Assembly (NCBI GenBank): GCA_963717505.1
Contig: OY970342.1
Span: 1,280,001 to 1,344,000 of the forward strand
DNA length: 64,000 nucleotides
Origin: Candidatus Eiseniibacteriota bacterium
Lineage (GTDB): Bacteria; Eisenbacteria; RBG-16-71-46
Direction: 5' to 3'
The translations under genes were made by a program, and so were the position numbers. Each line of letters opens with the position of its first letter. The first letter of the stretch is position 1. Shown here piece by piece: positions 1-64,000 of this stretch. The notes under the pieces are model-generated. The model did no database searches. It saw only the letters and a program-made list of their open reading frames with translations, and was not told the DNA's origin.

Positions 1-2
1 AC

Positions 3-1085
3 GGTCTTGCTCGCTACCGCGCCCTGGAGCGCGACACGAGCCTGGTGCCACTCCTCGGACTGCCGCGCATCGTCAAGCCCGGGATGCGCCTTCACGCGGA
101 GACCCGGCTGCGCCTCTTGCTCGAAGCGACCGGCGACCTGGCTCGCCCGGCGCACCGGAGTGCCGCGGCAGACACGGTCTACACGGCCGAACTGGTGGCG
201 GGAGTGAAGCAGTTCCAGGTCCGCCAGGGGATCGAACCCGACGGCGTGATCGGCCCGGCCACGGCCGCGCGGCTCAATCGTCCGTTCGTGCAGCGCGTGC
301 GGCAGATCGAACTGGCGCTGGAGCGCTTTCGTTGGCTGCCGGCCTCTTTCGCCAGGCCGCCGATCATCGTCAACATCCCGGCCTTCCGGCTCTACGCCTT
401 TCGCGGTTCGATCGACCGAGAAGACGACATGCTCGCGATGGATGTCGTGGTCGGCGATGCCTTCGACACGCACACGCCGGTATTCGCCGCGGAAATGCGG
501 TACCTGATCTTCCGTCCTTTCTGGGAGGTGCCGGAAAGCATCATGAAGGCCGAGCTGGGTCCGAAGGCGTTGAGCGACCCCGAGTTCTTGAAGCAGGAGG
601 CCATGGTGCTGGTGAGCGGAGAGTCGGACCGAGCACCCGTGTTGCCCGCGACCCCCGAGAACCTGGCGAGGATCGGAAAGGACCTGCGTGTCCGCCAGCT
701 TCCGGGGCCCCAGAATGCACTGGGTCTGGTGAAATTCATTCTGCCCAATGCCCACAACGTCTACCTGCATGACACGGCGGCGAAAGGACTCTTCTCGAGT
801 TCGCGCCGCGACTTCAGCCACGGCTGTATCCGGTTGAGCGACCCCGTCGCCCTGGTGGCTCACGTGCTGAGGGACCAGCCCGACTGGTCGGTCGAGCGCA
901 TTCGCGCAGCGATGGAAGGAGAGGACAACACGAGGGTAAACGTGTCCCTGCCGGTGCCGGTCCTCATCGTGTATGCAACGGCCATCACCCGTGAGAACGG
1001 CGAAGTCTACTTCTACTCCGACATCTACGGCCTGGACAAGGAACTGGACCAGCTCCTCGAGAAGGGCTATCCGTACCCGAAGTAG
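3..1085 (+). CDS. L,D-transpeptidase (YcbB/LdtD-like) with peptidoglycan-binding domain, 5'-truncated by window edge
   Basis: PG-binding 'VKQFQVRQGIEPDGVIGPAT', YkuD motifs 'VYLHDT' and 'SHGCIRL'; frame stays open to the window start. Confidence 0.92.
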   Translation, partial: GLARYRALERDTSLVPLLGLPRIVKPGMRLHAETRLRLLLEATGDLARPAHRSAAADTVYTAELVAGVKQFQVRQGIEPDGVIGPATAARLNRPFVQRVRQIELALERFRWLPASFARPPIIVNIPAFRLYAFRGSIDREDDMLAMDVVVGDAFDTHTPVFAAEMRYLIFRPFWEVPESIMKAELGPKALSDPEFLKQEAMVLVSGESDRAPVLPATPENLARIGKDLRVRQLPGPQNALGLVKFILPNAHNVYLHDTAAKGLFSSSRRDFSHGCIRLSDPVALVAHVLRDQPDWSVERIRAAMEGEDNTRVNVSLPVPVLIVYATAITRENGEVYFYSDIYGLDKELDQLLEKGYPYPK

Positions 1086-1163
1086 GCTCCGCCCTGTCCG
1101 GACGCCATCGGGCTGCACGGCAGCGCCTTGCGAGTCTTCTCGCCGAATTGACCCCCAGCGACC

Positions 1164-2162
1164 GTGGATATGGGGTCCAATGTTTCGCCTGCAGCCCACC
1201 GAGTTCGCGAACCCAGATCCCCTCAGGGAGGTCTATTGAACCCAGTTCACCGAATCGCCGCGCTTGCTTGCGGGTCCCTCACCCTGATTGCCGCCTCCGT
1301 GGCTATGCCCGCCCTACAGAGCACATCCTCGGCGCCCGATAGCTCGGTGGCCAGCGTCGACAGCACGCTCTCGCCGCTGCTGGACGTCATGGGCTCGAGT
1401 GGCAATGTGCGCGCCTTGATCGGAACACAGGCTTCGTTGGCGGAGAGCCTCACGCTGCAGCCGATCCTCTCCGGGGTGCCGCTCGGCACCCCCGGCGTGC
1501 ACCGGTTGGGTCTGCCCGCGCCCGACGGAGACCCGCTGGTGGTGGTGACGCTCGAGTCCTTCAAAGCAATGAAGGGCGCGCGACTCGATGACTACCACGT
1601 CGGACACTGGCCGACACATGGGATGGCCGCGCACGATCCGTCCTACGCCCCGCCTCCCGGGTTCATCGCGGTGACACCGGAAAACGAGTCGACTCCGGTC
1701 TCGAAACGATTCTGCCTGCGCGACTTCTTGACCCACGATCAGCAGGACGTGTGGCCCAAGGTTCTAGTGCTCCGCGTAGGGCTGTTGGACAAGCTCGAGC
1801 TCATCGGTGAAGCATTGGAGCGACGGAGGCTGCCCGGCTTGCTCCACGTCATGTCCGGCTTCCGCACGCCGCAGTACAACGCAAAAGGTGTGGGCCCGAG
1901 GGGCGGCCGCGCCAGCGCCAGCCGTCACATGTACGGGGACGCGGCCGACGTGATCGTGGACGCGAACGGAGATGGCGTGATGGATGATCTCGACGGCGAC
2001 GGAACAGTCACGATACGCGACGCGCGCGTGCTCTATGCGGTGGTCGAAGACGTCGAGGTCCAGTACCCCGAGCTCGCGGGCGGACTCTCCGCCTACCCGG
2101 CGAACTCGGCGCACGGTCCGTTCGTGCACGTCGACGCCCGCGGGGTCCGCGCCCGTTGGTAG
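1164..2162 (+). CDS. Peptidase M15 / YcbK(MepK)-like Zn peptidase
   Basis: 'SGFRTPQYN', 'SRHMYGDAAD', 'FVHVD' LAS-type motifs; N-terminal hydrophobic anchor; follows YcbB homolog; start uncertain. Confidence 0.8.
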   Translation: MDMGSNVSPAAHRVREPRSPQGGLLNPVHRIAALACGSLTLIAASVAMPALQSTSSAPDSSVASVDSTLSPLLDVMGSSGNVRALIGTQASLAESLTLQPILSGVPLGTPGVHRLGLPAPDGDPLVVVTLESFKAMKGARLDDYHVGHWPTHGMAAHDPSYAPPPGFIAVTPENESTPVSKRFCLRDFLTHDQQDVWPKVLVLRVGLLDKLELIGEALERRRLPGLLHVMSGFRTPQYNAKGVGPRGGRASASRHMYGDAADVIVDANGDGVMDDLDGDGTVTIRDARVLYAVVEDVEVQYPELAGGLSAYPANSAHGPFVHVDARGVRARW

Positions 2163-2439
2163 GCTGCGAAGCTCGCGTGATCAGTTGAGTCACGCTCGTG
2201 CAAGGGCTTGCGCTATCGACGGGCCCCAAGCATTCCGTTGCCCTGATCGAAATGAAGCGACAAGATTGTCCTCAGGGTGACGAGTCCACCACCCCCAGCG
2301 AGTACGGTCCAGCTACTTCGCATCGTCCTTCTCAACATCTTGAATCTCGATGCGACGGATCGCTTCCGGTCCTGTTCACTTTGTGCCGGACGTCGGCGGC
2401 GATCATGGAAGTGCCGCTTTCACGGCAAGAAAGAACAAA

Positions 2440-2910
2440 ATGCTGACTGCTCAGGACAACGCTACCATCGTTCGCGCACACTACGACGCCTTCAATCGGC
2501 GCGAAATGGAAAAAGACCTCTCGCTCGTGACCGACGACGTGAAGTGGCTGAACATCCCGTTCAACGTCAACTTCAGCGGGCACAAGGGCTATCGCGAGTA
2601 CCTCCAGAACTGGACCACCGCGATGCCGGATTGCAAGGTCGAAGTCCTTCACACGGTCGTCGGTGAAGAATGGATTGCCGTCGAGTTCATCGGTCGTGGC
2701 ACCCACACCGGTCCGCTGGTCGGACCGTATGGAACGACCATTCCTGCGACGCAGAAGAAGCTCGACCTCAAGTTCTGTGAGCTCCTCCGAATCAAGGACG
2801 GTCAGATCGCCGAGGCGCGCGTCTACTTCGACGCGGCGACCATGATGCGGCAGCTCGGCCTACTGGCTCAGACATCCACGCCAGGCCAGCCGGCAACCAC
2901 CAGCGTCTAG
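2440..2910 (+). CDS. SnoaL-like ester cyclase / NTF2-fold protein
   Basis: 'RAHYDAFN', 'GTHTGPL', 'IPATQKK', 'DGQI.E.R.YFD' pattern; ATG at 2440. Confidence 0.88.
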   Translation: MLTAQDNATIVRAHYDAFNRREMEKDLSLVTDDVKWLNIPFNVNFSGHKGYREYLQNWTTAMPDCKVEVLHTVVGEEWIAVEFIGRGTHTGPLVGPYGTTIPATQKKLDLKFCELLRIKDGQIAEARVYFDAATMMRQLGLLAQTSTPGQPATTSV

Positions 2911-2930
2911 CTGACATTCCGTCTAGTTCT

Positions 2931-2966
2931 CCGCCGTGGTGCCCACACGAGGCCACGGCGGTTCTT
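2931..2966. terminator. Hairpin between convergent genes
   Basis: CCGCCGTGG(2931-2939)/CCACGGCGG(2953-2961) inverted repeat followed by TTCTT. Confidence 0.55.
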
Positions 2967-3486
2967 AGTTTGTGTCGTCCCCGGGCTTCTGTGTTGCGTA
3001 GCCAGGGCCCAGCAGGGAGAGCAGCAGCCCTGCCACGCTCAGCACGGCGAGCACCAGGTGAAGAGGCAAAGCCCCCGACGTGCCGGTCAACGAGAGCGGC
3101 TTGAAGGAGCCGAGGGCGAAAACACCGAGCTGGCCGATCGCGGCCACGACGTAGGCCAGCGGAATCAGGACGCGATAGCGCGCCACGACGGTGACGAAGA
3201 GGACGCCCAGCACCAACTGCTCGAGCCCCATGCGTGCAAAGAGGGCCACCACGTTCTGCGCGGCCCCGGCGGGATAGGAATCGAGCGGGATGTGCGAGAT
3301 GGATTGAGCGCCGCCATCGGGGTTGAAGATGTGCCCCAAGCCCAGCGCCACCCTCATCAGCGTGATGACGACGAAGATCCAGAGCGCCACCGGGTAACCG
3401 CGATAGTCATTGCCAAGACGCTTCGGGAAGATCCGATCCATCAGGGGGGCTGCGCGGCCAGAGGGCATGGGCTCGCCGGGGCGCAA
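2965..3486 (-). CDS. Hypothetical membrane protein (about 4 TM segments)
   Basis: Four hydrophobic stretches; downstream of phosphatase gene; start may be a later ATG. Confidence 0.7.
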   Translation of the reverse strand: MRPGEPMPSGRAAPLMDRIFPKRLGNDYRGYPVALWIFVVITLMRVALGLGHIFNPDGGAQSISHIPLDSYPAGAAQNVVALFARMGLEQLVLGVLFVTVVARYRVLIPLAYVVAAIGQLGVFALGSFKPLSLTGTSGALPLHLVLAVLSVAGLLLSLLGPGYATQKPGDDTN

Positions 3487-3488
3487 CT

Positions 3489-4049
3489 CTACGGTTCGGA
3501 GTTGGACGGGGGTGGCGGCTCACCGTACGTGAACCACATGATCTTCGAGCCACCCGGATAGAGAACCACGACGTAGAGGCGGTCGTGCTCCTCGTCGCGA
3601 ATCGGGGGCACGGGCTTGCCGGTCAGAGCCGTGATCAACGCGGGCAGCGTGTTGCTATGGCCGACCACCAGCGCGGTTCCTCCGTGCGTTTCGTTGCGGA
3701 TGCGCCCGGCGTGGGCGGTGACATCGCGGCCGCGCAGCACGTGGAGGGAGTCTTTGAGGGTCCTAGCGATCGGTTCGGCCGTCGCCCGCGTGCGCTGCCA
3801 CTCGGTGACGAACACGGTCGAGATCTCGGCATGCCCGAGCATTCTGGCGAGGAGGTTCGCCCGCTCGATGCCGGCGGTGGTCAGCGGCGGGTCGTTTCCG
3901 GGCTTGGTCGTGTCTTTCTCGGCGTGACGGACCAGAAAGACGGTGAGCGTCGAATCGTCGGGTGCGGCGGCATGAGCCGCGCGACCGCTGATCGCTGAAA
4001 TCGAAAGCGCGAGAACAGTGACGGCGGCACGCCACGTGATCGACGCCAT
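3489..4049 (-). CDS. Secreted histidine phosphatase (PGAM/SixA superfamily)
   Basis: Signal peptide, 'LVRHAEK' and 'VVGHSNT' motifs; ATG overlaps upstream TGA. Confidence 0.88.
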   Translation of the reverse strand: MASITWRAAVTVLALSISAISGRAAHAAAPDDSTLTVFLVRHAEKDTTKPGNDPPLTTAGIERANLLARMLGHAEISTVFVTEWQRTRATAEPIARTLKDSLHVLRGRDVTAHAGRIRNETHGGTALVVGHSNTLPALITALTGKPVPPIRDEEHDRLYVVVLYPGGSKIMWFTYGEPPPPSNSEP

Positions 4050-4540
4050 CAATCGAACTCGCGCACCGGTGGCGGCTGGTCGGGCCCGACGCGGCCGGTT
4101 TCGATGTTGGCGCGGAAGTAGTTCTCGCCCTTGACCGGCGAGCCCGCGAGCCGCCGGAGCATGGTGAGCTGACCGGTGTGGGTCAGCGCGTCGGCGATCG
4201 GGCCGGCCAGGATGCGTTCGGCCGGCGCCCCAAGCGGCGCGTTGGAAGCGAGCGATTCGTCGAGCGATTTCAAAGTCGCGAAGAATCGCTCGACCTCGCG
4301 GTCCCACGGCAGTGGGTCGTGCTTCGGCCACGCTTCCTTGCCGCGCACGTGCGACAGCGCCCAGTCCATCAGGTCCCCGATGTGCGCGAGGATCTCGATC
4401 GGCGTGCGCGTGCTCGGCCCGGATTTGAACTCGGCGAAGTCAGCGGGCGCCCCGCGCACCGCCTTGCCGCAGCGGTACGCGAGTACCGCCACGGCATGGC
4501 GCAACAGCGCGCGGGCTCCCTGTGATTCGCCTACGAGCAC
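4049..4540 (-). CDS. DinB/DUF664-like four-helix bundle protein
   Basis: '[10 protein letters not shown]' and '[17 protein letters not shown]' motifs; GTG start overlapping nrdJ end. Confidence 0.75.
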
Positions 4541-7500
4541 CCCATCGAGTTGCCGCAGTTCAGGCACTTGAAGCACGTGCCGTTGCGGATCGTGATGTGC
4601 CCGCAGTGGTCGCACATCGGCGTGTCGCCCGAGAACTTGCTTGCGCTGGTACTCGACGCCACCGTCCCCGGTGCCGACCGCACTCGTCGAAACGTCGGGG
4701 CGAACCGGCGCGGGCGCCGTGGGTGCCGCCCAGCCGGAGCCGCAGCCGCCGGCTTCGAATGCCCATTGCCGTTCCCGCCGTTCGCGCGGTGCTCGTAGCC
4801 GACCGGGTGCTGCGCGGCGGATTCCTTGGGCGCCAGCATGTCCTCGGGCACTACGTGCGCGAGATCGGTGCGGCCCAGGTATTCGAGACCGAGCACCCGG
4901 AACACGTAGTCGACCACGCTGGTGCACGCGCGAATGTTCTCGTGGCCGTCGACGCGACCGTGCGGCTCGAAGCGCGTGAACGTGAACTGGTCGACCAGGT
5001 CGTTGAGCGGCACGCCGTACTGGAGGCCCATCGACACCGAGATGGCGAAGCAATTCATCATGCTGCGGAACGCGGCGCCCTCCTTGTGCATGTCGATGAA
5101 GATCTCACCCAGGGTGCCGTCTTCGTATTCGCCGGTCCGCAGGAACAGTTTGTGTCCAGAGATGCGCGCCTCCTGCGTGAAGCCGTGGCGGCGGCGCGGC
5201 AAACGGCGCCGGCGCAGCTTGGGCGGGCCGGCCGTGGCCGTGTCTTCCGCCTTCTTGCTGGTGGCCAGCGGCTGGCTCAGCTTGCTGCCGTCGCGATAGA
5301 GCGCGACCGCCTTGATTCCCAGGCGCCACGACTCCATGTAGATCTTCTCGACCTCCTCGACCGTTGCCTCCGGAGGCAGATTCACCGTCTTGCTGATCGC
5401 GCCCGAGATGAACGGCTGAACCGCGCCCATCATGCGCACGTGGCCCATCGGCAGGATGAAACGCGTGCTGTGCGGGCCGCAGCGATTGGCGCAGTCGAAC
5501 ACCGGCAGGTGCTCAGGCTTGAGGCCGGGCGCACCCTCGACTGTCTGAGTGCCGCACACATACGCGTTGGCTTCCTCGATCTGGGCGTCGGTGAAACCGA
5601 GGAACGGCAGCACGTTGAACGTCGGCTTCTCGCGCTCGGCGGTGCCGACCCCGAGCCGGGTGAGCAGATCCTCACCGAGCATGCCGCGCCCGAAGGCGAA
5701 GCGCAGGTCGAGCATGCCGCGCAACGAGTCCTCGATCCGGTCGATTTCCGCCGGCTGAAGGCCGCGCGCGTGCAAGGTGTCGCGATTGATGTGCGGTGAA
5801 CCCTGCAGGGTTCCGCTCCCGATCGCGTGGCGCACGATGCGCTCGAGCGTCGGGTCATCGTAGCCGAGACGCTTGAGTGCTCCGGGCACCGACTGATTGA
5901 CGATCTTGAAGTAGCCGCCGCCGGCCAGCTTCTTGAACTTGACCAACGCGAAGTCAGGCTCGACGCCGGTCGTGTCGCAGTCCATGAGCAGGCCGATGGT
6001 CCCGGTCGGCGCCAACACCGTCGCCTGCGCGTTCCGGTAGCCGTGCTTCATGCCGAGCGTCACCGCACGATCCCAGCACTCGACCGCCGCGGCCTTCATC
6101 TCGCGCGGCGCGTACTGGTGGTCGATCGCGCGCGCGGCGTCGCGGTGGAGCCGCATGACCTCGAGCATCGAGTCGCGGTTGTGCGCGTACCCGGCGAACG
6201 AAGCCTTGCTCGCCGCCATCTCGGCCGAGAGCGCGTAGGCCTCGCCGGTCATCATCGCGGTGATGCACGCCGCGTAGCCGCGCGCCGCCTCGCTGTCGTA
6301 AGGCAGGCCTTGCACCATGAGCAGCGTGCCCAGGTTGGCGTAGCCGAGCCCGAGCGGACGGTATTCGTGCGAGCGCTTGCCGATCCTCTCGGTGGGATAC
6401 GACGCGAAGTCGACCAGGATCTCCTGCGCCATGAAGAACACGCGATTCGCGTGCCGGTAGCCCTCGATGTCGAAGCCGCTGTCGTCGCGCACGAATTTCA
6501 TCAGATTGACCGACGCCAGATTGCATGCGGTGTCGTCCAAGAAGACAAATTCGGAGCACGGATTGGTCGCTTGAATGCGATCGGTCGCCTTGCACGTGTG
6601 CCACTTCTGGATGGTGTCGTCGAACTGGACGCCGGGGTCGGCGCACTGCCACGCCGCGTTCGCGATCTGATTCCACAGCTCGCGCGCCGGCTGCGTCTTC
6701 CACACCTTGCCGGTGGTGCGCAGCGTCGTGCTCCACGGCCCATCGGCGAGCACGGACTCCATGAACCGGTCGGGCACGCGCACCGAGTTGTTCGAGTTCT
6801 GGCCCGAAACGGTCGCGTAGGCGTCGCCGTTGAAGTCCGAGGAATAGCCGGCGGCGACCAGGGCCGCGACCTTCTTCTCCTCGCGCACCTTCCAGTTGAC
6901 GAACTCCTCGATCTCGGGGTGGTCCATGTCGAGCACCACCATCTTGGCGGCGCGCCGCGTGGTGCCGCCCGACTTGGTGGCGCCCGCGCCCCGGTCGAGC
7001 ACCTCGAGGAACGACATCAGGCCCGACGAGGTGCCGCCGCCCGAGAGCTTTTCCATGCGCCCGCGCAGCTTCGAGAAGTTGGTGCCAGTGCCCGAGCCGA
7101 ACTTGAAGACCCGCGCCTCGTTGCGCGCCAGATCGAAGATCGACATCAGGTCGTCGCCGACCGACTGGATGAAGCAGGCCGAAACCTGGGGCCGCGAATA
7201 CGAATCCTTGGTGACCTGGACCTCGCCGGTCGCGAGGTCGGTGTAGAAGTTCCCGCCCGAGCCCTGGATGGCGTACTCGTGCCACAGGCCGCAGTTGAAC
7301 CACACCGGGGAATTGAACGCGCCGACCTGGTGCACCAGCATGTAGGCCAGCTCGCTCTCGAAGGCGTCGGCATCCTCGCGGGTCGCGAAGTAGCCGCCCT
7401 GCTCCTCGCCCGAGCGGCGAATGGTGTGGGCGATCCGGTGGACGACCTGGCGCACGCTGGTCTCGTGGCCGGGGGTCGCGGGCAAGCCCGCCTTGCGGAA

Positions 7501-7734
7501 GTACTTGCTGACGACGATGTCGGTGGCGAGCTGGGACCACTCCGCCGGCACCTCGACGTCGTCCATGCGAAAGACGACCGAGCCGTCGGGGTTGGTGATC
7601 ACCGTGCGGCGGCGCTCCCAGACCACCTCGTCGAGCGGGTTGGCCCCGCGGCGGGTCCAGCGGCGCGGTACGCGCAAGCCTCGTCCGGCAAGGTCGGAGG
7701 TCGCGGCGGAATCCTTGAGAATCGTGTTGCTCAT
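4531..7734 (-). CDS. nrdJ: Adenosylcobalamin-dependent (class II) ribonucleotide reductase with TSCPD domain and C-terminal Cys cluster
   Basis: 'FNSPVWFN', 'SACFI', 'TNPCSE', 'APTGT', 'ISKTVN', 'YRDGSK', C-terminal 'CDHCG...[14 protein letters not shown]'; SD GGAGG upstream. Confidence 0.96.
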
Positions 7735-7850
7735 AGGGGACCTCCCTGGTCCACGCGAAGAAAGCTCTCGTCCCTGACAGCGGCGAGCCGAGACGATCCG
7801 GCGGGGCGCAGCTCGAATCCGGCTCGGTACGGCGCTGATCCTGTGACTTC

Positions 7851-7960
7851 TTGTCTTCGCGTGCGTGGGTTGAAGACAACAAATGCTCGCGGGCGTGGAG
7901 TCGTTGGGTCGCGAGCAGTGCGGGGCTTTATACCACCGAGGACCGTCGCGGCCGCAAGCG
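7851..7960 (-). promoter_or_regulatory. nrdJ promoter (extended -10 TGgTATAAA) and structured leader with two hairpins
   Basis: Minus-strand TGGTATAAA near 7927-7935; stems TGCTCGCG/CGCGAGCA (7884-7917) and TTGTCTTC/GAAGACAA (7851-7879). Confidence 0.5.
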
Positions 7961-8285
7961 CGTTTTTCAGATCGAATGACGCGGCCTCGATCGAGGTCGC
8001 GACGTTTCGATCAGGTTTCAGCGGCGTTACGAGCGATCGTCTCGCTTCGACCCGTGGAACGGTCGCCGTGAAACGTGACCTAGAAATGACCTGCTGCATG
8101 ACCCAAACCCCGCGGTACTCGTTCCGAAATCCGGTCACGGGCTTCGGATATCCGTCAGGAGATTACGCCCATCGCAGCGAGTGCACAAGCGTGCAGGTCG
8201 GGGCCGTCGTCCGGACGTTGCTCCTGCGAGGCCTTGCTCGGGTTAGTCTCGCGAGGTCGATTCCCCCAATCGGAGGAGGCAACGC

Positions 8286-8726
8286 ATGATCAAGCGCACA
8301 GGATCAGCAGTCTGGAACGGCGGTCTGAAGGACGGCAACGGCTCACTCACCACTGGTAGCAAGACACTCAACCAGACCCCGTACTCGTTCACCTCCCGCT
8401 TCGAGAGTGGTCAGGGCACCAACCCCGAGGAGCTGGTCGCGGCGGCGCACGCCGGATGTTTCTCGATGGCGTTGTCGGTCAAGCTGGCCGAAGCGGGAAT
8501 GAAGCCCGAACGGATCGAGACCACCGCCACCGCGACGCTCGACAAGACCGACGCCGGCATGACGGTGACCGCGATTCACCTGGACCTGATCGCCGACGTT
8601 CCCAACGCGGACCCGGCCAAGTTCGAGGCCGCGGCACGATTGACCAAGGACACCTGCATCATCTCGCGCCTGCTGAACACCAAGATCACGCTCGAGGCCA
8701 AACTGCGGAGCAGCTCGCGGGCGTAG
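8286..8726 (+). CDS. osmC: OsmC family peroxiredoxin
   Basis: 'GTNPEEL.AAAHAGCFSMAL' and second Cys 'TCIISR'; SD GGAGG. Confidence 0.95.
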   Translation: MIKRTGSAVWNGGLKDGNGSLTTGSKTLNQTPYSFTSRFESGQGTNPEELVAAAHAGCFSMALSVKLAEAGMKPERIETTATATLDKTDAGMTVTAIHLDLIADVPNADPAKFEAAARLTKDTCIISRLLNTKITLEAKLRSSSRA

Positions 8727-8834
8727 TCACGGTCTGGGAGGTAGGGCCTTCGAGCCGCGCCGGGGTCGGTTTGGCCCGCGCTCGTGGCAGCTTCTTGCAG
8801 GCGGCGGTCGCTTCGGCTTAGATATTCGAGGTGT

Positions 8835-9100
8835 TCATCCGCGGCGCTCCTTCGGGAGTAGGCGCGGCGGAATCTCGCGGTCTGGGCGGCCGGGAGATCC
8901 GGGCGGGTTGGGACCCGCCGAGCGTGGCACGCCCGAACAGGAGGTGATCCCTTGGGTAGTTCCAGCGGCTTGATCGAGGTGGCGGCCCCGTAGGGGTAGA
9001 CCTCGAAGCGCGTGGCGCTCACGCGGGACACCCCGTTCCGGGGAACCCAACGCCACCAGATCATCGCAAAGGCCCCGGCGTGCAAACGCCGGGGCCTTCT
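8835..9100 (+). ncRNA. Candidate structured RNA (unknown family) containing AGGAGGTGATCC and a 13-codon sORF
   Basis: At least 7 stems including a cUUCGg tetraloop, long-range closing helices, ending at a terminator; no credible long ORF. Confidence 0.5.
9069..9100. terminator. Intrinsic terminator, probably bidirectional
   Basis: Perfect 13-bp stem AAGGCCCCGGCGT-GCAA-ACGCCGGGGCCTT with GNRA loop. Confidence 0.85.
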
Positions 9101-10710
9101 CATTGCCGCCGGGTGCCCCAGGGTCCGCGGATCGCGAACGTGATCCCCGGGTTCTGAATGTTCACGAACAGGGTCTCGCCATCCGGCGAGAAGCAGACGC
9201 CGGCCAGCTCGGAGCGGTTGATCGCGTTGCGCGCGAGCACGTAAAGCCCTCCGCGCGGCGTCAGGCCGACCAGGCGGTCGTCGTCGCAGCCGTCTTCCGC
9301 CGCGATCACGTCGCCGTGTGGCGCGTTGCACAGGTTGTCGGGACCATCGAGCAGCGATCGATCATTGGGCTCGACCACCAGCGTCAGCTCGTTCTTGACC
9401 ACGTCGAGCTTCCACACCTGTCCCGCGCGGGCCGGGCCGCCATTGGTGCAGCACAGGAAGACGGCGCGCTTGGTGTCGTCGAAGCTCATGCCCTCGCCGC
9501 GCGCGAACTGCGCGGCCCCCAGCCGATGACCCTGAGCGCGCGTGGAAGTCGGCGCCGTGCGCTCGATCAATTCCTTGCGCTCGACGCCATGCTCGGCCGA
9601 TCCGGCCGCGGCCGGGTTGCGCAACGGATCATCCGGGTCGCGTTCCATGTCCATGTCCGGATCGATGTCGGGAATCCGCACCCAGGCGATCTTGAACGGC
9701 TTGCCGATCGGCACTTGTTCGGCTTCGGGAGTCGGACTGAAGGGCGCGGTCGCGGCGATCGCGCGCGTCTGGCACTCGAGCGCCGAGGGTACTTCGCCCG
9801 ACCAGTTCTGCGTGCGCGCCGAAGGGCGCTCGATGATGCGCAGCGCCTCGAGCACGCCGCCCTTGCCCAGGTCGCCGGCCGCCAGCTCGAGGGGCGCTTT
9901 CATCCCGGCCGAGACGACGTCCGGCCGGAAGCGATAGAGGAGGCCGTCCTCGCGATCCTCGCTCAGGTAGACGTAGCCGGATTTGGGATCAACGCACAGC
10001 GCCTCATGATAGAAGCGCCCCATGGCCACGATCGGCACCGGCTCGACCAGTTCCCGGGCGCGCGCGTCTACCTCGAACACGTAGCCGTGGCGGCGCTCGG
10101 CGAGCGGGGTGCGGTCATGGTTCACCGGATCCGCGGGCCCCGGCAGGTAGGTGCACTCCTCGGCGCTGAGCCAGCTGTCCCACGGGGTGGCGCCGCCAGC
10201 GCAGTTGCGGAACGTGCCGGAAAGGCTCGCGAACGAGTTCACCAGATAGTCGTCCTCGTCAATCCACAACGTCGTCGTCCCGCCGGTGCCGAGCGGGTCG
10301 TAGGGCCGCACGCGACCGGGATCGACGCGCTCGGTCATACCGATGTCGATCTCGTGGTTGCGCACCAGCGCGGTCAGGCCGCGCTGGATGCGAAACGCGG
10401 CCATGCCGTCGTGGAGCGGGGGCACCGGGTCCCCGTTCGTCAGCTTCATGCTGAATCGTTCGTGCTGGGGAGCGCCGTACATCGCGGTCGAGAACGCGCG
10501 ATACGAGAACCCGGCGGGCAGATCGAGCAATTGCTTGGGATCGGGGACCAGCGGACCGTAGCCGCGCACTGCCTGCGTGGCGCCATGGGCCATGCGCGCC
10601 AGGACGACATCGAGGCTCGCCGGCGCCAGCGCCGCCGCACCCGCCGCGGCCGAGAGTCCGAGGAACCGGCGCCGGTCGAGCCGCCGGCGCCGCGACCGCT
10701 CGGGGCTCAC
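9100..10710 (-). CDS. PhoX/DUF839-family Tat-exported alkaline phosphatase
   Basis: Tat signal 'DRRRFLG', 'HDGMAAF', 'VRNHE', 'NCAGG.TPW..WLSAEE', 'GRFYHEA', 'GPDN', 'SELAG..FSPDG'; GTG overlaps upstream TGA. Confidence 0.9.
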   Translation of the reverse strand: MSPERSRRRRLDRRRFLGLSAAAGAAALAPASLDVVLARMAHGATQAVRGYGPLVPDPKQLLDLPAGFSYRAFSTAMYGAPQHERFSMKLTNGDPVPPLHDGMAAFRIQRGLTALVRNHEIDIGMTERVDPGRVRPYDPLGTGGTTTLWIDEDDYLVNSFASLSGTFRNCAGGATPWDSWLSAEECTYLPGPADPVNHDRTPLAERRHGYVFEVDARARELVEPVPIVAMGRFYHEALCVDPKSGYVYLSEDREDGLLYRFRPDVVSAGMKAPLELAAGDLGKGGVLEALRIIERPSARTQNWSGEVPSALECQTRAIAATAPFSPTPEAEQVPIGKPFKIAWVRIPDIDPDMDMERDPDDPLRNPAAAGSAEHGVERKELIERTAPTSTRAQGHRLGAAQFARGEGMSFDDTKRAVFLCCTNGGPARAGQVWKLDVVKNELTLVVEPNDRSLLDGPDNLCNAPHGDVIAAEDGCDDDRLVGLTPRGGLYVLARNAINRSELAGVCFSPDGETLFVNIQNPGITFAIRGPWGTRRQ

Positions 10711-11711
10711 CGCCAGCGCAGGGACGGTGACAGGTCGTCGCCGGTGCTCGATTGCTCGAAGCCCTGGCCGACGACCGCAGTCGTCCGGTTGTAGTTCCAC
10801 ACGTCGAGCTTGCCGACGCCGTCGGAGCGCGCGGACTGATACGAGATCACGTCGCCATTCAGGCTGATGCTCGGCCGGCGATCTTCGGCATCGGTGCTGG
10901 GCAGATCGAGGCGGGTGAGCGACGAGTCCGAGAAATCGAACAGGTAGAGATCGAGATCTCCCTCGCCACCCGCGCGATCCGAGGCGAAGCACAGGAATCG
11001 CCCGTTGCCCGACAGCGACGGGTCGAGGTCGCGATCCGGAGAGATCAGGTCGGGCAGGTCGAGCAGCCCGAGACCCCGCCGCCAGACCAGCACGTCGGGG
11101 TTGCCATTGCGATCGGAGACAAACGCGATGGTGGTCGCGTCGTGACTGGGCGTGGGCGACATGTCGTTGAAGGCGGCCGTGGTGTCGAGCCCGGGCAGGG
11201 CCAACAGCGTGTCAGGTACGCCGTCCATCAACCGGATCCGCCGGAAGCCGCCGACCTGTTGGACGAAGGCCAGCTTGAGCAGGTCGCCGGAGAACTCGGG
11301 CTCGGTTTCGTCGTTCGCGGTGTTGACCCCGGGCAGCGCGACCAGTCCTGGAGGATTTGGTGCGCGATCGTAGAGCAGGATGTCGATGCCGGTTCCCCCG
11401 CCTCGAGCGCTCTCGAATGCGATCAGCCGCCCATTGCTCGAGATCGTCGGATTCAGGTCGGGGGCCGTGACGCTGTTCAGGTTGGGCACCGAGCGAAATC
11501 CGAGCTGATCCAGGTCGTACAGGTAGATGTCGAACTGACCCGGAATCTGGTTGCGGTCGCTCGAATAGACGACCAGGTGCTCGCCGCTCGAGTCTCCACC
11601 CGACGATGAAGTCGTGGCGTCGCACCCCGCGAGGGCAATCAAGGCGCACGCCAGCAGCCAGCCCGGCCGGGCGTTCTCCTGGGTCCCTGGCAAGCTCAGC
11701 CCTCCAGTCAT
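10707..11711 (-). CDS. TolB-like PD40 beta-propeller lipoprotein
   Basis: Lipobox 'LAGC'; repeated 'P.IS.NG..IAF.S.R.G..DIYLYD' blades. Confidence 0.85.
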   Translation of the reverse strand: MTGGLSLPGTQENARPGWLLACALIALAGCDATTSSSGGDSSGEHLVVYSSDRNQIPGQFDIYLYDLDQLGFRSVPNLNSVTAPDLNPTISSNGRLIAFESARGGGTGIDILLYDRAPNPPGLVALPGVNTANDETEPEFSGDLLKLAFVQQVGGFRRIRLMDGVPDTLLALPGLDTTAAFNDMSPTPSHDATTIAFVSDRNGNPDVLVWRRGLGLLDLPDLISPDRDLDPSLSGNGRFLCFASDRAGGEGDLDLYLFDFSDSSLTRLDLPSTDAEDRRPSISLNGDVISYQSARSDGVGKLDVWNYNRTTAVVGQGFEQSSTGDDLSPSLRWR

Positions 11712-11845
11712 CGCGGCGGGGTTCGGTCCTAGGTAGTTCTACGTATGGCCGGGGAAGGAAGAGGACCCTAGCAGACGCTCGCGGCTGTCGCTATTCTTGT
11801 CCCGGAAACATCCGCCATTTCCCAACACGGAGGTAAGAGTCCCCC

Positions 11846-14497
11846 ATGAACCCGACTGCTCGGGCCTTGCTCGCACTTGGCCTGCTCGGGGCCGCGATCA
11901 CCAATTCGTCCGCTGCGTCCGTGCCGTCCGTGCCCGGACGCAATCTCGAACTCAAGGCGCAATTCAACGACTTTCCCAATCCGGGGGGGCCTTACGGCGG
12001 CACCGGATACGCGTCGTGCTGGGGTTACATGCACGGCGATGGCCGCGAGTACGCGATCATCGGCTGCAACCAAGGCACGGCGATCTACAACGTCACCAAC
12101 CCCGACAACGCCTATTTCGTGGCCATGATTCCGGGACCGCCGTCGCTGTGGCGGGAGATGAAGTCGTACCGCAACTGGATCTACTCGGTGACCGAAGGGG
12201 CCGGCGGCACCATGCAGCCGCTGCCCGGGGTACAGATCATCCGCATGACCGATCCCGAACACCCGGTGTTGGTCGGCACGTTCTCCACAGGATTCAGCCG
12301 GTCGCACACGGTGTCGGTCGACACCACCCGTGCGCTCCTCTACTGCAGCGGCACCCATGCCTCGAACGGCAACAACACCGCGCTGCGCATCCTCTCGCTG
12401 GCCAATCCCGAGGCTCCGACGCTGGTCACCTCATGGCCGGGCGTCAACACCAACAACACGTTCTACGTGCACGACTGTGTGCCGGTCGGAACCCGGCTCT
12501 ACGCCTCGTCGATCTACGTCGGCGTCCAGCGCGTGCTCGACGTCACGAACCCGGCCGCACCCGTCGAGTTGGCGTCGTGGACCTATCCCGGGGCGTATCT
12601 GACCCACAACGCGTGGCCGGACGCCACCGGCAGCTATATCTACGTCACCGACGAACAGAACGGGCAGCCGCTGCGCGTGTTCAACATCAGCAACCTGGCG
12701 TCGCCGACCCTGGTCGGTGAATGGACGCCGAACCCGCAGGCGATCGTCCACAACGCGCACGTGAACGGCAACGAGCTGTGGCTCGCCAACTACACCGAAG
12801 GCATTCGCGTGCTCGACATCACCGATCCGGCGCACCCTGCCGAGTACGGCTGGAGCGACACCTACGCCGGCCCCTCCGGCGGCTATTCCGGTGTGTGGGG
12901 CGTCTATCCCTACTTCCCGTCGGGCACCGTGATCGCCAGCGACATGCAGACCGGACTCTACGTGTACCGGCCGCAGCGCAACTACGGACGCGTGCGGGTC
13001 GAGATCACCGAAACCCACCCGTCGCGCTACGGCGGCTCGCATGGCAACCACGTCATGGGCGTCGATGGCGCCACCGTCTACCTGACCAGCCAGGGTGACT
13101 CGATCCGGACCACCGCCGAGGGCGTGGCCCAGTTCGCGCCCAACGTGGGCAGCCACACGGTGCTCGTCAAGAAATTCGGCTACTTCGACGCCAGCGCGAT
13201 CGTCGAGGTCGCGCAGGGCAGCTCGCAGACCGTGGTGCTCAACCTGATTCCGCGCTCCGCGGCCAATCTGTCGGGCGTGATCCGCAACGACGTGAACAGC
13301 GCGCCGCTGGAGGGAGCGGAAGTGAACCTGCGCTGGACGCCGATCCACCAGCACACCAATCCCGCCGGCCAGTACACGCTCCTCAGCGTTCCCGACGACG
13401 AATACCGCCTCGACGTGCGGCGTCCCGGGTTCATCCCCGGATCGTTCGTGCGCCGCATCGGGCCCGGGTTCGACGGCACGCAGAACTTCGAACTGACACC
13501 TGCCGCAGTCTGGGACCCGCTCAACACCGGAGCGGGCTGGACGGTCGGGGCTGCCGGCGATGAGGCGACTTCCGGTCAGTGGGTTCGAGTCGAACCGTTC
13601 GGCACCGGTGTCAGCGCGCCGATGCCCTATGACACGACCAACGGGACTGCGATCGGTTGGTCGCACGCGTCCCGTGCCGCGTCGGCCGCGTTGCGCGGAG
13701 TGAGCAAGCCCGGCCCAGGCCTGCTCCATGAAGGCCACGAGGCCGAAGGCGCAACCCCCGGCCAGGTGCAGCCGGAGACCGACCGCAGCCCCGATCCCGA
13801 CAGCCTGTGCTTCGTGACCGGAGATCAGCCGGGCAACACCGCGATCGACGCGGCCGATCTCGACGCGGGCAGGACGACACTGACGTCGCCCGCGTACAAC
13901 ACGATCAACATGTCGATCCCGACGATCGGTGTCTGGGTCTGGTTCTACAGCCAGTTCCGCGCCGACGATGATTGGCTCGAGATCTCGATCAGCGGCGACA
14001 ACGGTGTGAGCTGGGTGCCGGTGGAAACGCTGCGCGGCATCCACAACCACTGGGAAGAGGTCGCGATTCCGGTGGCGAACTACGTCACGCCGACTTCCCA
14101 GGTGCGCGTGCGCTTCGTCGCCGCCGACCTCGGCGCCGGCTCGGTGGTCGAGGCCGCGATCGACGACATCTCGATCTACGACGCCGCGACCGGCTCGCTC
14201 GGAGTTCCGGGTGAAGGCGAACGCGGACTGGAGTTTCGCGCGCCGTGGCCCAACCCGGCGACGGATGCCGTGCATCTCTCGCTCGGGCTGCCCGGGCGTG
14301 GGCAGGCCGACGTCGAGATCGTCGATGTGACGGGACGTCGCGTGCGGTCGCTGTTCCAGGGCTCGGCGACCGGAGTTCTCGCTCTGCGCTGGGATGGCAC
14401 CGACGATGCCGGGAGCCCGATGCCAGCCGGGGTCTACTTCGCGCGAGCGCGCACCGAGTTCGGTAGCGCGGTCGTCCGGTTCGCGCGCGTGCGCTAG
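11846..14497 (+). CDS. Secreted choice-of-anchor B / LVIVD-repeat protein with carboxypeptidase-regulatory-like domains and FlgD/T9SS-type CTD
   Basis: Signal peptide, 'CWGY..DGREYAIIG', 'WREMK', 'HNAW', 'WGVYPYFPSG..IASD', CTD 'PNP...DVTGRRVRSL...WDG.D..G..PAGVYF'. Confidence 0.88.
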   Translation: MNPTARALLALGLLGAAITNSSAASVPSVPGRNLELKAQFNDFPNPGGPYGGTGYASCWGYMHGDGREYAIIGCNQGTAIYNVTNPDNAYFVAMIPGPPSLWREMKSYRNWIYSVTEGAGGTMQPLPGVQIIRMTDPEHPVLVGTFSTGFSRSHTVSVDTTRALLYCSGTHASNGNNTALRILSLANPEAPTLVTSWPGVNTNNTFYVHDCVPVGTRLYASSIYVGVQRVLDVTNPAAPVELASWTYPGAYLTHNAWPDATGSYIYVTDEQNGQPLRVFNISNLASPTLVGEWTPNPQAIVHNAHVNGNELWLANYTEGIRVLDITDPAHPAEYGWSDTYAGPSGGYSGVWGVYPYFPSGTVIASDMQTGLYVYRPQRNYGRVRVEITETHPSRYGGSHGNHVMGVDGATVYLTSQGDSIRTTAEGVAQFAPNVGSHTVLVKKFGYFDASAIVEVAQGSSQTVVLNLIPRSAANLSGVIRNDVNSAPLEGAEVNLRWTPIHQHTNPAGQYTLLSVPDDEYRLDVRRPGFIPGSFVRRIGPGFDGTQNFELTPAAVWDPLNTGAGWTVGAAGDEATSGQWVRVEPFGTGVSAPMPYDTTNGTAIGWSHASRAASAALRGVSKPGPGLLHEGHEAEGATPGQVQPETDRSPDPDSLCFVTGDQPGNTAIDAADLDAGRTTLTSPAYNTINMSIPTIGVWVWFYSQFRADDDWLEISISGDNGVSWVPVETLRGIHNHWEEVAIPVANYVTPTSQVRVRFVAADLGAGSVVEAAIDDISIYDAATGSLGVPGEGERGLEFRAPWPNPATDAVHLSLGLPGRGQADVEIVDVTGRRVRSLFQGSATGVLALRWDGTDDAGSPMPAGVYFARARTEFGSAVVRFARVR

Positions 14498-14524
14498 AAC
14501 GGACGAAACAAACGAGGTAGCGCC

Positions 14525-15535
14525 TCAGGGGCGTGGCGCCTGAGCCGTCTTGATTGCGGCTGCCAGCGTGGCGACCCGCGCCTGCAATGCGGCGTCCTGC
14601 GTGCGCACCGACTGGTACCCGAGCACCATGAGCGCATTGCGCCAAAGCTCGGCCTGGTCGGCGGTGAGCGCCCGTTTGGGCGGCGCCGGCAGGTTCTTCG
14701 CGAGCCAATCCGATCCGCGCCGGGTGGCGTCTTCGAGGGTCGGCATCGGGAAGAACGTGACCAGCTCCAGCAGGCCGACCATGGCACGCGCATGTTCGGC
14801 AACCGCCTGCCGCCCGGCGACGAACGCTCCGTCGGGCTTCTGCGCGCCGAGCGCTTCGACCATGGCGCGCTGCCCGAGTGCCGCGAAACGCGGCTCGTGA
14901 AAGGTGCCGTCTGCGAGTAGGAAGACCATGGCGTCGATCATCAGCAAGTCGGGTCGCGCCGCGTGGAGGCCGAGCAACTCGTCGCCGGCGCCGACCACCC
15001 AGTCCACCGAACGCCGGAGTTTGGGCAGCAGCAACGCCACCCGCCAGCGGAATCGCTGCTGGAGCGGACTGTTGGTGACCACGATCTCGGCGCGGCAGAG
15101 TTGCCCGATCCACCACGCGTTGCGCGTCAGATGCTCGGAGCGATCGGCGCTCACCGGCTCGAAGTCGCCGGCCGGCCGCTGGTAGGGCATCGCGGCCTCG
15201 ATCACGTTCCACGCCCGCTCGGCCGCCGCGGAGTCCGCCCGCACGCAAGCGTCCATGAACGCGATCAGCCCTGGAGCTTGCTGGTCGACGTGAACCCACG
15301 CGCCGCTCCGGTTGGGAGCGACGTGACCGCCGGTGTCGGGCGCCACCGCGGCGCACGCAATCACTCCGGGGGGCAGCTTCTTGAGCAGCACGACTTCGGC
15401 CCCCGAGACGATGTGCGCCGCAGCCGAGCCCGAGATCAACGCCAGAAGAAGGAGGGCCGAGCACGCCGCGCGGCAAACGCGCGCCGACCCGCCTGGCGCT
15501 GAAGGGAAGCGTGGGTCGACCGATGGGCGAGGCAT
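14525..15535 (-). CDS. Hypothetical secreted, probably alpha-helical protein
   Basis: Signal-like 'ALLLLALISGSAAA'; ATG overlaps upstream stop. Confidence 0.65.
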   Translation of the reverse strand: MPRPSVDPRFPSAPGGSARVCRAACSALLLLALISGSAAAHIVSGAEVVLLKKLPPGVIACAAVAPDTGGHVAPNRSGAWVHVDQQAPGLIAFMDACVRADSAAAERAWNVIEAAMPYQRPAGDFEPVSADRSEHLTRNAWWIGQLCRAEIVVTNSPLQQRFRWRVALLLPKLRRSVDWVVGAGDELLGLHAARPDLLMIDAMVFLLADGTFHEPRFAALGQRAMVEALGAQKPDGAFVAGRQAVAEHARAMVGLLELVTFFPMPTLEDATRRGSDWLAKNLPAPPKRALTADQAELWRNALMVLGYQSVRTQDAALQARVATLAAAIKTAQAPRP

Positions 15536-15894
15536 CAATGCCGGACCAGGCCCAGATATCCTGGTCCAGCGCGGCGCACGGCGCCGGTCAGCGCGCTGTC
15601 GGCGACCGATCCATCCGCGACGACGATGGCGACTCGATCGTCGAGTTTGACGCTCGCCGAATGCACTCCTGCGACACGAGCCAGCGACGCTTGAACCTTG
15701 TCGGCACAGTCCTGGCAGATCATGCCGCCGACCTCGAGGGTCACCGACCGCTCGACTCCGGGTCCGGGGGCGACCAGCGTCGATTCGTTGGCCACGCGTG
15801 CTGCCGCCATCGGGTCCACGCGGTCGGTTTGGCCGCATGAGGCCACGCCAACGATCGTGGCGCCTACGAAGAACACCGTCGTAATGTGTCTCAT
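15535..15894 (-). CDS. Heavy-metal-associated (HMA, MerP/CopZ-like) lipoprotein
   Basis: 'GMICQDC' metal motif; lipobox-like 'VASC'. Confidence 0.85.
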   Translation of the reverse strand: MRHITTVFFVGATIVGVASCGQTDRVDPMAAARVANESTLVAPGPGVERSVTLEVGGMICQDCADKVQASLARVAGVHSASVKLDDRVAIVVADGSVADSALTGAVRRAGPGYLGLVRH

Positions 15895-15956
15895 GCCACT
15901 ATCATCGGCGCTTGGTCCAACGGGTTCCAATCGGGTGTCGCGCGATCGCAGGCCCC

Positions 15957-15997
15957 TTGACAGTGAGCCGAACCTAATGGTAGTTAGTCCGCACTAA
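15957..15997 (+). promoter_or_regulatory. Sigma70-type promoter overlapped by tandem DtxR/IdeR-like boxes
   Basis: TTGACA at 15957; GACAGTGAGCCGAACCTAA (15959-15977) and GGTAGTTAGTCCGCACTAA (15979-15997) resemble TTAGGTTAGSCTAACCTAA. Confidence 0.55.
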
Positions 15998-16215
15998 TGC
16001 GCGCCACAACGAACCACGAAACCTCGACGGATTCGCATTCGTCGACCCCAGCGGGAGACGGGAAACCGTTCGGTACGGCCCCCGGCCATTCGGTCATTCG
16101 CTCGAGTTGGATTCGCCGCCTGGGTGTTGCCGGATTCCTGTTCTTCCTGATCAAGGGCCTTCTGTGGCTCGCGGCCCCCGGTCTGCTCCTGCTCTGGGGA
16201 CAACTTGGCCGCTGA
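15997..16215 (+). CDS. Small single-TM membrane protein
   Basis: 'WIRRLGVAGFLFFLIKGLLWL' hydrophobic segment; first gene after the promoter. Confidence 0.7.
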   Translation: MRATTNHETSTDSHSSTPAGDGKPFGTAPGHSVIRSSWIRRLGVAGFLFFLIKGLLWLAAPGLLLLWGQLGR

Positions 16216-16876
16216 CCGACCCGACGGCGCGCCAGGCGTGGCCGGCATCATGGATCGGCTGCGGGAGGCCACTGCCGATCTCCACGCGAAAGCCGAAGGT
16301 CATCCGTTCCAGACTTCGCTGGTGCGCGGCACCGTCGCCACCGAGGAATACGCGCGCTGGCTCGGACAGATGTTGCTGATCCACACCGCGCTCGAGGGAC
16401 GGCTCGCGGAGTTGCGGACCCAAAGGTCCGAGCTTGGCCCGATGATTCGCGACGATCTGTTCCAGGCCGATCGGCTGCGCGCCGACCTGCGGCATCATGG
16501 CATCGATCCCGAGTCGCTGCGGCCGCTGCCCGCGACTGTCGACTTCGTGGCATGGATCGACCGAACCGCGAGCGAACGACCGCTGGCGCTGCTCGGCGCA
16601 AACTATGTGCTCGAAGGCAGCAAGAACGGGAACCGATTCATCGCCAAGGCGCTGATGCGCCGTGGCGGAGAGGTGCCGTCGTCGAATGCCGGATTCCGAT
16701 ACCTCGATCCGCACGGCGAAGCTCAGCGGCCGATGTGGCAGGAGTACCGGCAGACGATGAACGCGATGCCGATCGACCCAGCCGACGCCGACGCGATGGA
16801 GGACGCCGCACGACGCACCTTCGCGGCGATCACGCGCTTGTCGGACGATCTGGTGGGCAGCGCAACGACAGGTTGA
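16205..16876 (+). CDS. Biliverdin-producing heme oxygenase
   Basis: 'LREATADLHAKAE' (proximal His), 'YVLEGSKNG' distal helix; alternative start ATG 16250. Confidence 0.9.
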   Translation: MAADRPDGAPGVAGIMDRLREATADLHAKAEGHPFQTSLVRGTVATEEYARWLGQMLLIHTALEGRLAELRTQRSELGPMIRDDLFQADRLRADLRHHGIDPESLRPLPATVDFVAWIDRTASERPLALLGANYVLEGSKNGNRFIAKALMRRGGEVPSSNAGFRYLDPHGEAQRPMWQEYRQTMNAMPIDPADADAMEDAARRTFAAITRLSDDLVGSATTG

Positions 16877-16945
16877 CCACCCCCTCGCGGAGGGGGATAC
16901 TTCCCTCGCCGAACCGCCTCTCGGCACGTATCTCCTGAGGATTCC

Positions 16946-17368
16946 GTGATCCTGCGTTCCCTCGTTCGCTTCCTGCGGACGCGAGGCGGCATTGCTGTTC
17001 AAGCGCTGGCCTTTGTCATTGCCCTCGCGGGGCAGTTCGGCTCGCATGCGCACCTTGCCCTAATCCCCCACGCGGTCTGCTCCGAGCACGGTGACCTCAC
17101 CGATTCCGAAACCGATCATGGCCATTCCGGGGGCCAAACCGCCGAGTCGGGCCAGTGGATCGGGGTCTCGCCCGATGGAGATTCGCATGCCGCGCACCAC
17201 TGCATGGTGGTGTTGTCCCGCCGGATCGAAGTCATCCTCGATACCAGCCCCAGGTTCGAGCACTCGCTGTCGCCCGGCGACCACGCCATCCCCGACGCGC
17301 CGGTGGCGTGTCACTCCTCGATCGCCATCCTGAGACTCGCCCCGAAACACTCTCCTCCCACCGCCTGA
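16946..17368 (+). CDS. His/Cys-rich small exported protein (DUF2946-like)
   Basis: N-terminal TM, 'H...H.VC.EHG', 'HHC', C-terminal 'LAPKHSPP'. Confidence 0.6.
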   Translation: MILRSLVRFLRTRGGIAVQALAFVIALAGQFGSHAHLALIPHAVCSEHGDLTDSETDHGHSGGQTAESGQWIGVSPDGDSHAAHHCMVVLSRRIEVILDTSPRFEHSLSPGDHAIPDAPVACHSSIAILRLAPKHSPPTA

Positions 17369-17685
17369 TCGCGCTCGCACGAGCGCGTCCCTCGGCGATC
17401 CGCCGAGGCTGCGCGTCCCAGCACCACTAGATCTCTTTGCACCCGATGAACCGACCGCGCGCCACGGGCATGGCTCGCGTTCGACCCGCGTTTTGGTGAT
17501 GCCGTGATCCGAGGGACGGACGAGGCGAGGCGGCCTCGGCGTCCCGCCCCGGTCCGGGGTTCGGGGGTAGTTATGGGCAGAAGGGACCCCGACCTCGGCC
17601 GGGCGGATTGCGGCTTCGGCGCAGGCCGTATTCCAAGCAGTGGCAGGCGGATGTTTCGGGGCACGCGGACCCTGGTTTCAGCTGA

Positions 17686-18879
17686 TCAGTCCTGCTTTGC
17701 GAGCCTCAACAGTTCGGGCAGGCTGAGGTCCTTCCCATACATCAGCATGCCCACGCGCAGGGCGGTTCCCGCCGCCTTGCGCATCAGCCACACGCTCGCG
17801 GCCAACAGCACCAGCCCGAGAACGATCTGCCAGGTCGCGGCCTGCCCCATGGCGACGCGCATCGGCATCAACATGGGTGAGAAGAACGGCACCAGCGACG
17901 TGACGATGGCGAAGCCGGCCTCGGGCGACGCCAGGACCGGCTCGAGGAAGAAGATGGGCAGGGCCGGGATCACGAAGAAGTTCCCCTGGAGCTTGGACGC
18001 CGACTGGAAATCCTTGAGCGTCGCCATGATCGCTGCGAATAGGGCCACGTAGAGGCCGAGTCCCAGCAGTCCGTACAGCGTACAGATCGCCGCGGTCATC
18101 GGGTTGAGCGAGCCGGGCATGGTCGGCACCAACCAGAGCAGGACCCAGATGCCGGCGAGCGCCCACACCAGTCCGTTCACCAGCCCGACCACGCTGAAGG
18201 CGAAGATCTTCCCGTCCATCCACGCCTGGGGCGAGATCGCCGACACGATGATCTCGGTCACGCGTGCCTGCTTCTCGCCGCTGATGCCGATGATCGCGTA
18301 GCTGCCGGCGATGAAGATGACGGTCATCAACAGGAGCATGAGGACCAGGGCGACGATACGGTCGATGCGCGAGGAGCGGGCCTGCGGGTCGGCGACTTCG
18401 ACCTTGACTTCGACCCCCGCCTCGAGGCGCGCGAGATCGCCGCGGTCGAGCCCGATCTCGGCCGCGCGCACGGCGCGCGCCAGCGTGTCGAATTGCTGGT
18501 CGATCGCGCGCGAGAGCCTCGGGATCTCGCGCCGCAGGATCAGCTCCGGCTGGCCCTCGGGGAACTCGGGGGGAACGAGCAGGGCGCCGTCATAGGTCTT
18601 GGCGAGCACCGCCCGGGTCAGGGCGGTGCGCTCGGCGTCGGCGCCGTGCACCTCGACCCATTGAACCGTGGCCATCGAGTCGGGTCGTGGCGCGTCGGCG
18701 TCGACCGCGATTCGATGGATGCGCTGGTCCGTGCGCCGCTCCATCCATTGGGTTCCAGCCATCACGCCGACGATCAGCGCTGGCGTGATCAGCACGGAGA
18801 CGATGAAATCGGCGCGCGACAGCGTGCGCCGCATTTCCCAGCGCGCCACCAGCCACCAGGCGTTCCGTCGTCCCGGCAT
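17686..18879 (-). CDS. ABC-2 type permease (NatB/YhaP-like)
   Basis: 'EKQARVTEIIVSAISP...GKI', 'PFFSPMLMPMR', multiple TMs. Confidence 0.9.
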   Translation of the reverse strand: MPGRRNAWWLVARWEMRRTLSRADFIVSVLITPALIVGVMAGTQWMERRTDQRIHRIAVDADAPRPDSMATVQWVEVHGADAERTALTRAVLAKTYDGALLVPPEFPEGQPELILRREIPRLSRAIDQQFDTLARAVRAAEIGLDRGDLARLEAGVEVKVEVADPQARSSRIDRIVALVLMLLLMTVIFIAGSYAIIGISGEKQARVTEIIVSAISPQAWMDGKIFAFSVVGLVNGLVWALAGIWVLLWLVPTMPGSLNPMTAAICTLYGLLGLGLYVALFAAIMATLKDFQSASKLQGNFFVIPALPIFFLEPVLASPEAGFAIVTSLVPFFSPMLMPMRVAMGQAATWQIVLGLVLLAASVWLMRKAAGTALRVGMLMYGKDLSLPELLRLAKQD

Positions 18880-19890
18880 TCAAGCCCCCTGGTGAACGGC
18901 GGCGGTGGTCGCGGCGCTCACGTCGCCCCCCACGGCCATGACGTAAACCTCGTGTAGCGACGGTGGGCGCATTTCGACCCGGTCGACCACGTACGATCCG
19001 GCGAGACCGGTGAGCACCGGGCCGAGATCCCGCGCCGCCGGCCACTCGACGCGCACGGTCAATCGTCCGTCGGCCGACTCGACGTCCGCGTCGCGCCCGG
19101 CCTCGCGCCGCAGCAGGTCGGCAACCGCGCGGGAATCGGCGGTCCCCGACCGCGGCCGGAGGTCGAGCCGCAGCACTTCGGTGTCGCGTGTCGCCGTGCG
19201 CCGCATTTCGTCGAGCGTGCCGGAGAGCAGCGCCCGGCCGCGGGAGATCAGCAGGAAGCGATCGCACAGGCGCTCGACCAGGCCGAGCTGGTGCGCCGAG
19301 AGCAGCACCGCCGCCCCGCGGGCGCGCAGGTCGCCGATCAGACCCAGGAACAGCTCTTGGTTCAAGGGATCGAGGCCCGAGAACGGCTCGTCGAGCACCG
19401 CGAGCATCGGGCGATGGAGGACCGCGGCCGCGAACTGCACCTTCTGCTGGTTGCCCTTGGACAGCGTGTTCACCTTGTGGCGGGCGCGATCGGCCAGCTC
19501 GAGGCGTTCGAGCCACCGCGCCGCCTCGGCGCGCGCGTCCGGCGTGGACATGCCGCGCAGCGAACCGAGGTACTGCAGGACGTCGATCACCTTCACGTCC
19601 TCGAACAGTCCACGCTCCTCGGGGAGATAGCCGACCCGGGTCGGGTCATAGTGCCGCGCGCCGCCGAACGAGATGCGCCCTTCGTCGGGACGGGTGATGC
19701 CCATGATCATGCGAAGGGTCGTGGTCTTGCCGGCGCCGTTGGGGCCGAGAAAGCCGAAGATCTCGCCGCCCTGCACCGCGAACGACACGCCATCCACTGC
19801 GCGCAAGGTTGCGAAGTTTTTTGTGACGTGCTCGACCGAGAGCACGTGGGACGAGGGCCCCGCTGCCGTGAACGTCGCCGCGCTGGACAT
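18880..19890 (-). CDS. ABC transporter ATP-binding protein (NatA/YhaQ-like)
   Basis: Walker A 'GPNGAGKTT', 'GYLPEERGL', 'LSKGNQQK', 'LDEPFSGLDP'. Confidence 0.93.
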   Translation of the reverse strand: MSSAATFTAAGPSSHVLSVEHVTKNFATLRAVDGVSFAVQGGEIFGFLGPNGAGKTTTLRMIMGITRPDEGRISFGGARHYDPTRVGYLPEERGLFEDVKVIDVLQYLGSLRGMSTPDARAEAARWLERLELADRARHKVNTLSKGNQQKVQFAAAVLHRPMLAVLDEPFSGLDPLNQELFLGLIGDLRARGAAVLLSAHQLGLVERLCDRFLLISRGRALLSGTLDEMRRTATRDTEVLRLDLRPRSGTADSRAVADLLRREAGRDADVESADGRLTVRVEWPAARDLGPVLTGLAGSYVVDRVEMRPPSLHEVYVMAVGGDVSAATTAAVHQGA

Positions 19891-19921
19891 GAGATTGGAG
19901 ACGCTACAAACTGCGCCGCTC

Positions 19922-21235
19922 ATGCGTCAACGCTCGATCGCTCCCTTTCTCGCGACAGTGGTCGCCGCCCTCATGGCCGGTTCGCCCGCGTGGGCCGCAT
20001 CCGCGGATGGCGCGCTCAGCGTTCAGCCGGTCCTGCTCGGACTGCTGCTCATCCTGGTCGGCGCCAAGCTCGGCGGTTCCCTGTTTGCACGCTTCGGCCA
20101 GTCGCCGGTGCTCGGCGAGCTGCTCGCGGGCGTGTTGATCGGCAACCTCGGACTGTTCGGCTACCACGGGTTCGACGCCTTGCGGGACCTGGGAGGCATT
20201 CAGCTCCTGGCCGAAATCGGCGTGTTGTTCCTGTTGTTCGAAGTCGGACTGCACACCAACGTTGGCCAGATGATGGCGGTCGGGGCGTCGTCCTTGATCG
20301 TCGCGGTGCTGGGTGTGATCGCTCCGATGGTGCTGGGCTATTTCTGTTCGGCGTGGTTCTTTCCGGGGCACAACGTTCTGACCCACTGGTTCGTGGGCGC
20401 GACCCTGTGCGCCACCAGCGTCGGAATCACCGCACGCGTACTTCAGGATCTCGGGCGGACGGCCAGCGTCGAAGGCCGGATCATTCTCGGCGCCGCGGTC
20501 ATCGACGACGTGCTCGGGCTGATCGTGCTGGCCGTAGTCGCCGGGATCATCCAGGCCGCCGATGCCGGACGGACATTCGATCCCAAGTCGGGCTTCATGA
20601 TCCTGCTCAAGGCAGTGGCGTTCCTGGCGGCGGCCGTAGTAGTGGGTCGCTGGCTGTCGAAGCACGCGTTCCAACTCGCGACCCGGCTGGGCGGCAGCGG
20701 CATGCTGCTCTCGACCGCCCTTGCCCTGTGCTTCGGGTTCGCGTTCCTGGCCGGGGCGGTGGGTCTGGCCCCGATCGTCGGCGCGTTCGCCGCCGGGCTG
20801 GTCCTGGACGACGTGCACTACCGAGACCTCCAGTCGCGCGACCACAAGCAACGCAGCATCCCCGAGTTGCTCGAGCCCCTGTCGACCTTCCTGGTGCCGG
20901 TGTTCTTCGTGCTGATGGGCATGCGGGTCGACCTGTCGGTCTTCGGCGTTCCCGGCGTGCTCGGTTTCGCCGCGGTGTTGACGCTGGCGGCGGTGATCGG
21001 CAAGCAGGTGTGCGCCTTTGGCGTGCTGGAACGGGGCGCCGACCGCTGGGCCGTGGGGCTGGGCATGATCCCGCGCGGCGAAGTCGGGCTGATTTTCGCG
21101 AGCATCGGCGCCACCCTTTCGATTCGCGGCGAGCGCGTGGTCGATGGCGCTGTTTTCTCCGCGGTGGTGGTCATGGTGGCGCTGACCACTCTGATGACGC
21201 CACCGCTCCTGGTTTGGAAAATGCGCCGATCCTGA
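19922..21235 (+). CDS. Cation:proton antiporter, CPA2 (NapA/KefB-type)
   Basis: 'ATSVGIT', 'AAVIDD', 'GAFAAG', 'GMIPRGEVG'. Confidence 0.93.
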   Translation: MRQRSIAPFLATVVAALMAGSPAWAASADGALSVQPVLLGLLLILVGAKLGGSLFARFGQSPVLGELLAGVLIGNLGLFGYHGFDALRDLGGIQLLAEIGVLFLLFEVGLHTNVGQMMAVGASSLIVAVLGVIAPMVLGYFCSAWFFPGHNVLTHWFVGATLCATSVGITARVLQDLGRTASVEGRIILGAAVIDDVLGLIVLAVVAGIIQAADAGRTFDPKSGFMILLKAVAFLAAAVVVGRWLSKHAFQLATRLGGSGMLLSTALALCFGFAFLAGAVGLAPIVGAFAAGLVLDDVHYRDLQSRDHKQRSIPELLEPLSTFLVPVFFVLMGMRVDLSVFGVPGVLGFAAVLTLAAVIGKQVCAFGVLERGADRWAVGLGMIPRGEVGLIFASIGATLSIRGERVVDGAVFSAVVVMVALTTLMTPPLLVWKMRRS

Positions 21236-21254
21236 GGCGCGACAGGCCGCCCCA

Positions 21255-21545
21255 ATGAGCAACGACGATCACGCCATTCAAACCAAAGTCAAAGCGATCC
21301 TGGTGCGCAAGGGCGTCGACCTCGCGGGCGCCGGCTTCGGCGTCACGAACGGTGTCGTGACCCTCACCGGCGTCTTGAGCAGTTCCCATTTCGCGTCGGG
21401 AGGCGGCGCCCTGGATCACGTCGTCCAGGAGGCGCACTTGGCAAAGTGGCTCGAGCGCCAGATCAAGCGGATCTCCGGCGTGCGCGACGTGGTCTTCAAC
21501 CTCGACCACGTGAAGAAGGACGGCGCCCGGTTCCGGAGGCGCTGA
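21255..21545 (+). CDS. Small BON-domain-like protein
   Basis: 'DD.AIQTKVKA.L', 'V.NGVVTLTG', 'I.GVRDV..NL'. Confidence 0.6.
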   Translation: MSNDDHAIQTKVKAILVRKGVDLAGAGFGVTNGVVTLTGVLSSSHFASGGGALDHVVQEAHLAKWLERQIKRISGVRDVVFNLDHVKKDGARFRRR

Positions 21546-21607
21546 GGGGCACCGTGCGTGACACCAGGAACGTCGGGAACCGGACCGCACACGTCGCCGG
21601 CGGGACC

Positions 21608-22681
21608 ATGGGCAAGCTGCCGCCGGCGGATCTCGAACGACTGATCCGCGGGCGTCTGGGCGCGGAGCGTGACGAAGTCCTGCTGGGGCCGGGCCCGGGG
21701 CGTGACGCGGCGGTGGTGCGGGTTGGCGCCGGACGCGTCCTGGCGATCACCACCGACCCGCTGTCGCTGATTCCAGCCCTTGGACCCGAGCGCTCGGCGC
21801 GGCTCGCGGTTCATCTCGTGGTCTCCGACTCGTGGACCACCGGCATCCCGCCCGCGTGGGCGACCGTGAGCCTCGACCTGCCGCCGGATCTCGACCGGGA
21901 CGTGCTCGATCGCTACGCTCAGGCACTGCACGAGGAATGGGCGCGTCTCGGAGTCGCGGTGGTCGCGGGCCACACCGGGCGCTATCCGGGCTCGTCCCTG
22001 ACCATCGTCGGTGCGGCCACCGTGATCGGCATTGGCGACGAGGGGCGCTGGATCGGGGCGCCGTTTGTCTGTCCCGGCGATCGATTGATCGTAACCCGGG
22101 GTTGCGCGATCGAGACGACAGCGATCGCCGCGCACTTGTTTCCCCGGCGTTTCGAGCGGTTCCTGGCCGAGCATGCCGGTGTTCCTGGTGTCCGTGAGGC
22201 GGCCCTCGAGCGTGCACGCCGCCTGATCGATCAGGTGAGCGTCGTCGAGGATTGCCGGATCGCAATCCAATGCGGGGTGCGCGACCAGGGCGTGAGCGCG
22301 CTGCACGATGCCACCGAAGGCGGGGTTCTCGGCGGACTGGTGGAGTTCGCGTGTGCGGCGGCGTGCGATCTGCGGGTGATTCGAACGCTCATCCCCCTCA
22401 GTCCGGAAGCGCGCGCCGCGTGTGCAGCATTCGGCATCGATCCTTACACCGCGCTGTCCGAAGGCACGCTGCTGGTCGCCGCTCGTGCCGCGCACGCCGC
22501 ACGGGTTCTCGATGCGCTCCGTGCGGCCGGCATCGAGGCCGCGGAGGTTGGCGAATTCGTGCGTGGACCGGGCATAGTGTGGTGGGCGGAGTCCGAGGGC
22601 GAGGCGATCCGGGTGGCGGAAGCGCCACCGGATCCCTACTGGGCAGCGTACGAGCGAGCGATCCGCGAAGGCTGGGAATAG
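21608..22681 (+). CDS. AIR synthase-related (PurM/HypE/ThiL superfamily) protein
   Basis: 'MGKLP', 'GPGPG.DAAVV', 'TTDP', 'GHT', 'HDATEGG', 'SEGTLL'. Confidence 0.88.
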   Translation: MGKLPPADLERLIRGRLGAERDEVLLGPGPGRDAAVVRVGAGRVLAITTDPLSLIPALGPERSARLAVHLVVSDSWTTGIPPAWATVSLDLPPDLDRDVLDRYAQALHEEWARLGVAVVAGHTGRYPGSSLTIVGAATVIGIGDEGRWIGAPFVCPGDRLIVTRGCAIETTAIAAHLFPRRFERFLAEHAGVPGVREAALERARRLIDQVSVVEDCRIAIQCGVRDQGVSALHDATEGGVLGGLVEFACAAACDLRVIRTLIPLSPEARAACAAFGIDPYTALSEGTLLVAARAAHAARVLDALRAAGIEAAEVGEFVRGPGIVWWAESEGEAIRVAEAPPDPYWAAYERAIREGWE

Positions 22682-22694
22682 GTCCGGGAGGGTC

Positions 22695-23576
22695 ATGGCG
22701 GATCAGGTCGGCACCCGAATCAAGGAAGCAGCGCGCGCGCTGGCGGCCGGCCTGCGCATTCGGGCAACCGGGTTCATGGTCTGGGCCGGCGTGAGCCTGA
22801 TGGTGCTGGTCCTGTGGTGGGGACTCCGGAGCCATGAAGATCGCCTGCTCGAGCGCCTGATCCTGGTCGAGTCGCGGCAGCTCGAATCGTCCGCTTCGCG
22901 CGCGATCGAAGCCCGCGGCCTGGAAATGCTGCGCATGGCTCGTCGCTGGGAGGGCGTTGCCTCGCCGACCCTGGCCGATTGGGCGGACGACGCCGATCGC
23001 GTGGCGCGGAGCGACGCGCTGTTTCGCGCGTTCGAATGGCGCGATGCCGACCTCACGCCGCGCTGGACGACGCCGCTGCCCGCGGCGAGCGCCACCGGTG
23101 AGTTGGCGCCTCAATTCGAGGACGTGCGGCGCGACGCCGTGGCTCCGGCGCTGGGGAGCGACACCTACCACGTGTCCGCGAGCTTCGTCGGTCCGGAGGA
23201 ACGTCGTCAGATCCTGATTGCCGCACCGCTTCAACGCGACGGCCGGACGATCGGCGTGATCGCCGGCGTCCTGCGGGTCCGGGATCTCGCCGACACGCTC
23301 TCACTCCCCAACCTGCTGCGCGGATTCCAGCTCTCGATCAACGAAGGGGAGAGTCTGGTCTACGGTCCCGATCCCGCCGATATTTCCGAGACGTTGCGTC
23401 TGCTCGACAGCGCCCCGGTGCATGTCGGCGCGCTCGATTGGTCCATGGACTTCTGGCCGACCGACGAACGGCTCGATCGCCTGCGGTCGCCCTGGGCGCC
23501 GCTGACGCTGGTGCTGGGCCTGCTCGGGGCGATCGCGGCCGGGTATGCCGCGCACCGGCTGTCGCGACTGAAATAG
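22695..23576 (+). CDS. Membrane-anchored CHASE/Cache-like sensor-domain protein lacking an output domain
   Basis: TM, ~200-aa extracytoplasmic segment ('I.APL...G..IGVIAGVL'), TM, stop. Confidence 0.6.
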   Translation: MADQVGTRIKEAARALAAGLRIRATGFMVWAGVSLMVLVLWWGLRSHEDRLLERLILVESRQLESSASRAIEARGLEMLRMARRWEGVASPTLADWADDADRVARSDALFRAFEWRDADLTPRWTTPLPAASATGELAPQFEDVRRDAVAPALGSDTYHVSASFVGPEERRQILIAAPLQRDGRTIGVIAGVLRVRDLADTLSLPNLLRGFQLSINEGESLVYGPDPADISETLRLLDSAPVHVGALDWSMDFWPTDERLDRLRSPWAPLTLVLGLLGAIAAGYAAHRLSRLK

Positions 23577-23879
23577 TCAGCGACGGCTGCGTTGCCGCAG
23601 CCGCCGCCGATGGAGGGTGAGACGATGCCGCGGAACGCTTATCAAGCTTCGTGCCCAGTAGGTCGGGGATTGAAAGTCGGGTCCGACCTCGGGGCGGGAA
23701 CCTAGCTCCGACCCGCATTCGGCGCGGCCCCGAGCGCACGGCCCCGCGTGCCGGCGAACCGTGAGGGTTGATTCCCTCGGCGACCGCGATCGCGGGCATC
23801 ATGCAGTTCGACCGCCCTTCACCCTGCAATCTGCGATACTGGCCGGCGCCGCGAGCCGTCGGAAACCCGGAGGACCCCC

Positions 23880-25631
23880 ATGCGCATCGCCGCCATCGAC
23901 ATCGGCACCAACTCGATTCACATGGTGATCGCGGGCGCCACCGGCTCCGGCGGCTTCGAGGTCCTCGATCGCGAGCGCGAAGTGGTGCAGATCGGCCGTG
24001 GCTCGTTCACCGCCGGCCGCCTGCGCGCCGATGCGATTCAACGAACCATCAGCGCGCTCACCCGTTACGTCCAGCTCGCCCGCCGGCACCAGGTCGACCG
24101 CATCCTGTGCACGGCGACCGCGGCGGTGCGCGAGGCCAAGAACGGCGGCGACTTCCTGACCCAGGCCCGGACGATCGCCGGCGTGACGCCGCGCGTGATC
24201 CCGGCCGAGGAGGAAGGCCGGCTCATCTATCTCGCGGTCAAGGGTGCTCTTCGCCTGCCGGAAGCACCGAGCCTGATGGTCGACATTGGAGGCGGCAGCG
24301 TGCAGTTGGTCGTCGGTAATCGCGACAAGCTGCAGCGTGTGGTGAGCGCTCCGCTCGGCGCGCTGCGGCTCACCGAACGATTGCTCGACTCGGACCCGCC
24401 TTCGCGGCGCGACCTGGCTCGCCTCGACCGGACGGTGCGCAAGGCCTTGCGCGATCCGCTGGGCGTGGTGGCAGCCCTCGAGCCGGAGCAGGCCTTCGGC
24501 TCTTCGGGGTCGATCCACGCGCTGGCCCACATTGCCCACTGGAGCGAGACCGGCGGCCCGATCACGCAGATCAACGGCCACGTTCTGTCCCTGGATTCCC
24601 TGCACGCGCTGGCTCGCCGGCTTCAGAAGATGACGACCGCCGAACGCGAGCGGTTGCCCGGCATCGACGCCCAGCGAGCCGAGATCATCGTGCCCGGTGC
24701 GGTGGTGCTGCGCCACATTCTCGAGGAGCTGGAGCTGGACGGCATCACCATCTCGGACTTTGGAGTGCGTGAAGGTCTGGTCACCGACTACATCATGCGC
24801 CACGCGCAGGAGATCACCGCCGCCGAGCGGGTCCAGGACTTGCGGCTGCGTAGCGTGATGCAGCTGGCCGAGAAGTTCCAGGCCAACCTGCCCCACGCGC
24901 AACACGTGACCAAGCTGGCCCTCGACTTGTTCGACGGGTTGAGGCCGATCCATAAGCTCGGCGACGCGGCGCGCGACGCGCTTCACTTTGCCGGCCTGCT
25001 CCACGACATCGGGTCGGCGATCGGCTACGACGCGCATCCCGAGCATTCCTACTACATCATCAAGCACGGCAACCTGCGCGGGCTCGCCGCCGACGAAGTC
25101 GAAATGGTGGCGAACGTCGCCCGCTTCCACAGCAAGAGCCGCCCGCGCAAACGAGTCCCCAGCTTTCGCGACCTGGATCGCGACGGACGCCGCACGGTGC
25201 GCTGGCTTTCGGCGATCCTGCGGGTGGCGGAGGGGCTCGACCGGAGCCACTACCAGCTGATTCACAGCCTGACCGTGGTCCGGCGAAAGGGGAGCGTGAC
25301 CGTGCGTGTCGCGGCTCGACGCGAAGCCCAGCTCGAGTTGTGGGCGGCACGCCGGCGTGCGGATCTACTCTCGACCTTGATTGGGGCTCCGGTGCGGATC
25401 GTCGCGGAGAAGGCTGCGGTCAAGGCGGCGAAGCCGAGCGAGCCCAAACCGGCCGAGGCCGGAAGGCCCGCGACCAAGGCGGGCCGTGCCGGGCCTGGTG
25501 CGCGCCAAAAAACCGCGGGCAAGTCGACCCCGGCCAAGCGGACCAAACCGCAACGAGCCATCGTCCGTCGCAGCGTCGGGCGCGGCCGGCGGACGCGCGG
25601 CAACGGCACGGACGTTCGCGCCCGCACGTGA
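23880..25631 (+). CDS. ppx: Exopolyphosphatase / pppGpp phosphohydrolase with HD domain
   Basis: 'AAIDIGTNSIH', 'ATAAVREA.N', 'EEEGRL', 'DIGGGS', 'GVREG', 'LLHDIG'; SD GGAGG. Confidence 0.95.
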   Translation: MRIAAIDIGTNSIHMVIAGATGSGGFEVLDREREVVQIGRGSFTAGRLRADAIQRTISALTRYVQLARRHQVDRILCTATAAVREAKNGGDFLTQARTIAGVTPRVIPAEEEGRLIYLAVKGALRLPEAPSLMVDIGGGSVQLVVGNRDKLQRVVSAPLGALRLTERLLDSDPPSRRDLARLDRTVRKALRDPLGVVAALEPEQAFGSSGSIHALAHIAHWSETGGPITQINGHVLSLDSLHALARRLQKMTTAERERLPGIDAQRAEIIVPGAVVLRHILEELELDGITISDFGVREGLVTDYIMRHAQEITAAERVQDLRLRSVMQLAEKFQANLPHAQHVTKLALDLFDGLRPIHKLGDAARDALHFAGLLHDIGSAIGYDAHPEHSYYIIKHGNLRGLAADEVEMVANVARFHSKSRPRKRVPSFRDLDRDGRRTVRWLSAILRVAEGLDRSHYQLIHSLTVVRRKGSVTVRVAARREAQLELWAARRRADLLSTLIGAPVRIVAEKAAVKAAKPSEPKPAEAGRPATKAGRAGPGARQKTAGKSTPAKRTKPQRAIVRRSVGRGRRTRGNGTDVRART

Positions 25632-26965
25632 TGCGCGCGGTACCTCTGCGGCGGATTCTGCTGCTGGCAGCGATCGCGTTCCTCGGGACGTTCCGGGGAA
25701 CCGCGTTCGCCTCCGACCTGGTCGTGGACACGCGTCGCCGGGTCGAGCTGGTCGAAACCCGTCCGATCGAGACCACGCTCGGCAATCCCTCGCTCCGGCC
25801 GACGCTCGACACCTGGCTGACCATGATCGGAGAGGCGAAGACCCGCATCGATCTCGAAGGCTTCTACCTTTCCCATTGGCCGGGCGAGCCGATGGAGCCG
25901 GTGCTCGCCGCACTCGGAGCCGCGGCGAAACGAGGCGTTCAGGTCCGCATCGTGCTCGACAACGGTATGTACTCGACCTATCCGAATCCGGCGGACTCGC
26001 TCGCGCGCCTGCCGGGATTCGCGGTGCGCCGCATCGACATGCGCCGGATCGCCGGCGGCATCCAGCACGGCAAGTATCTCCTGGTCGACGGCCAGGACCT
26101 GTTCCTCGGCAGCCAAAACCTCGACTGGCGTTCCCTCAAGCACATCCATGAGCTGGGAGTGCGTGTCATCGACCGCAGCCTGGGGGCGGCGTTCGCCGAG
26201 GTGTTCGAGTGGGACTGGGCGGCGGCCGACACCACGACCTGGGTCGAGCTGGCGAAGCCGGACACGATCTCGAGCCGCGGCGGGGCGCGCGTGATCAGCC
26301 GCCGGCCGTCGCCGCCCAAGCCGCGACCGCCACTCGGGCCGATTCCCCTCGACATGTATGGGGAGAAGGGGTGGGTGGTGCCCAGTTTCTCACCGCGCGG
26401 CTGGATCCCAGATTCCACGCGCTGGGACCTGGACGCCATCCTCCGGCTCCTGACCTCGGCGCAAGGCGAAATCGTCGTCCAGCTCCTGACCTACGCGCCC
26501 GAGGAGTACGACGAGAAGGACGAGACGCTGGATGTGGCCCTTCGCGCGGCGGCGGCGCGCGGCGTGCGCGTGAAACTGCTGATCTCGGACTGGGTGGTCA
26601 ACGGCAAGGGCATCGGCTACCTGCAGCGTCTCTCGCGCGTGCCGAACATCGAGGTCAAGCTCTCGACGGTGCCGGAATGGAGCGGCGGCTACATACCGTT
26701 TGCGCGCGTCCAGCACTGCAAGTTCGCGATCGCGGACACCGCGCGCACCTGGATCGGCACCAGCAACTGGGGCCCGGGCTACTTCACCTCGTCGCGCAAT
26801 CTTGCGCTCACGTTCGACAGCCGCAAGCTCGCGGAACAGGCGCGCCGCGTATTCGAATCGGGCTGGTCGTCGACCTACGCCGCGGCCGTGAATCCCGACT
26901 CGACCTACCCCGAGAAGATTCGCGGCATGACCCCGCCGCAAGGGAAGCGCGTCTACGGGAACTGA
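25631..26965 (+). CDS. Secreted phospholipase D superfamily protein (two HKD motifs)
   Basis: 'HGKYLLVD....GSQN' and 'HCKFAIAD....GTSN'; signal peptide; TGATG overlap with ppx. Confidence 0.9.
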   Translation: MRAVPLRRILLLAAIAFLGTFRGTAFASDLVVDTRRRVELVETRPIETTLGNPSLRPTLDTWLTMIGEAKTRIDLEGFYLSHWPGEPMEPVLAALGAAAKRGVQVRIVLDNGMYSTYPNPADSLARLPGFAVRRIDMRRIAGGIQHGKYLLVDGQDLFLGSQNLDWRSLKHIHELGVRVIDRSLGAAFAEVFEWDWAAADTTTWVELAKPDTISSRGGARVISRRPSPPKPRPPLGPIPLDMYGEKGWVVPSFSPRGWIPDSTRWDLDAILRLLTSAQGEIVVQLLTYAPEEYDEKDETLDVALRAAAARGVRVKLLISDWVVNGKGIGYLQRLSRVPNIEVKLSTVPEWSGGYIPFARVQHCKFAIADTARTWIGTSNWGPGYFTSSRNLALTFDSRKLAEQARRVFESGWSSTYAAAVNPDSTYPEKIRGMTPPQGKRVYGN

Positions 26966-27017
26966 AGGCGGCCGATGGGTGACACCGGCCGCCTCGAACC
27001 ACTACAGCATCGCGCGT

Positions 27018-29992
27018 CTACTGGATGCGCACCATCCGTCCGATCGCCGTCTCGCCACCCTGCGACAGCCTGAGCATGTAGACGCCGGCCGGCAGGCGAT
27101 CCAGCTCCGGAATGCGCACCTGGTGCGCGCCGGGACCGAGGTCGCCGACCTCGCGCCAGGCGACACGGCGCCCTGCCACGTCGAGGATGTCGAGTCGCGC
27201 GGGACCGCGGCGGGGAAGGCTCAGGACGATGCGCGCTCCGGGGACAGCCGGGTTGGGCTGCGTCCCCGCGAGCGCCAGGCGATGCGTGGTCGGTACGTTG
27301 ACCCAGGTCTCGGCGTAGATCTGGCCGGCCTCGTCGACCAGCCGATAGCCATAGCGCTCGCCCGGGACGACGGCGCGATCGGTCCACGCGATCATGTCGG
27401 AACCATCGCGTTCGAGCACGGCGACCGTCGCCCACTCGCTACCGGCCTGACTGCGCTGGACGCGTGCCACGGACAACCCGGGAGTGTGCCAGGCGAGCTC
27501 GACCCCCTCGGGGCTGGCGGTCGCCTGAACCAGGGACACCAGCACCGCGGTCGGGACGTCGCACGCGGCTTTGAGTCCCGAGATGCAGTTGATGATGTTG
27601 GCGTAGCCGGTCTGGACTTCGGGATCGTCTGGAGAGAGAGCCTCGAGATCGATCAGCATCTGATCGATGCTGTTGACGGATGATGCCGTCCACCGATAGA
27701 CGATGAAGTCACCGGGATCGATGATCGCGCCGTCGATACAGCAGCCTGCTGGCCAGACCATAGAGCCCGGGTAGACCACCTTCGATCAGAGCGCCGTCGA
27801 CCTCGAACATCGGGTCCGGCGTGCCGGTGTAGGCCGATCGGAACACCACCAGGTACTCGCGTCCACCGTTCTCGGTCGCATCGGGCCCCCAGGTGAAATC
27901 CAACGACCACGGTTGCGCCATTGGCGGGAGTACGTTGCCGTCGTCATCGGTGTTCACCCGCTCGACGAAAGCCGCGTCGAGCTGGACGTTGCGATCGACG
28001 TCCCACACCTGGAACGGGACGTCGTGGAATCCGCCGTACTCATAGCGCCGGCCAAGTGGCGACGCGGCGCCGTCCGAGGCCCGTTCGTGACGGAGGTAGC
28101 GGTAGGCCTTCTGGGGAATGGTGCTGAACCGAATCTCGACGGTTGCGAACGAGTCGGGATGAGTGGCCGGGTCGAGCGAGCTGCCGAGGAATTCCGAGGC
28201 CAACCCGGCGCCGCCGCCGAAGAAGGGAAGACCAAGATCTACTCCGAAGAGAGCGCGAGGGTTGGTCTGATTCCCATCGCCGTATTCGACCGCACTCAGC
28301 GACGAACCGCGTCTTCCGGTGCGAACCAGGTCGGCGACGGTGGCTCCGGTCACCCCCGGGCAATTCGCCGGGGTCAGGGGGCTCAGGATGATCGGGTCCC
28401 CGTTCGTGTCGTGAACTCCGTAGCGCGCGGCCATGACGTTGGCGAGCAGCGCCGCGAACTGACGCTCGGCCTCGAAACGCATCTCGGTGCCGGGTGACTG
28501 AAGCGTGCTGCACATTTCGGCGGCACTGGCCCCCCAGTCGAAGTACGCGGATTGCGCGTCCGCGTCTTGTGCGATCAGCTGAAGCTGGAAGGGGTCCGCC
28601 GCGCATTGGTCCTGCCAGAAATACAGCGAACGCGGGCAGACGGAAGGCTCGAAGCACGGGGGCACGCCCGGCAAGGGATCCAGTTGCGTGAAGTTCGACG
28701 CGTACGCCTCGGCCGTGAAGTCGGCATTGCAGCGCAGCTCGCTGATCGATGCGATGTGATTTGCACCCTGCCCGACCACGACGGCCACGACGACCTCGGT
28801 GGTTTCGCCCGGGCGCCAGCGTCACGTAGCTGGCGGTGACCAGCAATCGCTTGTCGGCGGCAGGCCCGTCGAACCAACCCGCGCCGGTCACCGGATCGCC
28901 CCGGAACATGAACTTGGTCTCGACCTGGTAGATCGGGTCGACGAACGGCGAGCCATCGGCCTGCAGTCCGCGCAACGCATTGGCGGACTCCTCCGTGCTC
29001 GAAGGGTCGGTGCCGTTGATGTATCCGGTGCAGCTGGTCATCGGCAATCCACCGAGCAGCCGAACGCCGACGGCGGGAGGAGTAGCGCCATATTGAATGT
29101 CTTCGGGAACCGCGTTGTAGGCGTAGCCCATGCTGCGTGGCTCGTCGGCGCCGATCATGTCGTCGGTGGCTCCGCCAACGTCGGGATCGGTCCAGACCCC
29201 CGGAATCAGCTGCTGAATGGTTTCGCTGCCGTCATTGATGATTCGGTAGCGAATGAAAACCGCGTCGCCCAGCGGCCCCGGTCGGTCGAATCCGAACACC
29301 GTTTGCTGCACCTCGACCCCAATCGGGTCGCTGTTGCCCGCATCGTTCGTGTGCAGCGAAGGATCGGCGTCGTTGTACACGCTCCACAGCATTTGGTCGC
29401 CCGAGACGTCGGGTCCGAGCACGTCGAGCGAATCGTCCCCACCTGGCGTATCGGTGTTGGGGAGTCGGTAGGTGCGGACCGGCGCGCCCCGGGGTGCGGC
29501 GCCCGCGACGTACTCGCTCCAACTGTGATGGAGGAGTGGATCTTGAGTGGGGTCGACCGGGACGACCTCGACGTGCGCGGAGTCCGCGGGATCGCCGGTC
29601 CATGCCTTGACCTTGTAGACCATGAGATCTTGTGCGCCGGCATCCTCCCAAACGCCCGGCGACAGAATGCGGCCGGCACCGTACTCCTGCGAGTACTCGG
29701 CGACCGTCACCCGCGTCGGTCCGGGGGGGAAGTCCGCGCCCAGCCACAACCCGCCGGCAAACAGCGCCGTCGTCGATGTTCCCTTGGGGTAGAGGAGCCC
29801 CGCATTGGCGGTCGTCAGATCCCACCCGAACGAACCGAAGTTGGTCACGAACATGTTGATCCGATTCACGTCGATTCGACGGAGCAGATCCTGCACGTGA
29901 GGTTGCGTGGTTCTGGAAGGGGCGGCGCCATGGGCCGCGGAGACGAGAAGGAGGAGAGAAGCGATCGGGACGAGCGTCGCGCGAGGAGTCAT
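27018..29992 (-). pseudogene. Large secreted CTD-bearing protein interrupted by two frameshifts (~28808, ~27740); probably sequencing error
   Basis: Continuous protein-like sense across three frames: signal peptide, 'GLLYPKG..LFAGGLW', 'DQMLWSVYND', ending in CTD 'PNP...DVAGRRV...GVYMLRL'. Confidence 0.75.
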
Positions 29993-31015
29993 ACGGCCTC
30001 CGTAGTGCCTGGGCAGGGGGGGAGAGCGCCCACCAGCCTACCACCGCGAATCAGCCGGTCGAACGACTTTTGTGATTGGTCCGGAGCGCGCCGACCTCGC
30101 CCCAGGAGTGGCGAAACCAGCTCCCGAAAATGCTCGACCGCAGTACGTTCCTCGACCGCCAGGGCATCCTGGAGCCAGGCCACGGGTGGCGGGGGCGGCG
30201 CGTCCAGCGCGCCCCGGACCTCGGTCACCGCCTGGCGAAGGGTCGCATGGTCGTGCGCCTTGCCGAGCGCCTCCTGAATTTCGCGAAGGCGATCCACGAT
30301 TCGCGATTCGGTGCCGAGTGCAGCGTGCCAGCGCTCCTCGCTGTAGCGCCACTTCTTGACCGCAACGCGCGCGGCGTGAAACAGCTCGATCGCTGCGCCG
30401 TCGGCGACGGTCGCGGCCAGGAGTGCGTCGTGTGCGCTGCGTCGATCGGCCGCGAGTCGGCGGCGCACGCGGCCTACCACTTGGGGATCGCGCAACCGTT
30501 CGTCGAGCGCGACGATCGCATCTTCGAGGTGCAGCCGCAGGGAGCGCAGGCGCTCGGGCTCGATACGCTCGAGTGCCCCCCGGCGGTCGCGCGCATAACG
30601 CTCGCGCCACGCGACCGCGATGCGAACCAGCACTGCCGGCACGCGCGGAAGGTCCCGAGTGCGCCGCGCGAGTTCGGAGGTGTGGACCTCGGATTTCGCG
30701 CAACGGCCCGAACCGTCTCCGGGCGCGGCGCAGCAGGCGCAGCGCTCGGCGAGCGGGCCGACCGGCGAGGGCCGGCCGCCACATGCGCAGGCCGGCGGTC
30801 AACCGGCGCGCGGCAACGCGCAGGTCGTGGATCGCTTCGGCATCGGTGGCATGAGCGAGTGCCAGCCTTCCGCTGGGCGTCTGCACCGCACGCAGGCGCT
30901 GTCTGCGCACGCGCACCGCGGCGTCCGTGAGCAGGTCGAGCCGATGGCGAAGGTCGCGGGCCACGCGCGCCGCCAGGAGCTGGGCCGTAGGGGCGGGAGC
31001 AGCCCGAGCGGTCAC
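29989..31015 (-). CDS. CHAD domain (polyphosphate-binding) protein, frameshift near 30690
   Basis: 'AIHDLRVAARRL', 'LFHAARVAVKKWRY', 'LREIQEALG.AHD'. Confidence 0.85.
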
Positions 31016-31022
31016 CGGCCGA

Positions 31023-31745
31023 TCACTCCGCCGCCGGTCGTTCGCCCATGCTGGTGCCGCCGGAGAGGAGCAGCGCCGAGACCCGCTCGGCCAATGCCTC
31101 GGCGTTCTCACTGATCGGTCGTGTGGCGTCGAGCGTTTGAAAGTCGTACTCGCCCGCCAGCGTGTCCAGCTCCTGGATCACGCGCCCCTGATAGTTGATG
31201 AACGAGTCGTAGAGATCCTCGCCCATCGGCATGTCCATTCCCGATTCCCAGTAGTCGAACCCGCCTTGCGCCAGGGTGCGCGGCACCAGGTCCTCGACGT
31301 CGATGCGCAGGTAGAACACCGCGTCGGGTTTGAGCGAAAACGAATACACGTCCTTGATCCAGGCGCGATCGGCGCCACGCACGATGGCGCGAGCGATCAG
31401 CGAATAGATGTAACGATCGGTGAGCATGACGAAACCCGCGCGCAACGCGGGAATGATCTGCCGCTCGAGACGGTCGGCGAAATCGGTCGCATAGAACAGA
31501 TTGAACGCATTCACGCCGAAGGTGTTGCCGTCTTTCGCGCGGCGCAGGCCGCGGCTCGCGAGGTCGGAGCGGCTGAGGCCGGTCTCGGCGACCGCGTATC
31601 CCATGCGCTCGAGATGCTCGCGCAGGCGCGCGACATGGGTCGAGCGCCCGACGCCGTCGGTGCCCTCGATCACGATCAGCCAGCCGGTCAGGTCGCTGAG
31701 ATCGAGGCCCGGGATGCCGTCGCCGTAGGACTCGAACTTCTTCAT
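31023..31745 (-). CDS. Thymidylate-kinase-like protein, degenerate P-loop (candidate PPK3 regulatory subunit)
   Basis: 'IEGTDGVGRST' (Lys to Arg), 'LTDRY', 'YWESGMD'; ATGA overlap with paralog. Confidence 0.8.
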   Translation of the reverse strand: MKKFESYGDGIPGLDLSDLTGWLIVIEGTDGVGRSTHVARLREHLERMGYAVAETGLSRSDLASRGLRRAKDGNTFGVNAFNLFYATDFADRLERQIIPALRAGFVMLTDRYIYSLIARAIVRGADRAWIKDVYSFSLKPDAVFYLRIDVEDLVPRTLAQGGFDYWESGMDMPMGEDLYDSFINYQGRVIQELDTLAGEYDFQTLDATRPISENAEALAERVSALLLSGGTSMGERPAAE

Positions 31746-32551
31746 GCCCGTGCCTCCAGCCCCATGGTCGCCAGGTGCGGGCGGATCGCCCGCCGCAGGA
31801 GCTTCTGCTGGACCTCGACCGGCTGCACCGCGTCCACCGTCGACAGTTGGTATTCCTCGACGATCTGCTCGTACTCGTCGAGGATGCGCTCCTGGAACAA
31901 TCGATACGACTGCGAGACATCGGTGTGCAGGTAGAGATCCATGCCGGCCTCGTACCACTTGAGCCTGGGACGCCCGAGCAGGATGCGGCGCAGGGCGATC
32001 TCGAGCGGGACCCGGAAGTAGAACGCCATGGTCGGCACCGGCACGAACCGGTAGAGCGAGCGCAGCCAGCGACGCGGAACGCCGCGCGTCACGTCGCGTG
32101 CGAATGCCGTGTACACGTAGCGGTCGGCGAGCACGATCGCCCCCGCTTTGAGCGAAGGAATGATCTCGCGCTCGATGCGCTCCGAGAAGTCGGTGGCGTG
32201 GATCAGCGAGAAAGTCAGCGGCGTCAGGATCTTGCGCTTCTTGCCGCGCGACGTGGTGTCTTTGACGATCACCGAGGAGTTCCACTCGCTGAACACCACC
32301 GGATAGCCCTTGCCGCGCAGCCACTGGGCGAGCAGGGTGAGCTGCGTGCTCTTGCCGGAGCCGTCGATGCCTTCGACGATGAACAGCCGGCCCGGGTAGT
32401 CGCGAACATGGCTGCCGTAGAGGCTGCCATCGGTGATGTGCGCGCTGGCGCCGCGTCGCGGCCGCCGGCGCTTGGGCGGCTCGGGCGCGTCTCGGCCATC
32501 GGCGCCGCCCGCCGATGAGTCGGGCCCATTGGTCGGGCGTTCTTCGATCAC
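31742..32551 (-). CDS. Thymidylate-kinase-like protein (candidate PPK3 catalytic subunit)
   Basis: 'VEGIDGSGKST', 'LADRY', 'WYEAGMD'; GTGA overlap with sixA. Confidence 0.82.
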   Translation of the reverse strand: MIEERPTNGPDSSAGGADGRDAPEPPKRRRPRRGASAHITDGSLYGSHVRDYPGRLFIVEGIDGSGKSTQLTLLAQWLRGKGYPVVFSEWNSSVIVKDTTSRGKKRKILTPLTFSLIHATDFSERIEREIIPSLKAGAIVLADRYVYTAFARDVTRGVPRRWLRSLYRFVPVPTMAFYFRVPLEIALRRILLGRPRLKWYEAGMDLYLHTDVSQSYRLFQERILDEYEQIVEEYQLSTVDAVQPVEVQQKLLRRAIRPHLATMGLEARA

Positions 32552-33066
32552 GCGGAGCCGATTCCTTTCTTGCGACGACCCAGGCGGCGCAGCAGGCGCG
32601 GCGGCATGTGCCACATGAGTTCACCGGCGCCCGGTCGCGGGGCGCCATCGAAGCCGATCGCGCAGGCGCCGGCTTTCTTGATCGGCAATGCCGTCGCGGA
32701 GCCCACCATGGCGGCCGCCAAGACGCCGAGGTCGGGCTCATGCCCGACCAGGATCACCGTCTGCTCGGGCTGGAGACGCGACAGCGCGACGAACACGCCG
32801 CGCGATCCGCGGCCCGCCGAGAGCGCGTCCAGCGTCTCCACCGTATTCACTCCGAGGGCCTCCCCGGCAATGCGCGCCGTGCCGAGCGCGCGAACGTAGG
32901 GGCTGGTCAGGATGATCGAGACGTCGTCCGTGGCACAACCGATCCCCCGCGCCGCGGACCGGGTGCGGACGATGCCGCGCGGGGTCAGCGGACGGTCGAC
33001 ATCCGAAGGCCAACGGTCGGAATCCGGACGTCCGGCGGGTCCGTGTCGGAACAGAATCACCTGCAT
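32548..33066 (-). CDS. sixA: Phosphohistidine phosphatase SixA
   Basis: 'LFRHG.A', 'RPLT..G', 'TSPYVRA..TA', 'LVGHEPDL'. Confidence 0.9.
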   Translation of the reverse strand: MQVILFRHGPAGRPDSDRWPSDVDRPLTPRGIVRTRSAARGIGCATDDVSIILTSPYVRALGTARIAGEALGVNTVETLDALSAGRGSRGVFVALSRLQPEQTVILVGHEPDLGVLAAAMVGSATALPIKKAGACAIGFDGAPRPGAGELMWHMPPRLLRRLGRRKKGIGSA

Positions 33067-33212
33067 GGAATTGGGCTCTCGGCCGATCGAACCGCGTCAC
33101 GCAGCCGCGGAATACCATCCTGGAGAACGCGTGCGAGGGAGGCGCAAACGCCGTCGCTAGACTATCATTCGCCGAAAGACCGCGGCAAAAGCCGCCAACC
33201 CGGAGGAATTGC

Positions 33213-33870
33213 ATGCGCTTGGAAGACCGCTCGACCGCCCCCTGGCACCTCGCTCTGGCCGGATTCGCCCTGACGGCCGCCCTCCTCTTGCCCGCGATCG
33301 TCGCGGCCCAAACGCCCGCCGCACCCCCGGCCCAGACCGGCGCCCAGGAGCGTAAGCCTCAGACCCGGCCCCACGGCAAACGGATCTCCGTGGACCCGAC
33401 CACCATCCGGGTTGGCGACGGCGACACCGTGGACATTTCGTGGGGTGCCAGCGACAACGAGATCATCCGCATTCTGGGCATCGACACGCCGGAGACGCGC
33501 AATCCCGAGCACGATCTGCCGTACTCGCAGTCATTCGGCGAGGAGGCGAAGGCGTTCGCCCGCGGCGCGTTCGCGGCGGCCACCAAGGTCGAACTCTTGC
33601 GCGCCGACATCATCGACCCCTACGGCCGCACGCTGGGCTACCTGTTCCTCAACGACCGGAACTACTCGGTGCTCGTGGTCACAGCGCGACTCGCGGTCGA
33701 GAGCGTGACGCGGTACGGCGACAACGGTTTCCCCGAGGAGGCGAAAACGGTCGCCGCCGCCGCCAAGGCCGCCGGCCCGGTGCCGTTCGAGCCGCCGGCC
33801 GACTACCGCCGGCGCATGCGCGATCTGTCGAGGTGGATGAAGGAGCAGGGGGTGCACGCAGCAGAACTGA
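33213..33870 (+). CDS. Secreted thermonuclease (SNase family); 3' end uncertain, called ORF runs on to 34235
   Basis: 'DGDT', 'IRILGIDTPE', 'DPYGRTLGYL'; C-terminal run-on overlaps next gene, suggesting an indel near 33850. Confidence 0.8.
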
Positions 33871-33984
33871 GCGGCGCGCCGCCTCGCCCTAGATGGCCGC
33901 AGATTAGGTGGGGACAGCCCGCTGGCGGGTGTATGCTTGTGCGCGTCATGGCCAGCGGCTATTTCGTGGCCATGGGGGAGCGCC

Positions 33985-35439
33985 ATGAAGAGTACGCCAG
34001 CGACCGCCCTCCTTTTCGCTGCGACGTTGTTGCTCGGAGCGATCCCGGTATTTGCAGACTGCGAGCCGCCGCTCTTCTCCGGCTGGACCAATCCCGAGAA
34101 CTTCTCGTCGGTGGCCATCGACGTCGCCGATATGAATCTCGACGGAATTCCCGATCTCGTGAATACGACGATCGGTCTGCAACAACATCGGTATGTGCAG
34201 CACGGGCAGATTCGCGTGCAACTGGGAGTCGGTGACGGGACCTTCTCTGCCCCCATAGTCAACGTGCTAGGCGATCAGCGATTCCGGCTGGGGGGTCTCG
34301 AGATCGGGGACTTCACTGGGGATGGCCTGCCGGACATGGTCACGTATTACCAGAGCTCCGGTGCCGATTTTGTCGTGACCCTGATCGGGAATGGCAGTGG
34401 TGGGGTCACGACCCAGGTGACGTCGGGCCTGAACATCTCCGGTGGGAACCTGGGGGGCCACGGTGAATTCAACGGGGACGGACGCCTGGACCTGGTGCTC
34501 GGAAACCGGGTGCTGCTCGGGAACGGGAGTGGTGGGTTTGCTCTTGGCCTGTCGCTACTGCCGGTGGCGGGGACGGTTCTAGTCAAGGACGTGAACCTGG
34601 ACACGCGCCTGGATCTGGTGCGCGTGTCTCCGAGCGCAAACGAAGTCCTTGTGGCCCTTGGGAACGGAAACGGGACGTTCACTGCCGCGCCAGCGGTTCC
34701 CGTGGGTGCGGGGCCCGTGTCCGTCCGGTGCGCCGACCTCGATCGAGACGGACCGCAGGACATCATCACCGCCAACGCGGGCGATGGGACCGTTTCCGTG
34801 GCCCTGGGGAATGGGGATGGCACGTTTGCCACGGCGGTCCACTATTCGGCCTCCCCGTCCCCGGCGGGTCTCGATGTCGCGGACCTCAATGGCGACGGCT
34901 GGCGCGATGTCGTGGTGGTCGGGATCGCGAATCCCATCGTCGTCTTGCGGAACCACGGAGATGGAACGCTGATGGCCCCGTGCGAACATCAACACGGCGC
35001 AATGCTTCCGAGTCAATTGCCCATTGCCCCGGTGATGGCCAGGGATCTGAACGGCGATCACAAGGCCGATCTGGTCTTCCCATTCTTCAACAACGCCGAA
35101 TCGCGCGCCGAGGTCCACCTGAACGTAGGCCCACCTCCGACCTCCAGCGTACCCTCGACCGCCAATGAGGCGCTCCTCACCGCGGCTCCGAACCCGGGGC
35201 GTCGCGAAATCCGATTTGGTTTCGAGCTCAAGGAGTCGGACGACGTTGTGCTCGATTTGTTCGATTCCGGCGGCCGTCGCGTGGCTCGCGTGTTCGAGGG
35301 GCGCCTGGAGGCGGGGTTGTACGACCGGCCGTGGTCGGGGCAATCGGTGGCAGGGCCGGTGGCCGCGGGGGTCTACTGGGCGCGACTGTCGACGTCGAAA
35401 GGCGTGACGGCCCGCCGCCTGGTGTGGCTCGATCGCTGA
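33985..35439 (+). CDS. Secreted FG-GAP/VCBS repeat protein with CTD
   Basis: Repeated 'D.NGDG..DL' and 'LGNGDGTF'; signal peptide; CTD 'APNP...DSGGRRV...GVYWARL'. Confidence 0.9.
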   Translation: MKSTPATALLFAATLLLGAIPVFADCEPPLFSGWTNPENFSSVAIDVADMNLDGIPDLVNTTIGLQQHRYVQHGQIRVQLGVGDGTFSAPIVNVLGDQRFRLGGLEIGDFTGDGLPDMVTYYQSSGADFVVTLIGNGSGGVTTQVTSGLNISGGNLGGHGEFNGDGRLDLVLGNRVLLGNGSGGFALGLSLLPVAGTVLVKDVNLDTRLDLVRVSPSANEVLVALGNGNGTFTAAPAVPVGAGPVSVRCADLDRDGPQDIITANAGDGTVSVALGNGDGTFATAVHYSASPSPAGLDVADLNGDGWRDVVVVGIANPIVVLRNHGDGTLMAPCEHQHGAMLPSQLPIAPVMARDLNGDHKADLVFPFFNNAESRAEVHLNVGPPPTSSVPSTANEALLTAAPNPGRREIRFGFELKESDDVVLDLFDSGGRRVARVFEGRLEAGLYDRPWSGQSVAGPVAAGVYWARLSTSKGVTARRLVWLDR

Positions 35440-35454
35440 TCGGCTCGGAGGCCA

Positions 35455-37259
35455 TCAGCGCTGAAGCACGTTCGCCGGCGGCGGGCGCAGCGCCCGGGCC
35501 GCCGGGTGCAGATCCTGCTCAGGGTCGGCCCACTTCGAGCGCATGAAGAAGAAGTTGTTGCGCTGAGCCCGGTCCTTCGCGAACGTCGAATCCGCGGACA
35601 AACGAGCAGCGAACTCGCGAGCGAGTTTCGGATCCTCGGCCAGCATGCGGCGCGCGATCGGCTCGATCACGTAGTCCTCGGCGTACTCCTTCTGCTCGAA
35701 GATGGTGTCGAACGCATTCCAGTAGAGGAGCCCGTCGGGCGCTTGCGCTTCGAGCAGGTGGATCGCGACCAACCCCGCGGGCTGGTCGAGCGGCACCCAT
35801 AGATCGCCGGCGCGGAACGTGCGCAGCCGGCGCTCGAGCTCGAGGGAATCGACGATCACCGGATGGTGTCCCTCGCGCAGGCGGTCCTCGGCGTGCCAGC
35901 GCACGATGCGCTGGATCTCGACGGTGTCGGCCCATGCTGGATTTCAGGCGGTGATAGCGAACGCCGTGAAGCTCGAGCCGGTCGCGGACCATCGTCCACT
36001 CCTGCGGCACCAGGTAGCCGGCCGGCTGGATCGTGGTCGCTGCCGGCTCGAGGTCGCGGTACATCGGGATCATCGTGTCCCACGCGGTCGTGTCGTAGCG
36101 CGAGACCTCGGTGCCGAGGACGTCGCTGAACGCGGGCCGGTCGACGACCCCGCGATAGGCGAACGGCGTCGGCAGGTCGGTAGCGCGCTGGCTCAGCGCG
36201 ATCACCTCGCGCCGGTTCGCGCTGCCCCGCGCAACGATCTCGCGTTCGGCTTCGGCAACCGCATCGGTCAGAGCCGACGGGTGGTCACGAAGTTCCTCGA
36301 GCAGCGCCACCATGAGGTCGTAGGTCGCGCGCACCCGCGATTCGTAGGACTTGAGCATGTGGGTTTCGACCAGGATCGCACGGCCGGCCGTGGAGCGGCG
36401 GGTAGCCGGTCGAGTAGCGCGGAACGGATCCGTCCATGTTGAAGCCGCTCGCCGGATCGTTGCCGCGACGAAACGACAGGTAGCGGCGCCGTCAGATGGC
36501 CGAGCGCCTGGGCGCGCGGAATCACCCGGCCTTCGAACGCTTCGATCGCCCCAGCGCTCGACCGGCGGCGGACAGACCGGGCCGATCTGGATCGAATAGG
36601 TGAGGTCGTGCTCGGTAGTCGGCGCCGTCGGTAGTGTGATTGTCGACCAGCAGGTGTGGCCGCCACTGGGTGAACACCTGGCCGATCAGCGCGCGCATCT
36701 CCGGGGACTCGAGCTTCATGTAGTCGCGATTGAGGTTGAGCCCGATCGGCGTCGCGCGAAACCCCATGTTCTCGGGGCCGTCCTGATTGATCCGGTTATA
36801 GGGGCTCGCACGCTCGTGCGCGTCGACCGAGAGGATCGGCAGGATGAGCAGGATCGCATGGTCGATCAGGTCGGCGTGCGATTTGAGCACCGCGATGTCG
36901 CGGACCAAGGCCAGCGAGGCGTCCTTGCCTTCGATCTCGCCCGAGTGAATCCCATTCTGAATCAGCACGATCGGCTTGCCGGTGCGCCGCGCGGCTTCGG
37001 GGGTGAAGGCGCGGTCCCTGGAGACGATCAGCAGCGGAAGCGAGCGACCCTGGCCGCTCGTGCCATAGGTTGTGAGCTTGACCCACCTCGAGGCCTTCTC
37101 GAGTCGCCGGCAGTAGTCGAGGGTTTCTTCGTAGTTCGGGGTGGTGCGGTAATTCGAACTCTCGGCGTGGGTGCGCCAGGCGTCGGGCGCCGAGGCGCCC
37201 GCCCCGCCGAAGGGTGCGAGCAGCAGGCCCCAAATCAGCCAATCAATCGGTTTTCTCAT
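35455..37259 (-). pseudogene. M14 zinc carboxypeptidase, several frameshifts (~36610-36390, ~35935); probably sequencing error
   Basis: 'GIHSGE.EG', 'NLNRD', 'DNHTT', later 'ETHMLK' and 'LLEAQAPDGL' in different frames. Confidence 0.8.
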
Positions 37260-37396
37260 GGGGGGGGGAATCTAAGCTGCCGGCGCGCGACCACGCCAAC
37301 CGACGTCGATTTCCAGTGGTTCATCGTCCGGGACGGGAGTAGCCTTCTTTGCAGGCGAATCTCCCCGACGCCCTTCCCCCAGGGAGGATCCCGGTC

Positions 37397-39721
37397 ATGA
37401 CCGCGTCCGTTCGCTGTCCTATTGCGGCGGTACTCGCGCTGCTGCTCTCCTCGTTCTCGATGGCCGCCGCGTCGCCACCGCCGTCGATGGTGGCCGTCGG
37501 ACCCGAGTGGGTCTTGCTCAAGGGTGGCAGTCCGGTGGGTCGCAGCCTGCACGGCGCGGCCTACGATCCGGTTCGGCACCAGATGGTGATTGCGGGTGGG
37601 GGCTCTTCCGATTGGTGGGCGTTGCGGCTGCACCCGAATCCGGATTGGCGCAACGTGCTGCCGGCCTCGACCTTTGTCTACCCGTGCGCGTGGCGCACGA
37701 TCGTCTACGACCCACCACGCGATCGGTTCATCTCGCTCGGCGAGAACTGCGGGGGCGAAATCCATCCCCCGGGCATTTTAGCGGCATCGATCGACGGCGC
37801 GCTGGTCACCAGCCAGTTGCCCGCGGATGGTCCGCGTCTGGGCATCGCGGCGTTCTACGACCCGGTACGCGATCGTCTCGTGACGTTTGGCGGCCAGAAC
37901 ACGGGGAACGGCACCTACCCGCAGGACGTCCGTGTCCTCAACCTGACGGGAACGCCGGAGTGGACCACACTCGCGACCGCCGGCACTCCGCCCCCGGGCC
38001 GCTCGTATCACAACCTGATCTACGACCCTGCCCTGGATCGAATGATCGTGCTGCTGGGACGCAACGGCGCCGGGCCGCTGGACGACATCTGGCAGCTCAC
38101 GCTGTCCGGAACTCCGACCTGGAGCCCGCTCGTGCCCCTCAATGCCGGGCCCACCGCCCGCTCCGCGGCGGCCGCGGCGTTGACTCCCTTGGGGACCATC
38201 GTCGTCGCGTTCGGTGACGATGGCTCGCCAAGATCGGATGTCTGGTCGCTGTATCCGGAGCCCGGGGGCCCCACCTGGACCGAATTGAACGTGGGCGGTG
38301 GCGCGCCACCGCCCCGAAGCGGCGCCAGCATGGTCTTCGACCCGTCCGGCGAGCAGATGGTCCTGTTCGGTGGCGCCAACGGGGTTGCGAGATACAACGA
38401 CATCTGGGCGCTCTCTTTTCCGGCCGGCGTTGGGACTTGGTCCCAGATCAATACCCAGCCGTCCCCTACTCGGCGCGCATGGGCGGCGATGGCGCGTGAC
38501 CCGGTGCACGATCGTGCCATCCTGTTCGGCGGCATTTCCGACATCGCCGGGTTGCACGGCGACTTGTGGCAGCTGCCGCTGGGCGGCGGTCCGTGGGCGC
38601 CAATGCCCGCCTTCGGACCCGCGCCGTCTCCCCGCCAACAGCACACCTTGACCTACGACCCCATGCGAGACCGGATGATTCTGTTCGGAGGGCGTGACGT
38701 CGCGGACCTCGGCGACGTGTGGCAGCTCACGCTCGGTCCGACTCCCCAGTGGCAATTGGTTTCGACCGCGGGGACCCTGCCCGGGCCGCGGTCCGGACAT
38801 TCAGCGATCTATGATCCGATCCGGGATCGGCTCGTGGTCTTCGGCGGTTCGCTGGCCACGGCCAGCAGCGAGACCTGGGCTCTGTCGTTGGCTACGAATC
38901 AGTGGACGCTTCTGCACTCGGGTGCCGGCGGGCCCCAGACTCGCATCTTCAGCGGCGCGCTCTACGATCCGGTGGGCGATCGGATGATCGTGTGGGCGGG
39001 CGAGGGCCGTCAGGGGCCGTACCATCGATCGTTCAACGACACCTGGGCTCTGTCACTTGCCAGCCCGGCATGGACTCAGCTGGCTCCCGCCGGGGGCACA
39101 CCTTCCGATCGCCGGAGCCCCATGACGGTGTACGACCCCGGCCGACATCGGCTGGTGACCTTCGGCGGCGCGACCGTCACGATCGGTGGCATCAATCAAA
39201 CCTACGGGAACCGCAACGACGTCCGAGAGCTGACGCTCGCCACTCCGACTTGGTCACTGCTCATCGTTGCCGGCTGGGGCCCGGCTGGCCGGGACGGCAC
39301 GGCCGGGATCTACGATCCGAGCCGCGACCGCATGATCCTGTTTGGCGGATGCTTCGAGAGGAGCAGCGAAACCGGGGGCAGCTACATGGTGGGCGAAACC
39401 TACGCGATCTACTTCACCCCCGAGCTGGTCGACGTGCCACCGGAGCCGACCACCATGCGGTTCGCGATCCAGCGCGTGAGTCCCAACCCCGCGAGGGCCG
39501 GAATCGACGTGTGGTTCCACCTGCCTCGAGCCCAGTCGGTATCCATCGAGCTCCTGGATCTTGCGGGCCGCCGGCGAGCTTCGACCGAAACCGGGGTTCT
39601 CGCGGCCGGGCCCAATCGGGTTCGGTTCGACGACACGGCGCACCTCTCGGCCGGGATGTACTTTCTCAGGCTGACCGGGCGCGATGGCATCGGAAGCGCA
39701 CGCGTCTGTGTGGTGCGATAG
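37397..39721 (+). CDS. Secreted Kelch-repeat beta-propeller protein with CTD
   Basis: About 12 'R..H..YDP..DRMILFGG....D.W.L' repeats; CTD 'PNP...DLAGRR...GMYFLRL'; SD GGAGG. Confidence 0.9.
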   Translation: MTASVRCPIAAVLALLLSSFSMAAASPPPSMVAVGPEWVLLKGGSPVGRSLHGAAYDPVRHQMVIAGGGSSDWWALRLHPNPDWRNVLPASTFVYPCAWRTIVYDPPRDRFISLGENCGGEIHPPGILAASIDGALVTSQLPADGPRLGIAAFYDPVRDRLVTFGGQNTGNGTYPQDVRVLNLTGTPEWTTLATAGTPPPGRSYHNLIYDPALDRMIVLLGRNGAGPLDDIWQLTLSGTPTWSPLVPLNAGPTARSAAAAALTPLGTIVVAFGDDGSPRSDVWSLYPEPGGPTWTELNVGGGAPPPRSGASMVFDPSGEQMVLFGGANGVARYNDIWALSFPAGVGTWSQINTQPSPTRRAWAAMARDPVHDRAILFGGISDIAGLHGDLWQLPLGGGPWAPMPAFGPAPSPRQQHTLTYDPMRDRMILFGGRDVADLGDVWQLTLGPTPQWQLVSTAGTLPGPRSGHSAIYDPIRDRLVVFGGSLATASSETWALSLATNQWTLLHSGAGGPQTRIFSGALYDPVGDRMIVWAGEGRQGPYHRSFNDTWALSLASPAWTQLAPAGGTPSDRRSPMTVYDPGRHRLVTFGGATVTIGGINQTYGNRNDVRELTLATPTWSLLIVAGWGPAGRDGTAGIYDPSRDRMILFGGCFERSSETGGSYMVGETYAIYFTPELVDVPPEPTTMRFAIQRVSPNPARAGIDVWFHLPRAQSVSIELLDLAGRRRASTETGVLAAGPNRVRFDDTAHLSAGMYFLRLTGRDGIGSARVCVVR

Positions 39722-39735
39722 ACGGGAGCGCCGAA

Positions 39736-40395
39736 CTACATCAGTTTGACGTTGGCCTCGCCGACGCTGAGGTCGATGTCGAGGCGCGAGCTTCCGGGGC
39801 CGCGGTCCCAGTCGATCCGCTTGCCGAGCCAGCCACGGACCTGGGAAGACCCCGATCGCGGCCGCAGCGACGCGTCGCCGATGCTGACGCGAACATCGAC
39901 CGACTTGAGTGCGGTCTCGGGCATCCTGACGTCGACCTCGCCCACGCTCATGCGAACTTCGAGATCCTTCTCGATGCCTTCGATTTCGAGCTCGCCGACG
40001 TTCATGCTGATTTCGACCGCCATCGACCGCGGAATCTCGACCCGGCCGCGCAGGTGGGTGTCCTTGTGCCATTTCGAGTTCTCGAAACGGAGGCGCAATT
40101 CGTCGCCGCGAATCTCGTCGATCGCGCGGACGTCCTCGGCGAACTCCTCGCAGTCTCGACTCCGCTCGCAGCGAAGTTCGATCTCGAAGGTGACCTCCGA
40201 GCCGTCGGTGGCGACCACCTCCAACCTGCCGACCGGGAAATCGACGAACACCTTCTTGGCGCCGCCGGTCTCGAGCGACTTGCTGGCGATGGGAATCGTG
40301 GTGTCGGCGGCAACGGAAACCGGGAGCAGTAACAGGACGGCGAGCAGCGGGTACCAGGGGCTCGCCCGGTGTGGGGCAATGAGGGCGGCGGGCAT
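39736..40395 (-). CDS. Secreted beta-strand-repeat protein (DUF4097/adhesin-like)
   Basis: Signal peptide; repeated 'I.M.VGE..I' strands; SD GGAGG. Confidence 0.65.
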   Translation of the reverse strand: MPAALIAPHRASPWYPLLAVLLLLPVSVAADTTIPIASKSLETGGAKKVFVDFPVGRLEVVATDGSEVTFEIELRCERSRDCEEFAEDVRAIDEIRGDELRLRFENSKWHKDTHLRGRVEIPRSMAVEISMNVGELEIEGIEKDLEVRMSVGEVDVRMPETALKSVDVRVSIGDASLRPRSGSSQVRGWLGKRIDWDRGPGSSRLDIDLSVGEANVKLM

Positions 40396-40492
40396 GATGG
40401 ACCTCCAGGGCGCGACGGGTTTCAACGCTAGGATACGCCGCGGAGGTCCAAGGGTTGCCACCCGCCGCGCAGGACCCGCCGGCACCGGAAGG

Positions 40493-41456
40493 TCATCGCC
40501 CGGCGGCGCGACGTCGCACCAGCTCAACCATCAGCGCCTTCTGCAGGTGCAGCCGGTTCTCGGCCTGCTCGACCACGATGCTCTGCGGGCCGTCGAGCAC
40601 CTCGTCGGTCACCTCCTCGCCGCGGTGGGCGGGCAGGCAGTGCATGAACAGCGGCGTCGGGCTTGGCCAGCGGCCATCAGCGCGTCGTTCACCTGGTAGC
40701 CGGCGAACGACGACGCGCCGCCACTCGGCCTCCTCCTCCTGGCCCATGCTGGTCCAGGTGTCGGTGTAGACCACGTCGGCGCCGCGCACCGCCTCGTGCG
40801 GGTCGCGGAAGCGGCGGATCGTCGCCGCGCGCGCGCCGCTCGGCCTCGAGGAACAGACCGCCGTCGGGCTCGAACCCGTCGGGCACGGCGAGCTTGCAGC
40901 GTGAAGCCGAAGATGGTCGCGGCCTCGAGCCACGAGTGCAGCACGTTGTTGCCGTCGCCCACCCACGCCACCGTCATGCGGTCCAGGTCGCGACCCGCGC
41001 GGCGCAGCGTGTAGAGGTCGGCCAGGATCTGGCAGGGGTGCGAGTAGTCGGTGAGCGCGTTGATCACCGGAATCGTGGCGTGCTCGGCCAGCGCGCTGCA
41101 CGATGCGGTGCGCGAACGTGCGGATCACGATCAGGTCGCACATGCCGGACAGCACGTGCGCGACGTCGGCCAGGCTCTCGCGGCCGTGCTCGCGCGACCT
41201 CGACGCGCCGAGAGGTCGACGGCGTCGCCGCCCAGCTCGTGCATGCCGACGGTGAACGACACCCGCGTGCGCAGCGACGGCTTGTGGAACACGAGCGCCG
41301 CGGTCTTGCCGGCGAGCGGGCGCGGCGCGCGTCGCGTGCCGCGCGCGGCGCGCAGACGCGTCGGCCAGGTCGAAGACGTCGTAGCACCCAGTCACGATCG
41401 AGACCGAGCAGGTCGACCAGGTGCTCGGGCGCGTCGGACATGTCGGGTGCCTCCAT
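40493..41456 (-). CDS. argF: Ornithine carbamoyltransferase (frameshifted in assembly)
   Basis: '[12 protein letters not shown]', 'HPCQILAD', 'GDGNNV', 'DTWTSMGQE', 'FMHCLP' across frames. Confidence 0.9.
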
Positions 41457-41471
41457 CTCGTTGAGAGTCGA

Positions 41472-42060
41472 TCAGGACACGCTCGGCAGCGCCGGGTCTC
41501 GACGTACGGCCGTCGCGGGATCGGCAGCACCCAGGTCGCGGCCGGCGGCCGCGGCGGCCGCCGAGGCGCCGGGCACCAGGTCGAGCACCACCGCGACCTC
41601 GTCGCAGGCGTGACGCCGCGGGCAGCGCACGCAGTCGGTCCACACCTTGCGCGGCAGCGACTCGCGCGGCGCGGCGGCGAAGCCGCAGCGCTCGAAGAAT
41701 CCCACCTCGCGGGTCAGCGCGATGACGCGCGGCAGCGCCGAGCGCGCGCGCGTCGGCGACCACGCGCTTCGACCAGCGCGCGCGCCGAGGCCCCGGCCGT
41801 GGTGGTCGGGACGCACGGCGAGCGAGCGCACCTCGCCCAGGTCGTCCCACAGCACGCGCAGCGCGGCGCACGCGACGACCTGCGCCCGTCGCGCTCGGCG
41901 ACGTGGAACTCGCGCACGCACTGGTACAGCTCGCTGACCGGCCGCGGCAGCAGCACGCCCTGGATGACGTAGTCGGCCATGACGCCGGCGATGCCGGGGA
42001 CGTCGGCGAGCGCGCGCGCGGCGGAGCACGATGCCGTCGCCGACGCGAGCGTGCCGGCGT
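41472..42060 (-). CDS. GNAT N-acetyltransferase (short ArgA-type N-acetylglutamate synthase), possibly fused to ArgH
   Basis: 'LLPR...ELY', 'LGEVRSLAV', 'IALT..VGFFERCGF', 'LPRKVWTDC..CP....CDE'. Confidence 0.8.
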
Positions 42061-42189
42061 CGGCAGCTGCCGCGCGCGGCGTCCGCGGCGGCGCGCCGGC
42101 ACGCTCGGTGCGCCGCGCGCGCGGCGTCGCGCGCCGTCGCGCCATCCGGCGACGCGCAGCGTCGGCGCTCGTCGCCGCGGCCCGAGGCC

Positions 42190-43574
42190 GAGCCGCGCCT
42201 CGGCGCGCGCGAGCTGCGTCGCGCACCGATGCGGGCCGCCGCCGGGCGCGTGGTCGCGGCGCGCCAGCGCCGCTTCGACGGTCAGCGCGGCGAGCCGCGC
42301 GTCGGTGAAGTGCGGCGAGAGCGCCAGGCGCTCGGTCTCGGGCAGCGCGGCGGGCGCGACGCCGGCCTGCTCGGCGGCGGCCCACAGCGCGCCCGACCCG
42401 CGCGTGCGCGTCGCGGAACGGCACACCCTCGGCGACCAGCGCGTCGGCCAGCTCGACGGCGAGCAGGTCGGGCGTGAGCGTCGCGGCGCATGCGTTCGCG
42501 GTTCGCGGCTCGAGCGCGGCGATCGCCGGCGCCAGCGCCGCGAGCAGCCGTCGACAGCGTGTCGGCGGTGTCGAACACCGCTTCCTTGTCCTCCTGCAGA
42601 TCCTTCTGGTACGCGGACGGGCAGCCCCTTGAGCAGCGATCGCGAGCCGCTGCGGCGTTGGCGATCAGCCGCGCGCTCTTGCCGCGCGCCAGCTCGAACA
42701 CGTCGGGGTTGCGCTTCTGCGGCAGCAGGCTCGAGCCGGTCGAGAAGCCGTCGGGCGCCGCGAACCAGCCGAACGCCGGCGAGCACCACAGCACCAGGTC
42801 CTCGGCCAGGCGCGACAGGTGAACGCCGAGCTGCGCCGCCGGCGTTCAGGTACTCGAGCGCGAAGTCGCGATCGCCGACGGCATCGACGCTGTTGGTCGG
42901 CGAGCCGGCTGAAGCCGAGCCGCGTGGCGAGCGCGGCGCGGTCGTAGACGAGCGGCGTGCCGGCGACCGCGCCCGCGCCGAGCGGCAGCCGGTCGGCCGC
43001 GGCCTCGCGCGCCTGCGCGAAGCGCTCCTCGTCGCGCTCGAACGCCGCGACGTGCGCCAGCCACCAGTGCGCGAGCCAGCACCGGCTGCGCCGGCTGCAG
43101 GTGCGTGTACGCCGCGACCGCCGGCGTCTGCCGGCAGCGCGCGCCTGGCGCGACCAGCGCGCGCTCCGAGCTCGCGCACGCCCTCGACCGCGTCGTCGCA
43201 CAGCCGCATGACGCGCATGCGCAGCAGCGTGCTGACCTGGTCGTTGCGGCTGCGCCCGGTGTGGAGCCGGCGCGCGGGGTCGCCGCAGCGCGCGGATCAG
43301 CTCGGCCTCGACCGCGGAGTGCACGTCCTCGCCTTCGAGCGTCACGCGTGCCGGCGCTCGAGATCGGCCTCGAGCGCGTCGCACGCCGCGATCAAGCGCC
43401 GCGGCTTCGTCGCCGCGTCAGCACGCCGCACTCGGCAAGCGCCGGTGCGTAGGCGCGCGAGAGCGCCAGCTCCTCGGGCCACAGCCGGCGGTCGACCGGC
43501 AGCGAGTCGTTGAGCGCCCGGGCGCGCGGATCGAGGCCGGCGGCGAGCCGGCCGCGCCAGACCGTCGGTCTGCG

Positions 43575-43585
<11 letters not shown>
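42190..43585 (-). CDS. argH: Argininosuccinate lyase (many frameshifts in assembly)
   Basis: 'EDVH', 'HTGRSRNDQ', 'PLGAGA.AG', 'TGSSLLPQKRNPD', 'YQKDLQEDKE' fragments. Confidence 0.88.
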
Positions 43586-44848
<1,263 letters not shown>

Positions 44849-44852
<4 letters not shown>

Positions 44853-46114
44853 TTCGGTTCTCCGGATGCGGTGGATTCGAGCCGGGTCACGGCGCGATCG
44901 AGCCGCTCGATCGCTTCCGCGATCTCCTCGGTGGTCACGGTGAGCGGCGGCAGCAGGCGCACGGCGCGCTCGCCGCCGCGCACCAGCAGCAGGCCCTGAT
45001 CGCGCGCAGCCCGCACCAGCGCCGGCGGCGTCGTACGGCGCGTCCCGCGGCGACTTCGATCGCGCGCAGCAGCCCGAGGCCCGCGCGCCTCGCGAGCGAC
45101 GGGTGCCGCGGCAACAGGCCTCTGAGGCCGCGAGCCAGGCATCGCAGCCGCGGCTGCGCACCCGGGCCAGGAATCGCGGGCGTGTTCACCGCGCTCGAGC
45201 ACGCAGGCGCCGGCCGCGGTCACCAGCGGGCCGCCGCCGAAGGTGCAGCCGTGCATGCCCGGCGCCAGGGTGTGCGGCCACTTCCTCGGTCATCAGCACG
45301 GCGCCCAGCGGCAGGCCGCCGCCCAGCGCCTTGCTCAGCACCGTGTAGTCGCCCGCGCACGCCGTAGTGCTCCTGCGCCAGCAGCTGTCCGCGTGCGGCC
45401 CATGCCGGTCTGCACCTCGTCGAAGATCAGCGCCGCGCCCGACCGCGCGCGCTCGCGCGCACGCAGCGCTTCGAGGAAGTCGCTTGCGCGCCGGCACGGC
45501 GCCGCTCTCGCCCTGCACCGGCTCGACGATCACCGCCGCCACGCTGGGCGTCGATCACGTGCGTCGAGGCCGGCGACGTCGTTGAACGTCGCGCGAAGCG
45601 CACGCCGGGAACCAGCGGCTCGAACGGTTCGCGGTAGGACGGCGTCCAGGTCGCCGACAGCGCGAACGCCGTGCGGCCGTGGAAGCCGCCGTGGAACGCC
45701 ACGATGTCGCGACCCGGCAACTCGAGGGCGCGCGCCCGAGCGCGCGCGAACTTGAGCGCCGCCTCGATGCCTTCGGTGCCCGAGTTGCAGAAGAACACGC
45801 GGTCGTAGCCGGTGGCCTCGGTCAGCGCTCGTGCCAGCTCCGCGCCCGGCTCGTTGGCGAACAGGTTCGAGCAGTGGACCAGCTGCTTGACCTGGCGCGC
45901 GACGACGCTGCGCAATCCCGGCGAGCGCATGCCCGAGCGCGTTGACCGCGATGCCGCTCACGAAGTCGAGGTAGTCGCGGCCGTCGGCGTCGGTCACCCG
46001 GGCGCCACGGCCCGCGGCCACCTCGAGGCGCGGCAGCGGATAGACCGGGGCCAGCAAGTCCGTTTCAGATTTCGGCGCTGCGATTGCGACCGGAGCCACC
46101 AGCGTTTCGGTCAT
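44849..46114 (-). CDS. argD: Acetylornithine aminotransferase (frameshifted in assembly)
   Basis: '[15 protein letters not shown]', '[14 protein letters not shown]', 'FHGRT', 'EPVQGE', '[11 protein letters not shown]', 'HGCTFGG'. Confidence 0.9.
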
Positions 46115-46940
46115 CGGAGCACGGCCTCCGTCGAGGAAGGTTCGATCCTGGTCGCCGGCGCGCTTCCTTCGACCAGCGAAGCGAGCGAGCCGGGGCCACT
46201 CCAGGCCCCGATCGTCACGCGCTGCACACCGCCGGCCAGCGCGGTGCGCGCGGCCGCGAGCTTGGGCAGCATGCCGCCGGTGACGTCTTCACGAGCCATG
46301 ACCGCCTCCAGTTCGTGGGCCGCGATGAAGCGAGGACGAACGCGCCGTCGATCGCCACGCCCGGCGTGTCGCTGAGCAGCACCAGCGCGGGCGAGCCGAG
46401 TGCGGCCGCGACCGCGCCGGCAAGATCGTCGGCGTTGAGGTTGAGCAGCGTCTCGCCGTCGGCGCCGATGCTCGCCAGCACCGGCATGAAGCCAGCGGCG
46501 AGCAGCGCCCGGAGCGGTTCCGCATTCAGTTTCAAAATCCGGCCCACCCGTCCGAGGCGCGCGTCCTCGTGGAGGACGACTTGCGCGATCCCGCCGTCGG
46601 CCGCGGACACGCCGATCGCAGGCGCACCGTTTGCGGCGAGCCCGGCCACGAGACGCTTGTTCGCGAGCCCGGCGAGCACCGCGACCGCGATCTCGAGGGT
46701 CGCGGCATCGGTCACGCGCAGCCCGTCGGCGAAACGTGGCTCGAGGCCCGCGCGCCGGCACCACGCGCTGACTTCCGCGCCGCCGCCGTGAACGAGCAGG
46801 ACCCGACCCGAGAGCGGCGCCAACTCGGCGGCGAGTGCGGCGGGCGCGGTCGCCTCGAGGGCGCGCCCGCCGAGCTTGATCACCACCGGCGCGATCCGGG
46901 AGTCCACGACGCCGTTTCGATCTTCGCCAGCGGCCGTCAC
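46111..46940 (-). CDS. argB: Acetylglutamate kinase (frameshift near 46330)
   Basis: 'VIKLGG', 'VHGGG', 'GLRVTD', 'NLNAD', 'GGMLPKL'. Confidence 0.92.
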
Positions 46941-48067
46941 CAGGGCGCTCCGTGCACCGGCAGATCCCAGCCCTCGGGCCAGCCGAGCATCAGGTTGAGA
47001 TTCTGGATCGCCTGGCCGGCGGCGCCCTTGACCAGGTTGTCGATCGCGGCGGCCGCGAGCAGCGTGCGGCCGCCATGCAGCGTGGTCACCGCGACGTCGC
47101 AGCGGTTGGACCCGCGCACGCGCCGCGTCTCCGGCCAGTCGCCGGGATCGAGCACGCGCACGAACGGCTCCTCGGCATAGCGCTCGAGCCAGGTGGCGTA
47201 CGCCTGCTCGGGGGTCACCGCTTCACGAAGCGTCGCGGTCGCGGTCAGCACGATGCCGCGCGCCATCGGCGCCAGGTGCGGCGCGAAGGCGACGGGTGAG
47301 GCCGCACCGAGGCGCGCAAAGTTGCGCTCCATCTCGGGCACGTGCGGATGCAGGTCGCCCGCCTTGTAGATCGAAGCTCCGCCTTCGAGCTCGACGAACG
47401 ACGTGCGCAGCGCGGGCGTCCGCCCGGCGCCGCTGACTCCTGAGATCGCGTGGACCATGACCGGCCCGGCGAGCCAGCCGAGCTCGGCCGCGGGCAGCAG
47501 CGCGAGCGTCGCCGCGGTCGGATAGCAGCCGGGGTTCGCCACGCGAGTGGCACTCGGGATCGAATCGCGGAACGCCTCCGGCAACCCGTAGACGTAACCC
47601 TCGTGGCCGTCGCGATGGTCGGACGACAGATCGACGACCCGCGGCGCCTGCGCGAGCGCCGGCTGTTCCGACACCAGCCGCGTCCACGCTCCGTGCGGCA
47701 GGCAGGCGACCACCGTGTCGCACACTCCGCTTTCGATCAGCGCGCCGGCGTCAGCCGGGTCGAGCACGGTCGGCAACGAGCGCTCGCGCGGGTCCACCCC
47801 GGGCAGCAGCTCGGCGGCCGGCCGGCCGGCATTCTCGCGCGAGCACAGAGCCACCAGTCGCAAGCCGTCGTGCCCGAGCGCCAGACGAGCGAACTCCTGG
47901 CCCGAGTAGCCGCTGGCGCCGAGCACCAGGATCATCGCGGTCCGGCCGCGAGCCGGCGCCGGAGCCGCTTCGTTCGCGGCCGGCGCAGGGAGGATGCCCG
48001 GCCCCGAGCCGCGCGATGCCGACGTGCCCGCCCTTACGGGGACCACCGGAGGAACGATTGCCGTCAC
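46937..48067 (-). CDS. argC: N-acetyl-gamma-glutamyl-phosphate reductase
   Basis: 'GASGYSG', 'CLPHG', 'YGLPE', 'ANPGCYPT', 'SGVSGAGR', 'IDNLVKGAAGQA'. Confidence 0.95.
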   Translation of the reverse strand: MTAIVPPVVPVRAGTSASRGSGPGILPAPAANEAAPAPARGRTAMILVLGASGYSGQEFARLALGHDGLRLVALCSRENAGRPAAELLPGVDPRERSLPTVLDPADAGALIESGVCDTVVACLPHGAWTRLVSEQPALAQAPRVVDLSSDHRDGHEGYVYGLPEAFRDSIPSATRVANPGCYPTAATLALLPAAELGWLAGPVMVHAISGVSGAGRTPALRTSFVELEGGASIYKAGDLHPHVPEMERNFARLGAASPVAFAPHLAPMARGIVLTATATLREAVTPEQAYATWLERYAEEPFVRVLDPGDWPETRRVRGSNRCDVAVTTLHGGRTLLAAAAIDNLVKGAAGQAIQNLNLMLGWPEGWDLPVHGAPW

Positions 48068-48552
48068 TTCGCCGATCCTTCCGCGGCTGCGCTCGCGCCG
48101 AGCGCGATCGCATCGAGCCGCTTCTTGAGCCGCCTCGCGGCGGCGGTGTCCGCCATCACCACCAGCACCGTGTCGTCGCCGGCGACCGTGCCGACGATGT
48201 TCTCGAAGTCCGCCAGGTCGATCGCCCGGCCGACCCCGTTCGCGTGCCCCGGCGGCGTGCGCACCACCACCAGGTTCTGCGCCACCCGGATGTCGTTGAC
48301 GAACGCCTTGAGATCCAGCAGCCGCCGCTCACGGTCGATGGTTTCGACTGCCGGGCCCGGCAGCTCGTAGGCCGGCCGGTTGTGCGCGTCGACCCGCTTG
48401 GCGACCCCCAGGCTGCGCAGGTCTCTCGACAGCGTGGCCTGCGTGACCGCAAACCCCTGGCGCGCCAGCGCGTGCACGATCTCCTCCTGGCTGGCGAAAC
48501 GCCGGCCCGAGAGCATTTGTGCCAGGAGCGCGAGGCGACGGGAACGGGGCAA
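48064..48552 (-). CDS. argR: Arginine repressor
   Basis: 'SQEEIV..L', 'TQATLSRDL', 'GTVAGDDT'; TTG start after GGAGG. Confidence 0.95.
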   Translation of the reverse strand: MPRSRRLALLAQMLSGRRFASQEEIVHALARQGFAVTQATLSRDLRSLGVAKRVDAHNRPAYELPGPAVETIDRERRLLDLKAFVNDIRVAQNLVVVRTPPGHANGVGRAIDLADFENIVGTVAGDDTVLVVMADTAAARRLKKRLDAIALGASAAAEGSAK

Positions 48553-48584
48553 CGAATTCCTCCGGGTTTGGGACGCAAACCTCA

Positions 48585-48638
48585 GATGCAAGTTTATTCA
48601 GAGCTGTGCATAAAACTACAGGGCGGGGGCGGCGTCAA
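48585..48638 (-). promoter_or_regulatory. Tandem ARG boxes overlapping the arg operon promoter
   Basis: Minus-strand cores TGTAGTTTTATGCA (48607-48620) and TGAATAAACTTGCA (48587-48600); TTGACG at 48633-48638. Confidence 0.8.
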
Positions 48639-48702
48639 GCGGGAAACGACGGGGGGGCCGGGTCGCCGAGATCGCCCCGGCAGGGGTCCTGGGGGAAAGA
48701 CG

Positions 48703-48732
48703 GCGGCCACCCCCGGATTCGAGGGTGGCCGC
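48703..48732 (-). terminator. Hairpin downstream of the CTD-protein gene
   Basis: GCGGCCACCC/GGGTGGCCGC 10-bp stem. Confidence 0.5.
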
Positions 48733-48758
48733 GTCGCCGGCGCTTTGCGCGTCGGGTG

Positions 48759-51215
48759 CTACGGAATCACGATCGCCCGGCCGGTGAGGGATCGCCCGGC
48801 GCGATTGATGCGCACCAGGTAGAGGCCCGGCCGCATGTTCTCTCGGCGACCCAGCTTCAGCTGATGCTGGCCGGCGCCGAGGCTGCCCACGTCCCGAGTC
48901 ATCACCTGTCGCCCGGAGACGTCGAAGACCTCGAGGGTCGCGGCCTGGTCGTCCGGCAGACTGAAGGAGACGGTGAAGTCTCCCCGGGTCGGTGTCGGCG
49001 CGATCCGGCTGAGCGCAAAGGTCTCCACCACCGGCCCGACGTCGAGCGTCGAGCTGATCGTGAAGGTGCCGCTCTCGCCCAGCTCGGCCGAGGTCACGAT
49101 CCCGGTTTCGTCCGAGTGCGAGACCCGGGCGATCGCCAGACGAACGCCACCCGACGGATGCTGGGGCACCGTCCACTGGTAGCGCCCGGTGTTGGCGACG
49201 CTGGCGTCCTCGACCTGCCAGGTCTCGCCGTCGTCGAACGACGACAGCAGCGAAACCGTCGAGTAATCGGCTTCCTCGGCGTCCCAGCTGACTTCCAGCT
49301 CGGAACCCGCGGCGATCAGATCGCCATCGTGCGGCCGGATGCGCGGCGCCTTCACGCGGACGTTGATCGTGGTCGCGAAGCAGCCGCTACCGACCGTGCC
49401 GGTGACCAGCATCGGCACCGACTCGCCGGCAGTGACCGTGGCCGCCACTTCGGAACGCAGGAACTTGACCTTGAGACGCGCCGGACGACCGTGGCCGCCG
49501 CCATCGTCGTCATCGTCGTCGTCGTCGCCGCGACCGTGGCCCCGGCCATGACCGTTCCCATTCCCGCGACCAAACACCGCATGACCGCCGCCGTCGTCGT
49601 CATCGTCGTCGTGATCGTCGCCGCCCACCAAACGCGCCGAAACCGCCGGCACGCCGTTGAGCAGGATCGACTCGGGATCGATGTTGCGCGCGCTGTAAGG
49701 AGCCGCAGGCGCCAGGCAGACGGTGACGTAGCGACCATGCGAGGCCAGGTTGAGCTTACGCGGGTGGAATCGGGCGTCGACCGCGACCGGATCGACGCAG
49801 TTGGTCTCGCGGATGTTGTTCCACGAAGCCGCCAGCGACGCTCCGGTGTTGGCGCGCGGCTGGTAGTAGCCACCGACACGGCCGTCGTTCAGCATTCCCC
49901 AGAGGCCGTTGGGGTTGCACTCCGCCGCGTTCTGCTTGCCGAACGGCAGCTCGCCGCTGTCGTACGTGATGCCGCCCTGCGTGAGGCGGTACTGGATGGT
50001 GGCCGGGTCAGCCTCGATGTTGTCGTTCGACCGGTAGGTGACCTCCAGGCGCACGGTCGTGCCCTTCACGTACGTGACGCCATGGTTGCCGGTGAAGCTG
50101 TAGAACGGAACGGCTCCGCCGAAGCAGGCGATCTCGCCGCTGGTCGCATTGGCCATGAACCGGCCGTCGACGTACTTGCCGTACCAGGGAGAAACGCGCA
50201 AACCGCCTTCCCCTTGGCCGGCGCCATCGAGCTTGAAGTCGGCGCTGAAGCGATAGTTGGAATTGTTGTGGAACGCGGCCGAGGTGGTGCCGCCGTCCGA
50301 GGAGAAGCTCCAGCTGTGCAGGTTGGCGAACCCGACACACGCCGGATCCATGGCGTCGGTGATCGAAACCGCCGCCGGGTAGTTGTTGACGGTGGTCAGA
50401 GTCGAGAGCGGGCAGTCGTTGAACGTCCGCAACTCGAGTGTGGCGGCATCGGGCAACGGGGTGCCGACCTCGGGGAGCACCGAGTACTTGATGTTCGCCC
50501 AGTTCGCGGTCAGCGACGCCGCCGAGTTGGCCCGGGGCTGGAAGTATCCGCCGGAGCGGCCGTCGTTCAGGCAGCCGAACAGCCCGTTGGGATCGCACTC
50601 GGCTGTGTTCTGGATGCCGAACGCCAGCACCGGGCTGTCGTAGGTGTTGTTGTTGTAGATGACGCGATACTGGATCGAGGCGGGCTGGGTGCTGAACAGA
50701 TGATTCGCCCGGTAGGTCACCTCCATGCGGATGGTGGTTCCCCGCACGTAGGTGATGGCGTGGTTGCCCGTGAAGCTGTAGAAGGGCAACGCGCCACCGA
50801 AGCAGGCGATCTCGCCGCTGGTCACGTTCGCCATGAAGCGGCCATCGACGAGCTTGCCGTACCAGGGAGACAGACGCAGGCCGCCTTCACCCTCGCCGGC
50901 GCCGCTGATCGTCAGGTCGGCGCCGAACGTGAAGTTCGAGTTGTTGTTGAATGCGGCCGAGGTGGTGCCACCGTCCGCCGAGAAGCTCCAGCTGTGCAGG
51001 TTGGCGAACCCGACACAGGCGGGATCCATGACGTCGGTGATCTGGATCGAGTTGGGATAGTTGTTGGTGACCGTGAGAGTCGACAGCGGGCAGTCGTTGA
51101 AGGTGCGCGTTTCCACCGTCGCGCCATTGGCGGACGGCGTCGCATGCGACGCGCCTGCAAAGACCACCATCAAGACTGTCGACCACGCCAGACTGAGGTT
51201 GCGGATCCGCTGCAT
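48759..51215 (-). CDS. Secreted protein with two tandem ~215-aa copies of an uncharacterised domain, His/Asp-rich insert, Ig-like region and CTD
   Basis: Signal peptide; duplicated 'RTFNDCPLSTLT..NNYP...DPACVGFANLHSWSFS.DGG...GEIACFGGA.PFYSF'; CTD 'P.PT...DVSGRQV...PGLYLVRI'; SD GGAGG. Confidence 0.85.
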   Translation of the reverse strand: MQRIRNLSLAWSTVLMVVFAGASHATPSANGATVETRTFNDCPLSTLTVTNNYPNSIQITDVMDPACVGFANLHSWSFSADGGTTSAAFNNNSNFTFGADLTISGAGEGEGGLRLSPWYGKLVDGRFMANVTSGEIACFGGALPFYSFTGNHAITYVRGTTIRMEVTYRANHLFSTQPASIQYRVIYNNNTYDSPVLAFGIQNTAECDPNGLFGCLNDGRSGGYFQPRANSAASLTANWANIKYSVLPEVGTPLPDAATLELRTFNDCPLSTLTTVNNYPAAVSITDAMDPACVGFANLHSWSFSSDGGTTSAAFHNNSNYRFSADFKLDGAGQGEGGLRVSPWYGKYVDGRFMANATSGEIACFGGAVPFYSFTGNHGVTYVKGTTVRLEVTYRSNDNIEADPATIQYRLTQGGITYDSGELPFGKQNAAECNPNGLWGMLNDGRVGGYYQPRANTGASLAASWNNIRETNCVDPVAVDARFHPRKLNLASHGRYVTVCLAPAAPYSARNIDPESILLNGVPAVSARLVGGDDHDDDDDDGGGHAVFGRGNGNGHGRGHGRGDDDDDDDDGGGHGRPARLKVKFLRSEVAATVTAGESVPMLVTGTVGSGCFATTINVRVKAPRIRPHDGDLIAAGSELEVSWDAEEADYSTVSLLSSFDDGETWQVEDASVANTGRYQWTVPQHPSGGVRLAIARVSHSDETGIVTSAELGESGTFTISSTLDVGPVVETFALSRIAPTPTRGDFTVSFSLPDDQAATLEVFDVSGRQVMTRDVGSLGAGQHQLKLGRRENMRPGLYLVRINRAGRSLTGRAIVIP

Positions 51216-51403
51216 GGGCCAGTGTCCTCCTTTTGGGGTTGTGTTCGGACGACTGCGGATCACGATGCACGTGATGCTGCTGGCGCGCACTTCAAGCCGA
51301 CGCACGCGGGGACCAGGTGGGTTGTCGCCCCGAAGACGCGGCGTTGACCGACCGTGCGTGGAGGTCGGCAGAGAACCTGCCTGCACACGGCCGCGGCGCT
51401 TGT

Positions 51404-51417
51404 TGTAAACGGTTACA
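51404..51417. promoter_or_regulatory. LacI-family (cre-like) operator
   Basis: Near-palindrome TGTAAACGGTTACA, downstream of minus-strand TTGACG (51432-51437). Confidence 0.65.
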
Positions 51418-51463
51418 CGATCACTCACCTCCGTCAAGGTTGGAGTTGATATTCGCGGGGATT

Positions 51464-54400
51464 TCAGCGCCGAGCGGCGGGGTTTGGGTCAATGAACACC
51501 GTCACCTCGTGATGAACACCGTCGGTGCTCAGAGGAACCAGAACTCGACCTTCCTGGGTTTTCAGGGGCTGGCCATCCAGCACCCCCCTCAGGGCCGGGT
51601 CGCCACGAGCCTCCGACCGACGGACGACGATGGAATAGGTCGTTCCGAGCCCCAGGGGCCGAATCTTCACGCGATATCCCGGCCAGGAGTCTGGAATCGA
51701 AGGCCGGACCACCAGGGTCCGCCCATCCTCGACCGTGACCCCGAGCACCGATTCGAGCGCGACCCGCAGCATCCAGCCCGCCGAGCCGGTGTACCACGTC
51801 CACCCGCCGCGCCCGACGTGGGGCGGTTCGCCGTAGACGTCGGCGGCGATGACGTAGGGCTCGACCGAGTAGGTTTCCACGCCCGCCGCACTCGATCCGT
51901 GCGAGACCGGGCTCAGCATGGCGAGCAAGCGCGCCGCATCGCCGGTGCGCCCGAGCTGTGCCAGTGCGCGCACCACCCACAGGGCCGCATGCGTGTACTG
52001 TCCGCCGTTCTCGCGCACGCCCGGGACATAGCCCTTGATGTAGCCGGGATCGTGGGGTGTGCGATCGAACGCCGGTGTCAGCAGCTTCACGATGCCGTCG
52101 GTCTCCGAGACCAGATGGCGCATCACCGCGTCCATGGCCTGTTCCGCCCGCTCCCGCGGCGCTGCTCCGGACAACACCGACCACGCCTGAACCAGCGCGT
52201 CGATTCGACATTCGTCGCTCGATTGCGACCCGAGCGGAGTCCCGTCGTCGTAGTAGCCGCGGCGATACCAGGCGCCATCCCAGGCGTGGGTCTCGATCGC
52301 CGACTGGAGGCGCTGTTGGTGCTCGCGGTAACGCGCCGCACGTTCGGTGTCGCCCCGCGCCACGCACAAGGGGGCGAAACCCTCGAGCACGGAGAAGAGG
52401 AAGAACGCCATCCACACGCTCTCACCCCGTCCTTCGCGACCCACGCGATTCATGCCGTCGTTCCAGTCGCCCGATCCGAACAACGGAAGGCCGTGGTCCC
52501 CGGTCGACAGCGACCGATCGATGGCGAGGCAGCAGTGCGTGTAGAGCGCGGTGGCGGGCCCGACCGTGCTGGGTTCGAGGTAGGCTTCGTCCTCGCCCGG
52601 CGCCAGCGAGCGGCCGGCGACGAACCCGACGGGCGCGTTCAGAATGTCGTGATCGCCGGTGACGCGCACGTAAGTCGCCGCGGCATCCGGAAGCCACAGC
52701 AGGTCGTCGACGAATCGGGTGCGCAGGCCGTGGCTCCGGGGCGGGTGCCACCAGTGCAGCACGTCGCCCTCGGGAAACTGGTGCGCCGCGTGGAGCAGAA
52801 TCTGCCGCCGGACCAGGTCGGGTGCCACCGCGAGCAAGGCGGTCGCATCCTGGAGCTGATCGCGATATCCAAACGCGCCGCCCGATTGGTAGAACGCGGT
52901 GCGACCCCACAGGCGGCACGCCAGCGTCTGATACATGAGCCAGCCGTTGACCATCAGGTCGAGCGCTTCGACCGGAGTCTCGACCTGCACGCGCCCCACA
53001 CAATCGATCCAGTGTTCGCGGACTTCTCGTTCGATGCGATCGATTTCGCCCGGCTGGCGCAGGTTCTCGAGCACGGCCCCGAGCGCATCCCAGTTCTCGC
53101 AGTCGCCCAGGACGAAGGCGCATTGGCGCGTCTGGCCCGGCGCGATTTCGAGATCGACACGGCACGCAAAGCACGGCTCGGTGCCCGAGCCGGTCCGGCC
53201 GTCGAGGGGCTCGGCACGCGCCATGGCCGCTGGATGACGCAGACTCCCGCCCCGTCCGACGAAACCCGCGGCATCGGCGGTGTAGCTGGTGGCCATCATC
53301 TTTCCGTCGACGATCGCGGTCGCGAACGCCAGGCGGTCGATGCCGGTACCCGCGGGTTGCCGGGCGGTCAAGACCCGATGATCGGCGTCGAACGCAGTGG
53401 TGACGGTGCGGCGGTCTTCCGAACGTTCCCCGAGCTCGAGTCGCTGGAACGATACCGCCGCGAGCCGGCGGGTCCGCGTGCCGAGGTTCGTGATTCGCAG
53501 CCGCACCGTCCGAAAGTGTCCGACCACGGGAACGAAAACGTCGGCGACGGTTTCGATTCCGTCGGTCCTGTGGCGGAAGCGGGTCGACCCGAACCGATGG
53601 CGAACTTCGTAGTCGCCCGGGCCCGGGCACGGGCCCGGGAGCGGCGACCACGCGACGCCACGCTCCATGTCGCGCAGGTAGAGCGCCTCCGAGCAGGGAT
53701 CGCGCACCGGATCGTTGCTCCATGGGGTCAGCCGGTGCGTGCGGCTGTTGCCACTCCAGGTCGAGATCGAGCCGCCCTCCGTGACCAGGCAGCCGAAGTC
53801 TTCGTTCGCGAGGACGTTCGACCAGGGCATCGGTGGTCGGAGCAGCTCGCCGTCCGGGCCGCGCCGGAGAAAAAGCACGTACTCGCTGCCGTCCGCCGAG
53901 AAACCACCGATGCCATTGAAAGCGCGTAATGGCTCCGAAGATGGCGTCGCGTCGGTTTCGGCCGACTCGGCCGAGCGGGACGCGATCGTCGATCGCTCGA
54001 AGAGTCCGGCGAGGTCCAAGTCCCCATGCGGATCCGGGTACAACTCCATAGCCGCCGTGCGCTCAGCCTGCATCGCCGCGGCGTGCCCGAGGCCGAGTTC
54101 GTCCCACTCGCTCCGAGCGCGGGCATCCGCTTTCTCCCGAGAGTTCCGGCAGGCTTCGGACGTCCGCGATTCCTCGGCAATCCGGATCGCTTCCTCGCGC
54201 GTCGCGGTCGCGATCAGCAGCGACGCGTAGTCGGCGTGCTCGCCCGGCGCGAGTGCGGTGCGACGGCGCTGGACGAACACCGGGTCGAGCACGCTGCCGG
54301 TGCATCCCGACAGGGGCGACAGCGATCTGAGTCCGTGCGCCCGCTCGAGGTCTCCCCCGCGGCCGAGGAACGCGATGCGTCGCGTTTCGATTTCCAGCGC

Positions 54401-55021
54401 TCCCGGACCCCAGAGGCCGTGAGCCAGCCACGGGTGCCGTTCCTTCGGCGAACGAGGCCGCCGGCGCGCGAACACGAGTCCCGCGTCGCGGGCCACCTCG
54501 GTTTCGAGGAAGAGTTTGGAGAACGCCGGATGCGCAGCGAACGATGCCGGAAGGTCGAGCGCGATTTCGTGCCAGGTCGTCAGCTCGAGGTGCCGACTTC
54601 GCTCGGAGCGATTGATCAGATGGATGCGCCGGCAGACCATGGCGTGCTCGGCGTCGACCCAAGTCGAGATCCGCGCGGAGATTCCGTCCTGCTCGCGCGT
54701 GATCGCGAACCAGGATGGCCCTTCTTCGATCTCGCCGTGCTCGGCCGGCAGTCCAGCGGGGCGCAACGCGATCGGCCAGTAGGCTCGCGAGTCGAGGTCG
54801 CGCACGAACACGAACTCGCCGTCCTCGTCGAGCAGGCGATCGCCGCGCCAGCGGGTCAGGCTCAAGGCTTCGAGCCAGGTGCCGCCGGCGCCGCTGGGAG
54901 TGACCAGGGTTCGCAGCCGACCGTTGCCGAGCAGCCGTCCCGGCGCCGCCGCCGGGGCTTCGGGTGACGCGAGCGAAGCGGCCTGGCGCCCGCCGGCCGG
55001 GTCGTGATGCCGCGCGGACAT
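51464..55021 (-). CDS. GH94 glycoside phosphorylase (NdvB/Cgs C-terminal type; probable beta-1,2-oligoglucan phosphorylase)
   Basis: Two GH94 N-terminal beta-sandwich repeats ('HPAFSKLF', 'PWSNVLAN'), 'QSGGAFGYRDQLQD', 'GDWNDG', 'RENGGQYTHAA', 'WYTGSAGW'. Confidence 0.93.
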   Translation of the reverse strand: MSARHHDPAGGRQAASLASPEAPAAAPGRLLGNGRLRTLVTPSGAGGTWLEALSLTRWRGDRLLDEDGEFVFVRDLDSRAYWPIALRPAGLPAEHGEIEEGPSWFAITREQDGISARISTWVDAEHAMVCRRIHLINRSERSRHLELTTWHEIALDLPASFAAHPAFSKLFLETEVARDAGLVFARRRPRSPKERHPWLAHGLWGPGALEIETRRIAFLGRGGDLERAHGLRSLSPLSGCTGSVLDPVFVQRRRTALAPGEHADYASLLIATATREEAIRIAEESRTSEACRNSREKADARARSEWDELGLGHAAAMQAERTAAMELYPDPHGDLDLAGLFERSTIASRSAESAETDATPSSEPLRAFNGIGGFSADGSEYVLFLRRGPDGELLRPPMPWSNVLANEDFGCLVTEGGSISTWSGNSRTHRLTPWSNDPVRDPCSEALYLRDMERGVAWSPLPGPCPGPGDYEVRHRFGSTRFRHRTDGIETVADVFVPVVGHFRTVRLRITNLGTRTRRLAAVSFQRLELGERSEDRRTVTTAFDADHRVLTARQPAGTGIDRLAFATAIVDGKMMATSYTADAAGFVGRGGSLRHPAAMARAEPLDGRTGSGTEPCFACRVDLEIAPGQTRQCAFVLGDCENWDALGAVLENLRQPGEIDRIEREVREHWIDCVGRVQVETPVEALDLMVNGWLMYQTLACRLWGRTAFYQSGGAFGYRDQLQDATALLAVAPDLVRRQILLHAAHQFPEGDVLHWWHPPRSHGLRTRFVDDLLWLPDAAATYVRVTGDHDILNAPVGFVAGRSLAPGEDEAYLEPSTVGPATALYTHCCLAIDRSLSTGDHGLPLFGSGDWNDGMNRVGREGRGESVWMAFFLFSVLEGFAPLCVARGDTERAARYREHQQRLQSAIETHAWDGAWYRRGYYDDGTPLGSQSSDECRIDALVQAWSVLSGAAPRERAEQAMDAVMRHLVSETDGIVKLLTPAFDRTPHDPGYIKGYVPGVRENGGQYTHAALWVVRALAQLGRTGDAARLLAMLSPVSHGSSAAGVETYSVEPYVIAADVYGEPPHVGRGGWTWYTGSAGWMLRVALESVLGVTVEDGRTLVVRPSIPDSWPGYRVKIRPLGLGTTYSIVVRRSEARGDPALRGVLDGQPLKTQEGRVLVPLSTDGVHHEVTVFIDPNPAARR

Positions 55022-56622
55022 CAGTGGATGAGCGCGATGGGGCGAACGATCGCGCGTCCGGCCGCCTCGAGCCGCGTCAGGTAGACGCCGCTCGGCAGGC
55101 CGTGCGCGCGAAGGGTGAAGTGATGGGAACCCGGACCCCGGGTTTCGTCGACCAGGCGGGCCACCTGGCGTCCGGCCACGTCGTAGACCGCTAGCTTCAC
55201 GTGCGTCGTCGAGGTCAGTCGAAAAGCCAGTGTCGTCGAGTCGTGGAACGGATTCGGCGACGCCGGCAGCAGCTCGATTCCGGCAGGCCCGTTGCCGTCT
55301 TCAACCGCCAGCGGCGCGCCGGTGAACCCGGCCCGCTGCAGGCCCGAGATGATCTCGGGGTTTCGCATGAAGCGTTCCCACACGAGACCGGTTCGGTAGT
55401 TCTCGATCATGATCCCGATCGGGCCCTGGTCGATGCCGAGCACGTCGGTCGCGAACCACGACGACGTGAGATTGAACGCGTCCTTGAAGCCGTACGGGCC
55501 CCAGGTGTAGGGCAGCTTGTAGTTCGTGTACAGGTTGCGAATGGTCGGAATCACGGCTTCCGGCGCGAACGGCAGCGAGCTGATCGGGGCGGTTGGCGTG
55601 ATGGTTCCGTTTTCGTTCTGCGGCGGTGGCGCCCCGTGAGCGGCGTAGCCCGCGGGATCGTCCGACGCGGTGAACCCCCACAGCGAGTCGCTGTAACCGA
55701 CGCGGCCGAGCGGGTTCGCTACGGCGTACGCACGCTGCGCGAGCGTCGCGCGGCGGGAGTTCTCGAAGTAATCGATGCCGTGGTCGCGCATGAACTGGTC
55801 CTGTATGTTCCGGAAGTCGATCCAGCAGTGCGAGTACTGGTGGCCGAACAGCGGCGGGAAGATGACGTAGGTCTGTCCGTATTGCGTGTTCCAGTTGTAG
55901 CCGCTGGTCCACCCCGCCCACGACGTCGGAATGTCGGCGAGCGGCACCGGCTTGGTCGGCGAACCGAAGGCGAGGATGTAGAGGATCATCGCCTCGCTGT
56001 AGCCCCCCCAGTCGAACGGCAGGAAGCCGGATCCCGGCTTCCAGCCGTGGCGAAGGCGCTTGCCGCTGGCGTTGACCATGAACGGGAAATTGACCCGGCG
56101 GTAGATCGAGTCCGCGAGCGCGCGGATCTGGATTTCATCGGGATCGACGCCGTCGAAGTACTGCTTGGCGTCGAGAATCCCCGCGAGCAGCAACGCCGTG
56201 TCGATGCTCGACAGCTCGGTGTCCCACGACACCATGCGCAGCGCGGTGTTCATGTCGAGGAAGTGATAGAACCAGCCCTGGTAGCCGATGGTTCCGCTCG
56301 CGGCACTGCTCTGCGGCTTGGTCCAGAACGTCTCGAGCGTGGTCCGCGCCCGGGCGCGAGCTGCGGCGCGGGTCACCCAGCCGTGGTCGACGCCGGTGCA
56401 GATCACCGACAGGCCGAAACCGACCGCGGCGATACTGGCCGGCGAGCCCGGCGTGCTGCGGTCCTTGATCATTCCGTTCGCGGGATTGGCCTCGTCCCAC
56501 GCGTAGCGGAATGCGCCGTATTGAAGGCTGTCCAAGATCGCGTCGGTCGTCTGCGCGCTGGCGGGGACCGCGGCGGCGAGCGCCAGGGGCAGGAGCAGGA
56601 TGCGAATCAGCCGGGTCACCAT
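55021..56622 (-). CDS. GH144 (glucoamylase-like/DUF3131) endo-beta-1,2-glucanase with CTD
   Basis: 'SIAAVGFGL', 'GWFYHF', 'ELSSIDTALL', 'YSEAMILY', 'PLFGHQYSH', 'GIDQG'; signal peptide and CTD. Confidence 0.9.
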   Translation of the reverse strand: MVTRLIRILLLPLALAAAVPASAQTTDAILDSLQYGAFRYAWDEANPANGMIKDRSTPGSPASIAAVGFGLSVICTGVDHGWVTRAAARARARTTLETFWTKPQSSAASGTIGYQGWFYHFLDMNTALRMVSWDTELSSIDTALLLAGILDAKQYFDGVDPDEIQIRALADSIYRRVNFPFMVNASGKRLRHGWKPGSGFLPFDWGGYSEAMILYILAFGSPTKPVPLADIPTSWAGWTSGYNWNTQYGQTYVIFPPLFGHQYSHCWIDFRNIQDQFMRDHGIDYFENSRRATLAQRAYAVANPLGRVGYSDSLWGFTASDDPAGYAAHGAPPPQNENGTITPTAPISSLPFAPEAVIPTIRNLYTNYKLPYTWGPYGFKDAFNLTSSWFATDVLGIDQGPIGIMIENYRTGLVWERFMRNPEIISGLQRAGFTGAPLAVEDGNGPAGIELLPASPNPFHDSTTLAFRLTSTTHVKLAVYDVAGRQVARLVDETRGPGSHHFTLRAHGLPSGVYLTRLEAAGRAIVRPIALIH

Positions 56623-56655
56623 GACAGTAATCCTCCGTGGGCGCTCATTGCGGGG

Positions 56656-57675
56656 TCAATAGGAAACCGTGAATGAAAGCCGATGGACGCTTTCCAGGCG
56701 TCCGTAGTCGGCCCACGCGTAGTCGATCTGGTAGCCGAAGTCGGAGAGGCGGCTCTGGAACCCAAGCCCGGCGGCGGCCCCTTCCTCGGAGTCCTCCTTG
56801 AACAGGTTCTGATAGCCGAGCCGGGCCGAGACCATCTCCCGATAGGTCAGCTCGAAACCGCCGCTCGCACTCTCGGAATTGTCGCTGGGGTGCGCCGCGG
56901 TCACCGCGAACCAGCCGCGCAGGTCGTTGCTCAGGCGCAACGGGTAGCCCACGCCGGCCCGGAACAGGATCGGAACCGGATAGTCCTGCGTGAACCGCTC
57001 GCCCGGGAGCGCGTTGTTGTCGCCCGATCGGCTGGGGTCCTCGTCGTACGTGATCCTCAGGTCCAGGCCTTCGAATCCGGCGGACGTTCCAAAGTTCGTG
57101 AGACTGGCGCCGAGGTGCAGTCCCTGCGGGCTCAGCCGATAGAGCGTGCCGACGTCGAACGTCACGGCGTCGGCGCTCGAGTGCCAGATGGTCTCCTGGA
57201 GGTAGCGCACCTGGAGCCCGGCCGAGAAGCGCTCGGTGACCGCGTAGGCGTAACCGAGCCCGACCGCCAGATTCGAAACCGTGTAACGCTCGCCGGTTCC
57301 GAGCGGTTGATTGACGGTGCGCACGTCGATCTCGCCCGAGTTGAGCGAGGTGATGGTCACGAACGCCGCGCCCCACGCGCCGATCGGGAAGCCGGCCGCG
57401 ACGTAGTCGTGGCGAATGCCCGCGAACCAGTCCGCGTGCGAGAACTGAATCTCCATTCCCTGGAGCCGCCCGACTGCGGCCGGGTTGTAGTACGCGGCAT
57501 CGAGCCGGGTGTCGGCCGCCACGCCGGTGTTGCCGAGTGCCGTCAGTCGGGAGCTGGGCTCGATCAGGAGGAACTGGCCGAGCGTGGTGCCGGTCTTGCT
57601 CTGGGCCGCCGCCGAGCCGGCGCCGGCCAAGATGCACCACGCAATCACCGCCCAGATGTGGCGCCGCGCGCTCAT
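56656..57675 (-). CDS. PorV/PorQ-family outer-membrane beta-barrel
   Basis: 'QFLLIEPSSR..ALG', 'YYNPA', 'FDVG.LY', 'IDYAW..YGRL...HRLS'; ATGA overlap. Confidence 0.85.
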   Translation of the reverse strand: MSARRHIWAVIAWCILAGAGSAAAQSKTGTTLGQFLLIEPSSRLTALGNTGVAADTRLDAAYYNPAAVGRLQGMEIQFSHADWFAGIRHDYVAAGFPIGAWGAAFVTITSLNSGEIDVRTVNQPLGTGERYTVSNLAVGLGYAYAVTERFSAGLQVRYLQETIWHSSADAVTFDVGTLYRLSPQGLHLGASLTNFGTSAGFEGLDLRITYDEDPSRSGDNNALPGERFTQDYPVPILFRAGVGYPLRLSNDLRGWFAVTAAHPSDNSESASGGFELTYREMVSARLGYQNLFKEDSEEGAAAGLGFQSRLSDFGYQIDYAWADYGRLESVHRLSFTVSY

Positions 57676-60600
57676 TTGACGATCGCAAACTTGCCGAGGA
57701 ATGCCGGCAGGTTCGGCGCCTCGACCTGGTAGATGAAGAGCCCGGGTGCGACGTCGAGGTTGTCCTTGGTCCGCAAGTTCCAGGCGACGAATCCATCGTC
57801 GGAGCCGTCGTGGCGAAGCGTCTGCACCAGGTCGCCGCGCACGGTGTAGATGCGGATCGTGCTGCCCTGCGGTAGCGCGCGGAACTCCATCCGCCGATCG
57901 CCGCGCCCCGAGACGTTGAAGCGCGCAGGCTCGAAGCTGGCGGCTTCGACGTAAGGGTTGGGCACCACGTAGGGGACGTTCGTGTACTGCTGCTGGGCGG
58001 CCACGGCGTCGATGCGCTCGCCGGTGGTGGTGAAGGCGAACAGGTCGCCGTCGCCGAACGGACGCTGGATCCGAAGCTGGTAGACGTCGCCGAGCGCCGG
58101 TTTGATCAACGGACCCCGAATGCCTTGCCCGACCGTGTCGAGCTGAGCGCGCCAGGTGATCAACGAATCGACCTGCATGCCGGGAACCGGACACAGGATG
58201 TCGATGTTCTCGTCGGCGCGACTCAACGTGCCGTCGGCGTCGAGGTCGCGGAAGCGGAAGTCGAGCTGGATGGAGTCGCCGGGTGCCAAGTGCGCGAACA
58301 CGCGGAACCTGGCCGGGCGCGCCGGGATCGGGAAGATCGCGATCCCGGTGTCGCGGACCACGTTGTCGAAGATGATCGACAAGTTGTCCGGGTAGCCCGT
58401 CCTGCGAAAGTTCGCCGACAGAATCGGCTGGTAGAGAACCCCCAGCCGGGAATTGGTCGGACTGGTGGGCGTGAACCCGGACGCCTGTTGATCGATCGCC
58501 GGGAAGAGCGGCGTCGTGATCACCGGCAGCAGGCCGCACCCGACCGAGCCGCCGCCCTCGCCCGACAGATCCGCCCCGTGGGTGATGCACACCGTGGTGT
58601 CGGTGCTGTCGGTCACCGTGTAGCGATAGGCGCGCAGGCTGTCGGGGCTCGGGGCCTCGAACGCGATCACGAAGCGATGGCCTTCCGGCACCTGGTTGGC
58701 GTTGACGACACCGACGTCGATGGTGCCGACGCCGACGCCGGACACTCGGCTCGGCGGAATGACCGTCGCACTCTGGTAACCGAGCACGCGCGGGTTGGGC
58801 CGGACCTCGACCACGTTCTTGGGCAGCACCGTGCCGCCGCGCGCCGTGCGGGTCACCGCCACCGCATTCTCCGACGGGAACACGCGCAGGGAGTCGAACA
58901 CGGATTCGACGCCAAAATCGTAGGCGGTGACCGCGTAGTAGTAGATCTGGCCGTTGGTCACCGTGGTGTCGGTCCAGGTGTGGGTGAGTCCGGTGTCGTC
59001 GCCCAGCCAGTACTGGACGCCTTCGACCGACTTCTGCGAGTAGCCGCGCCGTCCGTCGCGCAGGTCGAACTGGGCGTTCGGCTTCATCAGGCCGATGTCG
59101 TTGCCGCGGCCGGTGGTGATGCGCTCGGGATCGCGAAACTCGGGGTCGGTCGACCGATAGATCCGGTAGCCCTCGAAGTCGAACTCGCCGGTCACCGGGT
59201 CGGCGCCGCGCTCGGCGATGTCGTCCCACGACAGCCGCACGTAGCCGTCGCCGGCCTCGGCGGTGAGCGTTGGCATCGGCGGGGGTACGGCGAACTGGTA
59301 ATTCGCGTTGTAGATCTGCTGCACGGTGGCCACCGTGTTGCGCAGCTCGGTGAGGTCGGCGCCGTAACCGAGCGCCAGGCTGAACCGCTCGCGCTGCCCG
59401 GCGCGAAGCTGGAACGGTCCCGAGGCGAACAGGAATCCGATGTTGTAGTTCGAGGCCAGCGCGGAATCGAAGCGTGCCGGCGCGAACGGATCGGTGAACT
59501 TCTCGTACAGCCGCTGCGGCCAGTTGTTGTTTTCCGTATAGAACAGTATGCCGTCGGTGGTCGGATCGGGGTTGCCGACGCCGGCGCGAATCCGATTCAT
59601 CTTGAAGCCGGTGAGTCCGATCTGGTCGGACTCGTTGAGGTCCGTGCGGTCGAATGAGGGCTCGCCCTCGGTGGGGATGCCGTCGCCCTCGCCCGTGTCG
59701 TCGGTCTCGGGGACGCCGTCGGCGCCGACGTCGTGGAACTCGGGATTCCAGTCCATGTCTTCGTCGCCGGGCCACCAGCGTCCGATCCGATAGGCCGGGC
59801 GCCTCTCCAGCGGCCCGTACGCCTGCTCGAACTTCGCCAGGTCGTAGTTCGCGGTCACGTGGGTGAGGATCGCGCTCTGTCCATCGATGACGACTCCCGG
59901 GCCGCCGTCGCGCTGCTCGTCGATGATTCCGTCGTCATCGTTGTCGAGGCCGTCGAACGGATTGCCCGGGGTCTCGAGGTAGGCATAGCCCAGGTAGCCG
60001 GTGGGCGAGCAGCTGCCTTTCAGGTCGCGGCCGTGGCCGAAGCGATCCCAGGTGTAGACCAGGTTCAACCCGAGCGACTTGTCGAAGTAGGCGTTGTCGT
60101 CGTCCGACTCGAAGATGCCGTCGCACGACAAGGCCGAACCGCCGACCCCCGAGTCCATGTACAACCCGAAGATGATGTTGTCGATGTAGTCGGTCGTGCC
60201 CTCGTTGGTGATGTCGTAGTGCCAGAAGATGACGTTCGACGCCTGCGGGTTGGCCCACTGGAATCCGCGCACCTCGATGCGCAAACCGAGTCCGTGGCGC
60301 GACGAGTCGCGGGCGTCGGGATAGAACTGCCAGGCGTCGTAGAACTCGTCGTCCATCACGAAGAAGCTCTCTTGATCCGCCGCCGGGCGCTTGCCGAAGT
60401 AGCCGTTCCAGCTGCCGCCCCAGCCCGGATCGTCGGGGTCGGTCACGCGATCCGGCCAGGCCGGCGGCCAGGTGCGCGAGTCGTTGCTGATCGCGGGTGA
60501 GCGCGCCTGGTTGATGATCGGATCGGCCTGGAAGTAGCCGGGGCGCGGCTCGAAGCGCATCACCCGGTTGAATCGCGGGCTGATCGCCTGGCGCTCGCGA

Positions 60601-60947
60601 AAGCCGGTCTCCATCAGATAGACGTCCTGGCCGTCGGCCGTGCGGATCTTGGCCAGCACGAACGGCGTGATGCCGTCCGAGTAGTTCATGCCCGTGCCCT
60701 TGGGCACTTCCGCCGAGTGGAATACGCTCAGGTCGACACCGCCGGGGTTCGACGGGTAGTCGCCGACCATGCCGTAATTCCAAAACACTGTCCGAATATT
60801 CGCTGCGTCGTGGAAGCCGGAGCGCTCGGCGTCGAGTCGGCCGCGCTGATCCGGCGGCACCACCGGTTGCAGCTGCGCCCGCACAGCCGGTGCCGCGAGG
60901 GTGGCCAGCGCGAGGACCAGGACTGCCGCTGCCAGAGGCCGGCTCAT
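57672..60947 (-). CDS. Large (~1090 aa) secreted protein with Ca-binding-like acidic loops, FN3-like domain and CTD-like C-terminus
   Basis: Signal peptide; 'DQESFFVMDD', 'DNDDDG.IDE', 'FEGYRIYRS', 'YYYAVTAYD', 'VVPNPY...IRIYTVRGDLV...WNL.TKDN..VAPGLFIY'. Confidence 0.85.
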   Translation of the reverse strand: MSRPLAAAVLVLALATLAAPAVRAQLQPVVPPDQRGRLDAERSGFHDAANIRTVFWNYGMVGDYPSNPGGVDLSVFHSAEVPKGTGMNYSDGITPFVLAKIRTADGQDVYLMETGFRERQAISPRFNRVMRFEPRPGYFQADPIINQARSPAISNDSRTWPPAWPDRVTDPDDPGWGGSWNGYFGKRPAADQESFFVMDDEFYDAWQFYPDARDSSRHGLGLRIEVRGFQWANPQASNVIFWHYDITNEGTTDYIDNIIFGLYMDSGVGGSALSCDGIFESDDDNAYFDKSLGLNLVYTWDRFGHGRDLKGSCSPTGYLGYAYLETPGNPFDGLDNDDDGIIDEQRDGGPGVVIDGQSAILTHVTANYDLAKFEQAYGPLERRPAYRIGRWWPGDEDMDWNPEFHDVGADGVPETDDTGEGDGIPTEGEPSFDRTDLNESDQIGLTGFKMNRIRAGVGNPDPTTDGILFYTENNNWPQRLYEKFTDPFAPARFDSALASNYNIGFLFASGPFQLRAGQRERFSLALGYGADLTELRNTVATVQQIYNANYQFAVPPPMPTLTAEAGDGYVRLSWDDIAERGADPVTGEFDFEGYRIYRSTDPEFRDPERITTGRGNDIGLMKPNAQFDLRDGRRGYSQKSVEGVQYWLGDDTGLTHTWTDTTVTNGQIYYYAVTAYDFGVESVFDSLRVFPSENAVAVTRTARGGTVLPKNVVEVRPNPRVLGYQSATVIPPSRVSGVGVGTIDVGVVNANQVPEGHRFVIAFEAPSPDSLRAYRYTVTDSTDTTVCITHGADLSGEGGGSVGCGLLPVITTPLFPAIDQQASGFTPTSPTNSRLGVLYQPILSANFRRTGYPDNLSIIFDNVVRDTGIAIFPIPARPARFRVFAHLAPGDSIQLDFRFRDLDADGTLSRADENIDILCPVPGMQVDSLITWRAQLDTVGQGIRGPLIKPALGDVYQLRIQRPFGDGDLFAFTTTGERIDAVAAQQQYTNVPYVVPNPYVEAASFEPARFNVSGRGDRRMEFRALPQGSTIRIYTVRGDLVQTLRHDGSDDGFVAWNLRTKDNLDVAPGLFIYQVEAPNLPAFLGKFAIVK

Positions 60948-63610
60948 CGCGACGCCCCTGTCCACGCGACACCGACCTCGATCCGGCGCGGAGCGAAGTA
61001 GGTCGAGGGGTCCGACAACGTGATCATGTCCCCGTAGGTCGGAACCCGCGTGTAATAGGGACTGCCCGAGCTGTTGAAGACGTGGCCGTTGTCGAAGCGC
61101 TGGTCGAACAGATTGAGGATGCGAGCGAACAGGCTGAACCGGGTTGGCCGGCCCCCGCCGATGAACTTCTCGCCCCGCACGTCGACCAAGGTCGAAGCCG
61201 GTTTGCGTCCCGAGTTCGTCTCCAGCTCGCCGCCGAACGAGGGGTCGAGTTCCGGGGTGTACGGCTGGCCGCTGCCGTAGCGGACCACGGTGCTCAGGTA
61301 GTAGCTCTCGGGCCGTGCGACCGTGACCGTCAGGTTGAGGGTGTGGCGCTGGTCCCAGTTCAGGTAGATCTGCCGCGGCCGCGGATCCTCCTTGGCGTCG
61401 ACCCGTGCGGCGAGTTCGTAGGGGTCGCTGGCGTTGCCCTTGGCCACCTGCCAGGTGTAGTCGATCGTACTGCTCACCGGCCCCGCCGCCCGCTGATCGA
61501 GCGCGATGGTCATCCCGATCACGCTGCCGAAGTCTGCGTTGGTCAGGCGCTTGTACTCGGCGTTGTTGTAGGTGGTGATGATCTCGGCGCCGAGCAGGTC
61601 GCGGATGTCCTTGTAGAAGAGCGAGAGGTCGAGACCGAGCCACGGCTTGATCTCCTGCCGGTAGCCGAACTGGTACTGGACCGTGCGCTCGGGTTTGACG
61701 TCGGGGTTGCCCAGCACGCCGAAATCGCGGCCGGAGCTGGCCTGCAGGTTCGCGAGCACGTCGTAGTTGGCGTTCCGGTAGATGTCGCCGAGCGGGGGCA
61801 TCTGATAGAAGTGGCCGTACGCGAAGAACAGCGACGACTTGGGCGTCACCGGATAGGAAACGCCGAGGCGTGGAGCCAGCGTCAGCTTGCGGGTGGCCGG
61901 AACGAACTCGGACTGCGGTGCGCCGGCGATGCTGTTGGCGGGATTTCGCGGGTCGCTCGGGACGCCGGTCTTGGGCGCGAAGTACTCGAACCGGAGCCCG
62001 GCGCGCAATTTAAGATCATTCCACTCCAGCTCGTCCTGGGCGTAGGCGGTGCCGACGACCGGCCGGTACTCCTGGGGCTCGTACCAGTCCGGAGGCTGGT
62101 GCAGCTTGCGGACCACGACGCCGCTGCTGTCCACCAGATGGCCGGGCGTGCCGAACTTGAGATAGGTCGGCTGCCACTCGATGCCCGCCTTCATCTGATG
62201 GTCGGGCGCGAAGTACCGCGTGAACGACCCGCCGATCACCGCCGCGTTCGTGACCTGCACGAACCGGGCCCAGTCGGCGCCGTTGATGTAGGCATCCAGC
62301 TCGTAGCCTTCGTCCTTCTCGGCCGGACCCGCGGCGTCGTAGCGCGGGTCGTACACGTCGTCGTACAGCATGTCCTGGTACTCGAAGTAGTTCTGCCGAA
62401 AGTTCAGCTTGTAGAACGTCTTTGGGTTCAAGGCGTGCGTCCAATCGAGGCCGTGGACGATCGAAAACGTGGTCTGCGTCGACAAGCCGTCCGGGTTGAG
62501 GCGAAAGGCCCACGTGTCCTTGCGGGACTCGATCCGATTGGTGATCACCTGATACCCGAGCTCGCCGGGCAGCGATCGATTGGTGATCTTGGCGAGCCCC
62601 TGCAATTCCCGCGAGTACCCGAGCGGCAAGCGCGCGCCGTCACCGGTCGGGTGGTAGACGTTGTTCTCCACATCCGACCGGTCGGTCGGCAGGAACCGGC
62701 GTTCGGCGTAGACCGGGCCGTTGCTGGTGCCGCGCCGGCCGTTGATCAGGAAGAGCGTCTTGGGCAACCCGGTGGGCCCGCTGAGCGAGAGCTGAAAGTT
62801 CCTGAGACTGCCGGGCTCGGCCTCGTAGTCCTGGGGCCGCTCGGCCGAGGGATAGAAGAAGTCCCCGCCGAACATCTCGCCGGACCACTCGAAGTTCTGA
62901 CTTCCGCGCCGCAACACCGCGTTGACCACCCCGCTCATCGCGTGCCCGTACTCCGCGTCGAACGTGCCGCTGATCACCTGGACTTCTTCGAGCACCGAGC
63001 GGTCGAGCTGCAGGCTGGAGAGGTTGTCGTACGGGTTGTTCACGCTGACACCGTCGACCTGGTATTGGACCTCGCCGAGCCGTCCGCCGCGGAAGTGGCC
63101 GTCGACCACGCCGGCCTGCAGCTCGACCACATCGGCCAGCTCCTGCACCGGCAAGCGCGCGATCTCCTCGCGGGTCACGGTCGCAATGTTGCTGGTCAGT
63201 CCCAGCTCGACCACCGGGCGCTGCGCGCTGACCACGATCTCCTCGAGCGCCACGGCCTCTTCCTGCAGGACCAGATCCTGAGTCGTGGTGCGGTCGGCCG
63301 GGATCGAGACGCCGGTCGTCGTGATCGTCTGATGACCGATGAAGCTCGCCTTGACCGAGTACGTGCCGGCCGGGACGTTGAAGATGGCGTAGCGGCCTTC
63401 GAGGTCGGTGATCGCGCCGAGCGGAACTCCGACCAGGATCACGTTGACGCCGGCCAGGGGCTGTTTCTGCGCGTCGCGCACGACGCCGGTGAGCTTGCCC
63501 GTCGTCCCTGCCTCGGAGCGAGCCGCGAGAGCCGAGACGAACGCGATCAAGAAAACCGCGACGACCGTTCCGAAGCGGACCCCCGCCGGCACGGTCGTCG
63601 CCCGGTTCAC
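60944..63610 (-). CDS. TonB-dependent receptor with N-terminal carboxypeptidase-regulatory-like domain
   Basis: 'TGKLTGVV.D....LAGVNV', plug 'HFRGGR..EVQY.VDG', 'GTFDAEYG..MSGVVN', 'PRLGVSYP', 'PRRIEVG'; GTGA overlap. Confidence 0.92.
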   Translation of the reverse strand: MNRATTVPAGVRFGTVVAVFLIAFVSALAARSEAGTTGKLTGVVRDAQKQPLAGVNVILVGVPLGAITDLEGRYAIFNVPAGTYSVKASFIGHQTITTTGVSIPADRTTTQDLVLQEEAVALEEIVVSAQRPVVELGLTSNIATVTREEIARLPVQELADVVELQAGVVDGHFRGGRLGEVQYQVDGVSVNNPYDNLSSLQLDRSVLEEVQVISGTFDAEYGHAMSGVVNAVLRRGSQNFEWSGEMFGGDFFYPSAERPQDYEAEPGSLRNFQLSLSGPTGLPKTLFLINGRRGTSNGPVYAERRFLPTDRSDVENNVYHPTGDGARLPLGYSRELQGLAKITNRSLPGELGYQVITNRIESRKDTWAFRLNPDGLSTQTTFSIVHGLDWTHALNPKTFYKLNFRQNYFEYQDMLYDDVYDPRYDAAGPAEKDEGYELDAYINGADWARFVQVTNAAVIGGSFTRYFAPDHQMKAGIEWQPTYLKFGTPGHLVDSSGVVVRKLHQPPDWYEPQEYRPVVGTAYAQDELEWNDLKLRAGLRFEYFAPKTGVPSDPRNPANSIAGAPQSEFVPATRKLTLAPRLGVSYPVTPKSSLFFAYGHFYQMPPLGDIYRNANYDVLANLQASSGRDFGVLGNPDVKPERTVQYQFGYRQEIKPWLGLDLSLFYKDIRDLLGAEIITTYNNAEYKRLTNADFGSVIGMTIALDQRAAGPVSSTIDYTWQVAKGNASDPYELAARVDAKEDPRPRQIYLNWDQRHTLNLTVTVARPESYYLSTVVRYGSGQPYTPELDPSFGGELETNSGRKPASTLVDVRGEKFIGGGRPTRFSLFARILNLFDQRFDNGHVFNSSGSPYYTRVPTYGDMITLSDPSTYFAPRRIEVGVAWTGASR

Positions 63611-63999
63611 TGGATGACGATCATCTTGCCGGCGAGCGTCGCGGCGCCAGCTCCCTCGTCCCCGAGCCGCAGGCGGTAGTGGTAGATGCCGCTGGCCATC
63701 GACGCGCGATCGCGGCGGAACATCACTCGATTCGGGCCCGCGGGCTGGAGACCGTGATCCACCTCGGCCACCCGGCGTCCCAACAGGTCGAAGACCTCGA
63801 GCGTGACCGTCCGCGGCCGATCGAGCTGGAAGTGAATCGCCGTTTGCTCGGACAGCGGATTGGGTCGATTGCCGAGCAGCGCGATCGTCTGACCGGTCAC
63901 CGGCGGATCGCCGACGTCCACGATCAGCGTCGGGTCGAGATAACCCCACGCGGCTCCGTCCTCGCCTTCGTATTGGCGGTGCCACCAGGTTCGGGTTCC
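63607..63999 (-). CDS. C-terminal part of a secreted CTD-bearing protein (truncated by window edge)
   Basis: Open frame to window end ('TRTWWHRQY...AWGYLDP'), CTD 'NRPNP...FDLLGRRV...SGIYHYRL'. Confidence 0.85.
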   Translation of the reverse strand, partial: GTRTWWHRQYEGEDGAAWGYLDPTLIVDVGDPPVTGQTIALLGNRPNPLSEQTAIHFQLDRPRTVTLEVFDLLGRRVAEVDHGLQPAGPNRVMFRRDRASMASGIYHYRLRLGDEGAGAATLAGKMIVIQ

Positions 64000-64000
64000 G

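Follow-up and report, generated by a model that had tools for sequence, protein, structure and literature searches.

The gap between osmC and phoX in the window (the whole 64,000-nt stretch of Candidatus Eisenbacteria DNA analyzed here) carries an element that is probably a 30S-docking small mRNA, analogous to rreB of the alpha-proteobacteria. The element is conserved, has a covarying structure and a reading frame that is always open, varies in its 16S-complementary tract only in ways compatible with wobble pairing, occurs independently of its neighbouring genes, and is present in RNA libraries; 30S binding, translation and any regulatory output are what we infer for it by analogy with rreB. 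An initial annotation had proposed either a 30S-binding RNA or a small-peptide mRNA at this place, and the two proposals taken together would match the rreB experiments described in the excerpted text of PMC5711450. The features of the element are listed in Table 1.

Table 1. Features of the element, with positions in the window.
Feature	Position	Strand	Description
Small RNA gene	~8831-9100	+	~270 nt; long form of a Ca. Eisenbacteria gene family
Candidate promoter	8795-8824	+	-35 TTGCAG 8795-8800; -10 TAGATA 8819-8824; inferred by alignment
P1, 5' hairpin	8839-8867	+	UUCG loop; MFE fold; longer in the window than in relatives
P2, hairpin	8868-8901	+	Invariant GGGC apically; MFE fold; compensatory changes in 6/7 pairs
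P3, hairpin	8902-8919	+	GGCGGG/CCCGCC, UUGGGA loop; MFE fold; compensatory changes in 3/6 pairs; 100% of cells paired
Extended Shine-Dalgarno tract	8939-8950	+	AGGAGGTGATCC; 12-nt complement of the 16S 3' tail
P4, candidate start-codon hairpin	8948-8977	+	UCCCUUGGGU / GCUUGAUCGA in the window
Mini-ORF	8952-8993	+	TTG start, 13 codons, TAG stop at 8991-8993; encodes MGSSSGLIEVAAP
Internal SD-like motif	8976-8984	+	GAGGTGGCG; GGUGGCG is the 5' strand of helix P5
Invariant ACCCA	9045-9049	+	No change in 52 sequences; AAUCCCAAC at this place in short forms
Long-range helices, 3' strands	9051-9063	+	P5 CGCCACC 9051-9057; P5ext GAUCA 9059-9063, partner 8971-8975
Terminator-like hairpin	9069-9098	+	13 bp, GCAA loop; abuts the stop codon of convergent phoX

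Gene context, transcription and spread in the phylum

OsmC (8286-8726, + strand) and PhoX (9100-10992, - strand) converge on the element, which is present as one copy in its own genome; a repeat or mobile element was thereby ruled out. When 17 other loci were compared, the flanking genes were all different and lay in either orientation. This comparison bears on a cis-acting leader or attenuator, in which a leader peptide and a terminator would control the downstream gene. The short ORF, the alternative helices P4 and P5ext, and the terminator hairpin do resemble those of classical attenuators; however, the next gene is the convergent phoX, against whose stop codon the hairpin lies, and the neighbours change from locus to locus, so that this explanation is very improbable. 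Judged by its context, the element is probably a free-standing, independently transcribed gene.

In an alignment with 17 relatives, the candidate promoter region of the window was matched with a conserved TTGACA, a 17-18-nt spacer and nAnAnT, and a transcription start was predicted near 8831. Both hexamers of the window are weak, and a simple consensus scan of 8650-9200 called 0 promoters and 0 terminators; the terminator went uncalled because the T-run after the hairpin is weak. The terminator-like hairpin itself was present in the MFE folds and showed compensatory changes in 9 of 12 pairs across relatives. The two ORFs overlapping the gap (8835-9056, - strand; 8831-8947, + strand) matched no Pfam family. 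A cmscan of 8000-10000 against Rfam 15, a check that the initial annotation had suggested, returned no family for the element at E values up to 10, so the RNA stands as unmatched; the four weak matches comprised two touching the terminator hairpin (ar35, 15.6 bits with a cut-off of 45, and the Rfam family P4, 10.8 bits with a cut-off of 37) and two falling in the flanking genes (mir-4888 and sR32). 6S RNA was ruled out because the 6S RNA of this genome was found elsewhere, and tmRNA was likewise rejected, the real tmRNA (RF00023) lying at G000:C1:1691166-1691516 with 178.8 bits.

Transcription was also examined in metatranscriptome data. Three studies yielded contigs that include the element (8868-9038, 8914-9067 and 8866-9082); the contigs leave strand, ends and expression level undefined, and libraries of this kind can contain DNA. 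A relative with a GTG start was present in these data at a depth of 27. Two RNA contigs, from two studies, start at 8866 and 8868 without a loose end, and a DNA contig spans this point. These starts hint weakly at a 5' end downstream of P1, which sits oddly here because the covariation of P1 argues that P1 is transcribed. Over 8300-9700, the RNA contigs left osmC and phoX uncovered save for a 57-nt conserved piece in osmC (8415-8471, 5 mismatches); such gaps in cover do not count as evidence of a discrete transcript.

Relatives of the element were collected by several routes. Using blastn against 61 genomes, 17 homologues were confirmed, and when species genomes were scanned for the exact pattern, 37 stretches were retrieved, most of them titled Ca. 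Eisenbacteria. A covariance model matched 42 of 151 phylum genomes, namely 36/59 in family f1, 4/12 in f17, 1/1 in f8, and the window's own genome. Altogether, 52 distinct long-form homologues were collected; most families have a shorter form without the 5' domain (P1-P3). The signature AGGAGGTGRTCCNDTGN{15,45}GAGGTG, which describes the long SD, the start codon and then GAGGTG, was found in 124 of 206 phylum genomes, essentially once each, whereas the reversed-pattern control gave 0, which excludes chance. The signature was absent from the other 82 of the 206 genomes, many of these 82 being incomplete, including 8/8 of genus g20 and 8/8 of family f10. In the window's own genome, no short-form paralogue was present among 42 GGAGGTG[AG]TC sites.

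The extended Shine-Dalgarno tract and the mini-ORF

The initial annotation had pointed to a 12-nt complement of the canonical 16S tail, and this observation held for the organism itself: AGGAGGTGATCC is the exact reverse complement of the 16S 3' end of its own genome, ...GGATCACCTCCTTTCT. The 12-mer occurs twice in the genome (in the element and in the rDNA) with 0.47 expected, and is thus unique outside the rDNA. In one genome alone, such a match would prove nothing; its weight comes from conservation. In long-form relatives the tract is AAAGGAGGTGATCCA (15 nt), and in short-form relatives it is GAAAGGAGGTGGTCCAG (17 nt including one G.U), the complementarity to 16S running over 14-17 nt in relatives and taking in the first base of GTG starts. 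Among the 52 long-form sequences, AGGAGGTGATCC varied only by an A-to-G change at a single site, opposite a U of 16S (7/52), and the 16S tail was unchanged in both A-to-G genomes with a readable tail (G094 and G100). As judged from these comparisons, the long anti-SD complement is under strong selection, and the only changes accepted in the tract are those that preserve pairing with 16S.

The tract had also been described as sequestered in its own fold. In the predicted ensemble of the window, this was true in part: the start codon was paired with 8934-8936, and 8940-8942 with 8948-8950, whereas 8937-8939 and 8943-8947 were about 90% unpaired.

The 13-residue, TTG-initiated ORF of the initial annotation was confirmed from the sequence. 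It was open in 52 of 52 long-form sequences, with 14 codons in 51 of them and 13 in the window, the latter due to an in-frame 3-nt deletion. In the first 39 sequences, stops were found in 0/39 in the ORF frame, compared with 14/39 and 32/39 in the other two frames. The ORF was open as well in 26 further family members (some of which overlap the 52), at lengths of 11-17 codons. The start codon was TTG or GTG in covariance-model matches, and pattern matches, in which a few members of other families start with ATG, added this third codon. It lay at a fixed 7-nt spacing in every covariance-model or blastn match; as pattern matches were preselected for a start codon and GAGGTG, the constant presence of a start codon is an unbiased finding for the covariance-model and blastn matches only.

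Near its 3' end, the ORF contains the internal SD-like motif, and in the families examined 10-11 nt separate GGAGG, or GAGG in some of them, from the stop codon downstream. GAGGTG was invariant in all members found except G054, which has AAGGTG. In different families this hexamer is read in three different frames, which indicates that the RNA is conserved across the phylum and the peptide is not. Accordingly, the peptides are unrelated across families (MDSSRLGSVEVASS, MHKCGRRISGGGCS, MPSSITGSTEDRGGGSS and MRKPTSEVPER). A suggested comparison of structure and peptide for conservation therefore gave a split answer, as structure was conserved and, across families, peptide was not.

These data bear on the possibility that a micro-protein of 13-14 residues is the functional product, and that the RNA is a very stable structured mRNA with a strong ribosome-binding site. 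Several findings would suit such a product: the ORF is always open and nearly constant in length, with the window's only length change being in frame; in variable codons the second position varies least; the serine at codon 4 is kept while written as both TCN and AGY; and the C-terminus VEVA[ST]S is conserved within family f1. Moreover, RreB and RreR each show peptide conservation inside their clade; synthetic versions of both peptides, however, were unstructured (PMC5711450). Also against a micro-protein are the unrelated peptides and the three frames noted above, together with codons 8-14, in which the wobble positions are invariant and the changes are first-position changes, one of them covarying with the partner strand in P5. 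The invariant wobble positions of codons 8-14 fit a constraint on the RNA and give no support to a functional peptide. We regard a micro-protein as improbable, and the peptide of the mini-ORF is probably not the product under selection.

Three further origins were weighed: an mRNA for a type I toxin, a piece of rRNA, and a match arising by chance. As in type I toxin mRNAs, the start codon is concealed by a structured 5' region, and the initial annotation had seen a type-I-toxin-like architecture. Type I toxins are hydrophobic membrane peptides, mostly of 20-60 residues, whose mRNA has a paired antisense RNA; this comparison failed, since the peptide is only 13-14 residues long, hydrophilic and different between families (MGSSSGLIEVAAP, 13 residues, has no hydrophobic stretch), and the element is single-copy. 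An rRNA fragment is opposed by the absence of an Rfam match here and by the location of the 16S gene elsewhere. For a chance match, the expectation of 0.47 for the 12-mer in one genome might be cited, but it is set against the distribution of the signature (124/206 genomes versus 0 for the control). These three origins, taken together, are hardly credible.

Covarying helices and alternative pairings

The unannotated structured RNA proposed initially was borne out by its fold, by covariation, by the context of an independent gene and by the result of the Rfam search. The region 8831-9100 folded with a z-score of -4.68, and 0 of 200 shuffles folded as well; over 8727-9105, the z-score was -3.70 on the + strand versus -2.11 on the - strand. 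The UUCG hairpin, the neighbouring hairpins and the 13-bp terminator hairpin already described all appeared in the minimum-energy fold. Homologues and covariation, which it had been suggested to seek, were both found: in the alignment of the 52 long-form sequences, 93.3% of cells were paired, compared with no more than 54% when the partners were slid, and 29 pairs changed on both sides, versus a shuffled mean of 18.7, with 0 of 500 shuffles reaching 29.

Among the individual helices, P1 had compensatory changes in 6/7 pairs and 92% of cells paired in the 52 sequences, and P3 appeared in relatives as GGAGGG/CCCUCC with a UUGGGU loop. The long-range helix P5 (GGUGGCG/CGCCACC) was 96% paired, and 13 sequences switch from GC to AU. 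When P5 was sought across families in a flexible-register search, at least 7 of 8 pairs were formed in 27/27 diverse members, with compensatory inner triplets (CUG/CAG, CAG/CUG, CGG/CCG, GCG/CGC and UUG/CAA). By this comparative evidence, P1-P3 and P5 are covarying helices. The candidate start-codon hairpin P4 was paired in 95% of cells in the long form of the RNA, with only 2 of 10 pairs covarying; across families, the longest P4-like helix averaged 5.26 nt versus 4.42 nt in shuffled sequences, so that a P4-like helix is weakly indicated and not clearly above chance. The 3' strand of P4 is common to the alternative helix P5ext, which was 92.5% paired with 2/6 pairs covarying.

A motif related to the invariant ACCCA was present in all families examined. 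The UGGG of the P3 loop is complementary to ACCCA (9045-9049) and may form a pseudoknot with it. As candidate pseudoknots, UGGGU/ACCCA and GGGC/GCCC were 97% and 94% paired, respectively, both sides of each being essentially invariant.

Two other pairings proposed in the initial annotation were confined to the window. The local GGAGG/CCUCC hairpin at 8974-9006 was rejected as a conserved feature, as its 3' partner varies uncompensated in relatives, and the pairing of GGTGATC with GATCATC involves a 3' sequence that is missing from relatives. For the suggested switch of CGGGCG between two partners, the 52-sequence alignment held no covariation for or against.

Given the strong structural covariation, a purely non-coding regulatory RNA was also considered, whose tract would bind other RNAs at C/U-rich seeds, or its own CCACC or CCCUCC, the ORF being incidental. 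The anti-SD-like strands CCCUCC (P3) and CCACC (P5) do lie inside the same RNA, and in short forms the SD and the internal motif both read GGAGGUGG over 8 nt, so that CCACC could pair with either. A non-coding role is, however, hard to reconcile with a start codon at constant spacing in all covariance-model and blastn matches, and with a frame that stays open while the other two acquire stops. The complement, moreover, follows 16S over its 14-17 nt up to and including the first base of GTG, as it does in rreB according to the excerpted text of PMC5711450. In addition, the GGCGGG/CCCGCC covariation of the window keeps P3 intact but would not pair with the SD. We therefore consider a purely non-coding RNA unlikely, and a small mRNA that docks on the 30S subunit remains the preferred reading.

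Comparison with rre mRNAs and proposed role

In the excerpted text of PMC5711450, rreB of Bradyrhizobiaceae and rreR of Rhodobacterales are described as alpha-proteobacterial small mRNAs with an SD of 16-17 nt and an ORF of 14-18 codons; rreB is a 165-nt RNA with a 17-nt SD, a GTG start and 14 codons. The rreB RNA co-sedimented with 30S subunits, was weakly translated, and was stabilized when its start codon, which sits in a hairpin, was removed; a 14-nt tract bound ribosomes much less well than the 17-nt tract (PMC5711450). When rreB was overexpressed 20-fold, growth was unaffected (PMC5711450), which argues against the "ribosome sponge" of the initial annotation. That paper reported rre genes only in alpha-proteobacteria (PMC5711450; Hahn et al., RNA Biol 2016/17). 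A literature search gave no further report on rre small mRNAs among the matches listed, and no title on an RNA gene appeared among the matches listed for Eisenbacteria.

The element resembles the rre genes, as described in that source (PMC5711450), in several respects. The rre RNAs are free-standing small transcripts with their own RpoD-type promoter and terminator, and the element may be one too: TTGACA is conserved in relatives, the terminator-like hairpin covaries and the neighbours vary, whereas the window's own promoter and terminator go uncalled in the consensus scan. In both, the complement to the 16S 3' end extends beyond a normal SD (16-17 nt in rre, 12 nt in the window, 14-17 nt in relatives); relative to a perfect complement of at least 16 nt, as in rre, the window falls short with its 12 nt, so that by this definition it is no rre member, and the family is borderline (15 nt, or 17 nt with G.U). 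Both have a weak, non-ATG start codon and a short ORF of 14 (rreB) or 18 (rreR) codons, compared with 13-14 codons here and 11-17 family-wide; the 13 codons and TTG of the window are in keeping with the ~14-18-codon design. In rre the complement ends in the first base of GTG. This is so for relatives with CCAGTG, in families f8, f11 and f3 and in a transcript contig of run X12, and in the window (CC-C-TTG) the complement stops 1 nt short of TTG. Further likenesses are a predicted hairpin that takes up the start codon together with the 3' portion of the tract, the 5' portion being free; peptides unrelated between clades; and a gene context that is not conserved between lineages (PMC5711450).

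There are also differences from the rre genes as given there (PMC5711450). The phylum is Ca. Eisenbacteria rather than alpha-proteobacteria, and the window form is ~270 nt long versus 165 nt. The window has an extra covarying 5' domain, P1-P3, which is missing from the short form of the phylum. A GAGGUG that lies 10-11 nt before the stop and pairs with CCACC in P5, and a conserved AAUCCCAAC/ACCCA element, go unmentioned for rreB in the excerpted text, and 30S binding, weak translation and ribosome-dependent decay are demonstrated there for rreB alone (PMC5711450). The element is thus likened to the rre genes by their described features as an analogous RNA, not a demonstrable homologue. In this sense the initial view that the RNA could not be assigned to a known family has to be amended, as a published kind exists.

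Other structured RNAs with short reading frames can also be compared with the element. tmRNA shares with it a structured RNA, a short internal reading frame and a stop codon in a hairpin region, but has a tRNA-like domain and neither an SD nor a start codon. RNAIII/hld, SgrS/SgrT and SR1/SR1P are dual-function sRNAs with a small ORF, and resemble the element as structured, independently transcribed small RNAs with a translatable short ORF. They have ordinary SDs, longer functional peptides and defined base-pairing targets, and to our knowledge none of them is defined by a 12-17-nt complement to 16S.

For the 30S-docking small mRNA, we propose that the single-stranded purine tract docks on the 16S 3' tail in the 30S subunit. 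The docking duplex would have 12 bp here and 14-17 bp in relatives, far longer than an ordinary SD contact, and would bring UUG or GUG, a weak start codon, into the P site. The mini-ORF, of 11-17 codons, may matter as a translated stretch of fixed length. As its 3' half is one strand of the conserved long-range helix P5, a ribosome reading the ORF would have to open the fold. If rreB is a guide, the RNA may be held on the 30S subunit, poorly translated and turned over in a ribosome-dependent manner. Weighing against this model are the tract of the window, which is shorter than in rre, the partial pairing of its SD and start codon in the predicted ensemble, the uncalled promoter and terminator, and the 82 genomes in which the signature is missing.

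The family would be a second family of small mRNAs with a long SD, in an uncultured phylum in which about 60% of the available genomes have one copy. Ca. Eisenbacteria appears as a new phylum for the design of long tract, weak start and ~14-codon ORF, which indicates selection for the design itself rather than a peculiarity of a single lineage. The family also adds comparative data beyond the original rre report, namely that the RNA is kept and the peptide is not, that changes in the tract are limited to those compatible with 16S pairing, and that a second SD-like motif lies in a covarying helix, at a constant distance from the stop. The signature could be used to find such genes in other phyla.

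A more speculative reading, to which we give a small chance, makes the RNA a device for "ribosome-parking" or ribosome sensing, with an evolutionary origin separate from that of the alpha-proteobacterial rre genes. In such a cycle, the free 5' half of the tract would serve as a toehold for the 16S tail, and full pairing over 14-17 bp would open the start-codon hairpin via strand displacement. One ribosome would then read the fixed-length mini-ORF and unwind P5, and the freed CCACC strand might pair with the true SD; since the SD and the internal motif of short forms share the 8-nt GGAGGUGG, this pairing would block a second initiation. The SD-like motif before the stop codon could recapture the anti-SD of the terminating ribosome, and the RNA would keep, or signal the presence of, a defined pool of 30S or 70S particles. 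In the long form, the extra P1-P3 might add a ligand or protein input. If the parking device is true, regulators directed at the ribosome and built as extended-SD mini-ORF RNAs would form a general class, found in at least two phyla. For the recapture step, the motif-to-stop distance of 10-11 nt was calculated to fall within the usual SD-to-P-site spacing.

The element in the osmC-phoX gap

The 370-bp gap between the convergent OsmC and PhoX genes contains the element, a predicted small RNA gene (see the table). The single 16S gene of the window's genome ends in ...GGATCACCTCCTTTCT, and AGGAGGTGATCC, located inside the gap, is thus an exact 12-nt complement of the 16S 3' tail, as the initial annotation had proposed. 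The TTG-started frame of 13 codons that it had described after GGAGG was also found, with the start seven bases past that motif and with the predicted peptide MGSSSGLIEVAAP. In the 4.16-Mb genome, AGGAGGTGATCC occurs only in the element, which is single-copy, and in rDNA (chance expectation, 0.47); judged from one genome alone, the 12-mer match would not be significant. Outside the rDNA, the 11-mer GGAGGTGATCC has just one further copy in this genome, beyond the window at G000:C1:2070590 (+), where no start codon was found 4-11 nt past GGAGG. When Rfam was searched at E values up to 10, the element matched no family, in line with the earlier failure to assign it. 6S RNA and tmRNA were rejected as identities, both genes being located at other sites in the genome.

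Features of the element and its surroundings, with helix scores on the long-form sequences
Feature	Position in the window (strand)	Compensatory pairs	Cells paired
Class II (B12-dependent) ribonucleotide reductase gene	4531-7734 (-)
OsmC gene	8286-8726 (+)
Promoter counterpart TTGCAG	8795-8800
Promoter counterpart TAGATA	8819-8824
Element	~8831-9100 (+)
P1 (5' hairpin)	8839-8867	6/7	92%
P2 (5' hairpin)	~8868-8901	6/7	92%
P3 (5' hairpin)	8902-8919	3/6	100%
Anti-SD complement AGGAGGTGATCC	8939-8950
TTG start	8952
Mini-ORF	8952-8993
TAG stop	8991-8993
P4 (start-codon hairpin)		2/10	95%
P5 (GGUGGCG/CGCCACC)		1/8 (GC to AU in 13 sequences)	96%
P5ext (UUCGGU/ACCGAA)		2/6	92.5%
Terminator (13-bp hairpin, GCAA loop)	9069-9098	9/12	95%
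PhoX gene	9100-10992 (-)

Relatives of the element have, upstream, a canonical TTGACA and an nAnAnT box separated by a 17-18-nt spacer. The counterparts in the window, located by alignment, are weaker, and a consensus scan called neither these hexamers nor the terminator. At 17 other loci, Pfam searches of flanking ORFs revealed unrelated neighbours (aminotransferase, PPK2, TerB, P-type ATPase, chorismate synthase, GGDEF proteins and others). Such varied surroundings point to a gene of its own and not to the leader of a neighbour; a cis-acting attenuator is very improbable. The element is present in contigs assembled from the metatranscriptome libraries of three different studies, which cover 8868-9038 (1 difference), 8914-9067 (1) and 8866-9082 (4), and a relative was found in such contigs at depth 27. 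On the RNA-seq check suggested earlier, these contigs speak for presence only: strand, transcript ends and expression level cannot be read from them, and DNA can occur in RNA libraries.

The terminator hairpin (9069-9098) stops 1-2 nt short of the convergent phoX stop codon (9100), and UUUGCGAU comes after it when the - strand is read; a single hairpin may terminate both the small RNA and the phoX transcripts. The ribonucleotide reductase upstream of osmC, which has a TSCPD domain, looks ordinary.

Fold and reading frame of the long form

Run by blastn against 61 related genomes, the gap yielded 17 confirmed homologues (68-76% identity) from other genera of the same family, and a scan for the exact pattern, with each species represented by one genome, yielded 37 stretches, mostly from records titled Candidatus Eisenbacteria. 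A covariance model built on 39 distinct sequences had matches in 42 of the 151 phylum genomes sampled, in three families only (f1, 36/59; f17, 4/12; f8, 1/1; plus the window's own genome). Homologue search and model, both suggested initially, thus gave positive results, and 52 distinct sequences of the long form, that is, the form with the 5' domain P1-P3, were gathered. A weak second match (32 bits; G028:C20:215709-215869), ~7 kb upstream of the full copy in that genome, resembles only the 5' domain (P2, P3), contains neither SD nor ORF, and may be a decayed partial duplicate.

The segment 8831-9100 folded with a z-score of -4.68 (0/200 shuffles folded equally well); for the whole gap versus its shuffles, the z-score was -3.70 on the + strand and -2.11 on the - strand. 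All three 5' hairpins and the terminator hairpin named in the initial annotation were present in the minimum-energy fold. When the named structure was scored on the 52 sequences, standard pairs were found in 93.3% of cells, compared with 35-54% when the 3' partners were slid by 1-3 columns. Moreover, both-side changes were found at 29 pairs, above the shuffled mean of 18.7 and at a level reached by 0/500 shuffles. P4 and P5ext have one strand in common and are therefore mutually exclusive, which is compatible with, but does not prove, a conformational switch. For the candidate contacts P3 loop UGGG/ACCCA and GGGC/GCCC, the residues never vary, so covariation is silent.

The long-form consensus complement is AAAGGAGGTGATCCA (15 nt), and the 12-nt core AGGAGGTGATCC has a single variable position among the 52 sequences. 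The variant, A-to-G in 7/52 (GGTGGTCC), faces a U of 16S, and pairing is thus retained as G.U; the 16S tails of two A-to-G genomes (G094 and G100) were unchanged. The frame is open in 52/52 sequences; 51 have 14 codons, and the window has 13 owing to an in-frame deletion. Among the first 39 sequences, stops were found in 0/39 for the ORF frame and in 14/39 and 32/39 for the other two. TTG serves as start codon in f1 and f17, and GTG in f8 and in a related transcript contig. In codons 8-14, wobble positions are invariant and changes fall at first positions; one such change, GCG to ACG, is matched by covariation in the partner strand of P5, so the constraint on the 3' half of the ORF acts at the RNA level. 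A purely non-coding reading, in which the purine tract would pair with some other partner, is unlikely. We consider it likely that the element is a small mRNA that docks on 30S and in which the mini-ORF counts as a stretch to be translated; translation of the mini-ORF would unwind P5. Binding to 30S, translation of the frame and any regulatory effect are inferred.

A phylum-wide family and its short form

A 16-nt signature, AGGAGGTGRTCCNDTG, was found in 131/206 phylum genomes (a handful of matches for the reversed control); a few of these sites belong to ordinary long-SD genes, namely FBPase, DUF6999 and a HicB-like protein. A stricter signature, AGGAGGTGRTCCNDTGN{15,45}GAGGTG, was found in 124/206 genomes (reversed control, 0), essentially once per genome except in one with two copies, at contig ends. 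The tallies by family, which include one genome flagged as unpublished (G038, f3) on which nothing else here depends, were f1 63/88, f11 38/41, f3 7/10, f12 3/3, f14 2/2, f17 4/15, f6 1/1, f8 1/2, f15 1/6, f16 2/13 and f18 1/3. None was found in f2 (0/3), f10 (0/8), f13 (0/5), f7 (0/2), f4 (0/1), f5 (0/1) or f9 (0/1), many genomes being incomplete, so that a missing signature is not proof of absence. The window's own genome is one 4.16-Mb contig, yet its marker-gene completeness is 86.68%, which suggests that the marker set fits the phylum poorly; the completeness of its relatives may be underestimated too. Even taken together, the readings as a type I toxin mRNA, a fragment of rRNA and a chance match are scarcely credible.

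Most families have the short form, without P1-P3, which reads 5' to 3': TTGACA promoter, short leader, ACGCGGAAAGGAGGTGGTCCA, 11-17 codons, GCGGAGGTGGC, stop 10-11 nt past GGAGG, hairpin, GCGAAUCCCAAC, CAGCCCACCGGAG, terminator. ACGCGGAAAGGAGGTGGTCCA is a 17-nt complement with one G.U that extends to the G of the GTG start. The window's long form is this layout with P1-P3 ahead. In f1, the genomes examined have either one form or the other, and eight with the short form that were also searched with the covariance model gave no match. One f1 short form (G116:C99, ~63075-63282) has a 15-codon ORF and a tract, AGAAAGGAGGTGGTCC, that complements all 16 terminal 16S-tail bases with one G.U.

Across 27 diverse members, at least 7/8 P5 pairs were found in 27/27, a count somewhat flattered by the flexible-register search, and the inner triplets showed compensatory swaps (CUG/CAG, CAG/CUG, CGG/CCG, GCG/CGC and UUG/CAA). 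A P4-like helix was not clearly above chance across families (5.26 nt versus 4.42 shuffled). The reading frame through the invariant GAGGTG differs: GAG-GTG in f1, f12, f16 and others, GGA-GGT-G in f11 and f3, and G-AGG-TG in f14. Peptides from different families are unrelated. Across the phylum, it is thus the RNA and the presence of a short open frame that are conserved, not the peptide; of the structure or peptide conservation raised initially, only the former held. A peptide as the functional product is quite improbable.

Comparison with rreB/rreR and long SDs on ordinary genes

The observation holds up, and the biology behind it is broader than was visible in the initial annotation. In PMC5711450, rreB of Bradyrhizobiaceae is described as a transcript of 165 nt; its ORF has 14 codons, and 17 nt complementary to the 3' end of 16S reach as far as the first base of its GTG start. 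It co-sediments with 30S subunits; its weak translation is attributed to the long tract and the GTG start, removal of the start codon stabilises it, and its overexpression left growth unaffected. That account reports similar genes solely from alpha-proteobacteria, among them rreR, with 18 codons. Compared by description, the Eisenbacteria family has a design in common with rreB point by point, and by this analogy the element would work like an rre gene; with 12 nt in the window against the rre criterion of at least 16 nt (PMC5711450), it is not classed as an rre gene. An obscure known kind, the extended-SD small mRNA, now has a further variant in a new phylum, with strong comparative support.

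In G043:C115, a 12-nt anti-SD complement lies ahead of a DUF6999 protein gene (ORF ~600-1500 (-); Pfam E = 4e-109), which has a GTG start. Its 16-mer, AGGAGGTGATCCCGTG, was matched in G032, G141, G127, G125, G085 and G087, with a GGTCC variant in G035; one or the other is thus in at least 7 other phylum genomes, the Pfam identity coming from the G043 locus alone. The small RNA is thus not alone in having a very long SD. An FBPase gene (G111) and a HicB-like antitoxin gene (G061) have AGGAGGTG[AG]TCC followed by ATG.
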